From NCBI GenBank assembly GCA_010015585.1, contig ML975153.1: a DNA stretch of 64,000 bases, one strand, 5' to 3'. This stretch comes from Eremomyces bilateralis CBS 781.70. Lineage: Eukaryota. Shown here one piece after another: positions 1 to 64,000 of the stretch. The notes under the pieces are model-generated. The model saw only the letters and a program-made list of their open reading frames with translations. It made no database searches and was not told the DNA's origin. Positions within the stretch are counted from its first letter, which is position 1, and each line of letters starts with the position of its first letter. The position numbers and the translations under genes were made by a program.

Positions 1-30
1 CAGTAGCGGAACTTGCAGGGGCCAATCAAC
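1..30 (+). repeat. Left terminal inverted repeat (30 bp, 5'-CAGTAG)
   Basis: 29/30 match to the reverse complement of 7341-7370; mismatch at position 7 (a CpG). Confidence 0.95.
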
Positions 31-227
31 GGTGGATCAACGGTTGAATGGAATCAACGGTGGATGGATGGTTGAATCTTGGACGACGTATAGAAATGAT
101 ATACGTGGAAGGTGCTATACCGTGGATTACGAAATACCGTGGATCAACGGTAGATTCCGGTACACGAAGTTGAAAATTCCTCGAGGATTCCGATAAACCG
201 TTAATTCACCGTTGATTCACCGTTAAA
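25..227. repeat. Left subterminal array of ATCAACGG / CCGTTGAT motifs
   Basis: ATCAACGG at 25, 36, 53 and 143; inverted CCGTT(G/A)A at 198, 209 and 220. Confidence 0.9.
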
Positions 228-396
228 CTTCAACCACTGAATGAGTTCTTCTATGGATGCCACCACTCTGAACTGTGTGTCGTTTTATCTAAAAGCCCAT
301 TCTACCATCTGTGCCGCCATCGTCAAGCGCATTTAGCTTAGAGATCTCTGTCTGTAATCATTGTAAAACACTTTCCTTGCAATGAAGCTATAGAAA

Positions 397-1802
397 ATGT
401 CTACTGGACAGCAGAACTCGGTCTTAGATGCGCAGGCTCCTTATCCTCTTCTCGATTCTGACGATGAGAATCCCTCTGTTCGGGAAGATTCCCTTTCTCC
501 ACGCGTAAGTTTACTTGTTTTTATATCCCTATGAATCATTTACTATGATTTCCGAGTAAATCCCATATATATTGTAGTAATTGATTCATTTGGTGGTGAA
601 GGCACACAAGCGACAGCGCCGCGAAGAACTCTCTGCGCCGAAGAAGCGCAGTAAGGGGACGAAGAACGGACAAGCGTCCCAGTCCGAGCTTGATTTCCTG
701 TCTCAAGCAAAGAAATTTGGGCGCGAAACTCGGTGGAGTTGGTTCCTCAACCATGACACCGATGCCTATCCTTCGTTGATCCGGAAGGTATATGGCCAGG
801 ATTTTCCAGCCGAAATGACTGCGGATTCTGCCCTCTGGCGCCGGGCCAAACAGGTCTTTAAAGACCAAGTCAAAACGTTCAAGGCCCAAACCATCGAGAA
901 GATGAGAGTAAGTTCAAAATTCTAAGTCCCCAAGTCTAGATTTCCATTTCCCCCTTCTAGATCCCATTTTCAAGTCCAGATCTCATTTCCCCCTTTAGAT
1001 TTCTCTTTTTAAGTCCATATTCCATATCCCAAGTCCAGATCTACATTTCCAAGTCCATTTCAAGTTCAAATCAAGTTTAAATCTCCAGAACGCTATATTT
1101 AACTCCAGATCTATTTGTCCAAATCTAGAATTCAATGTTTAAGTATTTAACTACTATGTATGTAGGACTGGCTCGAGCAGAACGTACTCCTGAATCAAGT
1201 CTTGTCTCGACTAGATTCCGCTGGTGTTGCCCTCCATCTCGGCGAAAAGTTCTCTTCGGAGGATTTCCTTAACGTATGGTATTATATGAAGGGATATCTA
1301 GATGTAGATAAATCCTCTCAATTGGGGGAATTTTATTGCAAGTGTAAGTTATATATTTCATATATCCGCGTTTTATCTCTTGTGTTTTGTCGAACTATGT
1401 TTTATCTAGTTGTCCTTTGAATCTGGATTTTATCCATCTAGATGTATATTCTGTCTAACTGTGTCCTGGCATTTGTCCATTTAAAGCCGCATTTTGCCCA
1501 TAATCTAACGTAAAATAGCCATGTTTATGTCCCTGGGCTCGTTCGTGTGGGGGATTGTTCGGGCGGAGCGTATAGAGAAGACTGGCTCCGAAACGGCGAA
1601 ATCCAAGCTTCATAAAGCTTGGTATTCAATGTGCCTTGCGGAGCCGTTTGAGGACGTGGATAGGGAGTGTTTTAAAGAGCTATTTAATATTAGCTCTGGG
1701 CAGAGGGACCCTACACCGCGTCAAAATGACGCTACACTAGCGACAATGTCGTTTGCACTTATAGCCCCCCCTCCTCACCCCCGCGACTCTAGGTCCGGTT
1801 AG
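397..1802 (+). pseudogene. Transposon accessory gene (TnpA-like position), ~299 aa, unknown family, one in-frame TAA
   Basis: join(397..504,578..907,1166..1343,1519..1802). Three GTAAGT..TAG introns with compatible phases (0,0,1) stitch ORFs 581..925, 1202..1420 and 1521..1802 into one frame. TAA at 578-580. Confidence 0.7.
928..1130. repeat. Degenerate tandem repeats (caagtccagat...catt) in intron 2 of the accessory gene
   Basis: Recurrent caagtctagat / caagtccagat / aagtccatat units followed by cattt/cccc tracts. Confidence 0.6.
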
Positions 1803-2758
1803 TCCCCGTTCTTCTCCCCCCTCTCCTCTCTCCTTTCTCCTCTCCTCCCTCCTCTCCCCCCTCTCTCCCCTTCCATTCGCGCTGTTTCGTTTTCTATGGT
1901 CTGTAGGACCGTGTGGTTGTTTTCTGTAGTCTGGTGTTTGTGGTCTGGTTTCTGTTTCCTATTTTCTTATGTAGTGTGTTTAGAACTGTGTTTTCTGCTC
2001 TGTATTTTATATTCCTGTGCTTTTCTATCAGATGCTCCGTTTTCGTGCAATATTTCTATAGTATAGTACTGCTTACACAGCCGCTAGGTGGCATTGTGCC
2101 TGGACTTCTAGATCTTTGGGATTCCCAACGTATTCTTGGGTATAGGATACATACACGGTATGTGGTTCTTAGACAACCAAACCCAGTTCCCTAACCCCTT
2201 AATATGTCTTGGCTTCTAGTTCCTCTAGGTCATCTCTACCGCCAATAGAAGACCTACTCCCTAATCTATATCTTTATAACCTAGTAGATGATGATCCGTT
2301 GCTAAGGATGGTTCCTAGTATACTTCTTATTCCGGCACGTATTGTCTACCTGCTATAGTGGATCCTACTACCCGCCTACCTGCCTGTCTGCCCGGAATGT
2401 AATTTCCTTTACTAGTTTTCTTTTGAATGATAAAGTAAATAGAATAGAATACGATACTATGTCTAATAGCCTACTGTATTCTCAATTGCGAGAACAACTT
2501 AGGTGCATACCGGTGGTGGATTTCGAAAATTGCAAAGTCCTGATACGCCAGTGTGCCTTCCATTTCTTATATTCCGTACCTGCTACAAACGTACTTAACA
2601 CATTAAAATTCCCACATGCAACCTCTTATCTACCACAGCCTCACCTGCTACAACAGAACTTACACTTACACTCTTCATTCTTAATCTTATCCTTATTTCC
2701 TATTCTCACTCGTATCATCAATCATCTCTATATACCCATTAGATCCGACCTCGTTAAG

Positions 2759-5700
2759 ATGTCTCGTATCCCTATTCGAGGCCTAGCGGATATACTCCTT
2801 GCCAAAACGACACAAAGGCATAGTAGGGACCAAGAAGGAAGCTCTTCAAAGAAGAGGAAGATTAAGGAAGAACTTGTGGACGATAGAGAATTCCTAGCTG
2901 GGTTTAGTGATGACGAAAGTGATTATAACGTCAGTCCTGACCTACATGCCGTAAGTATAATGGATATAATAAATCTGATAAATATTCAACAGAATGACTT
3001 ACAGGTAAATAGGATCTTGCCTCTGATGACCTTACAGAGAACCTCATTGGCCTCCAGACTGACCAGGCTGAAGTCGTTGACGATAATGAGACAACCCTTC
3101 TAGATCTACACGATCTTCGGCTGCTCGAGCAGTTCCAGGATCCTGAAGAGGAAGATATAATACCAACGGTTCCTGTCGATACTATCGATGAGGACGATAT
3201 AGAGACTGTTATATCTGCCACAGTTGGATATCAGCCATCTTTCACTGCCGCACCTTCTACCGCTGTATTTGACACGGTCGCTGGTCCTAGTCACGTCACT
3301 GCTGAGGCCACTGCGGCCATCCAACCGCCTGCGGACTTCGACGACTCAACACCTGTCCCCAACCCTCGAGCAGCCCCTACATCAGACTTTGAGGTTGCAC
3401 TCGGCCTATGGTGTCAAGAGGCAGGTATCTCACGCGCTCAGTGGACAGGCCTTCGAGAAATCCTTAATATGCTGAGCGATGACGCTGTAAAGAAGCTGCC
3501 AAAGGCCCTAGATACCCTGAAGCTACATGCTGTTGGCCAACTCCCTCTCCTTGAGCTCCGTCAGACCCCCATCAAGCTTAATATTGCCAAGCTGCCTGCC
3601 TCAAGGAGGAAAATCATTATGAGCAGAGCATTAGCAGCGGGTCAGGTTGCCACTGCGCCTGACAACCTCTTCTTCTTTAACCCTATCTACCTCTTCCAAG
3701 CTATTCTCTCATCAACGATCCGCGAGCGTATGCATATCGGAATGGCCCATTTCGTTGATGAGCCGGCAGAGCTCTGGCACTCTACCGCCTGGGCCTCTTC
3801 AATCCGCTACTCCTCCGGCGAGTTCCCGCGTCTCCCCGAAGGCCAGGTAGTCTTTCCGTCTGATATTGTACTATACCAGTGCAACGAAGCTATATGCCGC
3901 TGCCACACAGACGCTGACAAAAATCACATCGGTCGCATTCTCTCGTTTGGTAGAGACTACCGTAGCCAACGTGAGCATCGTGGCCCTATTGGATCGGTCG
4001 TCGTCGAGGTCCAAAAGATCGTTCCGTTCATCGATCTTATGGATACACGCCGGGATCTCTTGCTCATGATCATCAAGCTTGACCCTCTGCCAGAAAATAA
4101 GGAACTAGTGATCCTAGAGGATGATATTTCTATGGTTCTCGAGAGTGCTCTTACTCCATATACCTTCAACTTTGACATCTTCCTTGACTATGCCTTCGAG
4201 AGCAGCGTTAAGCTTAGAGACGACAAGAGCCATATTCAAGGCCAGCTCTTTATCCGCCGTATTTTCCGTGGGGACAATATCCGCCCTCTAAACCAGTCTA
4301 GGGCTATCCGTGGCCAGATAGAGATAGCGGAATATGGTCGCCAGTATCTCGTTGACAAGTTTAGCAAAAGTTCTAACATTATCTCTATTCCCCTGCTCGC
4401 CTTTCTTGACGGGTTCGGCTTATTTCGGAACATGTACCGTACGATTATGGGGTTCTATCTCTTATTAGCGCCTCTCCGCAGTTCAGACCGTAATAAGAGG
4501 CAGAATGTCTTCCCACTTACACTCGGCCCGCATGGCAGCAACTTTACAGAGGTTACCGATGCCCTTAGAGGTAGAATAACACAGCTCGAACGAGGCATTG
4601 ATATGCTTATCACCGGTAAGCAGTTTACCGTCTGCGTCTCTGTTATGGCATATATTGGTGATATGCCCCAGCAGCAGACCAATTCAGGCTTCCGATCTGT
4701 CGCCGCCGAATCTACTTGCAGGATGTGTCTTGTCGAGACTGCCCAACGTGGCCTCCTTGATTTTGATATCGAAGCCCGCGGCCGATACCACTATGAAGTT
4801 ATACGTCAGAGGGCTTCTATCCGAAGCAGACCTAACAAGATCCAGAGGAAGATTACGGCCGATAAGTTAGGTATGGAAGCAGAGGACCCGGCATTGATGA
4901 AACTGAGTCCTGCTCTTGATCTCGTCCTCTCCCGTCCTCCCGATCCTTTCCACTCTGAACTCAATGGCATCACGAAGCTTACGCACCTTCTGTGGAATGG
5001 AGATCTCTTGACAAAAAAGGCCGCAGCCGAATATGGTCGGTTGCTCCGCTCTTTTCCGTTCCCTCCCGGATGGGGTCGTCTCCAAGCTCCTGAGCACTAC
5101 ATCGGAAGCTACTCCCTTCAAGAGCACGCCCGATGGAGCGTTATTGCCCCCTGCCTGGCTCGAGTTTGGTTACGCGAAAAGCATATCCAGAATGCGTACT
5201 TCGAGGGCGTCCATATTGCGTTTAAAGATATTATGGTCGAGATTGGTGAATCTAGCAAGAACCCCAGCAGACAGCTTGTCCCAAACTTGATCGTTACGGC
5301 GTTATCGGCGATTGCCAAGTCTAACATGCTCTGCACTGCTTCTCACCTGACGCAAGGAGAGCGTCAAACTTTCGATACGGATATCAAGCGGTGCCGTGAC
5401 ATGTTTAAGCGGCTCTGCAGAGCTGCTGCTCTTGCGTCGTCGAGTCGTCGGACATCTGTTAATCCGCCTGCCTCAGATACTGCCCCCCAGGTAGGCGGAA
5501 AATCAACTGCTAGCCAGATAGTCGTCTCATCGATCGAGACGCCAGGGCCAATGCAAGGACAGACAGCCATAGATGGTGCCCTCACCACAAAAAAGGCCAT
5601 CCAGTTCCAACGGGATCAGCAGAGGCCAAATGTCCATATTGGTTTACATTTTCAAGAGGTTCTCCGTGAGTATGCCATCCCTGCTAACGCGGGTGTCCTG

Positions 5701-6609
5701 CCTGGTGAGAACAAGCATAAGGAGTACAAGAATGCCATCCTCCTTACAAATAAGCGCAACCCTGAGAAGGACCTCCTCTAGCGCGAGAATATTCGTCAAA
5801 CCCTCCGCCTCGCCCTTACCGGTGCCTTTCCTAATGCCAAGATCACTAAGCAGCTCCAAGACATTGACCAAGCCTGTCCAACGCTCTTCCGCACTCTGTT
5901 TCCACAGGAGACTATGCGTCTGGCGATCGATGAAGATAATACCGGCGATACCGTCGAGAACATCATCTTTGACGATGGTCATCGTAATCCTACAGCGCAG
6001 TCTAAGATCCAGCAGAAGTATTGCCGCGAGACGCTCAAGCTCCCTACACGCCCGTCACATATGACAGCAGGTTTCCGTGGTAATTTATCCTCTGCCTATC
6101 TCCGAGACTATGGGCGGAACGTACACCATATGGGAACCAGTGTCGTCGAGTGGTGGAAGAAGTTCTCGTTTGATGCCAATAATAAGAGGACTACTTTTGG
6201 ACGAGGTGACTTCATCCAGGTCCGTGGTACCACCCTTAAGGTATGCGGTATCGACGATATCTTCACGCATGAAGCGCTGCCCGGCTATAAGCGCCTGTTC
6301 CTCATCCTGACGCCCACCTTGCAACCCACCGAACGTGTCGATCCTGCGCCTACCTCACAACACACCGGATGCGTCAATCCTGTATCGACCTCGCAAGCCA
6401 CCGGACGTATTGACCCTATTCTCAAGCTCCCTCTCCTGCGTATTGAAGGCGAGGAGCAGCAGTTCTTCGTCGGCCTTCCTGCTATCGAAGCTACCAAGCT
6501 CTTTATCCTCCCCGTCAAGGAACACGACGGACATGACAATGAGATACCGTTGGACAAGGATTCGGACACGCTGCTATATGTAAACTGGAGCAAGATCCAC
6601 TTTATGTAG
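2759..6609 (+). pseudogene. CACTA/EnSpm/Plavaka-like DDE transposase, ~1,260 aa, single premature TAG
   Basis: join(2759..2950,3013..6609), intron GTAAGT..TAG. The frame is open 3013-5778 and again 5782-6606. Motifs: AFLDGFG (D, 4408), YIGDMPQQ (D, 4660), CRMC, DPFH..NG, NVHIGLH, GENKH (E, 5707). TAG at 5779-5781. Confidence 0.88.
6322..6417 (+). repeat. 36-bp coding tandem repeat (~2.7 copies) in the transposase C-terminus
   Basis: QPTERVDPAPTS / QHTGCVNPVSTS / QATGRIDP; units start at 6322, 6358 and 6394. Confidence 0.75.
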
Positions 6610-6710
6610 TGCCTGGCGCCAGACAAGCTTAAGATAGCTGGCTGTCAGGAGAGATAGATGAGACGGATCTGTGTAATAAGAAGGGCGCTCTGGTGGCTTG
6701 CAAACTATAC

Positions 6711-6777
6711 GATAGATGGATGGATGGATGGATGGATGGATGGATGGATAGATGGATGGATAGATGGGTGGATGGAT
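6711..6777. repeat. (GATG)n microsatellite downstream of the transposase
   Basis: gatggatggatg... with GATA interruptions. Confidence 0.95.
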
Positions 6778-7149
6778 TCTGATGGCTTACAAAGTGTATG
6801 ATGGATGGACGAGATGAATAGATGGATAGATCGCTGCACTGATGGCATCAAATGGGTGTCTGGGACCGATGGGACGAAAACAATACACCGGCATACACTT
6901 CCTACCGTGGGAGGTAAAGTCTCTCTACACCGACCACAGGAGCGCCGCACTACCTCTAACCCACCCAACTCTGTTCGACTCTTAACATGAAGGGGATTTT
7001 ACACGCGATACAGCGATGTATGTATAATACACAGGCTTTCCGATAAGCTTAGCAAAACATTCAAGCAGCATGGGGGGCTGGTTGTAACGAGTAAAACATT
7101 CCTGCAAGTGAACCACGTGATTAGTAGTCGATCTGCGGTGGACAAACCA

Positions 7150-7346
7150 ATCAACGGTATAGACCCCGATCAACCGTTGATATACCGTTGAATAAGTCTA
7201 TACGTATAATGAAATCAACGGTGTAGGCGAAAATCAACCGTTGAATGCGTTATACGAAGATGCGAAATCAACGGGGAAACTTCGGTTGATTCGTATCAAC
7301 GGTTGATTTCTTTCAACGGTGGATCAACGGTATATCAACGGTTGAT
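7150..7346. repeat. Right subterminal array of ATCAACGG / CCGTTGA motifs
   Basis: ATCAACGG at 7150, 7214, 7267, 7295, 7323 and 7334; inverted CCGTTGA at 7174, 7185 and 7238. Confidence 0.9.
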
Positions 7347-7370
7347 TGGCCCCTGCAAGTTCCACTACTG
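7341..7370 (-). repeat. Right terminal inverted repeat
   Basis: gttgattggcccctgcaagttccactactg. Confidence 0.95.
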
Positions 7371-7479
7371 CGTGTTGCAGTTGCAAGGGAACGAGGCAAC
7401 AAGGCACTCTTCCCAAGGCCGCCAGGCCAAAGAGCCATCAATCTGGGCCAGAAGCCCAAGACCGTTACATCCCTTTCGC

Positions 7480-8150
7480 TCAAGTCGAAAGCATGTTCCT
7501 AATAGTTGTGTCAAATTGCTCAGGTTCGCGGCCAAGTATTTGAGCCAAATTTGGGGTAACGGCTGCACATTCGCCATCGCGGATCGCATCAAACGCAGTT
7601 GTCCAGATAGGCGCCCAGTTACTACCCCGATATGTGAGATCAGTGTGGACCTGTGGCTGTTTGACATACTCATCCACAAGTACCTGACGGATCACGATTG
7701 GCTTATTGAGCACGCGGCTGAAGACATCCGCTGTTTCATTAAGAGACCGAGCACGAGGGCAAGAGGCGACTTGCTGCGTGTTGTTGGAAGGATTGAGCAG
7801 GTGGTCAACAGTCAATACAACAAGTACAGGAAACAGATTGCTTCTTCTAAACGCAGCGTTAAATTCAAGTACAGACTGGAGTCAATGCGGCAATGCCATT
7901 CCTGCCTCCCGGCATTCATGACATCCTTACCCCACCAGCATTTGAACGCATTAGACAACAGGATCTGCTGCACCAGAAGGAGCAAACATAACGTCGTCGG
8001 GGGAATCCTTGTTCTGGCCTCTTTGAGAAGATAAATGGTCTTCCATGTCATCATACGCTGCGAGATGTGATGCATTCTGGATCGACGTTACGACCAAACC
8101 ACCTTTACGACGATTATTGGCGCTATCAACGTAAGCAAGGTCGGTCAATA
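7480..8150 (-). pseudogene. Decayed NmrA-like / atypical SDR gene (C-terminal part recognisable)
   Basis: PRARSLNETADVFSRVLNKPIVIRQVLVDEYV...GECAAVTPNLAQILGREPEQFDTTIRNML resembles the C-terminus of fungal NmrA-type proteins. No Rossmann GxxGxxG N-terminus is seen; the 5' limit is approximate. Confidence 0.6.
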
Positions 8151-8278
8151 ATCCTCTCTCTAAGCCTATATCGATCTATCCTAGAGCCGCAGTTGAACGA
8201 CGTGCACTGCCGTCTCTTCCTTAATCCCAGGGTCAAACACTTGCTGATGTCTTACGACACATAAATACCTCTGTCGCC

Positions 8279-8803
8279 GTGTTAATTCCTACATCTTTAC
8301 TAGCTGCGAATGCTATAACTACTTCTATATCTGTATCGATTCCTGAACCTGCTCTTGTGTCTTCCCCTACTCCATCTCATTTGCCTTCATCTGTTTCTAT
8401 TAAAGTGTCTATTACTACGGCTCAACCCCCTCTACAGTCTGCCTGGCAACCTTTGTCGTTAGAAGAGTTCTTTGCTGACGTCGAGTGTCGACGGCTTCAG
8501 CCCACTCTGTATAACTGCAGTGACTTGAACACATTGAACAATTTTTTGGCGGAGACAGGGCAGGAAAAGGACCCCATAGAAGTGATCGAAGCACGGAATA
8601 TGGCTCTCGCTACAAGCGGAGTGTATGCTTCCTGCACTCCAACAATGGCATGGAATTATCACTTTGGAGATGTGGAAGCTTTCTACGCTGAAAGATTTGC
8701 ACAAGCCGATGCTCAAAATGTGCTTAGAGAGCGCCCTAAGCGCGCACTAGCAGAGGCGGCTTCAAATTCATGGAAAGGACTCGGTCCGCGCAAGAGCCAG
8801 TGA
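8279..8803 (+). other. ORF of unknown nature, possibly a TE or gene relic
   Basis: 174-codon ORF with a non-ATG start in TpA-rich sequence; no family recognised. Confidence 0.2.
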
Positions 8804-9454
8804 CGTCAGTAGAAAGAAGATAGGCGTGATAATATAGACTAGCTGATATAGGTTATTTGAGAGGAGTAGACGGAAGCCTCCCGCCGAACACCCTTTCGTA
8901 TGCTTATGGAAGTGCTACATGGAGAGCGCTTACACGCGAACAGTTCGAGAATATGTACTTACAAACGTATATCTATAGTTAGGAGTGCGTACGATCGTGA
9001 ACGACTTGCTTGATGTAATTTATTCTATACTAGTATCAATTGGGAAACTGGGTGGAAAATCTCACCAGCCTCAGCAGTATGTACTGTAATACTCGAACGG
9101 CAGAGGGATGGCGCAGGCCAGGGCATCAGCTCTGGAGGCTGGGAGCCTGAGGTTATAACCTGCATTGATAATAACCGATATATTTTGGAGAAAGGGGAAG
9201 TAAACAGCGCGTGAGGTCGCTACTGCGATGGTTGCCTGAAGGTGATGTGATGAAGTAAAATTGCCGGTCGCTCCCATAGGTGATAGGAGATGTTATTTAC
9301 AACAACGATTAGAATAATGGGTATCCAAGGGTCGCTTCGCCGCCCAGGCGTATCGTCATCCACGCTCAGTGCTCCACGCTCACCGCACATGGCCAGATCA
9401 GCTTCTGTCCCCGAGGCAACCAATGTGTCGCCGGTAATGGGACATCAGAAATAT

Positions 9455-10285
9455 CTACTGCCCGACCCCGCTGAAGAGGCCTCCGAAAAGCCCGCCGCCG
9501 CTGGCGCCAAGGCCGCTATTGCTGCTCTCGGCGAAGCCACCAGTCGATCCGCCGGATGAGCCACCGCTGCTCTGAGCAGCGCGGATGCGTTGCGCCAGGA
9601 ACTCGCCCGCGTCGTCCCCGTCCACCATGTAGGTCAGATGGGCCACGGTGATGATCAAGGTGCCGCTGCAGACAAGGTCGCCTATGGCGCAGATGATCTT
9701 GAAGTTCTCCGGGGGGATACCTTGGATCTTGCCGCGGGACTGCAGCTTCTTGGTGTCGCCGAAGGTGACGACGCCGGCGATGCGGGAAACGACTTGCGAA
9801 GGGGAGTCTTCGATGGCCTCGTGGGTGATGGCGGCACCTTGGCTATATGATGGTTAGAATGGGGTGGCGAGGTTGAAGAGCTGGGATTGGGCGAACCTGT
9901 AACCACCGGCGACGACGATGGAACCGTCGCATTGGGTAGCCTTCTGAAGCTTCGCCTTCATGTCGCGGACACCAGTGGGGTCACCGCCCGACGGGAGGAA
10001 GTTGGTGGTCAACAGCGCAGGATAGTCGACGCCCTCCGCGGCGACGTTCTCCTTGCCGAAGATGTCCTTGAGCTTATTAGCCGTGTTTGGACCGGCGATG
10101 AATCCGAAGTTGCCCGGCTCGGTCGAGCCACGAGCAAAGATGAAGATGACCGGTTTGCAGCCTTCTTCAGTGAACTCGCTGGCAGACATGCCGACACCGA
10201 ACAATTGACGGGCCTCGACTGGCTCTGCCACCGGGGCTGCGGTGGCGATGCCCGCAAGCAGGGTAAGAATGGAAGCAACCTTCAT
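9455..10285 (-). CDS. Secreted cutinase (CE5) with Gly/Ser-rich C-terminal tail
   Basis: complement(join(9455..9842,9897..10285)). Signal peptide, CKPVIFIFARGSTEPGN, GYSQG (Ser codon split by a 54-bp intron), CAIGDLVC and AHLTY. Confidence 0.95.
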
Positions 10286-11227
10286 GTTGGAAAGAAAATA
10301 TTGGAAAAAGATTTGGTTATCAAAGGACTGACTGTCCAGAGAAGCTCTGGGCTTGGGAATGAATGGAATTCAAGGTGTCGTTCAGGCCGTACTGACACTG
10401 TGGTCCGATGGTGATGCAACCCCCTTTATATCTGCATGTCTACCGCAGTTGGGTGATCTCGAAATGACGGGCGCCTCCCCCAGGCTCTCCACGTAATTTG
10501 CGGAGATATAATACTTCACGCAGGCGCAGTGTGAAGCTCATCTTCAATCTACTTCACAGGCGAGCATAAAACGACGAGGGAGACCATAGTACCAAAGTAC
10601 CTAGGCCAAGAACAATAAGCATTGTGGATGGAGAACATTGCCCAGTCACCGTTGCTTGGGGCAATCTTAACTGAGGAACGTCGAAAGAGAAGACTTAGAA
10701 CAGAAGCCGAAAACATATTACTCAGACTGATATGTAGACCATCCCAGGAAATGATGCCCTCCATTGGATGGAAATCCGCGCCACTCCCTCCTCCAGACTC
10801 CTGCTTTTATGCGAGGCCGAATAAACGGTTTACCCTAAGGGCCAGAAAAGATTCGTCTCCGGTGAGGTCAACTTCGTATAACTTCGTATATAGATTGAAC
10901 GCCGATGTACGAGGACCCCTTCTCAGCCGCCGAGCAACATCCCATCTGACGATAGGTTCGGATATTGATCCGAAGCGGGTGCCGGACAAATGACACAAGG
11001 TCTTGGCAGGGATTGATTTTGCGGTTCCCGGCAGGCCCGGCACCCAGGCGACAGATTTCGGGGCCCATCACTTTGAGAGGAGTCTGCATCAGTGTACAAA
11101 AACCGCATGTGTTATTGATTGAATTTCTCAACTAACACAAGTTTAAACACTGTTAAATATAAATGATGCTATCTAGGACGCTTAAAAGCTCTATATCTAA
11201 CAGATTCTAGGGGTTTCCGCCTTAAAA

Positions 11228-11522
11228 CCTCCAATCAGTTGTCCCTCTGTCTATCACGACCTGAAGCTTTTCAGGCATAGGATCAATGCGGGAATTGATC
11301 CATTCCTGCTTAACACCGTCCTATCCGTCTTTTAGAAGCTGTTACGTCTAGTTGGGCTCCCAATGGGTATATTTACGTACGTGTTGCTTCGTCGGTTGGA
11401 AACAGTCTCGACGATCGCGAGATCCGGAGATGATGCGCAATTGAAGTAGTGTTTCAGACCGTTTTGAGCCTTCAATTCCTTCACGATATTTCCCTTACTC
11501 CGTGAGGGCCTATGACCAGAAC
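11228..11522 (-). mobile_element. Tc1/mariner (DD34E-type) transposase 3' relic
   Basis: SGH..SKGNIVKE.KAQNGLKHYFNCASSPDLAIVE, then after a frameshift CFQPTKQHVRKY.HW...KQEWINSRIDPMPEKLQVVID; contains several stops. Confidence 0.8.
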
Positions 11523-11760
11523 AATGGCCATGGGGTATAGACGTATAGTATACGGTAATTGACCCAAGCCTTGGCAATTCGTATACGAGTCTTATGCGAC
11601 CCGTACAGGTCGACGTCCGACGTCGGTAGCCGAGAACATATTAGGGCTAAGTGTTGTATCCTGGTATTCTGACCAAGGGCAAGGGACAACTTTGGTATTT
11701 GAACTAGGCCAGATCAGTCACAGAGATCACGTGACTTACTCACTGACTTGCACGGATCGC

Positions 11761-12318
11761 CCCACTCTCAGATGAACTTTCGTGTGAGAGTCACCAAGCC
11801 GGCCATTGAGTCTGCAGGTCGTCCCACCCTCAGATGAGTTTTCGTCTGAGAGTGCACGGTCCATAGAGGCACATTACATGACCCGCACGGTCCATACTAC
11901 TTCTCACACTCAGACGAACCTGCCAAAATGTATGCATAATGCATTAGGAATACATTTATTATAGCCCAGTTTCTAAAGATTTGGTATATAATGTATTAGG
12001 GATATGTTCGTAATTCATTTCTAACCTATTAGAAGAGTTCGCCCAAAGCTGTGTTGGTTCAGAATGCTTTCAAAATGCATTTGAAATGCATTCCGTTGGA
12101 ACTTACATCTTGCCCCCAAGGCTCCGTGTCCAAAGGTTGCGACGGCAGAGCACAGAACAGCTGGTATAAGGTAGTGTAAGAAGGAAAGTTCATCTGAGAG
12201 CGGGCATTGTCATCTGAGTGTGGATGGTCTGTGTCTTTCGGCAAAACATATGAGTTTATGACCGGGTTGGCGATTCTCATACGAAAGTTCATCTGAGAGT
12301 GGGCCGAACTGTAGACTC
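11761..12318. mobile_element. Non-autonomous inverted-repeat element (MITE-like, ~560 bp)
   Basis: 11761-11813 and 11808-11850 both resemble the reverse complement of 12251-12318 (core cccactctcagatgaactttcgt). Further partial copies at ~11905, ~12186 and ~12211. No recognisable coding capacity. Confidence 0.7.
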
Positions 12319-13498
12319 CAACACAACACTTAGACAGATCAATTTGTCGCGGCATTCCAGCCTCCGAAGCGGTCAACGTTGAAATTCTCGACATAGCTGA
12401 GAAACGGAAGGAATGACTGTAGCGAACCTGAAAAGTGAGATGTGCAATGTACGAAACAGGTACATGGTATGGAAGAAAAGTGGCAAGCTGTTAATGTTTT
12501 TCATGTTGTTTAATGCGACAATATATTAAACGGAACATGGTCTCAACGCGGCACGTGCAAGCTACCTCTGCGCCAGAACGGCTAGATTCTAGAAGGCTAG
12601 ATACGCCTTGCGTCACAATACGCTTCAATGAGACATAATTAAGGCTCGAGTCGGATGACCAGTTCTACACGGCCAGTTCTGGAGCAATTCACTATCTGGT
12701 CTCCTTCCCTGGTACAAGCCACTTGAGCTTGTGAGTCAATTTTGAACGCAAGTTGGTTCGATTCCCTTGAACAGTTGAATGCCGATGCTTTGACTTAAGA
12801 GGTTCTAATGGGTCCGATGCACCGCAGCCTGGCGACCAAAGTGTCACAGGAAAATTACCTTAGCTATATCTGCCCTTCTACTAGCCTCCTAGTAGGGGCG
12901 TCCCTTTTTGGGGATTTAGCTTAGTTGGTTACATTTGACACAAAGACCAAGTACCTTGGCATATCGTCGTGATAATTAGATCCTACAACCCGATGCATTC
13001 TCAATCATACATTGAACTCGAAGAAATTGCTAGTTTGATTAGAATCACTTGCTTCAGCAGATTCCAGAGGGGTCCCATTTGTTGTACTGTAGATATCGAG
13101 TCCTCAGAAAAGCCGTCTGCTTGCCCCTATCGGTCCCTTTCATCCTTCCTTTACGCGACTGGGCCAGAATATTCACAGCAAGAGGGAGAAGACTTGCTCT
13201 TTCTGGCCTATTATAATCGATTATGTTGAAAAGAAAGTAGATCGTCGTGATCACAGGGGCTGGGATATCTGTCAATGCCGGCCTAGTAGCAGTACATCGA
13301 TGCAGGCCACTCCAAGAACTTTCTCCCCCTTAGGCCTTTGGCTGGAAAAGGCTGCAGACAACTTCAGATTCAATAGCGTCGCTTGGTATAAGCGAGTATA
13401 GGTCTTAGACGCACTAGTGAGACTCATCGACATGATGCCAAATACCATCATTAACCCTAGATATCGCAGCTGGGTCAAGATGACTTTGGCACGGCGTC

Positions 13499-14256
13499 TT
13501 AGGCGCCCTCGAGTTGCGTCGTAGGATCCGCGTCCGCATCAAGAGAACAATCGCACAGTGTCCACGAGCCATCCCGCAAAGCATCTCGAATTTTGCGTTC
13601 GTGACGATACCACCGCAGATTTCCTCTGTCCATTCCTGATAGCATATCAAAATGGTACTGTTGATGCTTCCTCTTTAATTTCTGCGCAAACGACTTGACC
13701 TTGACATCTATATTGTAGCGGTAGAGGTACTCGACGTGACAGGTGATATGGAGCCAATATAGCGGGTCCTCCAATGGATCGTCTAGTAGAGCTCCGATAA
13801 GAGAATCAAGAAGCGCTGGGAGCCGAGGAACGGAGGAAGTGAGAGATTTTGCGCCATGACACGGCCCGTTGAGAAATCAAAATGCTAGTCTTTGGCAGGA
13901 AGCAGGATGGTCTCTCCTGGTTCCGATATAGCGCCAACTAGACGAACTGATTGAGGATCTTGTACCTCATTGTCATTGGTTGGAGGCAGCAGTCGGCGCT
14001 GCGGCGTGTCGACAGTCGCGCTTCCAATCCTTGCTGGTGCCGAACTCAAGGTCCAGCCGAGCCGCTGTATCAAAACCTCAGCGGCTTCGTCCAGGTTATT
14101 GACTAGAAGATAGAGATGAAAGATTCCTGTCGGGATACCATAGCGTAGGAGGGCATCTTCAAACCAAATCACGTAAGGGATGTGATGATCGCGTAGGACA
14201 GTACAAGGCTGGTATCTAGCCCCTGTAAGTTCGAACTCACGCATAAGGGTTGTCAT
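13499..14256 (-). pseudogene. Disrupted fungal hypothetical gene (IWFEDAL..YG.PT motif)
   Basis: The 123-aa N-part ends in TAG (13885-13887). After a 1-nt frameshift it continues VPRLPALLDSLIGALLDDP...HQQYHFD to 13499. Confidence 0.7.
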
Positions 14257-15508
14257 CGCATTTCAAGATAAAGGCAAAGTGGCATAGGCGGCGGTAATTG
14301 AGGTCGGGTTGAGATTTGTGCAGTGTTGCAGTTCGACCCTAGCGTGTCGCTTAAGGCATTTGAGTTGAATTGTTCTTCGGTGTGAGCAGCTCGTGTCTCA
14401 TATAGGAACTTTGATGCGGTGGAAGAATAGTTGTGATGAATGGTATTTAACCGCCGCAGCTTTGACATGGTGGAAAAACTGACAACAGTCGCCGCAGGTG
14501 TCGCTGTAGTGAGGCTACACATGAACCTATCAGAGATCCACTTTGCTAACCACCACGATGATTTTAAACATGCAAAGCTTATTCTTAGCCGGCATTGGTT
14601 GAGTAGCATCCTCACCTCAACGGCTCAACCTCATTGGTACATAAGTCGAGATGACCAATAGCTTCAACCGAAATTCAAAGGCAAGAGGAGAGAGAGAGAG
14701 AGGTTCATACGCCTGTCAGGCCTCTCTGCGAGGCCAATGTGGGGAACTACCTAGGCTGCCTAATTAAATGTGTTAGTGCCTTGTGGCCTTGTGTCCCCAT
14801 TCCTCCGGTAGAGATCGGTTGACTTTGAGGATAGAAAACAAGATACGAATGCGAAAGTTAATAGAACAATAAATGAGGACATTGAGAAAGCATGAGAGCG
14901 AAGTTCCGGTTAGCCCTGCGGATGTCGAGCAGCGCTGGCAGTGCTCATCATGAAGTGAAGGGCGCCGACTTCTCCTTACCTACCGTAGCAACGGAAACCG
15001 GGTATAGGACAGTACAGAATAAATGCACCTACCTATGTGATAAACAAATGCTACAGCGCGAGAGCTATGGAACGACATCGGGCTGGGAGGAAGTTCACAC
15101 CGGGGGTGATTCATGAAAGCGATCCATGTCCCGTCCACATTGCGTACCGCTGCGCTTCAGGGATGCCATGCCATGACTTGACGTGACGACGACGAGAATT
15201 GACAAGACCGCCATTGGAAGCAGGATTCTGGACGAGGTTGGCTGATCGATAAAATCTTGTGCAGGAGATCCAAGGAAGATGAAACTATTGGGAGGTACCC
15301 GAAGACCACGCGATGAAAATGCTACCTTGAGGAAGGAGCTCGACCGAAAGTGCATAATTACATGGGCCGGCGCGACTAGAGATGCGATGAACGATCAGAT
15401 ATCCACGACACATTTCACGTCACACAGTGTTAGTCCCCAACATTGAAGATTGGAAAAGCGCGCTATGCATTGCTATCCCTCATGGCTATGACATACAACA
15501 ACAGGCAA

Positions 15509-15535
15509 CAGGCAGGCAGGCAGGCAGGCAGGCAG
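15509..15535. repeat. (CAGG)n microsatellite
   Basis: caggcaggcagg... Confidence 0.9.
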
Positions 15536-15620
15536 ATTGGTAGGCAAGGCGCGGTAGGTTCTCCCATCCCATCCCATCCCATCTCCAATATCGAACACCG
15601 AAATATCCCAGAAACACACA

Positions 15621-15642
15621 ACACACACACACACACACACAC
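15621..15642. repeat. (AC)11 microsatellite
   Basis: Direct reading. Confidence 0.95.
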
Positions 15643-17139
15643 CAGACGCATCCGACCAATGCAACACCCCGCGAACCAACCATAAGTAAAACACGCTCGT
15701 CAATGCCGCACATCCGTCCAGACCGAACCACATACACACCGAAATCAACCGACGGAAAGGGGAAAACAAACTCCGAGAATATCGCATCCATCCGATTCCG
15801 ACCATCCCGATTTCGGAGATCCAGTCCAGATCCAGGCGCATCGCATCGCATCGCAATCTTGCAAACTATAGTATCGTATCCCGAAAGCCGTCCAAACCGC
15901 ACCGACACCGGCAAGTTCGTTGGAAGAAGGCAAGGAAAGCGAGGCGAGCAGGATAGCAATAGAAACAGGGAAGGACCGCACCAAAAACGGAATGGATGGA
16001 TGGGATGGAATAGAGAAAATGTACAGGAGATGGACAGGCAAAACCACAACAACAAAGTCAGATGTCCGTTTCCTGGGAGATCGCAAACACCGTGCCGCAT
16101 GATGAACCAACCGAACCGAACCGAACCATTCCATGCTGCCATGCCGTTGCGAGAGGGAGATATAGAGGGAGAGAGGGGGGGAAGGATGCCGTCCATAGCC
16201 GGAAAGGCAACAACGCGCCGATGTCGAAATGTGCGCCTCGAAAACCACCGGAAAACCCCGCTCGTTTCGTCGACCATTTGCGCATATTGCATCCCGATGT
16301 AAGTCATCCTCGACGTACATAAGAAAGAAAAAAAGCCCCGGATATTTGCCATGTTGGTTTCGCCATCCCGTTGTTTTCAATCGGTTGCGGATGCTGGTGT
16401 GTTTTTGGACAAAGACAATACAGATATGTATGTGTATCGTCGCGGGGGGAGAGAAGGGGGAGGAGGGAAAAAAACAGAGAACTCCGGGTCCGATTATCCA
16501 GGATCATGAGTCGACGTGATCGTGAGATGAGGTATTTCGCGCAGAGAGTGGGAGAGAGGGAGGAAATAGACGAAAGAACATCGGAGACACCGGACAGCCG
16601 TGGCATGCAGAAAAACCCAAAGGAAACGCAACCCAAGAAAACACAACTGCGAGATCGAACGGTTGATACAAATCCACCTTAATCGATCTTCCTAGTTCCC
16701 CACCATGATGCAATTCTATTTCGATGTTTTATTTTTTGTCTTGGAGAAAATCAAAGACTCGCTCGTAGTCCCCGTTTCATGATTTGAATATTGAATCGTG
16801 ATAAAAACGCCGTTGCAGTCCAAGACAGACTTCGTGATATCACCCGTGGTTTAAAGGTGTCGTCGTTCCCGATATCGAATAAAGAGATAGGGGAAAGTAA
16901 AGGTATACTTTGTACAGGTCGGAGAGAATCGAAGAGGAAGGCGACCGAGAACGGTGGAGGATCGTCCGAGAGGCCAGGGAGGGAAGACGCGGATACACCA
17001 GCGCGAAGTCTTAGCAACACAGAACGCTTAGGGTCATGAAACGGACATCGGAAAGGATTAAATTGGCGGATCGATGGAAGATCGATGGAAGATCGATGGG
17101 TGGATTTGACCCGGCCGTCGCAAAGTCCAAGGACGGACA

Positions 17140-17817
17140 TTACCAAACCCGTCCAACCATCTGTCTTGCAGGCGAGATAGATGGAGGAGGGCTTGCGATG
17201 TTGCGAGTGGCTGGATTGACGATCGGGATGGCCTTGCCAGAGGAGCGTTGTGCGATTGGCTGGTGTATCTTTGTCGATGATGGATGTTGCGATGAGAGGG
17301 ATTGTAGGTAGGTCGAAGCGGGAAGCATGAAGGCGGGTGTAGGTTGGAGTTGATGTTGCAGAGGCGATTGCTCGGGGGAGCCGCTGGATAGCGACGAACG
17401 ATCGGATCCGGAGGAGTGCATGGAGGTGAGCTGATTGAGAATTGCGGTCAGCATCATCGACTCGAAAAGCGCGGTATCATCACGTTGCATCGGGAGAATT
17501 CCTGCACATACATCCTCATCGGTCAACAAGCTAAACGGACAGAACAGCTCGTCGTCTTCCAGGTCGAAGGACCGTGCGGCTTCGAAGTTCAATCGGTACG
17601 CACTCACGGCGGCTGCCTCCACGATGTCTTTGTGTGTACGCGCCACCCGCATTTGCTGCTGTTGCTGCTGTTTGTGATGATGCGCGGCTGACGACATGCG
17701 CGGTGCTCGTCTTGAACGACCACCGTGGTGATTGTGCGAGTGAGCGGCATGTCCCGAGTGCGAGTGATGTTGTTGGTGAGGCGGCGGAGCACCGAAGAAA
17801 AGGCCGTGATTCGACAT
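17140..17817 (-). CDS. Conserved low-complexity Pezizomycotina hypothetical protein
   Basis: complement(join(17140..17430,17512..17817)). Motifs GGRSRRAPR, FEAARSFDLEDDELFCP and KAIPIVNP; intron GTATGT..CTGAC..CAG. Confidence 0.85.
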   Translation of the reverse strand: MSNHGLFFGAPPPHQQHHSHSGHAAHSHNHHGGRSRRAPRMSSAAHHHKQQQQQQMRVARTHKDIVEAAAVSAYRLNFEAARSFDLEDDELFCPFSLLTDEDVCAGILPMQRDDTALFESMMLTAILNQLTSMHSSGSDRSSLSSGSPEQSPLQHQLQPTPAFMLPASTYLQSLSSQHPSSTKIHQPIAQRSSGKAIPIVNPATRNIASPPPSISPARQMVGRVW

Positions 17818-20800
17818 GCGGGCGATTTCGGGGGGTGAGGGTTATCGAGCGAAAGCCAGCGTGGGAGTTGTCGATAGCGATGTTAATGTCGATGTGAATT
17901 TGGAAGATGTTGGGAAGGTTGTGAATGGAAAATGCGGGATGTTTGGCGGATGGCGGTGAGAGTGGGAGAGAAGTGGTGAGTGGACAAAGAGAATGAGAGA
18001 GTGGGAGAGAGAGATGAGTGGTCGAGTTGGAGTCTGCGGTGGTTCGGTGGTGGGAGGATTTGAGGAGAAGTGCGGCTGTGGTCTGTGTGGCCGGCGGGTC
18101 CCGTGATCCAGGGCAGTCTGTCCACTGTCCAGTCACTGCAGAGTCAGGTGCCTGGGCCAGTGGAATGACGCCAACGAAGTGAACGAACAGCCAAGTCCGG
18201 AACCGGAACCGGAGAGAGTAACGAGCTGCAGATTACAATGCGATGGTAATCTAGCAATGACGCCAATGAAAAACGATTGTTATAGATGGTGAAGTCACTC
18301 CCATAAAGATGAAGAATGTGAGTGGAGCGAAATGCGGAGAGGAGGCGAGAAAGGCGACGAAGAAGCACGTTGTTTCAAGATGAAGCTGGACTTGATGGAG
18401 GCAGGAGAGCGGCGGCAGGAGAGAGCGAGATGCTGCTGCAGACGGGCGGGTTTTTGCCTTCTGGGGGTTGATGATTCGACAGTTCGTGCTAAGGCCTTTT
18501 GAGTTTTGACTAGGGGGATTCCATCAATCTGATTGGATCTACACTATCATGAAGCGCCTCGATTCTCATCTCACTCCCGATTTCCTGCTTCCAGCCTTGC
18601 GCAGCCAGCATTCATCCAGCAATTAACCAGCATTCCACCAGCATCCCACGATTTGGCTCTTGGATTCGCACCTGTTCCAAACCTTCACTTCGCGATTCCA
18701 TCATCCATGCACCTCCATTTCCAGTCCAACTCCACAAGTCCATTCCATTGGAGGCGGTGGACACGTTAGATCGCCACCTGATTGGTCTGCGGGGCAACTG
18801 CGGCGCCTACGCTTGCCTCGATGCGGCCACCCCCTGGTCGAGAGCCGGTGTCAAGTGCTCATTCATATCGGCACGCGGCAGGGGCGATGCATGCAATTGC
18901 CAATGGAGAACCGTAGCAGAGTGAAAAAAGATCTCAAGGTGGCAGGGCAAAATCCACAACAATCGAGCCCTCGCCCCGCTTTCCCTGCAGCTAACAATTC
19001 GCCCCATCTCAGGCTCGTCTCAAATTGCATCAATCGTCTCCAGGATCCAGTCGCGCTTTCCAACCTCCTCGTCGTCGTTGTTGTTGTTGTTGCCCTCCCC
19101 TCCTTGCTCGTCCTGTCTCCTGCAGGACTTTCTCTCGGTTTCTTCGAATAGAAAGCTTCCCTATGCACGCTAATTCAACCACCCAATGACCCTCAGCCTC
19201 CTTCGAAGGCTGAGAAACCTTAGCTTCGTTGCAGATGATATCGTGAGGTCAAGGGCTCAGCGATCGCCTTGTGAGCTGACACCCTTGCCTGCCAATCCCT
19301 TCAAACTGTCCGTCGCCTGCCATCCGTAAAACACTTGCAATTGGGCGGGTGGTGGCGTCCTCCGCCAATTGCGCGAGTTTCCTCGGGCGGCCTCGGCGTC
19401 CTGGCTCACCAAATTTGGGCGCTCCCAGACGCCATGAGCCTCCAACCGCTCCTGCGACCGCCCTGGCTGGTGCGTTGAGATCATGGAGCCCCAATGCCAT
19501 CATTGATCATGAATATTGGCATCGGAAACGGCCGAATGCTTCGTGACGACGATCGCGGGGTATGGCGGTTGAGATTCACGAGATCAACATTACTGTTGTG
19601 CCGTCTCTCCAGACATCGTCTTTGTTCGCAGTCCGAAGGAGATACGGGCGGATAAGATGAACCAATGACGAGATGAGGTTTCGACCCTCGATATCCTGTC
19701 GCAGACCATTCCAGAATCTGCCGATCGCGTGTCCATCTCTCCTCCGTCGTTTGTCGGACGACTTTGGTCCTTGGATCGAGTGATCGGCACGCCTAACAAC
19801 CCCAGGCAAGATCGTGACATGACCGATACTACATTCACGCTTTCAGAAGAAGTACACGGGAAATTCACGTCGTACGGCAGCAAACGGTAAGCTACGTAAT
19901 ACCGATAGCCGTCAATTGGCAATGGAATTGGAATTGAAATCACCCAATCGACTCGAGCTTTCTGCTGTTGCGTCACCATATCTCCACGCCTTCGGTACTT
20001 CATTATCACGAATCGCTCCTGTACTACGAGTCTACGAGTTCCCAGCCCCCAGTCCAGCAAGGAACATCGCAGCATCTCCTCCCCTTCCCTCGACGCCTGC
20101 CTTCATCATCCCCCCATGCCAGATCCAATTCGCCACCCCAAATCCCATGCTATTTCGCTATCTCCAATAACTCCATCCCTCCCCTTCGAAATCTGACGTG
20201 AGCAATATCATACCCTGGCGACATCTCCCAGATATCCAACTCCCCTTTCCCTGAGTCCCCCACAACCCCCAACCCGCATCCGATCCGAAACCCCTCGCTG
20301 CCGCCATCCGCGTTTCACCAGCCTCCAACCCCGCCTCCATCGGTAAATCCGCCAACCAACCACTGACTGTCGACGTTCCTGTTCTGGGATGTGATGCAGG
20401 CTCCCATCTACGGACATGCGAAATTCGCCGCAAGGGGCGGCAGGTATCCGTTGCAGACGAGCGGCATGTTTCGCGAGATGTTAGGCGGTTTGGAGATGCT
20501 AGGACTTTGTCATGCGTTCATGAGATCGGAAGTTCACTATACGTTAGTGGTGGTCGCTCAGTGCTGGTAGTTCATTGAAAACTCCTATCAAATCAAAGTG
20601 ACTGGCGTGATCAGATGCTATCGTGATACCCTCTACTCCGCACCGCGCCAGTGAATGCCGTTGGTATCCGTACGCATGAACCGAATCGTCCGACCAAGAG
20701 CTACATGTACCAGAATGTTGTTCGCGATACGCCTGCTCGTCGTCCGTTGTGCAGACCAGACTGATCGACCCCTTGCGCTCAGTAAGCCACCTTGATAGTA

Positions 20801-21636
20801 ATCTCGAGAAATGCAACGCAACGTCTCTCGAACCCCAGGACCAAGGCGAGTCCGAGAATTCGACATATCGCCCATCTCCCAATAATGCCTTACCTACGCC
20901 ATTTCTCGCCTTGTATAGCACTAGCGTGCGTTTCACATCCCCTAAACACGAAGCGGGGCAAGTTTCCTTCCTCTCCTCGCGACCCGTCCCAGCAGTCTAG
21001 CACCACTGACGCAACGGGTCAACGCAGAGGGCCGGTTGGGACGCGGATTCTAGGTTGGCCTTATCGCGACCCTTGCGTGGGTGAGTGTTGGGCTGTTGGG
21101 ACGTTATCAAATAGATGAATGGGCTGGGGTGGTCCCGGGACCTGGTGTGTGGATTGGGGATGTAAGGGGGAGGATATAGATGAGGGATGGAGGGGGTTAG
21201 GAGTGCGAGGTCTGGGGATCACTGATTGGATTCAAAGGGGTCTGGTGTTCTCGAAGTCGAAGGACGGTGGTAAATCAGTGAGGCTATGCACTGGACGACG
21301 GACTATATGGACCACTATGGGGAATATCTAGACTCAACCCAAGAAGCTATTGCTTGAAGGTCTTGAAAGGATTTGATATTATCTCTAATGGATGTTGACG
21401 GTCATCGAGAAGTAGGATGTCCCGATTTAGTCTGCAGCAATATTAAAGCATCTGCGCGTATCGAAGCGGGATCACTCGGACAATTGAACGGCAAGACTGA
21501 AGACTCCGTGAACAAAACTCCCGAACGAAGATAGACATTGTAAATTAGAATGGGTATCGCCAAAGCAGCCACATACAGCGCCAAACCCCCCGAATCCAAC
21601 ACCAAAACGCAATGCATTCCCTTTCACCAAAGCAAC

Positions 21637-22825
21637 TCACTTATCCAACCCCCTCCCCTTCACAAACTTCCCAATCACCTCCTTACAATCCTTCTCCTTA
21701 TACGTCTCCCACACCTCGTACAACGAGATCATCTCCTGCGTGCAATCCACCATCGCCTCTATATCCACCTCGCTCTCCGCTAGCCAATTCATCATCTTCT
21801 GCACCTTCGCCGACAGCGCCGGCGTCGGCGCCCCCCCCGCCCCTCCCGTATTCCCACTGCCAGGCAGTTCCTGTCCCGCCGCTCCGCCACCGCTGAACGC
21901 GCTGCCGAGCGCCGCCTGCACGACCGACTGCATCGCCGCCTGCACCGCGCGATTCTGATGCATCCCATGCTGCAGAATCGCGCCGACCTTCTGGACGGGG
22001 TCGCCGTCCGAGCGCATAGCCGCGGCGCCGCCACTGCGCATGGCGGCGAGCTCCTTCTCCTTCCCGGCGGACCACGCCGCCTGCACGGGATTGAGGACGA
22101 CGGCGAGGAGGGCCGCGGTGAGGGCAATGACGTGGGGCGAGTGGAGGAGGGGGAGGTCGGTGACGTAGTGGTCGTTGATGATCCACCAGGCGAGGGAGAG
22201 CTCGTCGGGGGAGAGGTTGAAGGTGGGGGAGAGGTCGAGGAGGGTGCGGTAGGGGTGGTGGACGATGAGTTGGCTGGACATCACGGAGATGAGGGCGAAT
22301 TCGGTCTCGCCCATTTTGGAGGTGTCGGAGGTGATGACGTCTGGAGGGGGGGAGGGTTAGTTGGGGGTGGTTAGGGGGATGGGGGTGGAAGGGAACGTAC
22401 CGGGCCAGGTTTGCCGTGCTTCGCCAACGACATGGCGGATGTGTTGTGGGCATTCTTCCACCTTGCAGGCGAGATATAAGGCTGTGGAGAGAACCAGATA
22501 TGGGTTCGTCTCACGGATCTCAACTTTCGAATAGAATCGTCGCATGTAGACCTGAGCGGTTGCTAGCGCTTGCTGCTTAGTGCCGAGCGTGCCGCGTTTA
22601 GAGAAGCGTTGGAGTTCTAGACCGCCGTCAGCTTTCGATCTATATATTGATTCACCAGGACTCACGCTGGCAGAAGAAGATATTCAGTAAGCGACGATCG
22701 GGAAGTGGATATAACTGGACCAGATGCCGATGCTTGTCTTCCAGCCGTTGTCGGATATCCGCGAGCTCCTGGCGCGTGAACGTCCAGTAGCGGCGTTGAG
22801 ATGAGTCCCAGTAGTTGGCTGCCAT
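21637..22825 (-). CDS. ssn8: Cyclin C, Mediator kinase module
   Basis: [67 protein letters not shown]. Introns 22617-22665 and 22341-22400. Confidence 0.95.
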
Positions 22826-23310
22826 GCTGAAACGGGTACAGTCCGTCGGTATACTGAGAAAGGATAGATCTACTGGAGTGGTAGAATTAAGAATTGGATG
22901 CTAGGTGTATCCACGGGGGTGAGGATACTGGAGTTTATGTCGTTTGCGTTGCATTAGTTGTCGGGAGATCCTAGGTTATTACATATGTAGTGAGTATTTC
23001 CAAATATTTGTGCTCATAGAGGCTCACAAGAGCAAGCCATAATATTCAATATTTATGCCCATGTTGAGGTTGAAGATGAAGTTCAACTCTTTCCAGGGTC
23101 TAGAGAAGGACTGGCAGGGATCCGACGACATCAAACTCCGACTGCAGGCCTATCTCGACCACATTCAGACTACCAACTTCTTCAACGACAACGACACTTC
23201 TAGTGAAATTGGATTAACCAGGAGGAGTATTCAGACGGGCACTTGTACTTAACTACTTATGGCTTACAATGCTAAGTGTCAGAGACATGTCTTGCCCTCG
23301 GAAAGACCGT

Positions 23311-23333
23311 GATATTGATATTGATATTGATAT
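23311..23333. repeat. (GATATT)4 repeat
   Basis: Direct reading. Confidence 0.85.
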
Positions 23334-23339
23334 CCGGAC

Positions 23340-25768
23340 TCAAATCAGGTTGCCATCTTCATTAGTATTACTTAATACGGCCTTCAAACCATCCTCATAT
23401 TGTACGACTTCATCTAGGTTGTAAAACGGAATAGTACCCTCATCATGTTAAGGACCTGACTCATCGAGGCCTTGTCAACAACCAATGCCTTCACAAGAGG
23501 TTTCGACTCATTTCCGCCCTCTCGCTCCTCACTTTCAGTTCCAGGCCTAAATGGTTATTACTGAATAAAACATGCTCATGACTGCTAAAATAAGAACCAT
23601 CATACTCACCGTACCTCCCCGTCATAGACCATGGGACAGCCGTCCGCCAGGATCTTCGACCGATCATCGATGAAATCATGCAGATACTGATGGAACTGGT
23701 CATGCTTCTCTAGCAACGTCTTCCGTTTCTCGCGATCCCGCTCGATGGCCTCCTGTCTTAACCGTCTCTGCTTCTCGACCTTTTCGATGAGCGCCGGCTC
23801 TGGCTGCATGTCGGTATAGAACTCGACCATCGTATGGTGCTTCCGCTTCACCACCTCTTTCGCCGCGTTCGTCCGATCCACCTCCTTCCGCAACTTCGCC
23901 ATCCCCGCGATCATCGTCTCCGTGTAGGCTTTATACTGCCACGCATCCTCGGACATCTGCCAGGTCAGCGCTTCGTTCTGTTTGACCAACGCGTCATGCA
24001 CCCGAGCTCGGCGTTGGGCGGTGGCTTCTTCAGCGGCGCGATCCTCGACGGTGGCGGTACTGGGAAAGTTCCCCGACTTCTGGAGCCGCTTGAGAAGCGT
24101 CGCGGTGCGTTCGCGGAGCGCCTCGTTCTCCTTTTCCTTGGCCCTCTGCCGGGCTTCCAGCTTCTTGATCTGCGTCTCCTTTTGCTTGACCTCCCACTCC
24201 TCCACCTTCCACGACACTTGCATTTTGGCGGTCTCGTGTCGAAGGCCCTTGTTGTCCCTCTGCAGCTGTTCGATTATAAGCGTTGGACTCCGCGGCCGGG
24301 CGAGTTCTCGTGCCTCTTCGGCCATTTCAAACGCGGCCACTTCCCTCTTCATGTCACCGAGCTGCATCCCTAGCTGTTTGATTCGAGCATTCTGCTGGTC
24401 AATCTCTTTGTGCTTGTAATCGAGCTCTTTGATGTGCCTCTCGACGGTCTCTGCCTGCTGTCGGAGTTCCTCTTCTTTTTGTTCGAGTGCCGATTCATTG
24501 CCTTCGGCCGTCGGATTTCTAGCTTCAGGGATTTTGCTCTGGTCAATACGAACCCGTTCCATGCGAGCGATGGTCTGGTTCATCTCCGCCAGATTGGATT
24601 CGAGGGTCGCGTTGGTCGCTTGGAGCTTCTTGTAGGCGGTTCTACCCGTGGAATTGGCCTTCTTATACCGGTCAATCTCTCGGTGCAAGGATCCAAGCTG
24701 TGTATCCCTGCTCAGTTGTTCCTGGTGCAGCAGTTTATTAGTGACTTGGAGCTCGTTATACTCTTTACTCAGATACTTGAGTTCCCTCTCTGCCTTCTCC
24801 AGTTGCCCCTTCTTTTTCGAAACCTGTTCCTTGAGCGCTTCCTTTTCCATGATAGCAACATGAACACATTCATTTGCTTGTTTGTAGTCGCTGCACACCG
24901 AATCACGGAATCTCTTCTTCTTGGCTACAACCTTGCTCAGCAAATCTAGTCGCTGGATCGCCAATTGTTTATGGTCTTTGGGGGTGAGATCCTCCTCTCC
25001 TTCCGGCCGTCGACGGTCTGATAGTTCGCCTTGCTCGAATTCGGACCTGGGAGTGATAGCGTTCATGCCCTCTTCTCTGTCTCCATCATCATTGGTTTGA
25101 ACAACGCCAATGTGTTCAAAGCCAGATTTATGCTTAGCAGGCGTGACTAGACTGAGGGTTCGGCTGAAGTTGCCAGCGTACCGCCAAAGCACACGATCGG
25201 AGTCTTCGGAGTATATTGAGCCTGGGGAGGGTGCCGACGACCTGAGAGCTGCAAGCTCTTCGTTGGTTGAGGAGCCTGCGCCGTGTGCGTCGCCGTCTGA
25301 GGCGGACATGACCTGACTCAACCGACTCTTCGACCTCGGCAAATATTCGTTGCGCATTTCAAAATCATCTCTTCTATCGTCTTTGAACTCGCCGAAGCGG
25401 CGTACGCTGTCGATTTGTCCACGCCGTAACCAGGTTTGATGGAATCTCACCTTGTCTTCAGGCGTCACTTCCTGCATCTCTTCCTCCAGCCCGTCAGCAA
25501 CGATCGCACAAATTTCTTCTTGTTCGTAGATATTGGTACTCATTGCGGAGTAATCGCTGTCGGAGTCGGTATCTGATCGCATTTCAGCCTCGCCGGCCAT
25601 AGTAATTGATGAAAAATCATTGGACCATTCGTAATTATCTTGTACGGGGAGATCGGAACTCTCTTGGTCTGAGTGTTCGACATAGTCGACGTCATCGTGT
25701 GGAGTGTCGATAGGGAGTGTGTTGGGGCCTGCCCTATTGTTTGGTGTTGTATCTGAGGAATCAGCCAT
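23340..25768 (-). CDS. Hypothetical long coiled-coil protein with acidic N-terminus (~790 aa)
   Basis: 720-codon ORF with E/K/Q/L heptad character. A GTGAGT donor at 23609 and TAG acceptor at ~23547 give an open last exon to TGA 23340-23342. Confidence 0.75.
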
Positions 25769-27150
25769 CACAAATCAAAACTGGTCTCAAACCTGGTGGG
25801 TGTCAGAGTATCTCTATCCTAATGCAAAAGAATCGTTATGTTCGTGTGGACTCAATCAACAAGTGGCCGTAACAAAATCGTAAATAATTGGCGAACTTTC
25901 GTATGTTAGTCATGGGACGGACCAGTGTGATATATTCCCCTGGATTTCTTTGTTGCCATCAAAGGCATTCAGTTTCTAAAAGTAGCATCGAGGGAGCAAT
26001 TCCTTTGTTCATTGAGACATAAACCCATTGTGATTCGACGCCCGACAAAGGACTAGGACAATGCAAATCAAAGGTGGCGAGGGTATAAGCGAGTTGTTAA
26101 GTGGAATTGAAAATGCTCCAATCCGTAAGGTATCCAACTGATGAGGTTAGACTTTAAGAAACGCTGCTGGGCCATGTGGCTCGTCCGTTAGAGGCGTTTC
26201 TTCACGGCAATGACATCTACGATCAGTATAGAAGTGAGAGAGTTTGAGTATTGGTATTTTCGATTGCAACCATAAGTAGAATTGGAATAAAGCGACGAAA
26301 CGGAAGACACTGCCCTATAAGCGAGTTAGCAATCCTGTAGCAGTTATGTGGGAGTTCTGCCACTCACTAAGATAGCATAGCCTGTCGCCGAATTCCCCCC
26401 TCCTGCTCAATAATCCACTGTCTCGCATGTTCCGTGCGAAGAACGACGCCGTGTCCATTTTCGAGCCAGCTGGCATACTTGATATCGATAACCACTGCTA
26501 ATCGGGCTTCCTATCTTCCTAAGTTAGCATGTGAATGCACTTCAGAATGAGTTGTCTAACCATCGTGGCACCGTAGCATGATCGTTCTTAGACGCCCGTA
26601 AATGCCGCATCGTAGTCCTTGGAGGTGGTGCATCCTGGATACTCGCAGTCCAATGCCATCTCCCATACACCAGCTTCAGCCTCATCAACCTTTAGCCAGC
26701 ACATGACCTTGTGAACTGGAGGAATCGTCTTCGTTGAAGTGCAATTGTTGTTTGATGATTCGGATTTGTTCGTAGAGGTAGGTGTACTTGAAGGTTGAGG
26801 AAGAGTTGACGGTGGGTTTGTAGGTTAGCAGCAAGACTTTGTGATGACGACGTGAGGTTGACAATAGTGAATATCAGAATGATTGCCACTGAGTGACTCC
26901 CAGTTTGGTATGGACTCGAAAGACATTCAATGGTCTTTCATATGAAGCTGACACTTGCACAATGAAAGTGTCCATCAAACAAAGAATCATATGCCTAAGC
27001 AACAATTACTCTTGTAAACGATTGTCCCAAAAATAGATTCGTTATGTATGGCGCCTTCAAACCCAACAAAGAACTGCTTGAGGATTATGTCATTCGAGTC
27101 GCGTAAAGATTCGCAAGGATAGAACGGTTACAGAGCAACACGATGGCAGG

Positions 27151-28307
27151 CTAAAATGAAAATGTCGAGGCTCCATGCCCATGACTGAATCTTCGCGATG
27201 ATCGGTTCAATTGAGGCAATCCTCCCTTTGGTTCTTCGGCACCTTGGAAGTTGAGGTTGCTGACCGAATTCGGATCGATGGAAGACAGTGGCGCACGATG
27301 CCTCACTTGTCCAGCCTTATTTAGCGTTCCAGATCGGCGTGTATTGAGTGATACTGGAATCGGCGTGCGTTGTGCTGGTGTTCCAATCGAACGGTGTATT
27401 TCTGTATTGATATTAGCGTGCACCAACACATGAAAATCTCAGAGAACCGAACGTTGATGGTGCGTATGCAGCATATTTGGCAACGGACTCATGCGGCGAG
27501 CTGTACCAATTCTCGAAGTGAGCCCGTCACCGGAATATTGGGAGAATGGTCCTCTCGGTTTCGGCGGAGCAAGTTGTTCGAAGCGTGGAGATGACATGTT
27601 GTTCAGAGCATTCTCCGCGTCTTCGGCCGCCGCATGTTCGGTATGAGTCGCCATAACTTGGGCCTTCAATCCCTGATACATCCGCTGGGTGTTTTGCAGT
27701 GCCTTGCTCTTCTCCCGAAACGCGTTTACCAATTCTCGGTTCTTCTCCTCGAGGTTTGCTTTCTCTGATTTCATGGCTAGAGATCGTTAGCAGTCCTAAT
27801 GGAACCGATATTCGCATCTGACCATACAGTTGATCCTCTCTCTCAAAGAGTTCATCTCTGTATTCGCTTCTTGGACCGTACGATTCATCTCGCTTTTCAA
27901 TGCGGTATACCTATCCGTCAGGTGCTTCACCGAGTACTCCTGATACAGTCTAGCATCATCAGCATTAGTCTTGGAAATTCGGATCCTACAAACATCTCCT
28001 GCATCGCCTGGTATGAGTAGAAGCCTATCGCTCGACCAGCACACTCCATGATCGTCCCAGGCGTGAGACCACTGAGCACGGTAGACTTCTGTTCCTCGGA
28101 CAGGTTAAGGACTTGAATCATGGCATCGTCCGGGTTTGACAGCAGCTGGTCGCAAGCTGGACATCTTCTTGTCGGGCTTGCTGCAGTGGAAAGGCCTAAA
28201 GACTCAGAACATTGGAGGCAGAAGATATGACTGCAGGTCGTGACCACTGTACGGTCGACGAGCTGAACACGACATTTGGTGGAGTTACAGCGCAGAATGA
28301 AATCCAT
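27151..28307 (-). CDS. hei10: Meiotic RING E3 ligase HEI10/CCNB1IP1
   Basis: LRCN..KCR..L...VVTTCSHIFC..C...CPAC..L..PDD....LN.SEE.KSTVLSGL.P..IMECAGRA..F..YQ, then a coiled coil. About 3 introns; the last-exon model is less certain. Confidence 0.9.
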
Positions 28308-28798
28308 TGCAAAAAACGAGACGCAGTTCTGAGGGAGCTTGATGAGTGGAGACTAATCGCCCATGACTTGACACGCTGCAATGGCTAAGGACTGAAGGAG
28401 CAGTGACAGAAGTAGGACAAAGGGAAGGAAAATGACAATGGGATTGATGGAAATGAGCCACAGGGCTACCAATGGCGAGTCCAGGCGCGATACAGATTTC
28501 TAGATGAGGCACTTGATAGAAGTCGGTTCATCATGCGACGGAGGTAGGAAGCGATAAATTGTCGTCCTGACTTGGAAGTTGGATATTTCAGAGGGGAGAT
28601 GGGCACACGTGATCTCGCGACTGAAGCTAGTCCCAATATAGTTAGCGCATCATGCACCTTCCAATCACGTCGCGTGCTCTCAACCTCATCACCAAACCAC
28701 GACCGAACCAGAAGTACTACGATATCTCCAACATCTAAAGCAAAGAATCCTCGCGCTTTGAATTCCAGCTGCCGATTCAACCCAAGCAATCATCCACC

Positions 28799-30076
28799 AT
28801 GGCACCACCCTCCTCCTCCTCCGGACCCCCATCCCGCACCTCCACCCCCACCACCACCGCCCCCCCCCGCTTCACCGCACAGAACGCCACCGCCGAAGAC
28901 CTCCTCAAATCCCAAACCGTCGGCCTCGTCCACCTCTCCGACTTCCGCAAACGCCGCGCCGAAGCCCTCGAGCAGCGCGACCGCGAGACGCAACATCCCG
29001 CCCTCGGCCGCGGCTCCCCCGCCTCCGGCGCTTCGACCCCCGACGGGTAAGTTTTTGAGATGATGCCATGGGGATGATAGTTGGGTTCGTGTGTGTGGGT
29101 CGGATGCTGATTATCGAAGTACAGAGCTGCGACACCTCAGCCCGCGAAGAAGAAGCGGAGGAATCCGAGGAAGGGGAAGTTGTCGTTTGCGGTAGATGAG
29201 GATGAAGAGGATGAATCAGCGACGTCTGATGTAGTGAAATCACGGTCCCATACGCCAGGAGACGGGCGAAGCACCGTGGAGACGACCGGCGCGGACAGCG
29301 ATGGGACGCCGACGCTGAAGAAGCGGATAGGGCCGAACACAACGGTGCTGGCACCGCGGGCGATGACAAAAGGGGCACTGCTGCGGGAAGCGCAGACACG
29401 GGAGCAGCTACGGAAGGAGTTTCTGGTGATGCAGGAAGCCGTGAAAGCGACGGAGGTAGCGATCCCGTTTGTGTTCTACGACGGGACGAGCGTGCCGGGC
29501 GGAGTGTGCACGGTGAAGAAGGGGGAGCATATCTGGTTGTTTTTGGATAAGGCGAGGAAGGTGGGGGCGGAGTTGGGGGTGGGGGGGGACAAAGGGAGGA
29601 GGGAGTGGGCGAGGGTCGGGGTGGATGATCTGATGTTGGTTAGGAACGAGATGATCGTACCGCATGTTAGTATTCTTCTCTTTGTGTTATGGAAGGACAT
29701 CGAGCTGACTTTTTCGCAGCATTATGAGTTCTACTACTTCATCGTTAACAAGACTGCCGGCTTCCATGGTCCCATCTTCGAATATTCCGCTCAGCCAACC
29801 GCGGCAACCCCGACCACCACAGATTCACCCACGGAAGACCTCACAAACTACGATCCGATGGTGCGGCCGGAGAAGAAGGCCAAGCCATCTACCAACTTGG
29901 AGGGACTTGAAGGCAAAGACGATGACCCGACAATAACCAAGGTGGTGGATCGGCGGTGGTATGAGAGGAACAAGCACATCTACCCGGCGAACATATGGGA
30001 GGAGTTTGATCCGACGAAGGACTACAGCAATAGCGTTCGAAAGGATGCGGAGGGAAATAGCTTTTTCTTCTCTTGA
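28799..30076 (+). CDS. xap5: XAP5/FAM50 family nuclear protein
   Basis: EDLLKSQTVGLVHLSDFRKRR; IPFVFYDG; TKVVDRRWYERNKHIYPA.IWEEFDP; two introns. Confidence 0.95.
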
Positions 30077-30318
30077 AGTGGTGGATATGAGATACCCTAG
30101 CACGAATGGATCATTTCTGAAGAACCGGGCACCGGGGCCTATAGAGTTCGACAGCGATGTCCGCACCCCTCTTCAATTAGGATAGTTATTTAAAATCCAA
30201 CTACCTGGCAACTTTGCCTTATCAAGCAGATAACCATGCCTGCCGTTAATTTGTCGCTCTCTATGCTGTTTTGCTTCCATCATGTCAAATCCAAATCCCC
30301 GTTGGCGCCCGACCCAAA

Positions 30319-31813
30319 TCACTCCTCGTCATCATCCTCCTCCACCACCCGTCTCCTCTTCACCCGCGCGTTGCTCGGCCCCGCATCATCATCCGGCCTC
30401 TCCGTCCTCTTCGGCGTTCCCTCCCGCCTCGCTGGCCTCTTCTCTTCTTCTTCCTCCTCTTCCTCTTCTTCCTCCTCACTCTCCTCCATCTCCTGCTCGT
30501 CGTCGCTCTTCGCGATAAAGTCATCCTCCTCATCATACTCGTCCTCCCTCGTCCGCCCCCGCACATCCCCATACTCCTCGTCACTACTGTAATCATCCCG
30601 CCGCGGCCGCCTCGACTTCGGCTTCGATCGCCGATACCCACCGAACCCTTCCTCGTCCTCGAGCCCACCGGCCGTAAGTCTCCCCGAGCGCACCCCGCTC
30701 TTCTCCAGCACGCGGTGCGTTCGATCGCGCTCGCGGTTCTGCTGTGCCTCCATGCGGCGCAGCATGCGCAGCTTCTCCTTCTCGGCGGCCTCGGCCTTCT
30801 TCTTGGCGAGTTCGGGGTCCTCGTGGAGTTTGAGGAGCGGGACGGGGCCGTCCTCGGTGAGACGGTCGCGGGGGCGCTGGAGGGTGCGCTGCAGTTCTTG
30901 GAGGGCGGCGTCATTGGAGGCGGAGGTGGGGAGGATCGAAAGGCCGGCGGTGACTTTGCGGGCGGCGCGGAGGATGGATTCGTCGGAGTAGGGGGCAAAC
31001 ATGTAAGTGAAGGAGTCAAGGGTTGGGTTGTAGGTTTTCGCGGATTGAGCTTTCTTGCCGGGTCCGGAGAGGGGTGTTGGCTTGGGAGGACGGGTTTGAG
31101 GAGGGGCAAGTGGATTGCCTTCGATTTGATATTGTGTAGTGGGATCATGCGCGAATTGGAATGTAAGAGAACCGTCAGACCAGCGCAAAATGCGAGCATT
31201 TGATTGAAGCTCTTCTGGATTCGAGGGTGAGTGTCTCCATCGTACGGTTGTCATGGCAGTTGTATAGGCGGAAAAGGCATCGGATGGTTTGCCCTTGGAG
31301 TGGTGATCGGTAACGGGTGGTTGAAACAGTTCCGGATCGAAGGATTTAGGGTCGACAGCAAGGAAGTTTGGAACTTTGAGAAGGTAAAACTGAGGGCGTT
31401 AATCGGAATATCACTGAAGCTTGCTCACAGCCTCCTTACCTCATTATCATCTGGCTCCGGGATAGCATGACGCGCAAGCTCAATCATATGGAATCTGAGC
31501 TGCTTTTCGGTCATTCCAGCCGATTCAGACCGATCGCGATCGCGTCGCCCGTCATCGTCGCCCGAGTCCAATTCTTCATCATCAAGTTGGCGCCGCTTCC
31601 TGTAGAGATACTGATTAGCATGACGATATTTATACAAGCCGACGTGGCCTACCGTGGTGCTTCATCCTGCGAATCGTCATCCTCATCCTCCCCAAAGAGG
31701 TCATCGGCGTCTTGCCGAAGGGTTTCCTCAATCGGAGGAAGCGAGCTGTCGGAATCATCTCCGTTCAACTCTTCAGGAGAGATGTCCGGTAGGGGGGAGT
31801 CCTCATCCGACAT
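30319..31813 (-). CDS. leo1: Paf1 complex subunit Leo1
   Basis: Acidic N-terminus; KVPNFLAVDPKSFDP; TTVRWR...SNARILRWSDGSLT; EDEYDEEDDFI tail; two introns. Confidence 0.93.
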
Positions 31814-32326
31814 TGTGGGAGGGATTAGACGAATGGGTTTTCGGCGCGATCCGATGACTTTGAGAATGAGGAAATCTAAACGGTGCTACAGCGCTGTGAT
31901 TCCGATCAAGCAGCACTGCACTCTGTAGGTGTTAAACTTTCAATGGAACGCGACGATTGAAGCATGTCACGTGCATCAGTGGCAGAAACCTGGAAGAGGC
32001 TGTGGCGGTTGAGAGGGAAAGTGGAATGGACAGTTTGGCAGTGGGGAAGGACCGAAGGAACGCGGTGCACCCCGGTCGCCCTTGCCGTCCAGCAGGTCCA
32101 TGCGCCTGCCGCTCCTCCACCGCGTCAACTTCCCCTTCACCGACCGAAAGAAGCCAGTCGATTTGCATGAAATGATATGTCCCCAATTCCGCCCTTGATA
32201 TCCCGCTGTGCGCCCTTGATTCTCCCCATTCTCCCCCGATCCCACTTGTTCTCACCCTTCGGACTTTCTCATTCAAGCGATAGCGGTGTGCCGGAGCAGC
32301 ACAGGCCCGGGGGGTTACCTGCATAA

Positions 32327-33829
32327 ATGGCGTCGTTCTTCTCAAGTGTGTGAGTGACCTGGGTTTCATCATCTCCTAGCTCTCCCTGGTAACGTTGGGT
32401 CATATGAATACACCATGCCATCTACCACACACCCCGCAAGACTGTGCTATCATCTGCTCGCTTCCATTCCACTGGTCGTTTTTCAGCTTTCAAATAGCAA
32501 GATTGAGGCTTCGTGATGTGAGATTGGGCGGTGGATGGCTGAAAGCTTAGGATCGCCCAGCAAGGCTTCAGACAAGACACATGTGGCACGGTATTAAGGT
32601 CTTTCTGATCCATAAGACCAGCTTCAAAATCCTCATCGACCGTTTTGGTTCTGTCAATTTAGCACAGAGCATGCGTGTTTTCACCCGCGTTTCCTATCAC
32701 TAAGTCACTAACGCATCCAAGCCGAGGGTTCGGGCGTGCCTCAAATAAAAACGGCAACAACCCAGCGAGAGGGAACGGACAGCAAGCGCCTTCACCCACT
32801 GGTTACGCTCCATCTCCTTCTCCCGCACCACCTTCCATTCCTCCTGTTCCCGCATCACCAGCACTCTCAGCGGGGATGTCGGTTGATACCACCCAACCGG
32901 AATCGGCCCAGGGCCGCAAAACCCCGTTCTTCTTTCGAGAAGAGTATTCCGCCATCATCGTCAAAGGCAACTTCATGACGTTGGCTGCAAAGCCGCAGCT
33001 TGTCGAGGAAGGCGAATGGTTCGCACATCAAGGTTCGTTGCCACTTGTGATTTCTGTTTAGCGGGTCTAACTCCTGGCAGTTGTGGAGCAATATCGGTTG
33101 CTTGATAGCATGATCCAAGTGATCAAATGCCCCGATGAGCGGACTGGAGAGGCAATCTGCAATGAGAAATGCTGTCCCACCATGTCTGCGGCAGGGTATG
33201 TGATATATATCTCGGATTGATTCTGCAAGCTCACGGCGTCTAGACATACATACACATGGTTGGACAACCTTAAGCGGCCTATCAAGATTCCTGCCTGCCG
33301 TTATATCGAACTTGTCCAACGGTGGATCATCGGCAAGATCAGCGATCCGTCCTTGTTTCCCATCGACACTGGCGCAGCCACGGGTGCCCTCGGAGGCATC
33401 AACACCCCCGGTGCCAACACCCCCATCGCCGCCGGCCCCACGAGCCTGAATTCATCCATGTCCGCCCTCACCGGCCGGGACTGGCTTGGCCGAGCCAGCG
33501 GCTTCCCCGAGAATTTCGAGAACGATCTGAAGAGTATGTACCGCCAAATGATGCGCTGCTACTCGCACCTCTACCACGGCCACTGGGTCGACCTCTGGCA
33601 CCTGAGCGCCTGGAAGGAGCTCAACACGTGCTTCATCCACTTCATCAACGTGGGGAAGCTGTATGGCCTGATCGGCGACAAGGAGACAGAGCCGATGCAG
33701 CCGTTGATGGAGATCTGGGTCTCCCGGGGATTGTTGTCGGCCGCTCCGCAGAACGCGAACACGCCGCAATCATCGTCGCGCACCGAGACGCCGACTTCTT
33801 CGGTTCCGGGAACGGCCACCGCGGTTTGA
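32327..33829 (+). CDS. mob2: MOB kinase activator (Mob2, NDR/Cbk1-Cot1 partner)
   Basis: IVKGNFMTLAAKP.LVEEGEWFAHQ; CNEKCCPTMSA; YTWLD; MYRQMMRCYSHLYHGH; ELNTCFIHF. Short first exon MASFFSSV (32327-32349) inferred. Confidence 0.9.
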
Positions 33830-35079
33830 CGATCCGGAACGGTTGATGAACGGCCCCTAGGGCATGCATGATGTTTACGAGGAGAAAACAGAGGACTCGG
33901 TGTGTGCAAATATCGAGGGTAACGGCAGCAGATGAAGTTTCGGGGTTATGGAGGGAGTGAGAATCAGGCAGGCACCTTGCAGGAGTTACCTCACCGGCAT
34001 GTTTTCCTAAGCATGAAATGGCGTCACATGTTGAAGGGAGAGAGAGTTGATAGCGATTCCAAAGTCCAAACATGCCCAAACATTACCAGACGGGTGCTGA
34101 GGGGCAGGTTGTCATGAACGGCGCACTAGGTCGCGTTTCCCAAAGAATTGAATGCACCCCTCCATGACAATTGACAATCCTCGTCACGTAACTTGGTGCT
34201 GTTGTGGCAAAGCTGGCGGCTGTTCCTTGATCGTCTTAGGCTTCAACAGATCTCTGACGATCAGCTTTGCACGTGAAACCAGCAGATTACAGGCAGCAGA
34301 ATTTCTTTGACGGTGTGCAAGTGTGCAGGGATGATCACCACATCACGGCCTCAACTCGCTCAAGAAGCCAGCTGTTCGATACCGGCAATAATTCCCACGA
34401 AGGGTATAAGATGCTCTGCTTGTGCGGAAGGTAATTCGATAATACCAAAGCACATTGATTCATCCAATCTGTCATTCAGGATTCACTTCATGCAGAGGTG
34501 TTGTCTGTAGAAGTAGAACCCTTGAGGCGGTGCATCATCTCGATCCAGTGTTCTCCTGCTTCTGTGGGGGCCAGCTGGCTCTTCCGTTGCCTTAGTCAGC
34601 AACATCTTTCCCAGCTTGGCATCGTCCATCCCCGACACTCAAACTTTCCACCCCAAGGACACACATGCACTGCACCTCCCCCAATCCACTCCAACCCGTA
34701 CACCAACGGCTTACTATCCATCTATCGACGACTCGTGATTTCAACTTCTCCTTCACTGAAATCCATCTTCCCGTCCCATATTCACCCCCTTGGATCTTGT
34801 CAGGTAAGCACCCAGGTCCCCTTTCTAGTCCACTCCGAACACAGCTCAGCGTCGCCATCCGTCATATCGGTGTGCCTCAACCATCACGACCGTCAATCAC
34901 CCTATCGACCCGGTCGTGGTTTCGATAAACCCTTGCCTCCTGATCGCATGCCTCCCGTGAGAATTCCCTCAGCTAACCGTCCGACCCGTGCACTAGACCG
35001 TGGAATTCCATCCATCTGGCACCTCCCGCCCTATCTCTCTCGAGTCTCCACACCGACACGCATCACATACCACCTCTAG

Positions 35080-35851
<772 letters not shown>

Positions 35852-36443
35852 ATTCGTACCACGCCCGATTCCAGCACTGGAGGGACCTACGCGCGTTACG
35901 ATCCACCCTCTCTCCACGTGCGGCAAAACCGATTATCGATAAACATCTGGTTTCCATCCCCCACCTCTCGAAACCGTGGGCAAAGTCGTGGGTTCTGGCA
36001 TTTGGGTTTTTTCCCCAAGAACGGCAGTTTTTTTTACAAATTGGTGGGCGATGGCGTAGTAGTTGCATCCTAAACACACGAACACAACCACATGGAACTA
36101 GTGGATGGGGGGTGGGAAATTACCGGGAGGCTTTGAGATGTTGCTTCGAAAGAAACTTTGTTCCAAGCAAAATCTAAGGCGTTGCGTTCACTTTGGTCGA
36201 AAGAATTGATGGAAGGGGGGGGAGAGATATGCTCGCTCATCCATCAACACACCCTCAAGACTCTCTTCCTTTGCTACAACATGTCGACGTGTCGGTTCTG
36301 GTTCTTTGTGTTGTCGGTTGAATCTTTCCTTTGAGTAGCTGCTATGAAGTGTATCTTTCCTCTTCGAGTGGTCCATGTCCGTCCCGTGCCTGAATTTCCG
36401 TCGGTATGCTTCTGCCTACGTGAACGGTAGGGTAGCTGTCCAG

Positions 36444-38385
36444 TCAATCTCTGGAGTCCGGCGGTTCCTTTCGGCACACCATCCCCTCCAGCCACAGCCA
36501 CAACCGCTGCGTCCACGGAACGTAGAACATCCGCCCATCCAACGTCCCACTGATCCACGAAAAGAGAAATAGAACCACAAACGACAACCCCAACACGACC
36601 CCAAACGCCGTCCAATACCCTCGACTCGAGAACGTGACATCCTCCAACGCGCAGCTAAAGTATGCCGTCATCAACGACACCGGCATAAACAGCATCGTCA
36701 GCTTCGCCACGAAGAGCGTCGTCCGCGTCAACTGCTCCACCGAATACGACTCCTTGATCGCGATCAAGTTGAAGTTCATCACCATCAACCCCTCCTTCAG
36801 CTCCAGGTTCTCGTTGATCTCCCGCAGCGCGTACAGCCGGATCATGTCCTTCAGCCGCTCGAACCGCACCCGCGCTGCGCTGCTCATGGCCACCCCCATC
36901 AGGTTCCCGCTGTCCACCATCGCCGTGCTGACCTGCAGCGCCGGCGAATCCAGTCCGGATCCCAGCACGTTCGAGTTCTTCAGCGACGCTAGCGAGATCT
37001 CCTGCTTGTAGAGGATCCGCTCCACGATCGACTCGTACGACACGTACAGCCGCTTGAGCGCTGAGAGCTGCCGTCCCAGCGCGTGCAGATGCGAGACGTG
37101 CGCGAGCGACGCGCGCGTGAGCATCTCCTCGCGCAGCCGGTTGAGTTCGTCCGCGTAGCAGTACTGACGGCGACCGATCAGCCCGTAGCTGGTCAACCAG
37201 TCGTCGAACAGGCTATAGAACAGCAGCCCGGGCGCGTCGGTGGCGCTATGCGCCGCCTCCTCCATGCTGTCACCCACGCGTTTCCGGATCGGCAGCTGCA
37301 TCAGCGGGATGTCGAGCGAGGAGTCGTGCGCCTTGGAGCACTGGCGGAAGACGTTAGTGAGGTTCCGACGGACCATGGTGAGGGCGTGCAGCTCGTGGGG
37401 GTCGAGGGCGGCGTCGCGGAAGGGGAACGGGTCCTCGTGCACGGCGATGACGGTTTTTTCTTCGCAGTAGATCAGCCAGGTCCAGACGCGCTTTCCGGGG
37501 GGGACGTCGCGGGTGGAGGAGAAGGGTTGGCGGACGGAGCTGGAGGAGACGTCGTGGAGGGTGTTGTAGCCGACAGAGACGTCTGCGGCGCGTTAGCTGG
37601 GTGGCGGGAAGGATAGGGGGTGGCCGTACATTTGCGGCCGAAGTCGACGGTGCTCCAGTGCAGTACCTCGGACGCAAGGGTGTAGTGATTCAACTCCTGA
37701 TCGCGCACTTTCGGAAGCCCATCGAGGCCGACTTTTTCTTCGAGGGCGGCGGAGAAGTCGGACGAGGTCTTGGAGCGGGCAGAGCGACCGGAGCTCCAGT
37801 GTAGGATTCCGGAGCCGCTCTGGGGCGTGGACAGCGATTTGGAGGCTCTTTTGATGGGCGGCGAGCACATGAGCCCCAGGAGACGAGGAGACCAATCGTA
37901 GTATTTGGCGATATCCTTACTTTTTAAACTTACTTGCTTGTTCTAAGGGGGTTGGAGACGTACTGTTAATAGCTCTCGCTGCTGGTCCGGGAGCCATATA
38001 TTGCTTCATCAATTAGCTTCAGCCTACGACAGCAAGGGACGGTTGACGAACATCCATCGTGTGTGTAGCGATGCTGGCCTCTGATCATGATAAGTCCAAG
38101 AGTGTATTTGGGTCACGCAGTGGAAGGGCTTACTTTCGACCTCAACAACTTGGATACCGCGTCTGTATTCAGATCAAAAGCACACCAAGCGGCATCGTCC
38201 CCAAAATCCAACACAAAGTTCCTACTTTGAGCCCGCCGCAGCCTCTCGTCCAGAATCCTAAAACCAAAGCTGTCATCAAAATCTTTAAACTGAGATGAAA
38301 TCTCTTCCGAATCGAGGCTCATATAATATTCTGGCGCCTCTGGTATATTGCAGAAGCGATCCTCTATGGACTCCACGGTCGACAT
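36444..38385 (-). CDS. CorA-like (Mg2+ transporter fold) membrane protein
   Basis: Multi-exon. WINIW.P, KYYDW, KRVWTWLI...TVIAVHEDP, a long helical stalk, then two C-terminal TM segments (LAK.T.LFMPVSLMTAYFS...YWTAFGVV). Confidence 0.75.
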
Positions 38386-38873
38386 TTTGAACCAAGACGC
38401 AACTGTAAAGACTGAATATCACTATGACCGTAAGAATAGCTGTAGTTCTTGAAAGAAAGATGAAAGCACACAACACAACTTTGATATTAAGAAAGGCATC
38501 TACCGCGTGACCTCTGTCCTCTGTCCTCGTGGGCAGAGCACCATGTCTCAGGTACCCCCAGGATTCGGACATAACATGACAAAAACTACGACATCACAAG
38601 CCATCGTGAAATGCTGTGATCCGGTCCCATTATCATTTGATGACGGTTGCAGGTGACAGCTGCGAGGCATGGTGGATGTCGAAGGGAGAAAATAGTATCA
38701 GCAGCATCTATATCACCAACCCACCACTTAATAGCTCTAGCTAAATATTCTAAGCATTGAGCCTGATTTTTTACAAGCTAGAATATTCAGATATGATTTT
38801 GTAATATATTAATCTACCGTTGACTCAGTCCTCTCAGCTTCCCTGATAGTTGGTGGAAATGGAGTAATTAATC

Positions 38874-38946
38874 GTCGTCACGGCTGTTGTCGTCACGGCT
38901 GTTGTCTTCGCAGTTGTTGTCTTCGCAGTTGTTGTCTTCACAGTTG
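38874..38946. repeat. 15-bp tandem repeat x5
   Basis: gtcgtcacggctgtt x2, gtcttcgcagttgtt x2, gtcttcacagttg. Confidence 0.9.
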
Positions 38947-39099
38947 CATCTCCTAAAATCGATTCTAAGGAATAACCATTTCTGCTATGCTAGTATATAG
39001 TCTGGATAGTAAAAGTCATTACTAAACTAATCTGCGTATACATCCAGACATGTTTCTTTCAAACTTCGAACATCTTCATTGCCGAAAAGTGAGTCGTTA

Positions 39100-39119
39100 A
39101 TCACGTGATATCACGTGAT
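39100..39119. promoter_or_regulatory. Tandem ATCACGTGAT E-box forming a perfect 20-bp palindrome
   Basis: atcacgtgatatcacgtgat in the divergent intergenic region between the CorA-like and Clr2-like genes. Confidence 0.5.
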
Positions 39120-39586
39120 ATCAGACTTCGTGCTTCATCGTAAACGGGATGGACCTCCGTATTACTTTCAATTTGGCCATATTTCTTCATAATCTGAACA
39201 GATCATTATTAAATAGGGAGAAGAGAGAGTGCTTGAGTGTGCCATTTCTTTGGCAAGCGGAAAGATCATATAGAAGAGTTGGAACAGTCCCCCTATATAC
39301 CTGTACGATCGGCAGTATCGCGTTCGGTGTTTCTTCACTACAGCCCGTATTATCGTCGAATGAAGGTTATAACGGCCAGGACAGACCTTTGTTATTCAGG
39401 CATCGTGAGGACGTCGCAGCAGAAGCGAACAAAAGCGGGCCGGAACGGGGAAGAAGGCAGCGGAAGGGGCGTTGCCTGTTTGACTGCGAAGCACCCTCGC
39501 TCACCTCTTCATACGCGAGATTCTGTTCGGACTGCACTTCTTCTCTTGCAAAATAACTCTAGAGCGCCAAAGGACAGAGAGTAGAA

Positions 39587-40607
39587 ATGACGGAGTTCCA
39601 GATCATCTATATCCGTCGCTCAGACGGCCAGAAGATGGTGGCTGGCAAACCCAACTACCCGCACAATGGCCAGTTGAATCAAAAAGAGCAGGCCAACGGC
39701 TCAAAGGACTATTATCATCGCCTGGATGAAGATTCAACAAAGCACAGAGATTGGCGGAAGAAGCTGGGCGCCATGATGGCGAAGCGAAAGGGTCTCCTAG
39801 ACGGTTAGTAGAGCTTCATGCTTCAGCGTCATTCAAAGACTTACGTAACCATCTTTAGACAAAGGGTATATTCTCGCATGGTTGCCAGAGCATTACGAGC
39901 TATGGGAACATATCAAGACGCGACCGTCAGACAGCTCACCCTCCAAATCCCATGCTGGTGGCGGTCACGACCGTCAAGATGCCTACCTTTATGGGCACCC
40001 GTTGGGGACGACGAAGCGGTTCCGCTCGCCCAAGGACTTCTACCATCATCTCCTCTGGTTGTCCGAAGATGAAGAAGGGAATCCGGACAACTGCTATTGT
40101 CGAGCGTGCGCACCGCCGGAAGACATGCAGAAGAAGATCCAGGCCGAATCCAAGTCTCCCACCACGACCGCAACCGGGTCCGCCAACTCTCAAGCAGTTG
40201 ACACCAATCCTCAAGTCGTGATTGGAAAAAAGAGCACTCCTACTCCTACTCCCGCGTCGTTCTCCCAACCTCTCCTTCATCCGCAACCATCTCCTCTCCC
40301 GAACATCCAGCCGAACCCCCAACAAGCCGCTGCCCCAATGTGGCACATGCCTCAACAGGTTTCTCCATACCAGAATTTGAATTGGCAGCAACAACCTCAG
40401 CAGCAACAAACGATGTACTCGACGACACCGTCTGGTCTAACGCAATACCAATACCCCATCGCGCCACCGCAATCGATGCAGCAACCTAACCCTCACCTGC
40501 AAAACCAGCATATGCATCCCAGCCAGTACCAATCTCAACAACCCCCGCAAGGCGAAGGCTATGGTCAAGGAGAAGGAGAAGGGTTCGATCAGTTTCTGGA
40601 CCTATGA
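39587..40607 (+). CDS. Clr2 (cryptic loci regulator 2) N-terminal-domain protein with P/Q-rich tail, ~321 aa
   Basis: join(39587..39803,39859..40607). RSDG, DYY....WRKKLG, ILAWLPEHYELWEH, RQDAYLYGHP...KRFRSP.DF..HLLWL, C.C..C. Confidence 0.85.
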
Positions 40608-40610
40608 CGA

Positions 40611-40872
40611 TGAGCGCTGCTTGATTGACGTTTACCCGGAGTTAGGTCGGTGGTCAGGGCCACCGAAAGCTCAGCATACCCTCATACCCACCATCACGAC
40701 AGGATGGAGATGACTGGGTTTGAACGCTAGATGAACCTTTGACACTGAACGCTGCTTGATTGTCGTTTAGCCTGGAGTTCGGTCGGTTGTCAGGGTCGCG
40801 CAAAGTTCAGCATACCCTCATAAGTACCCACAATCACGAGAGGATGGAGATGACTGGGTTATGAACACTAGA
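40611..40872. repeat. Diverged ~125-bp direct tandem duplication
   Basis: 40611-40731 versus 40746-40872 share cgctgcttgattg, ggagtt.ggtcggt, cagcataccctcata and aggatggagatgactgggtt. Confidence 0.9.
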
Positions 40873-41127
40873 ATTCATGGTGTGGTAATTATATACAAGA
40901 CCGTTATCCTACAATCCCTCATACAATGCAGTTATCTATCCGTGTCTCCCAGCCCAACTATCTGCAAGACTTTTGATGGCCACCCGTCTGAAATGTCCGC
41001 TCCTGAAACTTCCTCATAAACGCCAGAACCAGGACTGCTCGATAGGCAGTCAAAATGCTCCAAAATACACCGCAAGGCTCAAGAACACCGACAAATGCGC
41101 AAGACGCAACGCGCAACACTCAAATGT

Positions 41128-44100
41128 CTATGAAAAGAAATATGGACTGTCCCTCACTCGTCGGACATCGAAATCGCCCTTCTCGGGAACGGGCGGGAAC
41201 GTCAGTGGAAGCCACACGGGGGATATTAGTGTGAAGCTTGGTTTGGCTTTCGCTTGCGGCTTCGTCTCCGCTGTGTGTGCATTCGCATCCGCTTGCAATG
41301 CCTTCACTTCTTCCTCGACCTCGGCTTCCAGAACCTCTTCCGCTTCCTGCTGCAGAGATACCTCCAAGATGGAAGTCGACTGGGCGTGGGCTTCGTAGAT
41401 GCTCGCGGGTGTGACCATCTCTCGTCCAAGCCGCTGGTCCTCCTCATCGGCCGAGTTCAAGAGATCTTGCCGCTTTTTCTCCTCGATCAATTCATCCAAC
41501 TGCCAGCTTCCCTTCTTCGCCATGGTCTTGTATCTCTCGGCGCGGAACTTTTTGATCTTCTTCCCAACCGCACTGCGGGCCTTCACCGTAGCGAGGTAGA
41601 GTGAGCCCCGATGACGAGCCTTCAACTCCTCGGCAAGGCGGTCGATGATATTCTCGGAATGCATGGCGACGAACGCCTCTCGCAGGACGCGGTTCATGAC
41701 CGGAACATCGGCGGCATGAGTCCAGAAGGAGTCGTGCACCGAAGCAAACGTCAGGCCCAGTTCGTCGCATTTCAGCGCCGTCAGCATCATATGTGTGGCA
41801 TCAAGCGAGTGGACGAAGTTTGGTGGGAACCCTTGGAGTTGCTTGCGCTTGGAGACGGCGTCATTCAGCTTGGGTTGCTTGATTGTGATCGACTGCAGGG
41901 TCGATTGGACCTGGCGATCGTCTGAAGCACGGTAGGGTTGAACAACGGTGAGCTTTAGAGGAGTGGTCCAAATCACGCTCGATTGGAACTGCTCTTTGAT
42001 CAACTTTATTGTCGACGCACGGTTTAGTTTGGCGGGAGGCTTGGAGCCCTTGATGCGGGTTTTGCCTTGCACTTTGGAGACTGGCTTAGGTTTCTTTTCG
42101 AACCCCCTCTTCGCGAGGCGGTCAATTTGCTCGGCGGTGACTGCAGTTGAGATGCGGAAAGCGCATTGTCCAAACCAGTCCTGGATGTCGTGGGCGCCTT
42201 GGAACATGGTCGAGAGGGCTTTGAAGATTTTATGAGCGATGTATGCGGCCAGCTGGTAGTTTGAAACGTTCGATTCCGAGCGATCGGGCATAATGTCGTC
42301 CAATTGTCGTTGAACTTGGTCTCGAGCACCGACAAAAGTGACTCCGTAGACGTTGGTCATCACCGTCTGTTTGACGACCTTTCTTGTGATCTTGCCATCC
42401 AGTGCTAACGCCATTGGATGGCCCTCTGCAACCTCTTCTTTGATTGCAGCTTTAACAAGGTTGGCAACACCGGAATACACATCCGCTGGCCGTTCTCCGG
42501 GTTCAAGATTGACCTGGGCAGCGCCAAAGGAATCTCCGCCCAAGGCGGCGTAATGCTGTAGGCCGTTACATGTACCGTCTTGGTGAACGGGAAGAGATGA
42601 TTTGTATTTGGAGGGATCCGGAGAGTCAATCGCTTTCACCAAGTCCATGCACGCAGCCAGGCATTGCCATGGATCGGCAGCCTTTAGCCACCATCTGCTC
42701 CCGGTCAGAGGATTGGCCGCGGAGTCGCGAATGTCCTCGATATGAGACGCCGTGAAATCCGCTCTCTCGGTAAGACTGGCCTTGTCGAAACCGTGCAGGT
42801 TGGCAACCTGGACTTTCAACCAAAAAAGGCCCTGTTCTCCAAGCTCCTTCGCGACCCCAAACTGGAGTAACCCACGGGCATTATCGGCGCCCATATGGTT
42901 CAAAAATGGAGGCATCGGATAGGCTCGGCCTCGGAAGTCGATGTTATGAGGGAAGTACATGGATTTTCCTAGGAACGCGCGGGCGACTTCCAGTTGTAGA
43001 TTCTGAAAGCACCGGTTGGAATGATAGCCACCGATCTCATTGTCGATCGCCTGGCGCCGACGTAGCCAGATGGCTTTCGCGACGTCCCCTTCTTCGGTCG
43101 ATGGTTCCGGGGGATACGGGATATCGGGGTTTGCGGGCGGAATATCTGCAATCGCCTCTCCGGTGTTCCAGGCTTCCGCCATGACGGTCAGAAGGTCTTC
43201 ATTGATCCGCCACGGTGTCCGGCCCAAGACGTTTAGGCTTTTGAACAGCTGATCTAGGTCTCCTCGAGCGGCCGATGCGAAGAGATACATCTTCTGCGTC
43301 TCGTCTCCGGTTTTATCGCGAACTAGGCGCGAAGGCAATGTCAAGAAGCCGCCATCCTTAGGGCTTTCCCACGGCTTCGGTTCGACCAACATCGGAAGGC
43401 GTGCGCCTAACAAACCTCGGGGCGGCTCCCGAGCAAGGAGTTCTCGAAGAGCATCGTGAGCGTGGATCAACCCAATGTGTTTGCCCCGCACATAGGTTAC
43501 GTCGTGTCGCAGCGCCGGTTCCGGCTTAAATTCCGGTTTTGGGGCCTCTAGATTTTGCTGGCGGACGTCGATTCGTGCGACCTGGACCAACTTCGCAAGT
43601 AGAGTACCACCCACCATGACTCGTGCTCCAACAGGCCATTCCGTCTGCCTAGACATCAAGTATTTCGCTTCGTCAAGCTCGACAACATTGATGGAGGTGC
43701 CTTTGGCTGAGGTGTTACTCGGTTCTTGCGCCTTAGGGGTAGCGGCTTGCTTCGCTAATTTCTTCGTTCTTCGTTGCGCCTTCTTGGACTTTCCCACCCT
43801 TTTCTCCCACAATGCTCCTGCTTCATCCTGCAGCGCTGCGGCGATCTTCAGGGTGATGCGTCCGAGTTTGACACCGGGAGCAATTCCTTCACTGACAAGT
43901 TCCTGCAAGGTACAGACGATCGTGATAGCGCAAAGCTTCTCCGGAGGAAGTAGCGCAAAGTAAGGCGCGTACCTGACTGTGTCGTGAAGGTGTATCGTCC
44001 CTATCTTGTCTTCCTTCGTTTTGACGGATTCGATTTCCTTTTGGACCTTTGGGAGCAATGCAGAATACCAATTCCATAGCATCGCCTTGATGGACTTTGA

Positions 44101-45240
44101 TTGGAATGCGGGGTTGATCCCCATCTTGACCATATTTTCATGCTCCGCACGCCACTCGTCGACTGCCGCATCGATGGAGTCCTGCTCTAGTCTCTCCTGC
44201 TGTTCGAACTTCCATTGGTAGTACGCACTCAAGTCTCCGTGCATTTTTTGAAGCATCGTCGCATCATCGGAGTCCTCAAGGGAAACCAAACTCTTCTTCA
44301 AAGTCTGGAGCCCAAGACCTCTTTGTTCCACGGATTGGATCTGAAGAGGCTTGGTCGTCGGCTCCTCTAAGAAGGGAGTGTCCCGGGCGATCGGAGAGGA
44401 TTCTTGGGATATGTCGGAGTGTGACTCAATGAGAAGATTCAGCGTCCTCCACTCCGAGTGCGTGAATTCGCCGGAATCGAGTAGCTGAGCAAGGATCCGA
44501 GTCTTCTCCGCAGCTATTTCAAGATATCGACGAAGACTTCGTACCTGCCTCTCACCGGAGAGCGCCGTTATACTTGCGCGGCACATCAGAGCAAGCGTGG
44601 TCTCGTTCGGCTGTATGCCATTTCGTCTCATCTCCCTTTCGAACCAATACTGAAGCCTCCCAATTCGGTCGCCATTGGGGTTTCGGACAATGGCTTCCAC
44701 GTTGGCTCGGATGTATAGATTGTGCGCCTCCACTAGCTGAGGGTTCGATGGTGGGAAAATCTCTCCGAGGCGCTGAAGGAGTGCTTCGGCTCGATCGAAC
44801 AACCCGACTTGCAACGAGGCTCTCATATTTTGTACTAACTCGACCGGTTCGCCTCGGAGTGGGAATGGGTTATGAACGTAATGGAAGTTGATCTCGAACG
44901 GGTCAGTCTTGTCGAGCCCGAAGGCATCGACCATCGCGTCGCTCGAGGCATCTGGCGGCAATTGCAGAGAATTGCTCGGGTATAGAAGATTTGAACCGTA
45001 AAGGGAGGAGTCGGTAGCAGTCGCTAAGGGTCGTACTTCAGTCTGTGATCTCGGTGTGTTCGCGCCATTCTCCCTGGATGTGATAGGTAACGAAGGCCGT
45101 CGCCTCGCAGGCGTGTAGTAGGACGAGCTCGTTTGTTGGAAGGTAGGTCTTCTCTGCAATCGGCTCGCGCCCGGTATTATGAGGTGTCTAGATGCATTGT
45201 GAGGTTTTTGTATTGAACGTCGAAGGGATCGCGTGAGCAT
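41128..45240 (-). CDS. rpo41: Mitochondrial T7-like DNA-directed RNA polymerase
   Basis: 1370-aa ORF with an R-rich presequence; DFRGRAYP, HQDGTCNGLQHY, RKVVKQTVMTNVYG, PPNFVHSLDA, SVHDSFWTH; SPYFFS end. Confidence 0.99.
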   Translation of the reverse strand: MLTRSLRRSIQKPHNASRHLIIPGASRLQRRPTFQQTSSSYYTPARRRPSLPITSRENGANTPRSQTEVRPLATATDSSLYGSNLLYPSNSLQLPPDASSDAMVDAFGLDKTDPFEINFHYVHNPFPLRGEPVELVQNMRASLQVGLFDRAEALLQRLGEIFPPSNPQLVEAHNLYIRANVEAIVRNPNGDRIGRLQYWFEREMRRNGIQPNETTLALMCRASITALSGERQVRSLRRYLEIAAEKTRILAQLLDSGEFTHSEWRTLNLLIESHSDISQESSPIARDTPFLEEPTTKPLQIQSVEQRGLGLQTLKKSLVSLEDSDDATMLQKMHGDLSAYYQWKFEQQERLEQDSIDAAVDEWRAEHENMVKMGINPAFQSKSIKAMLWNWYSALLPKVQKEIESVKTKEDKIGTIHLHDTVRYAPYFALLPPEKLCAITIVCTLQELVSEGIAPGVKLGRITLKIAAALQDEAGALWEKRVGKSKKAQRRTKKLAKQAATPKAQEPSNTSAKGTSINVVELDEAKYLMSRQTEWPVGARVMVGGTLLAKLVQVARIDVRQQNLEAPKPEFKPEPALRHDVTYVRGKHIGLIHAHDALRELLAREPPRGLLGARLPMLVEPKPWESPKDGGFLTLPSRLVRDKTGDETQKMYLFASAARGDLDQLFKSLNVLGRTPWRINEDLLTVMAEAWNTGEAIADIPPANPDIPYPPEPSTEEGDVAKAIWLRRRQAIDNEIGGYHSNRCFQNLQLEVARAFLGKSMYFPHNIDFRGRAYPMPPFLNHMGADNARGLLQFGVAKELGEQGLFWLKVQVANLHGFDKASLTERADFTASHIEDIRDSAANPLTGSRWWLKAADPWQCLAACMDLVKAIDSPDPSKYKSSLPVHQDGTCNGLQHYAALGGDSFGAAQVNLEPGERPADVYSGVANLVKAAIKEEVAEGHPMALALDGKITRKVVKQTVMTNVYGVTFVGARDQVQRQLDDIMPDRSESNVSNYQLAAYIAHKIFKALSTMFQGAHDIQDWFGQCAFRISTAVTAEQIDRLAKRGFEKKPKPVSKVQGKTRIKGSKPPAKLNRASTIKLIKEQFQSSVIWTTPLKLTVVQPYRASDDRQVQSTLQSITIKQPKLNDAVSKRKQLQGFPPNFVHSLDATHMMLTALKCDELGLTFASVHDSFWTHAADVPVMNRVLREAFVAMHSENIIDRLAEELKARHRGSLYLATVKARSAVGKKIKKFRAERYKTMAKKGSWQLDELIEEKKRQDLLNSADEEDQRLGREMVTPASIYEAHAQSTSILEVSLQQEAEEVLEAEVEEEVKALQADANAHTAETKPQAKAKPSFTLISPVWLPLTFPPVPEKGDFDVRRVRDSPYFFS

Positions 45241-46157
45241 TTGCTCCGCGTCGATATGGGATGGACAACGAGCGAAAGGGGGGGATAAGGTCGATCAATG
45301 CATCCTATGTTGGACGGACCAAAGATATTCTTCGGGATTCCGGATGACCAGAGTGTCTATGCGTGTAGCAATAATGAATGGGATGTGGCAAAGAGTATCT
45401 TCAACTTCTCATCTTCGGAGCTCCACGTCGGAAATTATTGGATCGACCCATTTTTCAGCTTACATAACCAGAGCCTCCTATCCATGCACGTGACCAGAAG
45501 GGGTCAAGGGGATATCAGTTCATGACTTCGTCTTGTAAACAAGAGATGCGAACCGCAAGCGGGTGTCGCTGAAAGAGAGCCTGGAGGAACGAAGCTAGAG
45601 TTCACATGCCCACATTATAATATTATATAATATATATACCGGGGTTTTATGTCTTAGATTGGTTCATTTATAACTTTCTAATAAAAAACATAGATGATAG
45701 TGGCGTTGGAGCATGGAAATACAGTCGTGTTGCCCAAGGCGCGCTTCGCACTCTTTCCGGGAAAGAAGCTCACTTACAGCCAAAGAATTGTAATTTTTGA
45801 GATACACATAGATTTGCATGTATAGAAGCGACGAAAGAGCGCAATTTAGAGGTAGAATCTGAGGACCTGTGAAATTGCCGCCGAAAAGAACGGTTTAAAA
45901 CGCTCACTCTTTCCCTTCCCATCACCATCACCACAGTAGGAAGCTAATATGGACCCACACAACCAGATGCTGGGACAACTCCAGACGTGCCTAGAACATA
46001 CGCTGCCGTAATTGGCAGAACGGGGCGATATCCCTCTACCAGTCTACCTCCATCTCATACCGCCTCTGGGTACCATGGAGCTCACATTCAAAATCGTTGG
46101 AGAGAGATCATGTCCGGATTTACCTATCATCATATGTTGCCTACAGATTACATAACG

Positions 46158-47795
46158 TCAACTGGTCGTGGTCGTGTTGGTCATGGTCGAGTTCGTCGTA
46201 GTCGTGTTCACAACTAGAGCGTCCCGCCAGTCCTGCGTCCAGTGCGCAGCTGAGGCGTACCGGAACCGATACCACAGAATCGACACCGTGAAGGTGACTA
46301 AAACGACGGTTAGTAGGGCGACTCCATCCTCATCCAAGTATCCAGACACCCCAAGTTTCTCCTTTACGCCCGTGCTTGCCTCGGCAGCGAATTTGAGCAG
46401 AATATACAGGCCGAAACAGACAGAGCAGAAGACGGCCAGCACCACAGCCTCCACAGATAACAAACCATAAAGCCATACCATATACTCTGATAGCAGCAGA
46501 TGCTCCACGATAAAGAACCCAGCCAAAGAGCCCGCCAGCAACAAAAGAACACATAACCCATAATAGACCGTAGTCACTACCTTTGATGCGTATACCTGCA
46601 TACAGGGAGGGAGATATAGTCTCGCAAACGTGACTAAGGCAGTGACAAGCTTCGACATGATATGCCAGCCTCCAAGCAACCCAAGCATTGCGAAGAATAG
46701 ACAGGCGTATATCAAGGGGAGGCTGAGCAAGAAGATGGGGGCCTCCCAGCTGCTAGAGGCGAGGATATGCCTATTCAGAAAGGGCTGGATGAGGTCGAGG
46801 AAAGCCCAGTAGAGGAATATCGTATGGAGCAGTTGGCACCACTTAAACAGGGTCTCATCCATAGCAGCGTGAGCCTGTCTCAGTGCTAGCGATCGTGGTG
46901 ATGTGACGGGATTCGCGTGTTCGCTGTAGCTGTTCTTCGCAGCCTCTAGGTCGGGAGGGCCCTCGTTCGTAGATTCTGTGGTCTCCGCCTGGGCGAGGGT
47001 AGAGCCATCATCGTCGTTTGTACGTTGGCTTCCATCAATCCCTTCGCCTAGGAGGTGCTCAGTGCTAGCCGATGCCGTGAACCCCACTTGGTCGGCAGTG
47101 CTGCTGTTACTTTCATCGTATATGCTCCCCGTCTCGCTGCCCGTCCTGCCTGGCTTGTACTTCGTGCTCGCTGATCCTTCCGGCCTATCCTGAGTTTCAT
47201 CTTTTAATGGTTTGGCCTGATCGCTATCTTCCTCCGCCGCCTCTTCAGTGCTGTCTGCGTGCGAAGTTTCCCCATCATCTGATTCCTCAACAATCTCATC
47301 TAATTCGAAATCCATAGGAGTATACTGTGGTTTGGAAAGTTCCGACCTGGCAAGCTGCGATGCAATCTCCAATATGACGTATGAAGCAGCATATAGCCAT
47401 GCCCAAGCCACCGTCCATCTTATGTCTCCCCACGCACCAACCACATATGTCAGTGGTAATATGCTGAGGAAGAACCCAAAAAGGCGTAATATCGTCGCGA
47501 TTCTCGCTGTCTTTCGAACACTGTGATCGATCTTAGCCTCATCAAAGCGGTCCATTCCAATAATAAGCATCGCCTTGCGTGGGGTAGCACGGAGTACGAC
47601 ACAGTACGTTAGGAACCGAATGGCGAGTGCCAGAACATCGAAGGCGCATATAAAGGGCGAGGCTCGAAGCCAGAAGCTATGGGACACCGAGAAACCTAGA
47701 ACGCGGCCGACTGGCTGAGTCATGGTACTCAGAGCGAGTATCGGCAGGATCTGGAAGGCTTGAAGCCAGCTTATCGAGGGATCTGGCGGCGCCAT
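46158..47795 (-). CDS. Hypothetical multi-pass membrane protein with acidic internal loop
   Basis: 545-aa ATG ORF with two hydrophobic helix clusters separated by a ~180-aa acidic/Ser-rich segment. Confidence 0.8.
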   Translation of the reverse strand: MAPPDPSISWLQAFQILPILALSTMTQPVGRVLGFSVSHSFWLRASPFICAFDVLALAIRFLTYCVVLRATPRKAMLIIGMDRFDEAKIDHSVRKTARIATILRLFGFFLSILPLTYVVGAWGDIRWTVAWAWLYAASYVILEIASQLARSELSKPQYTPMDFELDEIVEESDDGETSHADSTEEAAEEDSDQAKPLKDETQDRPEGSASTKYKPGRTGSETGSIYDESNSSTADQVGFTASASTEHLLGEGIDGSQRTNDDDGSTLAQAETTESTNEGPPDLEAAKNSYSEHANPVTSPRSLALRQAHAAMDETLFKWCQLLHTIFLYWAFLDLIQPFLNRHILASSSWEAPIFLLSLPLIYACLFFAMLGLLGGWHIMSKLVTALVTFARLYLPPCMQVYASKVVTTVYYGLCVLLLLAGSLAGFFIVEHLLLSEYMVWLYGLLSVEAVVLAVFCSVCFGLYILLKFAAEASTGVKEKLGVSGYLDEDGVALLTVVLVTFTVSILWYRFRYASAAHWTQDWRDALVVNTTTTNSTMTNTTTTS

Positions 47796-48310
47796 GGTCG
47801 CGATCTCATGCCATCAGAGGCCGCGGAGGAAAGTAAGAATTCAAAAGCCCCAAGATACCGGTGACAATCCGAACCACGCCTTGCGATGTCCGACTGACAG
47901 GAGAGATCTGCAAGCCACAAGCCACAAGCCACAGGCATGGTATGGGCTGTGTAAAGTTAAAATTACACGGCAATTATTATGTTGGGTTTGCTCTGCAGCA
48001 TCAGGACATAACGCCTCGCACACTTTAGATAGATTCCTCCTTCATAGCAACAATTCAATGTTTGCCTCACGATTGAAGATTCCCTTGGGAATTTTTCTGT
48101 CCCTCGCGCGTCCACAAAGACCTTACGGAACTACGTTCCTCAAGGCATGAGTTGTATTGAACCGTCACTTATATATTCATGGCCCCAGGGCAAAAAAAAT
48201 GCACGAGAGGGAATATGTGACAAGGTCCTACATCAATGATCAAAATACAAGGCAATTCGTTTATGCATATCATACAGAATATGTACACTCCGTCCTGGAT
48301 TAGGCCCCCT

Positions 48311-50392
48311 CTAGCACGACCAAATGCCAACCATACCGTCTTTTCTACCTTCGATTAGATACCCATCCTTGATCCGTACTTTCTCTATCGTAGGAGTCGT
48401 GCCCTGTTCCGCAACAGTACCCGGACCGCAATCCCAATGTTTCCCATCCACCTTGTCGTAGACCTTCACGACGTCTTCGCCCTCGGCCGCGACGATCTTG
48501 CGCGTATCGAACATCATGCTGGTAATGGGGTGGTCATACGCAAAGGCATCGTATATGGAGCCCGTTCTAAGGTCCCAAATCTGAAAAAGCGCCGCGTCAG
48601 CCAGTATCGAGTGTAGTGATCACATCATAAGTGCTTACCCTGATACTACGGTCCAAACTTCCTGTAACGAGATGCACATCGTCAAACTGCAGTGCCGTCA
48701 CTGGTCCCGTATGGCCGACCAGACTCCGATGCACTTGCCCACTCCGCAAGTCCCACAGCCGCACCATGCCATCGGCGGTCCCGCACGCGAGCGCAGTTTC
48801 GAAGCACTGCAGCGCTCCGACGAAATCGGCTTGAGCGTCGGGTAAACGGCCCGTCTGCCGCCACAGTCCGTCGTTGGAGTTCAGGGTGGCCGAGGCTTGC
48901 GCAGCGGCCCAGAGAACATCTAATGTTTGAATGCAGCGGCCCTTTTCAAGGTCCCATTGACGTAGTGTCTTGTCTGCGGATCCGGAGACGAGCGTGTTGC
49001 CTTTGAAGTGCAGCGCGGTGATTTCGGCGACATGGGCTTCGAGAGAGAAAAGGGGGCATTCTTGCATGCTCGTCGGAGGTGGCGGTGGAGGGGCGTCTTC
49101 CTCGTTGCTGAAGCCCAAGGCATCGTCGTCGTCCTCCCCGACAGGGACGGTATCGTTATCGGTCTCCAGAGGCGAGTATTCTGCCTTACTGAGGTCCCAT
49201 AATCGAATGGTCGCGTCCATCGATCCCGTCGCGACGATGTTATCGTCGACTTGCAAACAACGCACGGAGGATAGATGTCCCTCTAGAAAGCCCATACATC
49301 TTCCGGCGTTGAGATCCCACACTCGTACTGTATCGTCTAGTGCGGCCGTCACCATGGTTCCAAATGGATAATCAAAATCGATCGCCGTGATCATATCGTT
49401 GTGCGCTTGAAACTCCTTGATCTGAGAACCAGGGTGGAGATGCTCATGAAGGATTGGCATGGATATCCTCCGGTTTGGCCGTTTCCGTTTGGGCCTTGAC
49501 GGCAGTTTCTGGTAGAGAGATTCCGACATGAACTCGTCTTGAGGTGATCCCGGGTCCGTCTCTGCTGCCGGACTCTTCTCCACGGCCGCTGCCTCCTCAT
49601 CTTCGAGTTCCTGCGCCACCTCGAGCTTATTATCGACGGTGGCGATATCATTCTCCAGTTCCATCTCTTCCTGCTCGAGGTTCGCAAGTCGTTCGAGGAC
49701 GATCCCGCGCATTGCTTGTAGGTTGGTGACCTTGTTATCGATCTCGCGTATCTCCACACTGCACATATTTTTGCGAACCTCCATCATCTCCAATCGATGG
49801 GTCATGCTCCATTTCTCATGCTTGAGCTGTGCAACCCGTGGACGACCAGATTCGTCCGAACTGCCATCCTCCAATAGCTTCCCCTTGTCACGTCGTTTGC
49901 CATGCTTCCGATGCGGAGATTTCTCCTCTTCCGGTATCGACGCTTGGAATCCTTGGAAAAGTGAATAGGAATTGTGGTCTTCGGGGATGTGTGAGAGGAG
50001 CTCGTCGGACACGTAGGAGAGGGCTCGATGTTGGATTTCGGGGACGGAGAGCTTGGATCGGACGATTTCGCGTGGCGTCGTCTGTGCCAGGTTGAAGATC
50101 GACCGCTGGAGCGCCGGCTTTCTCAATTCCCGGTGAAGCTCTCCGAGAGCATGTTGATAATGCTGGCTAACGCCTCCATCTCCTAGAGGGCCGCCGCCGA
50201 TCAGATGCCCTGCGGTCGCGGTGACTTTGCGGCCAAAGGCTTCGATTTGACGGGTCTACATGGACGTTAGCTCTCCCGTTTCATTGGGTGCCGATGGATT
50301 AATCGGTCTCGTACCGGTATCAAAGGGTCGTCATCGGATGGAGTTAATGGCCTGGATGGAGGGGAGCCTCTCCCTCGAGACGGCTCTGCCAT
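48311..50392 (-). CDS. mdv1: Mitochondrial fission adaptor Mdv1/Caf4 (coiled coil + WD40)
   Basis: [17 protein letters not shown], coiled coil, WD repeats ([23 protein letters not shown] etc.); two introns. Confidence 0.95.
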
Positions 50393-50986
50393 CCGAATCG
50401 ATTCCCTCGAAATGCAATACAGAAAACGAGGTCGGGGTTAAGTCTGTCGCATGCTCATCATTTGGACTACCATGCAAATGCGGATTTGATATGGACAGTT
50501 TGAGATGTCGCGTGCTGGTTTGTTTAGGGCAATATGATCATCGACAAGGTGGATGTTGCGCCACAACCAGGTTGGAGCTGTTCGACTTGATTGATGGTTC
50601 AGTTAGGACATGGAACAAATTGCTGAGCCACTGGAGATACAGCCGGCTGATGCCGAGATCGGTGCTATGGCACTCAATCAAGTGAACTATTTGATTTAAG
50701 TTAATGTATTCAAGTCAGGTCAGGATTTGTCAATTAACCCTTCATCATTCGAAAAAGTCATCTTCCGGTACCGTAGGGAACGAAAGCCCAAATTGGGATA
50801 TTACTAACCTTTCGTTATTCATAGCGTAGCTGGGGTCCACCACATGGAGTCATCAATCTCACAGCTGTAGCATCCTAGATTCGTTTATTTAAAGCTTGGT
50901 TACCGCTCTGGATCTGATAGACACGCGACCGTAATAAATCCAGCCAAAACCTAGTTGGTATCTAAATCTAAAGGACCAAATATACA

Positions 50987-51887
50987 ATGGACGCCGCAAT
51001 CGACTTTCACGATCCCAATAAGGCGTTGGACCTGGGCAATATCAGATTCCAGTTGATGTACGGACACATAACCCACTTGGCGTATCGCATCTACTCACAG
51101 TTAATCTAGCCGACTGGAGGACACTATCATCTTCCATTTAATAGAAAGGGTTCAATTCCCGTTGAACAAAACCATCTATGTCCCCGGCGGCGTGCACATC
51201 GCCGCCTCGGACTTAAGTCTCATGGACTGGATGCTCTCCGAGCAAGAGAAGCTCCAATCGCTCGTCCGCCGCTACGAATCGCCCGATGAATATCCCTTCT
51301 TCCCCAATGTCTTGCAAAAGCCCATCCTTCATCCTCTGCACTACCCCCAGGTTCTCTACCCGAACGACGTCAACGTCAACGAGAAGCTGAAGCAATCCTA
51401 CATCGAGTCCATCTTGCCGCCCGCGTGCGTCAAGCTGGGCCGCGAGGATCGTGGGGAAGATCATGAGAATTACGGGTCGGCCGCGACGTGCGATGTGCAG
51501 TGTCTGCAGGCGCTGTCGCGGCGGATCCATTTTGGCAAATTCGTCGCGGAGTCGAAGTTTCGCAAGGAGACGGAGCGGTATGTGCAGCTCATCAAGAATG
51601 ATGATCGGGACGGGATTGCGGAGGCGATTACGGATGCGAAAGTGGAGAAGAAGGTGCTGGAGCGGTTAAGACTCAAGGCGAAAATGTATGGAACGGATCC
51701 GGATAACGCGACTGGGGACTTGGGAAAGCTGGATGTCGACGCGGTGGTGTCAATGTACAAGGTGAGTTCATCGCTGGTATGTATATTGACTTCCGTTGAT
51801 TATGATTAGGACTACGTTATTCCTTTGACCAAGGAGGTTGAAGTGGAGTATCTTATGCAGCGTCTGAAAGGGACGGAGTATGAATAG
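50987..51887 (+). CDS. aro7: Chorismate mutase (eukaryotic AroQ type)
   Basis: LDLGNIRFQL.RLEDTIIF.LIERVQFP; RRYESPDEYPF; LQALSRRIHFGKFVAESKF; YKDYVIPLTKEVEVEYL; two introns. Confidence 0.98.
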
Positions 51888-51965
51888 TGACGATGACATG
51901 AGACGGAAGTATAGACAAAGACTACAATATATTCATCTATGCGTAATGCATCTCGCCCCACGCTG

Positions 51966-54188
51966 TTACTTTGTAGCTCTCTTAGAAACCTTCTCAACCA
52001 ACCGACGTAAGTCCTCTCCATCCTCCCTGCTAACCTTCTTCTTCTGGCGTTTCGAAGGCTGTCCATCATCAAACGTTTCCGCGGCCCTCTTCTGTCGTCC
52101 TTCATCCAACAGCTCCCGCATCCCCTTAGTTCCTTTATACCTCGGATTCGTGGGGTCGATCGCATACTCATGGCTCTCAAACAGCGCGCCGAACCGCGGA
52201 TCTTTGGCGTCGACCTTAAACGTGTCCTCTTCCACCCCCGCAAACTTCGCCTCGGACTTTTTCTTCGCCTTGCCCTTCTTTCGCGACGCCTTCTCCCGCT
52301 TCATGATCTCGTTCATGTCGAAGTGCTGCACTTTTCCGGCCCCCCCGGCCACCCCGCCCTCCTCGGCCATCAGCAGCTCCAGTTCCTTCTTTTCCTTCTC
52401 CTTGGCTATCCGCTCCTCCTGTTGCTGCGCATCTTTGATCTCGCGCGCTAATTTCTTAGCTCGCTTCGCTGCCTGCTTTGCCGCCTCCGCCGGATTCTCG
52501 AAGAACGGGTCGTCAAATCCTAAATCTTCTTCCACAGCATTATCCTCGGCGCGAGACACCTTTTCGACTTCTTTCTCAGCTTCAGCGCCAGTCTCGACAC
52601 CGCGATTCTTCTCTTTTCTTCGAGCCTTTCGCTCCCTCTCCTTCCTGATGTACTTCTCCACGGTACTCTCCACCGGCTCGTTTTCAAAAACTCCTTTGTT
52701 GCCACTCTCCGAGTCCCCCGAAAACCCGGGAACAAACGTGATCTGCATGCCGCCGGTCGCTTCTTTTTTACCTTTCGGTTTCTTTTCTGAGGCCTGGGGT
52801 ATATCTCCGGAGAGGCCTAGGGCCGCCCGTAGGGCTGATGCCTTGGAGTTCTTCGACACTTTATCTCGAGGTGCGGTGTCTGACCTCCCAAGGGCAGCCA
52901 AATCGGTTTCAGTAGGTTCTTCCTCGCTCTCTGATCCGCCCTCATCGGATGTGCCACTTCCCAGATACGCCAGCAGGTCATTGTCGAGCTCTCCGCCACG
53001 CTCGAAGGCACGCCTCATCACGTCTTTCCGGCCCCCATCCTCATTGTCCCATGTAAGTGTCACGCGACTGTGTCGCAGCGCCTGCGTGACGAATTCACGT
53101 GGCCGATATCCTTTAGGAATGGAAGTGCACTCGTCCTCGGGTTCGTCGTCATCGAAGGAAGTGTCGTCGGGCACGAATCGGAGGTCGAAGAAGTTGGCGG
53201 AGGTGAGGTACTCGCGCCCGTCCATTGCATCGTATATGAACTTCGCCGCTGCAGGCGTCGAGGCAGTGATGACCGCGTAATAATACCGTAGTCGCTGTAG
53301 TTGGTAGTTTCGTAGTTTTGCGGGATCGAAATCTCGAGCTCGAGTGTCGTCCGCGGGCGCCTCTTCGTCATCATCGGAGGAATCCTCGTTTTCAGCTCTG
53401 GTCTCCTTGGTGGGCCGGCTTTTCGATGCAACTGCATTGCTCTTCTTCCCACCGGGACCTTGGAACAATTCCTTTGCCGGCCCTTCGGTCTCTTCCCGCT
53501 CCATCATCTTCTTTCCAAACTGACTCGGGTATATCGAAACGTTGAGGATCTTCCCTTCCGTAGGAGCAAAGCTCAAGGCCACGGCCATCAAATCCGCAGC
53601 TTTGATATTGTCCCAATCCAAGTTCACCACCGCAAGTCGTGAGGTGACCTCGCCTGTCGGTATGTCTTCTTGAGGCCCCGCGTCCTCTTCAGCTTCCGAC
53701 TCCTCCTCGACATCCTCGTCATCCTCATCATCCTCAGACGACGAAAAGCCTCCTTCTCTGGCAGGATCATACTTGCCGGTGACCCGTTTTAGCTCTGCCT
53801 GAACATCATCATCCGCATCCAGCTCATCGCTTCCTGATTGGTCGCTCTCGTCCGTTTCGCTGGCGCTGGCGACCTGGTACAGTCTCTCCAATTCTTTCTT
53901 CCCTCGACTGCCTTCTATTTTCCTGCCATACCGATCAACGCTGGCCTTTTTAGTGAAGTCTTCGTCCTTGAGTAAGCGGGAGAATCGATCGTCCAAGCGG
54001 ACTTTGGTGTTCTTCTGAGAGGGCAGTCGGAATCGAGGATCGGTAGAGAGCGACGTGAATCGTGGATCATCTACAACAGAGAAATCAGTATAAGGCCGGG
54101 TCATGTTGTTTGAGGAAGACGTACTGGTCGAGGATTTTGGAGGCGATTGGTCGCGCTTCTTGCGCTTTTCAACGCCGTGCTTCGCCAT
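51966..54188 (-). CDS. esf1: Pre-rRNA processing protein Esf1
   Basis: DPRF, VDRYGRK, RLAVVNLDWDNIKA.DL, LRNYQLQRLRYYYAV, ANFFDLRFVPD, and C-terminal DPRFGALFESHEYAIDPTNPRYK (NUC153). Confidence 0.97.
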   Translation of the reverse strand: MAKHGVEKRKKRDQSPPKSSTSTSSSNNMTRPYTDFSVVDDPRFTSLSTDPRFRLPSQKNTKVRLDDRFSRLLKDEDFTKKASVDRYGRKIEGSRGKKELERLYQVASASETDESDQSGSDELDADDDVQAELKRVTGKYDPAREGGFSSSEDDEDDEDVEEESEAEEDAGPQEDIPTGEVTSRLAVVNLDWDNIKAADLMAVALSFAPTEGKILNVSIYPSQFGKKMMEREETEGPAKELFQGPGGKKSNAVASKSRPTKETRAENEDSSDDDEEAPADDTRARDFDPAKLRNYQLQRLRYYYAVITASTPAAAKFIYDAMDGREYLTSANFFDLRFVPDDTSFDDDEPEDECTSIPKGYRPREFVTQALRHSRVTLTWDNEDGGRKDVMRRAFERGGELDNDLLAYLGSGTSDEGGSESEEEPTETDLAALGRSDTAPRDKVSKNSKASALRAALGLSGDIPQASEKKPKGKKEATGGMQITFVPGFSGDSESGNKGVFENEPVESTVEKYIRKERERKARRKEKNRGVETGAEAEKEVEKVSRAEDNAVEEDLGFDDPFFENPAEAAKQAAKRAKKLAREIKDAQQQEERIAKEKEKKELELLMAEEGGVAGGAGKVQHFDMNEIMKREKASRKKGKAKKKSEAKFAGVEEDTFKVDAKDPRFGALFESHEYAIDPTNPRYKGTKGMRELLDEGRQKRAAETFDDGQPSKRQKKKVSREDGEDLRRLVEKVSKRATK

Positions 54189-55559
54189 AATTAGCGGAAG
54201 GGGTTACAATATGGTATCGATACAATCGATTGCTCAGTTAACGAGGGGCTCAATCTGGCGGATTTGTAGTCACTGCGATTCAGAGCGTAACATGAAATTC
54301 CTGAACTGAAGTCTCGCATTTCCTGCGATCTGGAAATTTTAGTGTAACTCTATGGCAGGGGTCTCTTATCAGATCATCAGATAAGTCCACCCTTTGACGA
54401 CCCTCTCACGCCACTCTCAGTTCTAGCAACAACCTGACCTCCAATGTTGACGACTTGCCTCAACATTGCATTCATTTTTAATCGCTACAATCGACCTGAA
54501 GTTTTTATCGTCCCGCTGATATAGGTATAAACTATACAATTATTTGCGATCCGGTTTCGTTCAGCTTCTCACACGGTTAGATTCGTCACGAACCCCCACA
54601 TTGAAAATGAACAACCATATGGCGATGATCCCGAGAATGAACACTCTTTCACACTCCTGAATTATGCACACGTAAGGTGTTTTCTATGATTTCTGGGGTA
54701 TATATGATCATTTATCCTCATAAGTATCTCATACTCGAGAGAGGTGGGAGCCTGTATGTATTCGTTAGTCGGCTCTCTGCATACTTCTGGAACACACAGG
54801 GCTGAGGCTTTAATCAATTGCATATGGCTCTTCTCTAGTTCTCTAGGATTTTCGGACTGGGAGTATTCTCGGGCAATTCTGGTAACTGTACGATCGCCTA
54901 CCCGCGCATAGTAGCCTTTGAGAGGCGTTGAATAGTGGGAATACATGGATTGTCAGTCACACCAGTGAAAAGAGCAGATTTGAGGAGATACATTATGTTA
55001 AAGAAGTTTGTTGGAGCCGTGATAACGTCCTAAATACTGATGAAGGGGAGGATCTAATTGCAATGGGTGAACAGAGAATACTTCTGTATGAAGTTTTGGT
55101 ATGGTGGATATGAAACTGGTACTCCTAATCACTCGGCTTTGTCCTCTGCCTTGTATTATGCACTGAATGATAACCCAGGCTCTAAAACACATGTACTGTG
55201 CTGAGGGGACCCGTTCTAGGCCTCATCGAATCGATCGGAGCAAGGTGAGGGTGGTATACAACTTGGGTCGGCTGTTTTGTAGATAGTTATACGTGCATTT
55301 AAACTAGTATAGGCCGAGAGGATCTAATTAGTTGTGATCGAATTGTCGCATTCCCTTCATAGGACCTGGTCGAGAAACGTCAACCTACCGTTCTTCTACG
55401 GCTTGACTGGTCTATCCTTCCAAAGGCACGGCAAGTTTCTGATCAGTTCTGCTGTTTGTATTCGCTTATCGACGACAGGCACATATATATCTTTGTAGAT
55501 CATCATCAGGGGAAGGAGGACTGTTCATCTACATTTAATATGGAGGCTAATAGACGAAT

Positions 55560-56197
55560 GCTTATCTAGCCCTGAGACAGAGGAGATCATGTGCCCCCAA
55601 AGCTTTGGAGCAGGTTGAGAACTCGTCACTATTATAACTTGTGTGGTTTAATTGGCCCATTCTGGGGTACAGTATCGACAGGACCTCCAAGTTTAGATAG
55701 GAAAATACCTCCTGTAGACTTGTTAATGGAGTATTCCGCTCCGAACAACATGGAGTTTGGAAATCCGGTTGCGATGACCATCTCATCTCGATTAGCCCTC
55801 GCTTTCATCCACTCTCCGATCCAGGTTTCGCTCTCCCCGAACTGGTAGCTCGAGGCGCTGCATATGATCAGCGATGAGCCCATGATACACTGCGGCTGTG
55901 AAAAAGGGGAAATATCAACATACGTGGCGATGAAATTCCCACCGCTCTCCCAGAAGTAGTCAAGGATCTCGAAAGAAGTATCCTTGTCTCACTCGCCCAT
56001 CGAGCCTTTCCTATCACACAGATTAGCTGCGCTCTTCGGCCCCAGCATTGGCTTCTTCCCACTGGCACGTACCAAGCATTGCCGAAGTTCATCGCTCCGA
56101 GACACAAAGGGGACACGCGGATCGAGGCATTGGGACTCAGCAGTCGATGATGGCCCAGTGCCGTTTTAGGAGGGGGAGCTGGAGCGAAATATGACAT
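55560..56197 (-). pseudogene. Aryl-alcohol dehydrogenase (aldo/keto reductase) pseudogene
   Basis: RVSPLCLGAMNFG, GGNFI.T and [24 protein letters not shown]. In-frame TGA at 55989-55991; FIDT->FIAT and IATK->IATG; the sequence decays afterwards. Confidence 0.85.
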
Positions 56198-57402
56198 GGT
56201 TAGTATAGGATGAGACTCAAATCAACGGGACGGGTGTGAGAAAGCTTTAGTCTCGGATTGGAAATTGAAAATCATAGATAGAGAAACCTGCGGTCCCAGC
56301 TTTTTAAATATTACCACTACGGAGTATTTGAGTCCGGTAAGATCAGGCGTCCAGAATTGTGCTTGTCATTTGGCCAGATATCGACGCTCGAAGCAGGCTA
56401 CCTATTCCGGGGTATGACGTTAAATCAGGCATTGAGAGCGCCCATCTTGGCTTACAAATACGTTGATTATGTTTCAGTGAATCTAATGGATCAATTGCTT
56501 GAAGCGTGAGAATTACAGTGCGGCTACGGAGTACGTGAGACGCGATGGTATGTGGTAAGGATCAGGAGACGAAAGGAGGGTACATGTCAATGGACAATAG
56601 GGCCCAAATAATGAAGAGGAAATTCCAACGTATTCGATTAGGGTTGTCTCTGAGTGTTGTTGGGGACAAAACTTAACTTAGGTTTCTGGAATTATATCCT
56701 GGTCTGGCCGGGGTTAACACTGTTTTGTCTCTGCAGATTTCTGTCCTGATATCGTCAGCATGAACTTCCAGTAAGCACTGCCCGGTAGGTTCCATCACAA
56801 GCAGACAAACTAAAAGAATTAGAGAAATACTTCATTTAATTACATCCCACATTAGCCTCTATTCATGTCTATTATGTGGGTACATCTTACGTAAGTTTAG
56901 AGTTAATAACATAGGAGTCCTGGAGGAACTTACCGCCTATCCCGGTGGCCCTCCCACCCATCCTGGTGGCCATACTGCCCATTCCTTTTCACCTACCGCC
57001 CAGCTTGGTGTCTCGACTGCCTATCGGACTGCCCCTAACCAAGTCAATACCCCTCTTCCCCTATGCATTTCTTCCTCCACCCAACACGAATCCGATGACG
57101 TGCAAGGGAACGCGGGTTACTAGTGATATGTGGACCGTTGGCATCAACTCTCAAGGCAACAAGAATAATGTGATGATCCCTTTATTGTTAATACACGTAA
57201 CCACCGTTATGACTCAAGCCTTTATTTCTACACCTTGAACAATCACCTTTCGACACTTGATAATTCTCTAGTCTCTATTTGAGTAAAGGTCAAGCCAAGC
57301 GGAACCCTACCGCTAGCAATACCGAGCATCGTTCATTCCTATTCTCATCTTTCAAGAGCTACAAAAACATCCATCCAAAAATCACGAATCCGATACGACG
57401 CT

Positions 57403-58299
57403 ATGGCTTCAACATCAGCAGCTGAGCTTGACCCTCATGGCGTGGGTGAGCCGACCGCTGCCGCGAAAGAACGGAAACGATTCGTCCCTCTCGGTAGGTC
57501 ACATCTGATGATACGCAAGATCCAGCTGACGACCCCGAAGAGAACAACCCCGAGGTCATGAACCAGCTCATTTACCAACTAGGTGTTTCCAACGCGGTTG
57601 CCTTCCACGATGTCTACAGCATCGATGACCCCGAGCTCCTCGCCTTCGTACCGCGGCCGGCACATGCTCTCATGCTCATATTTCCGACCAGCGACACATA
57701 CGAGAAGTTCAGGGTCGAGGAAGACAGCAAGCGAGATGAATACAAAGGATCCGGCCCCGACGAACCTGTCATCTGGTACAAGCAGACCATCGGCAACGCT
57801 TGCGGTTTGATAGCTCTCCTCCACGGCGTTTCAAATGGCAAAGTGCGAGATCTCATTGGTATGATCCACTCGTTGATACTACCCATGGTACCTACCCGCT
57901 TACTCTCGTGCCTTAGAACCCGGTTCCAAGCTCTCCCAACTCCTCACCGATGCCATCCCCCTAAAACCCAACGAGCGAGCCGACCTCCTCTACGAATCCC
58001 AAGCGCTCGAAAGCGCACACGCCGCCGCGGCTTCCGTGGGGGACTCCGAAGCTCCAGAAGCCGACCTGAAAGTCGATCTCCACTTCGTATGCTTCGTGAA
58101 GTCCGAGGACAATCATCTGTGGGAGCTCGATGGTCGGAGGACCGGGCCCTTGGATCGCGGAACCATCGGCCAAAAGGACGATGTGCTCAGCCAGTCGGCC
58201 TTGGATCTGGGCGTCCGGAGCTTCCTTAAGAGAGAAGCGGAGGCGGGGGGCGGGGATTTGCGATTCAGTTTGATCGCGTTAGGTCCCAGTTTTGATTAG
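57403..58299 (+). CDS. yuh1: Ubiquitin C-terminal hydrolase, peptidase C12 (UCH-L3-like)
   Basis: FVPLENNPEV, QTIGNACG..ALLH, LHFVCFV, LWELDGRR; two introns. Confidence 0.95.
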
Positions 58300-61200
58300 G
58301 GAGCGGTGCTTAGCCTTATGGGTATGCTGCTGACCTGATGCTAACGCACTTGTTGGTCAATTATACCGATCTAGCAGCATATCAACTGGAGATAAGTTGA
58401 TGATGTTCAGAGGTTGATGAAGCTTCAACTTACAGCCAAATGGGTCGGGACATTCGGAATTCCGTTTGTCTGTCGGATGACAAATCAGATACGTAAGGGA
58501 CGGATATCCGATGCTATCCTTGGTGCTGAGATGCACCAAAATACCTACCGTGACCTACTCCTTTGTTAGACACTCGACATGTAGCACTTGAAGTCATCGA
58601 GGTAGGTCCAGTCTGGGAAGCATAGACTCTGTTCACGGGTCGCGATTCCACATCAAAGCCAACGGTTACAATATTATGATATAATATCACGTCATCTAAG
58701 GCTCTATTGTGACATCAAATGAATCTAAACCACATTTTCTGGGACGCCCTTTATTCCTAGGTTTCACTCCTCTTTGAATGTAGATGTTCATTGTGAACTC
58801 TCCTGTTCTTGTCGTCTGCTGCGTGACATATCTCTCAGCCGCTATTCTTACTTCGTTAGTCCCCAAATGAAGTGAACCGTGCCGACAATCCTTGAGCAAT
58901 TTGTCAATCCCTTGCTTGTGTCCGATGATGCGAGACGGAGATCCTATCCACCCTCCCTCTTCCCCTGACTCTGAGTACCTTCGTGTCCGCGAAACAGCCC
59001 CTTCGGCGATCAGTAGCCGCAGTGCCGCAACTCACTCCTGCGCACAGTCGGAACGGCAGAAGTCCCTAGGAGAAGCGGAATGGTCTTCCCTGTCTGAAGC
59101 GCGATCCTTACCTTGTGACTTCGTTCGCCGCTCTGGGCCATCCCTGCCAGCCACGCGACGTATCTAACGGCTCCTCGACAACCTGGAGTGGAATGATCGA
59201 GAAATTGCTGAGGCGGGCGTAACGTAACAGAGGCTGCAGGTACAGGGGGGATCGAATGGAGTAGGTGGCGGAAAGGTCACTGACTGAGTCAGATTGGAGG
59301 CGGGAGTGCTGGAGGACACGTCAGTCCGGATAAGATTAAAATAGCGCTTCGAATACTCGATGAGTGCAGCGGGGATATGGTAATAATAGTTAGGCGACTT
59401 CTGGGTTGCTGTGTAACCGCATGGAACCGCAAAGAGATTGGCACGAGAAACCTGTCAAGGCGAAGGTTCCCCAAATAGTTGAGCGACTTCTGAGATGCGG
59501 TATAACCACAAGGGGATTCGCGCGCGCAACCTGTCAAAGTCAACGTTTTCCGCGGTTGCCCCAATGGCTGCCGCATTGTGTATCAGTTCTGTACCACGTG
59601 GATCCTTTGTGCGACCACAAGCCATGCTCGAGCTAGAGAGTTGCCGTGTACGGGTTTTCGGCAACACATTTTCATATTTAGGACATATTAAACACCGTAT
59701 ATTGTACGGATACGATGCCACAGCCGCGAGGTCTCATATCAGGACTGCCACTCAGAGCATGCTCGGCGCCTTTGGTTGCAGATAGGAGACAGGCTCGACA
59801 TTAACTTCGACGGGAGGAGTAGAATGAGCTGTACCATAGCCTTGCAGAACCGGCAGCAATCGTTTCCTATCAGAGAGACTCAGCTGACGAATTATCAGGC
59901 TCCCGACTGAGTCCAGTGTGGTCGGCGAGGGCAGGTCACATCAATGCAAATGCCCACCGATTGAGGCGAGGAATGTGCGATGACCAGATACCGCGTTGTG
60001 ATGGTATTATCCGAAGAGTCGACCATACCCGCTTCAGACTGTGAGGACTAGAAGTCCACGGGACAACATCCCTTGAGTCCATAGGTTTGAGATATCGTCT
60101 GATGAGGGCCGGTAGCCGTGTCCCATTGCTGTCTCTGGTAACAAGATTTAGGCTGTCTTCGGTATGGACTGCATAGATGCATTGCACACAGTGCTGCAAG
60201 CTTGTTTCATCATCATAGGAGCCTTATGGCACGGCATAGTGAATATGCCCAAAGCAAAACGTAGAAGGTAGAAAGGGGTAGGTTGTGAACGCGGGAATTC
60301 AATGGAGAATTCAATGCGACCTGAGTCACACGAGGGATAGTGGGTGTGGGATGGAGTCTCGGCCGAGTCCAGAAGCCAAACTTGGATGGACGCTGGTTTG
60401 TGGGTGGTATTGCAAGACACGGTAAGGTATGCAGGTTGACTGGTAGGAGAACGAATTGTAGGTTAAGAGTGACCTAGAGACCGATGACTGCATCTCGGAA
60501 TCGAAGAATAAGGATGAAGCCTGTACAAACGGAGGATGCCGTGAATTTGGCCATCTGCATAGGATCGACGTCAGGATATTGACGAGTCCACCAGTCATTA
60601 GAGCAGTGCAAGCGCTGGTCGAACAAACGGCAATGCAGCTATGCAAGTAATAACAGCGCCTTGACCTAATTCAGTTACTGATGGCTAGAACGTTTGGGAG
60701 AAAGTCAGGAGACTCCCCTCCATCCTTGATGTCTCTGAAAGATCCCACCCTAATAGGATTTGCCGTTTAGTAGGGCGGTGCCTCCCGAGTGTGCTCAACG
60801 GTTATAGGGATGGGGGCAGTAGAGATGCGACAGACGGGAGGATAGTGCTATAGGCGATCGTTCAGTCGGCCTTCGGGAAATTTCCACCGTCGATTGGAGG
60901 AAATCATTGCAAACCGTGGCCCGTCATTTTCTAGCTGCGTGAATTCTCACTGGTCCTTTGTTCATTTGGCGTCTTTAGGTGCAGTAAACTTTTTCTTCGC
61001 GTGTGAGTCGATGGAAGGGATCAGAGAGTGATGAATCCGCCCTGGGCTGCATTAATCGACGGGTCCACTGTGGAGTCGGTCATTCGTTTCCGGATCTGTA
61101 ATCTGTAATCTGTCTGGTATTATTGGTGCCTGACGGGTGACGATAGTCGATGTGATCGGTACACCTCGGATGGAGACGATGGCAGGATCTAACATCTGCA

Positions 61201-64000
61201 TCAGTATCCTTTAATCCTTCACGGATCTGCCCGCTTCAATCGATCATGGCACTACAATCAAGCCTGCTCGGAGGACCGATGCGGGCGATGATTACCCCAG
61301 AGTGGTGCGGCGGGTGAAGACTTGCAGATGGCCATACACCATCACCGATACGATGCTGGTCCGCTGGAAAAGAGTGTGGCGCACAGACACAAGGCGCAAA
61401 ATACAGGGGAGTTATGAATAGTGGGGGAAGTCGAGCAGGCTGTGCCGAAAGAGATTTTTCCGTGTAGTACAAAGCCATGTTCAGATCTTTAGGAGCCGGT
61501 GGGTTGTGGAAGCGAGGGAGCAGCCTATGATGGCACCCAATGCGTAGTAGATCTTAGATGGCAAGTCGGGATTGTGATCAGACAGCAGGGTGGCTTGTTA
61601 CGGGTCGATGTCTGGCAGGTACGAACATTGCATCTCGACTCTCGTGAGAAAGGTATGATGTGACCGATGTGCAACCAGGTGTTCCTGCAGCTGTGGGAGA
61701 AAAGACGTTGAAGAAAATACTCTATCATACCCTTTTGAGCGACATAGCGCTTAACGGTCCAGTGGGGACGCGGAATGTAGGGCAAACCAACAGCACATCT
61801 AACATGCAAACCGTCGATTTCTCGGCTCGGATGAAGTGGTGTGTCTGCTCGATGATGCCTCCAATATCAAATTTTCCAACATGGGTTGACACACGGAATC
61901 GAACGACATGTCGCGTTTGGACTTGCATGCTATCCATACGACGACCAACCACTGGAGACTGTCCGGTTTGCCGCAGGCATCTAAAGTCAGAGGATCCTAG
62001 TCGATATACTAGGAACAGATGTGCTCAAGCAATAAATCATTTAGGAGAGGTTATACGGAGTAGACATCTTGTTATGGATTGGGGTAAGCCGCGGCTAGAC
62101 AGTGACCGGAAGAAGCGGGGCGGAGGAAGCTGATGCTACGGCAACCACAACAAGGACGACCGGTATATTGACATAAAATAATTACCAATATGACATATTT
62201 GTCATATTGAGGGCGAATAACGACTTCTAGGACCGATTCAATACTTCGAGAAGCAATCTCAATTGATAACTTGAGATGACACGGCAGAGGGTGTGAGGAC
62301 TGAGAAATAAGGAGTTTCAGGAAGTGAGGCGGCAGTCGGCGACATGGAGCGAATGGGGGTCGGAGTATCCGTATTCCCGTGGGTATTCCTTATCAAATCT
62401 TCACCACTCTTCTGCTGCTTAGCTGCTGCTGGCCAAATAAGCGCCCGCCGCGGGTTGGGCTGAACCCTTGATCCTTGCGTCGGACCCAGATTGTCGGGCC
62501 GCACCATTAGTTTCCCGAATGCCCCGGTTCGGTCAGAACGTTCAGTCAGAGTTTAGCCCGTTCAGACTCGACTGTTCACTGCCCAGGTAGTCCGTCGACA
62601 CTGGGAAGTCCGCAAGGAGAGCCTAGCTACGCAACGACAATCCGCACAGATTGCGGATTGTGACAGGAACGTAATGGCCAAGGATGGATGGCGTGCGGGC
62701 AGCTTGACCGAGCCATCGCCCATCATGGAACATCAAATTGTATTTTCCTCCCAGCTTCGTGCCGTCCAGCAGGGCTACCCCTCGCCAAAACCTTCCTCCT
62801 CTTCATGCCTGTCTGATGCCCATACGGCAATAGTATGGTCGTGTGGATCGCTGCCTCCAGATTCGGCCAAGCAAGATTAACTTCTGCCCAACCTGGGATT
62901 CCGATCCTGCCATCTGACTGCAACACCCCTCTGGTGATCTGGTGCCCCCTTTGCGCAGCACGTACCTGGTCTCGCTGCCTGGATAGAGCAGAGTCACACA
63001 ATAGTCACAAATCCCAGACCAACTTTTATATGATAGCTCGTATGTTTTCATCTACGCTTCCAGAAAGGATTACGAACGTGGAAATGAGCATTATAGTCTC
63101 CAATCGCAAAGTAACAGAAAAACTCAATTAACCCCATGCCAGCCAAAAGGAATGCATGTGAGCAAGGTCGCCCTTCATAGTTCGTGGTCTTCGCAACCCA
63201 GTCTATCAGATATGATGAATTACGCTTCCAATAGGAAATAAGGTAAACTGAAATGTTGTGTGTGTGGAGCAGAACGCCTTCCCCACCAGACCCCCCTAAC
63301 AAATAAATTACCAGCCGTTCCAATAGCTCTCGAGTAATACATGAAAGGCTGTGCAAATGCAGATGATGAAACAAATAACGGACCGGTCGGTTTCAAAGGC
63401 GCATTTTGATAGCGATAGCCGAGAAATCGTCCGTAGCGGCCTCCGACTCGGGTTCAACTTTGATGCACATCCTTTTTCATGTGTATCGGCTCGTGATTCG
63501 TTACCGACAAAAATCTAAATGTTGGTGATTGTAAATGCTTCCATTCCGGATTGGATAATGGTTAGAATTTGCATTTCGAAATTGCTGTCGTTCGCTTAGA
63601 ACATTGGCGTTGGTGGTAGAGGGCTTGCGCTGATGCTCTGCTGCCGTTCAAGATCGTTGAGTGTCTTGCAGCCCCCGTTCTCGACATGCCTGGCATGTAG
63701 TTAGCAGTGTTGTTTAGGAGAGACTCTGATGTACATGCCTCCTCAATGTGTCTTTCCTCGCAAAACCCGTAAGGCAAGCAGAACACTTATGCTCGAGAGA
63801 TTTGATGTGGACCTGGAAATAAGTGAGCATACGCATGCATCAATAAAAATAGACAATGCTCACGTTCGTCCTGTGTCGCTCAAGATCCGCTTTCCTCTTG
63901 AATGCTCGATCGCACGCATTGCAAGGAAACGGCCGGAGCCCGACAGTGTCTTTGTTATGCCTGGTATTGCAGTGAGAAGTAAAGTTGTGCTTCCGCTTGA

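Follow-up and report, generated by a model that had tools for sequence, protein, structure and literature searches.

A probable class II transposon of Eremomyces bilateralis from an unnamed Pezizomycotina lineage near Plavaka, with subterminal arrays and a recurrent partner gene

Here, we describe an element at positions 1–7370 of a 64-kb stretch of Eremomyces bilateralis DNA (64,000 nucleotides, hereafter the window) that we read, with a probability of roughly 85%, as a 7.4-kb cut-and-paste (class II) DNA transposon of a large unnamed Pezizomycotina lineage within CMCT, the clade of CACTA/EnSpm, Mirage, Chapaev and also Transib, with Plavaka as the nearest named group. In the mechanism that we propose, its transposase, which carries D466, D550, E649 and a CxxC zinc-type motif, would cut at the CAGTAG ends and reinsert the element, leaving a short target duplication, and the arrays of short motifs inside both ends would be binding sites of a protein that the element encodes. 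The likeliest candidate is a helical partner, which would bring the ends together in the manner of TnpA of En/Spm; alternatively, the N-terminal region of the transposase may take this part. The element is of a known, CMCT/Plavaka-like kind, remotely related to the Plavaka/CACTA group, and is new as a variant.

The element is bounded by two arms of 47 nucleotides that are 87% complementary in an inverted-repeat search, the left one at 1–47 on the plus strand (5'-CAGTAGCGGAACTTGCAGGGGCCAATCAAC...) and the right one at 7324–7370 on the minus strand (...CCACTACTG, followed by the flank cgtgtt). By eye, 29 of the 30 outermost bases pair between the arms, the exception being C/T at base 7; both the near-perfect 30-bp terminal repeats and the right flank cgtgtt of the original prediction were read correctly. 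The 23-mer CAGTAGYGGAACTTGCAGGGGCC occurs in the 64-kb window at the two element ends only, with 0.00 occurrences expected from shuffles. The left end coincides with the first base of the window and its flank lies beyond it. The E. bilateralis genome has two annotated copies of the element, which could in principle reflect an assembly duplication instead; the 64-kb window contains no further copy or fragment, and its first 9,000 bases contain no tRNA or Rfam family. Three sequencing runs contain the stretch, and none of those listed is recorded as RNA. A (GATG)n microsatellite (6711–6777, period 4, 16.8 copies) occupies part of the 3' untranslated region.

The termini read CAGTAG...CTACTG and fit the 5'-CA..TG-3' pattern of the CMCT clade. 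The CAGTA ends had been called atypical; CAGTAG is present as described, and it is less atypical than first thought because CA..TG ends are usual across the wider clade (PMC12730594). They could also have been misread, with the true ends lying five bases inward at GYGGAAC, TA being the target-site duplication and CAG/CTG a palindromic target. Among relatives, TA-CC starts three independent ends in the L015/L042 family as well as the two ends of L001, which are obscured by a local palindrome, and TA duplications are reported in the related ESTA lineage (PMC12730594, section 3.1.6). We nevertheless regard such a shift as very improbable: CAG...CTG prolongs the inverted repeat and conforms to the CA..TG rule of the clade, the bases outside CAGTAG at the right end are CG rather than TA, and the inverted repeat of L052 extends 6 bases past TACC, so that TA is there more likely part of the repeat.

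With the ends placed at CAGTAG, the element differs from its relatives. Whether homologues keep CAGTA ends had been raised as a check; the terminal 12-mer is absent from all 72 related loci. Inverted repeats surround the transposase in only 4 of the 22 longer related loci; these four candidate pairs begin with bases other than CAGTAG, and the flanks of L042, L052 and L063 contain no matching 2–3 bp that would represent a target-site duplication. Relatives share neither the CAGTAG ends, a trait of the window element only, nor its TCAACGGT motif.

Just inside the ends, TCAACGG(T) units in either orientation form arrays. The left array (24–227) comprises exact copies of TCAACGG at 26, 37, 54 and 144 on the plus strand and at 209 on the minus strand, together with one-mismatch copies at 119, 136, 197 and 219; the right array (7149–7346) contains ten exact copies between 7151 and 7341. 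The window contains 23 copies of TCAACGG, where shuffles give a mean of 9.01 and a maximum of 17, and 15 of the 23 fall within 26–215 and 7151–7341. The longer motif TCAACGGT is more sharply confined, with 14 of its 16 occurrences in the terminal 570 bp of the element, none in the 6.8-kb interior and two in the other 56.6 kb, which bears out the bilateral subterminal arrays noted before and matches the En/Spm arrangement of short-motif arrays at both ends. Such arrays are not visible in any of the four relatives with candidate ends, which counts against our explanation.

The transposase gene lies on the same strand as the partner gene, as had been stated, and consists of a first exon of 64 codons (2759–2950, plus strand), an intron of 62 nt (2951–3012) and a second exon (3013–6609, with coding sequence to 6606); model P0001 joins ...DLHA to DLASDD... 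across the intron. A single frame runs from 3013 to the stop at 6607–6609 and is broken by an in-frame TAG at 5779–5781, at which database model P0002 likewise stops. The two open reading frames on either side (3013–5781 and 5782–6609) share this frame and are colinear with relatives across the stop, the TAG position is a sense codon in 14 of 14 aligned relatives, and the portion beyond it matches relatives with E values down to 2e-29. The copy is therefore not 'complete', as it had been called, because the TAG removes the conserved C-terminal 275 residues. Judged by its sequence, a full-length enzyme would be beyond the reach of the window copy, which is therefore probably dead or reliant on another copy; its activity is doubtful.

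The catalytic core (4408–4959, plus strand) comprises D466 (4408–4410), D550 (4660–4662), C569 and C572 (4717–4719 and 4726–4728), and H647 and E649 (4951–4959), numbered from the open reading frame that starts at 3013. In an alignment of 58 sequences (A3), D466 and D550 are found in all 58 and E649 in 55, and the window copy has all three. Both cysteines are likewise invariant (58/58), forming a C569-x2-C572 motif 19 residues past D550, and the conserved histidines H593 (52/58) and H647 (57/58) each stand singly, with no conserved H-x3-4-H pair seen in the alignment. At the sequence level, this D..D..CxxC..E pattern marks the product of the large gene as a predicted DDE-type transposase, in keeping with the original prediction. 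About 450 conserved residues precede the core.

This transposase family counts 1594 cluster representatives, and its named members are all from Pezizomycotina, all 'hypothetical proteins' and largely missed by Pfam, which agrees with the earlier suspicion of a poorly described family. The window transposase has no Pfam match at E ≤ 1, and a profile of 58 family members found no match among solved structures; both results speak against our assignment. Among 75 relatives, the only Pfam match is PF18759 (Plavaka), which 13 of them match weakly and partially at E ≤ 1e-3, four reaching 26.3 bits. These matches lie in the last third of the model, from the second D to E, and none extends into the first ~190 profile positions; the window protein does not attain the gathering score. 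The nearest named language-model clusters of the transposase are Transposase_21 or Plavaka. With a dS of 2.15, the comparison of L023 with L004 proved saturated, and its dN/dS estimate was discarded.

Upstream lies the partner gene (397–1799, plus strand), with exons at 397–504, 602–907, 1166–1343 and 1519 to about 1797 and GT..AG borders throughout. The four exons yield the annotated protein P0171, of 326 aa and all-helical, and so substantiate the proposed spliced accessory gene; the P0171 model has two extra short 3' exons, near 2088–2157 and 2322–2357, that relatives do not support. No Pfam family was found for this protein, Transposase_21 and Transposase_24 included, and Foldseek gave no match at E ≤ 1e-3. 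DUF6532, put forward by a language-model score of 0.95 with 167 shared features, was rejected as its family, with 0 of 14 partner sequences matching PF20149 at E ≤ 1. Fusions of partner and transposase were also sought, and none of 171 transposase relatives matches the partner profile.

Of 20 informative related loci, 11 carry a partner homologue upstream of their transposase, and from this recurrence we conclude that the partner gene is real and belongs with the transposase. Whether homologues keep the upstream gene had also been raised as a check: these 11 do, and the other nine lack it (L003, L005, L006, L010, L029, L050, L060, L063 and L072). These nine loci count against our explanation, as does L042, a 4.9-kb relative bounded by inverted repeats that is too short for a partner gene. 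A captured host gene or chance neighbour, outside the transposition machinery, would account for the nine loci and for a word-based protein search in which the partner found only itself among 1238 candidates. This seems very improbable to us, given that the partner recurs beside transposases only 26–40% identical to that of the window, always within ~3 kb upstream, that three elements have it within their repeats (two of them among the 11 partner-bearing related loci), that its homologues break at the same exon borders as the window gene, and that its profile has no second match in the 64-kb window. The D..D..CxxC..E pattern, the weak Plavaka matches of 13 relatives, the Transposase_21 and Plavaka clusters and the retention of the partner in relatives together support the original reading of a CMC/Plavaka-related element of an ascomycete that encodes a partner protein of its own.

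What the partner does is a separate matter. By analogy with En/Spm, we infer that it may have a TnpA-like end-binding role: the only fold lead for the protein is a DNA-bound domain, no enzyme-like domain was found in it and the arrays occupy the place of the TnpA sites of En/Spm. It is also conceivable, if the less likely case, that the partner regulates the transposase or counters host silencing, in a way comparable to what is reported for accessory genes of other Plavaka and of VANDAL, and that the N-terminal region of the transposase reads the TCAACGGT arrays. Such a role would suit the neutral helical core of the partner (pI 7.0) and its lack of a match to any DNA-binding family, both of which tell against end binding, as well as its retention in relatives without visible subterminal arrays, the ~450 conserved transposase residues ahead of the catalytic core, and the published accessory genes of Plavaka, which are chromatin or DNA-modification proteins (10.1101/2025.02.11.637652, PMC12730594).

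Extending the end-binding reading, we tentatively entertain a broader scenario, which we hold less likely than its negation, in which a Pezizomycotina-wide unnamed CMCT lineage ranks with Plavaka or ESTA and was ancestrally two-gene, its transposase accompanied by a DNA-binding partner of a new type, helical and homeo-prospero-like, which arose independently and does the job of TnpA. The window element would then be a rare copy that keeps both genes and has evolved En/Spm-like arrays.

In Ascomycota, DNA transposons of the CMC type are described as rare or as poorly catalogued. The fungal CMC entries of Repbase tabulated in PMC5751038 are from Basidiomycota and Mucorales, and automatic tools misclassified Plavaka elements of truffles (PMC12581995). 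Our analysis suggests that 'hypothetical proteins' from different classes of Pezizomycotina form a transposase lineage largely missed by Pfam, with a recurrent partner gene, and naming this lineage would improve repeat annotation in ascomycete genomes. It would also provide another, independent instance in which to ask why certain CACTA-like elements depend on a helper protein. The window copy, whose ends and arrays are clear and which has a single nonsense codon, is a handy start for experiments.

En/Spm (CACTA) of maize has CA...TG inverted ends, short-motif arrays in both orientations within the subterminal ~200 bp and two proteins, TnpD and TnpA, that arise from one alternatively spliced unit. 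The window element resembles it in its CA...TG inverted ends, bidirectional subterminal arrays and two encoded proteins, but its ends are CAGTA rather than CACTA and each of its proteins is predicted to have a separate gene that starts with its own ATG. In addition, neither Transposase_21 (TnpD) nor Transposase_24 (TnpA) gave a Pfam match in the 76 proteins scanned (the window transposase and 75 relatives), and Transposase_21 appears as a language-model neighbour only.

Closer is Plavaka, the only Pfam family that relatives of the window element match, from the second D to E. The two have in common that they are DNA transposons of fungi, that their ends are inverted and that a CxxC follows the second D, and the 7.4 kb of the window element is similar to the 6–9 kb given for Plavaka (Fig. 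S2). They differ in that the window protein has no PF18759 match, nor do 62 of 75 relatives at E ≤ 1e-3, and in their ends, CAGTAG here compared to TGT..ACA in PlavakaA and CATCA..TGATG in PlavakaB of Agaricomycotina (PMC12730594) and CATAC in Tuber (PMC12581995). The accessory gene described for fungal Plavaka encodes a TET/JBP dioxygenase (PMC12730594, 10.1101/2025.02.11.637652), whereas the partner here is an all-helical protein without a family.

ESTA, an EnSpm-like lineage of rust fungi with TA duplications (PMC12730594), is likewise a fungal CMCT lineage outside the models of Pfam, and some of its consensus ends in the supplement carry subterminal short repeats; its CACCAC/CACGGC ends and Pucciniales hosts, as described there, set it apart. 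The giant Plavaka elements of red algae (bioRxiv 10.1101/2025.02.11.637652) also combine a Plavaka-type transposase with conserved accessory genes, PAG1-3, for one of which binding to repeats inside the element has been proposed. By their description, these elements are set apart by a length of 17–19 kb and by accessory genes that number three and include methylase/SET and ParB-like/oxygenase parts, where the window element has a single helical protein of 326 aa.

A genuine transposon occupies window 1–7370; it carries a genuine partner gene and falls within a known clade, and its mechanism of transposition we infer. The 47-nt left inverted arm (1–47) begins at window base 1, which makes the left boundary provisional, and is 87% complementary to the 47-nt right arm (7324–7370), which is followed by the flank cgtgtt. 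Within these arms the terminal 30 bases match at 29 of 30 positions (left CAGTAGCGG..., right CAGTAGTGG..., one mismatch), in line with the near-perfect 30-bp terminal repeats of the original prediction, and the 23-mer CAGTAGYGGAACTTGCAGGGGCC is confined to the element ends in the 64-kb window (shuffle expectation 0.00). The bilateral subterminal arrays proposed there were also recovered: dense TCAACGG(T) units lie on both sides in both orientations, with TCAACGG occurring 23 times in the window (shuffles: mean 9.01, maximum 17) and 15 of these 23 copies within 26–215 and 7151–7341. The 8-mer TCAACGGT occurs 16 times: 14 copies fall within the outermost 570 bp and two in the 56.6 kb beyond the element, while the 6.8-kb interior has none.

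Element GC (0.37–0.54) is comparable to that of the flank, so we see no sign of repeat-induced point mutation, and the 64-kb window holds no further copy or fragment. Its neighbours there are housekeeping genes, encoding mitochondrial RNA polymerase, ESF1, Leo1, XAP5 and a WD40 protein. The first is an ordinary single-subunit (mitochondrial-type) enzyme in a 1387-codon open frame (41128–45291, minus strand; RNA_pol E 6e-192), which locates the element in a gene-rich region.

Exon sets were found for both genes, which share one orientation and include the spliced accessory gene that had been predicted. The partner gene has four exons (397–504, 602–907, 1166–1343 and 1519–~1797), with GT..AG at every splice border; together they reproduce P0171, a 326-residue ‘hypothetical protein’ of Eremomyces bilateralis CBS 781.70; we found no support for the two extra short 3′ exons of the P0171 model. 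Intron 2 contains 39-bp tandem repeats (931–1057), and a CT-rich low-complexity tract (1803–1871) directly follows the conserved part of the coding sequence. The transposase gene starts at 2759 and, after a single 62-nt intron (2951–3012), continues in one frame to 6606. It is an otherwise intact 1,262-codon frame with a single nonsense codon, an in-frame TAG at 5779–5781: each of the 14 aligned relatives runs colinear through this position with a sense codon in its place, and the 275 residues past it still match relatives (lowest E 2e-29, against their loci). The window copy is thus nonsense-mutated and not the ‘complete’ element first described. A 36-bp tandem repeat (6304–6382, 2.2 copies) in the C-terminal coding region encodes a repeated 12-residue proline/threonine-rich stretch.

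P0171 is entered in GenBank under two accessions and two locus tags, the next accession number being each time that of a transposase model, and therefore the genome has two annotated copies of the element with both genes in each. These models, P0001 (1.53-Mb contig) and P0002 (2.11-Mb contig), match the window with 100% identity across 738 and 612 residues, respectively, and P0002 terminates at the same TAG.

The window transposase matches no Pfam family at E ≤ 1, and its family profile matches no solved structure by sequence. The family itself is large, with 1594 cluster representatives at E ≤ 1e-3, of which 366 reach E ≤ 1e-30; its closest non-self member is 41% identical. Named members are all Pezizomycotina, annotated as ‘hypothetical protein’ or misnamed (Coccidioides posadasii, Bogoriella megaspora, Chaenotheca gracillima, Sclerophora amabilis, Flavoplaca navasiana, Biscogniauxia mediterranea, Jackrogersella minutella, Xylaria longipes and Sodiomyces alkalinus). 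Across 58 aligned sequences, D466, D550, C569 and C572 (numbered in the open reading frame from 3013) are invariant and H593 (52/58), H647 (57/58) and E649 (55/58) nearly so, with no conserved H-x3-4-H pair; this D..D..CxxC..E arrangement is the layout reported for the CACTA/EnSpm–Mirage–Chapaev–Transib (CMCT) clade (PMC12730594). Among 75 scanned relatives, 13 match Pfam Plavaka at E ≤ 1e-3, four reach its 26.3-bit cut-off and none matches any other Pfam transposase family; all Plavaka matches are confined to profile positions ~190–320 of 325. The nearest clusters in a language-model atlas (Transposase_21 18/30, Plavaka 9/30, score 0.93) provide a lead only. Two relatives give a dN of 0.149 against a dS of 1.06, the latter near saturation, which points to purifying selection. 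From these sequence comparisons we conclude that the large protein is probably a CMCT-clade DDE transposase, apparently linked distantly to Plavaka and largely outside the Pfam Plavaka model, much as the predicted ascomycete CMC/Plavaka affiliation had it.

P0171 matches no Pfam family, and a word-based protein search returned only itself, likely because its relatives are unannotated, often spliced and in metagenome contigs. Across 72 loci with transposase relatives, tblastn found a homologue in eight, immediately upstream of the transposase (L002 1e-19, L046 9e-16, L021 7e-15, L011 8e-12, L004 2e-9, L018 3e-9, L017 3e-8 and L001 3e-7). A profile built from these eight found three more outside its training set (L052 1.8e-9, L027 2.9e-9 and L040 6.3e-8), and its sole match in the whole window is 394–1799. 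The partner gene is therefore real and conserved. The upstream gene, whose retention in homologues was to be checked, is present in 11 of the 20 loci whose transposase has 1.3 kb or more of upstream sequence (L005 and L006 being one locus seen twice); L029 is marginal (0.0076), and the gene was not found in L003, L005, L006, L010, L050, L060, L063 and L072. In L034 a partner-gene fragment (3029–3208, minus strand, E 1.2e-5) follows the transposase match on its downstream side instead of preceding it; it could be part of an adjacent element or point to a different gene order.

In several loci the partner reading frame is broken at two shared exon borders (L021 is intronless), and candidate inverted repeats enclose the gene in L001 (53 nt, 81%) and L052 (57 nt, 96%). 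One-gene forms exist, as the repeat-bounded 4.9-kb L042 has no room for it; none of 171 transposase relatives is a partner–transposase fusion. The two genes are divergent in 10 of the 11 loci and co-directional in L001, as in the window. This tandem order looks derived, since L010, L001 and L005 cluster with the window in the core tree (support 92/90; most other nodes are unresolved). L001, the nearest two-gene relative in this orientation, is a decayed copy, its transposase (5960–9462) being split into many short frames. L005/L006, near-identical in two assemblies, carry a transposase relative (5962–8794) lacking partner gene and inverted repeats, with Dynamin_N, DUF7587 and C2H2 zinc-finger frames around it; this is perhaps a copy that was stranded or domesticated.

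The CAGTA ends had been taken as a family trait, but the window's terminal 12-mer occurs in none of the 72 loci and no locus has more than two TCAACGGT; CAGTAG ends and TCAACGGT arrays are thus traits of the window element, not of the lineage. Candidate inverted repeats surround the transposase in 4 of 22 longer loci (L001, L042, L052 and L063), and start differently from those of the window; bilateral 7-mer arrays were absent from all four loci. One family's left end is placed at TACCATGCC by its two copies, in L015 and L042, and a right end at ...TGTGCACACGGT by L004 and L025; L004 has its own GTGTCGACA repeats near its right end. An inner TACC(A/T)T is common to L001, L042 and L052, and CTTGC(A/T)GG to the window and L042; the leading TA in those relatives may be a target duplication or belong to the repeat. 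On a minority reading, the window element would start five bases further in. In L003 (2190–5118), a related element holds a piggyBac-type transposase (DDE_Tnp_1_7, E 1.6e-50) nested between two stretches that adjoin in L060, one DNA transposon having inserted into another.

The AlphaFold model of the partner has a helical core (residues ~60–240, pLDDT 70–87) and disordered ends (overall pLDDT 60). Foldseek gave no match at E ≤ 1e-3, and VIA-align ranked the Homeo-prospero DNA-binding domain top in both modes, a weak fold lead. Given this lead and the analogy with the second protein of En/Spm, we prefer to read the partner as a TnpA-like protein that would bind the TCAACGGT arrays and pair the ends; its serious rival is a role in regulation or anti-silencing.

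In the literature searched, on Plavaka, on CACTA and EnSpm elements of ascomycetes and on the species, we came across no account of the lineage, of the partner gene or of ends in CAGTAG, and an earlier Repbase/Dfam entry is possible. CMCT elements are reported to have mostly CA..TG ends and 2–5 bp duplications, with CACCAC in ESTA, TGT..ACA and 2-bp duplications in PlavakaA, and CATCA..TGATG and 2–3 bp duplications in PlavakaB, the Plavaka families shown there being all basidiomycete (PMC12730594). Tuber Plavaka has CATAC ends and 2-bp duplications and had been misclassified by automatic tools (PMC12581995). TET/JBP is described as the only known accessory gene of fungal Plavaka, and red-algal giant Plavaka as carrying three others (10.1101/2025.02.11.637652).
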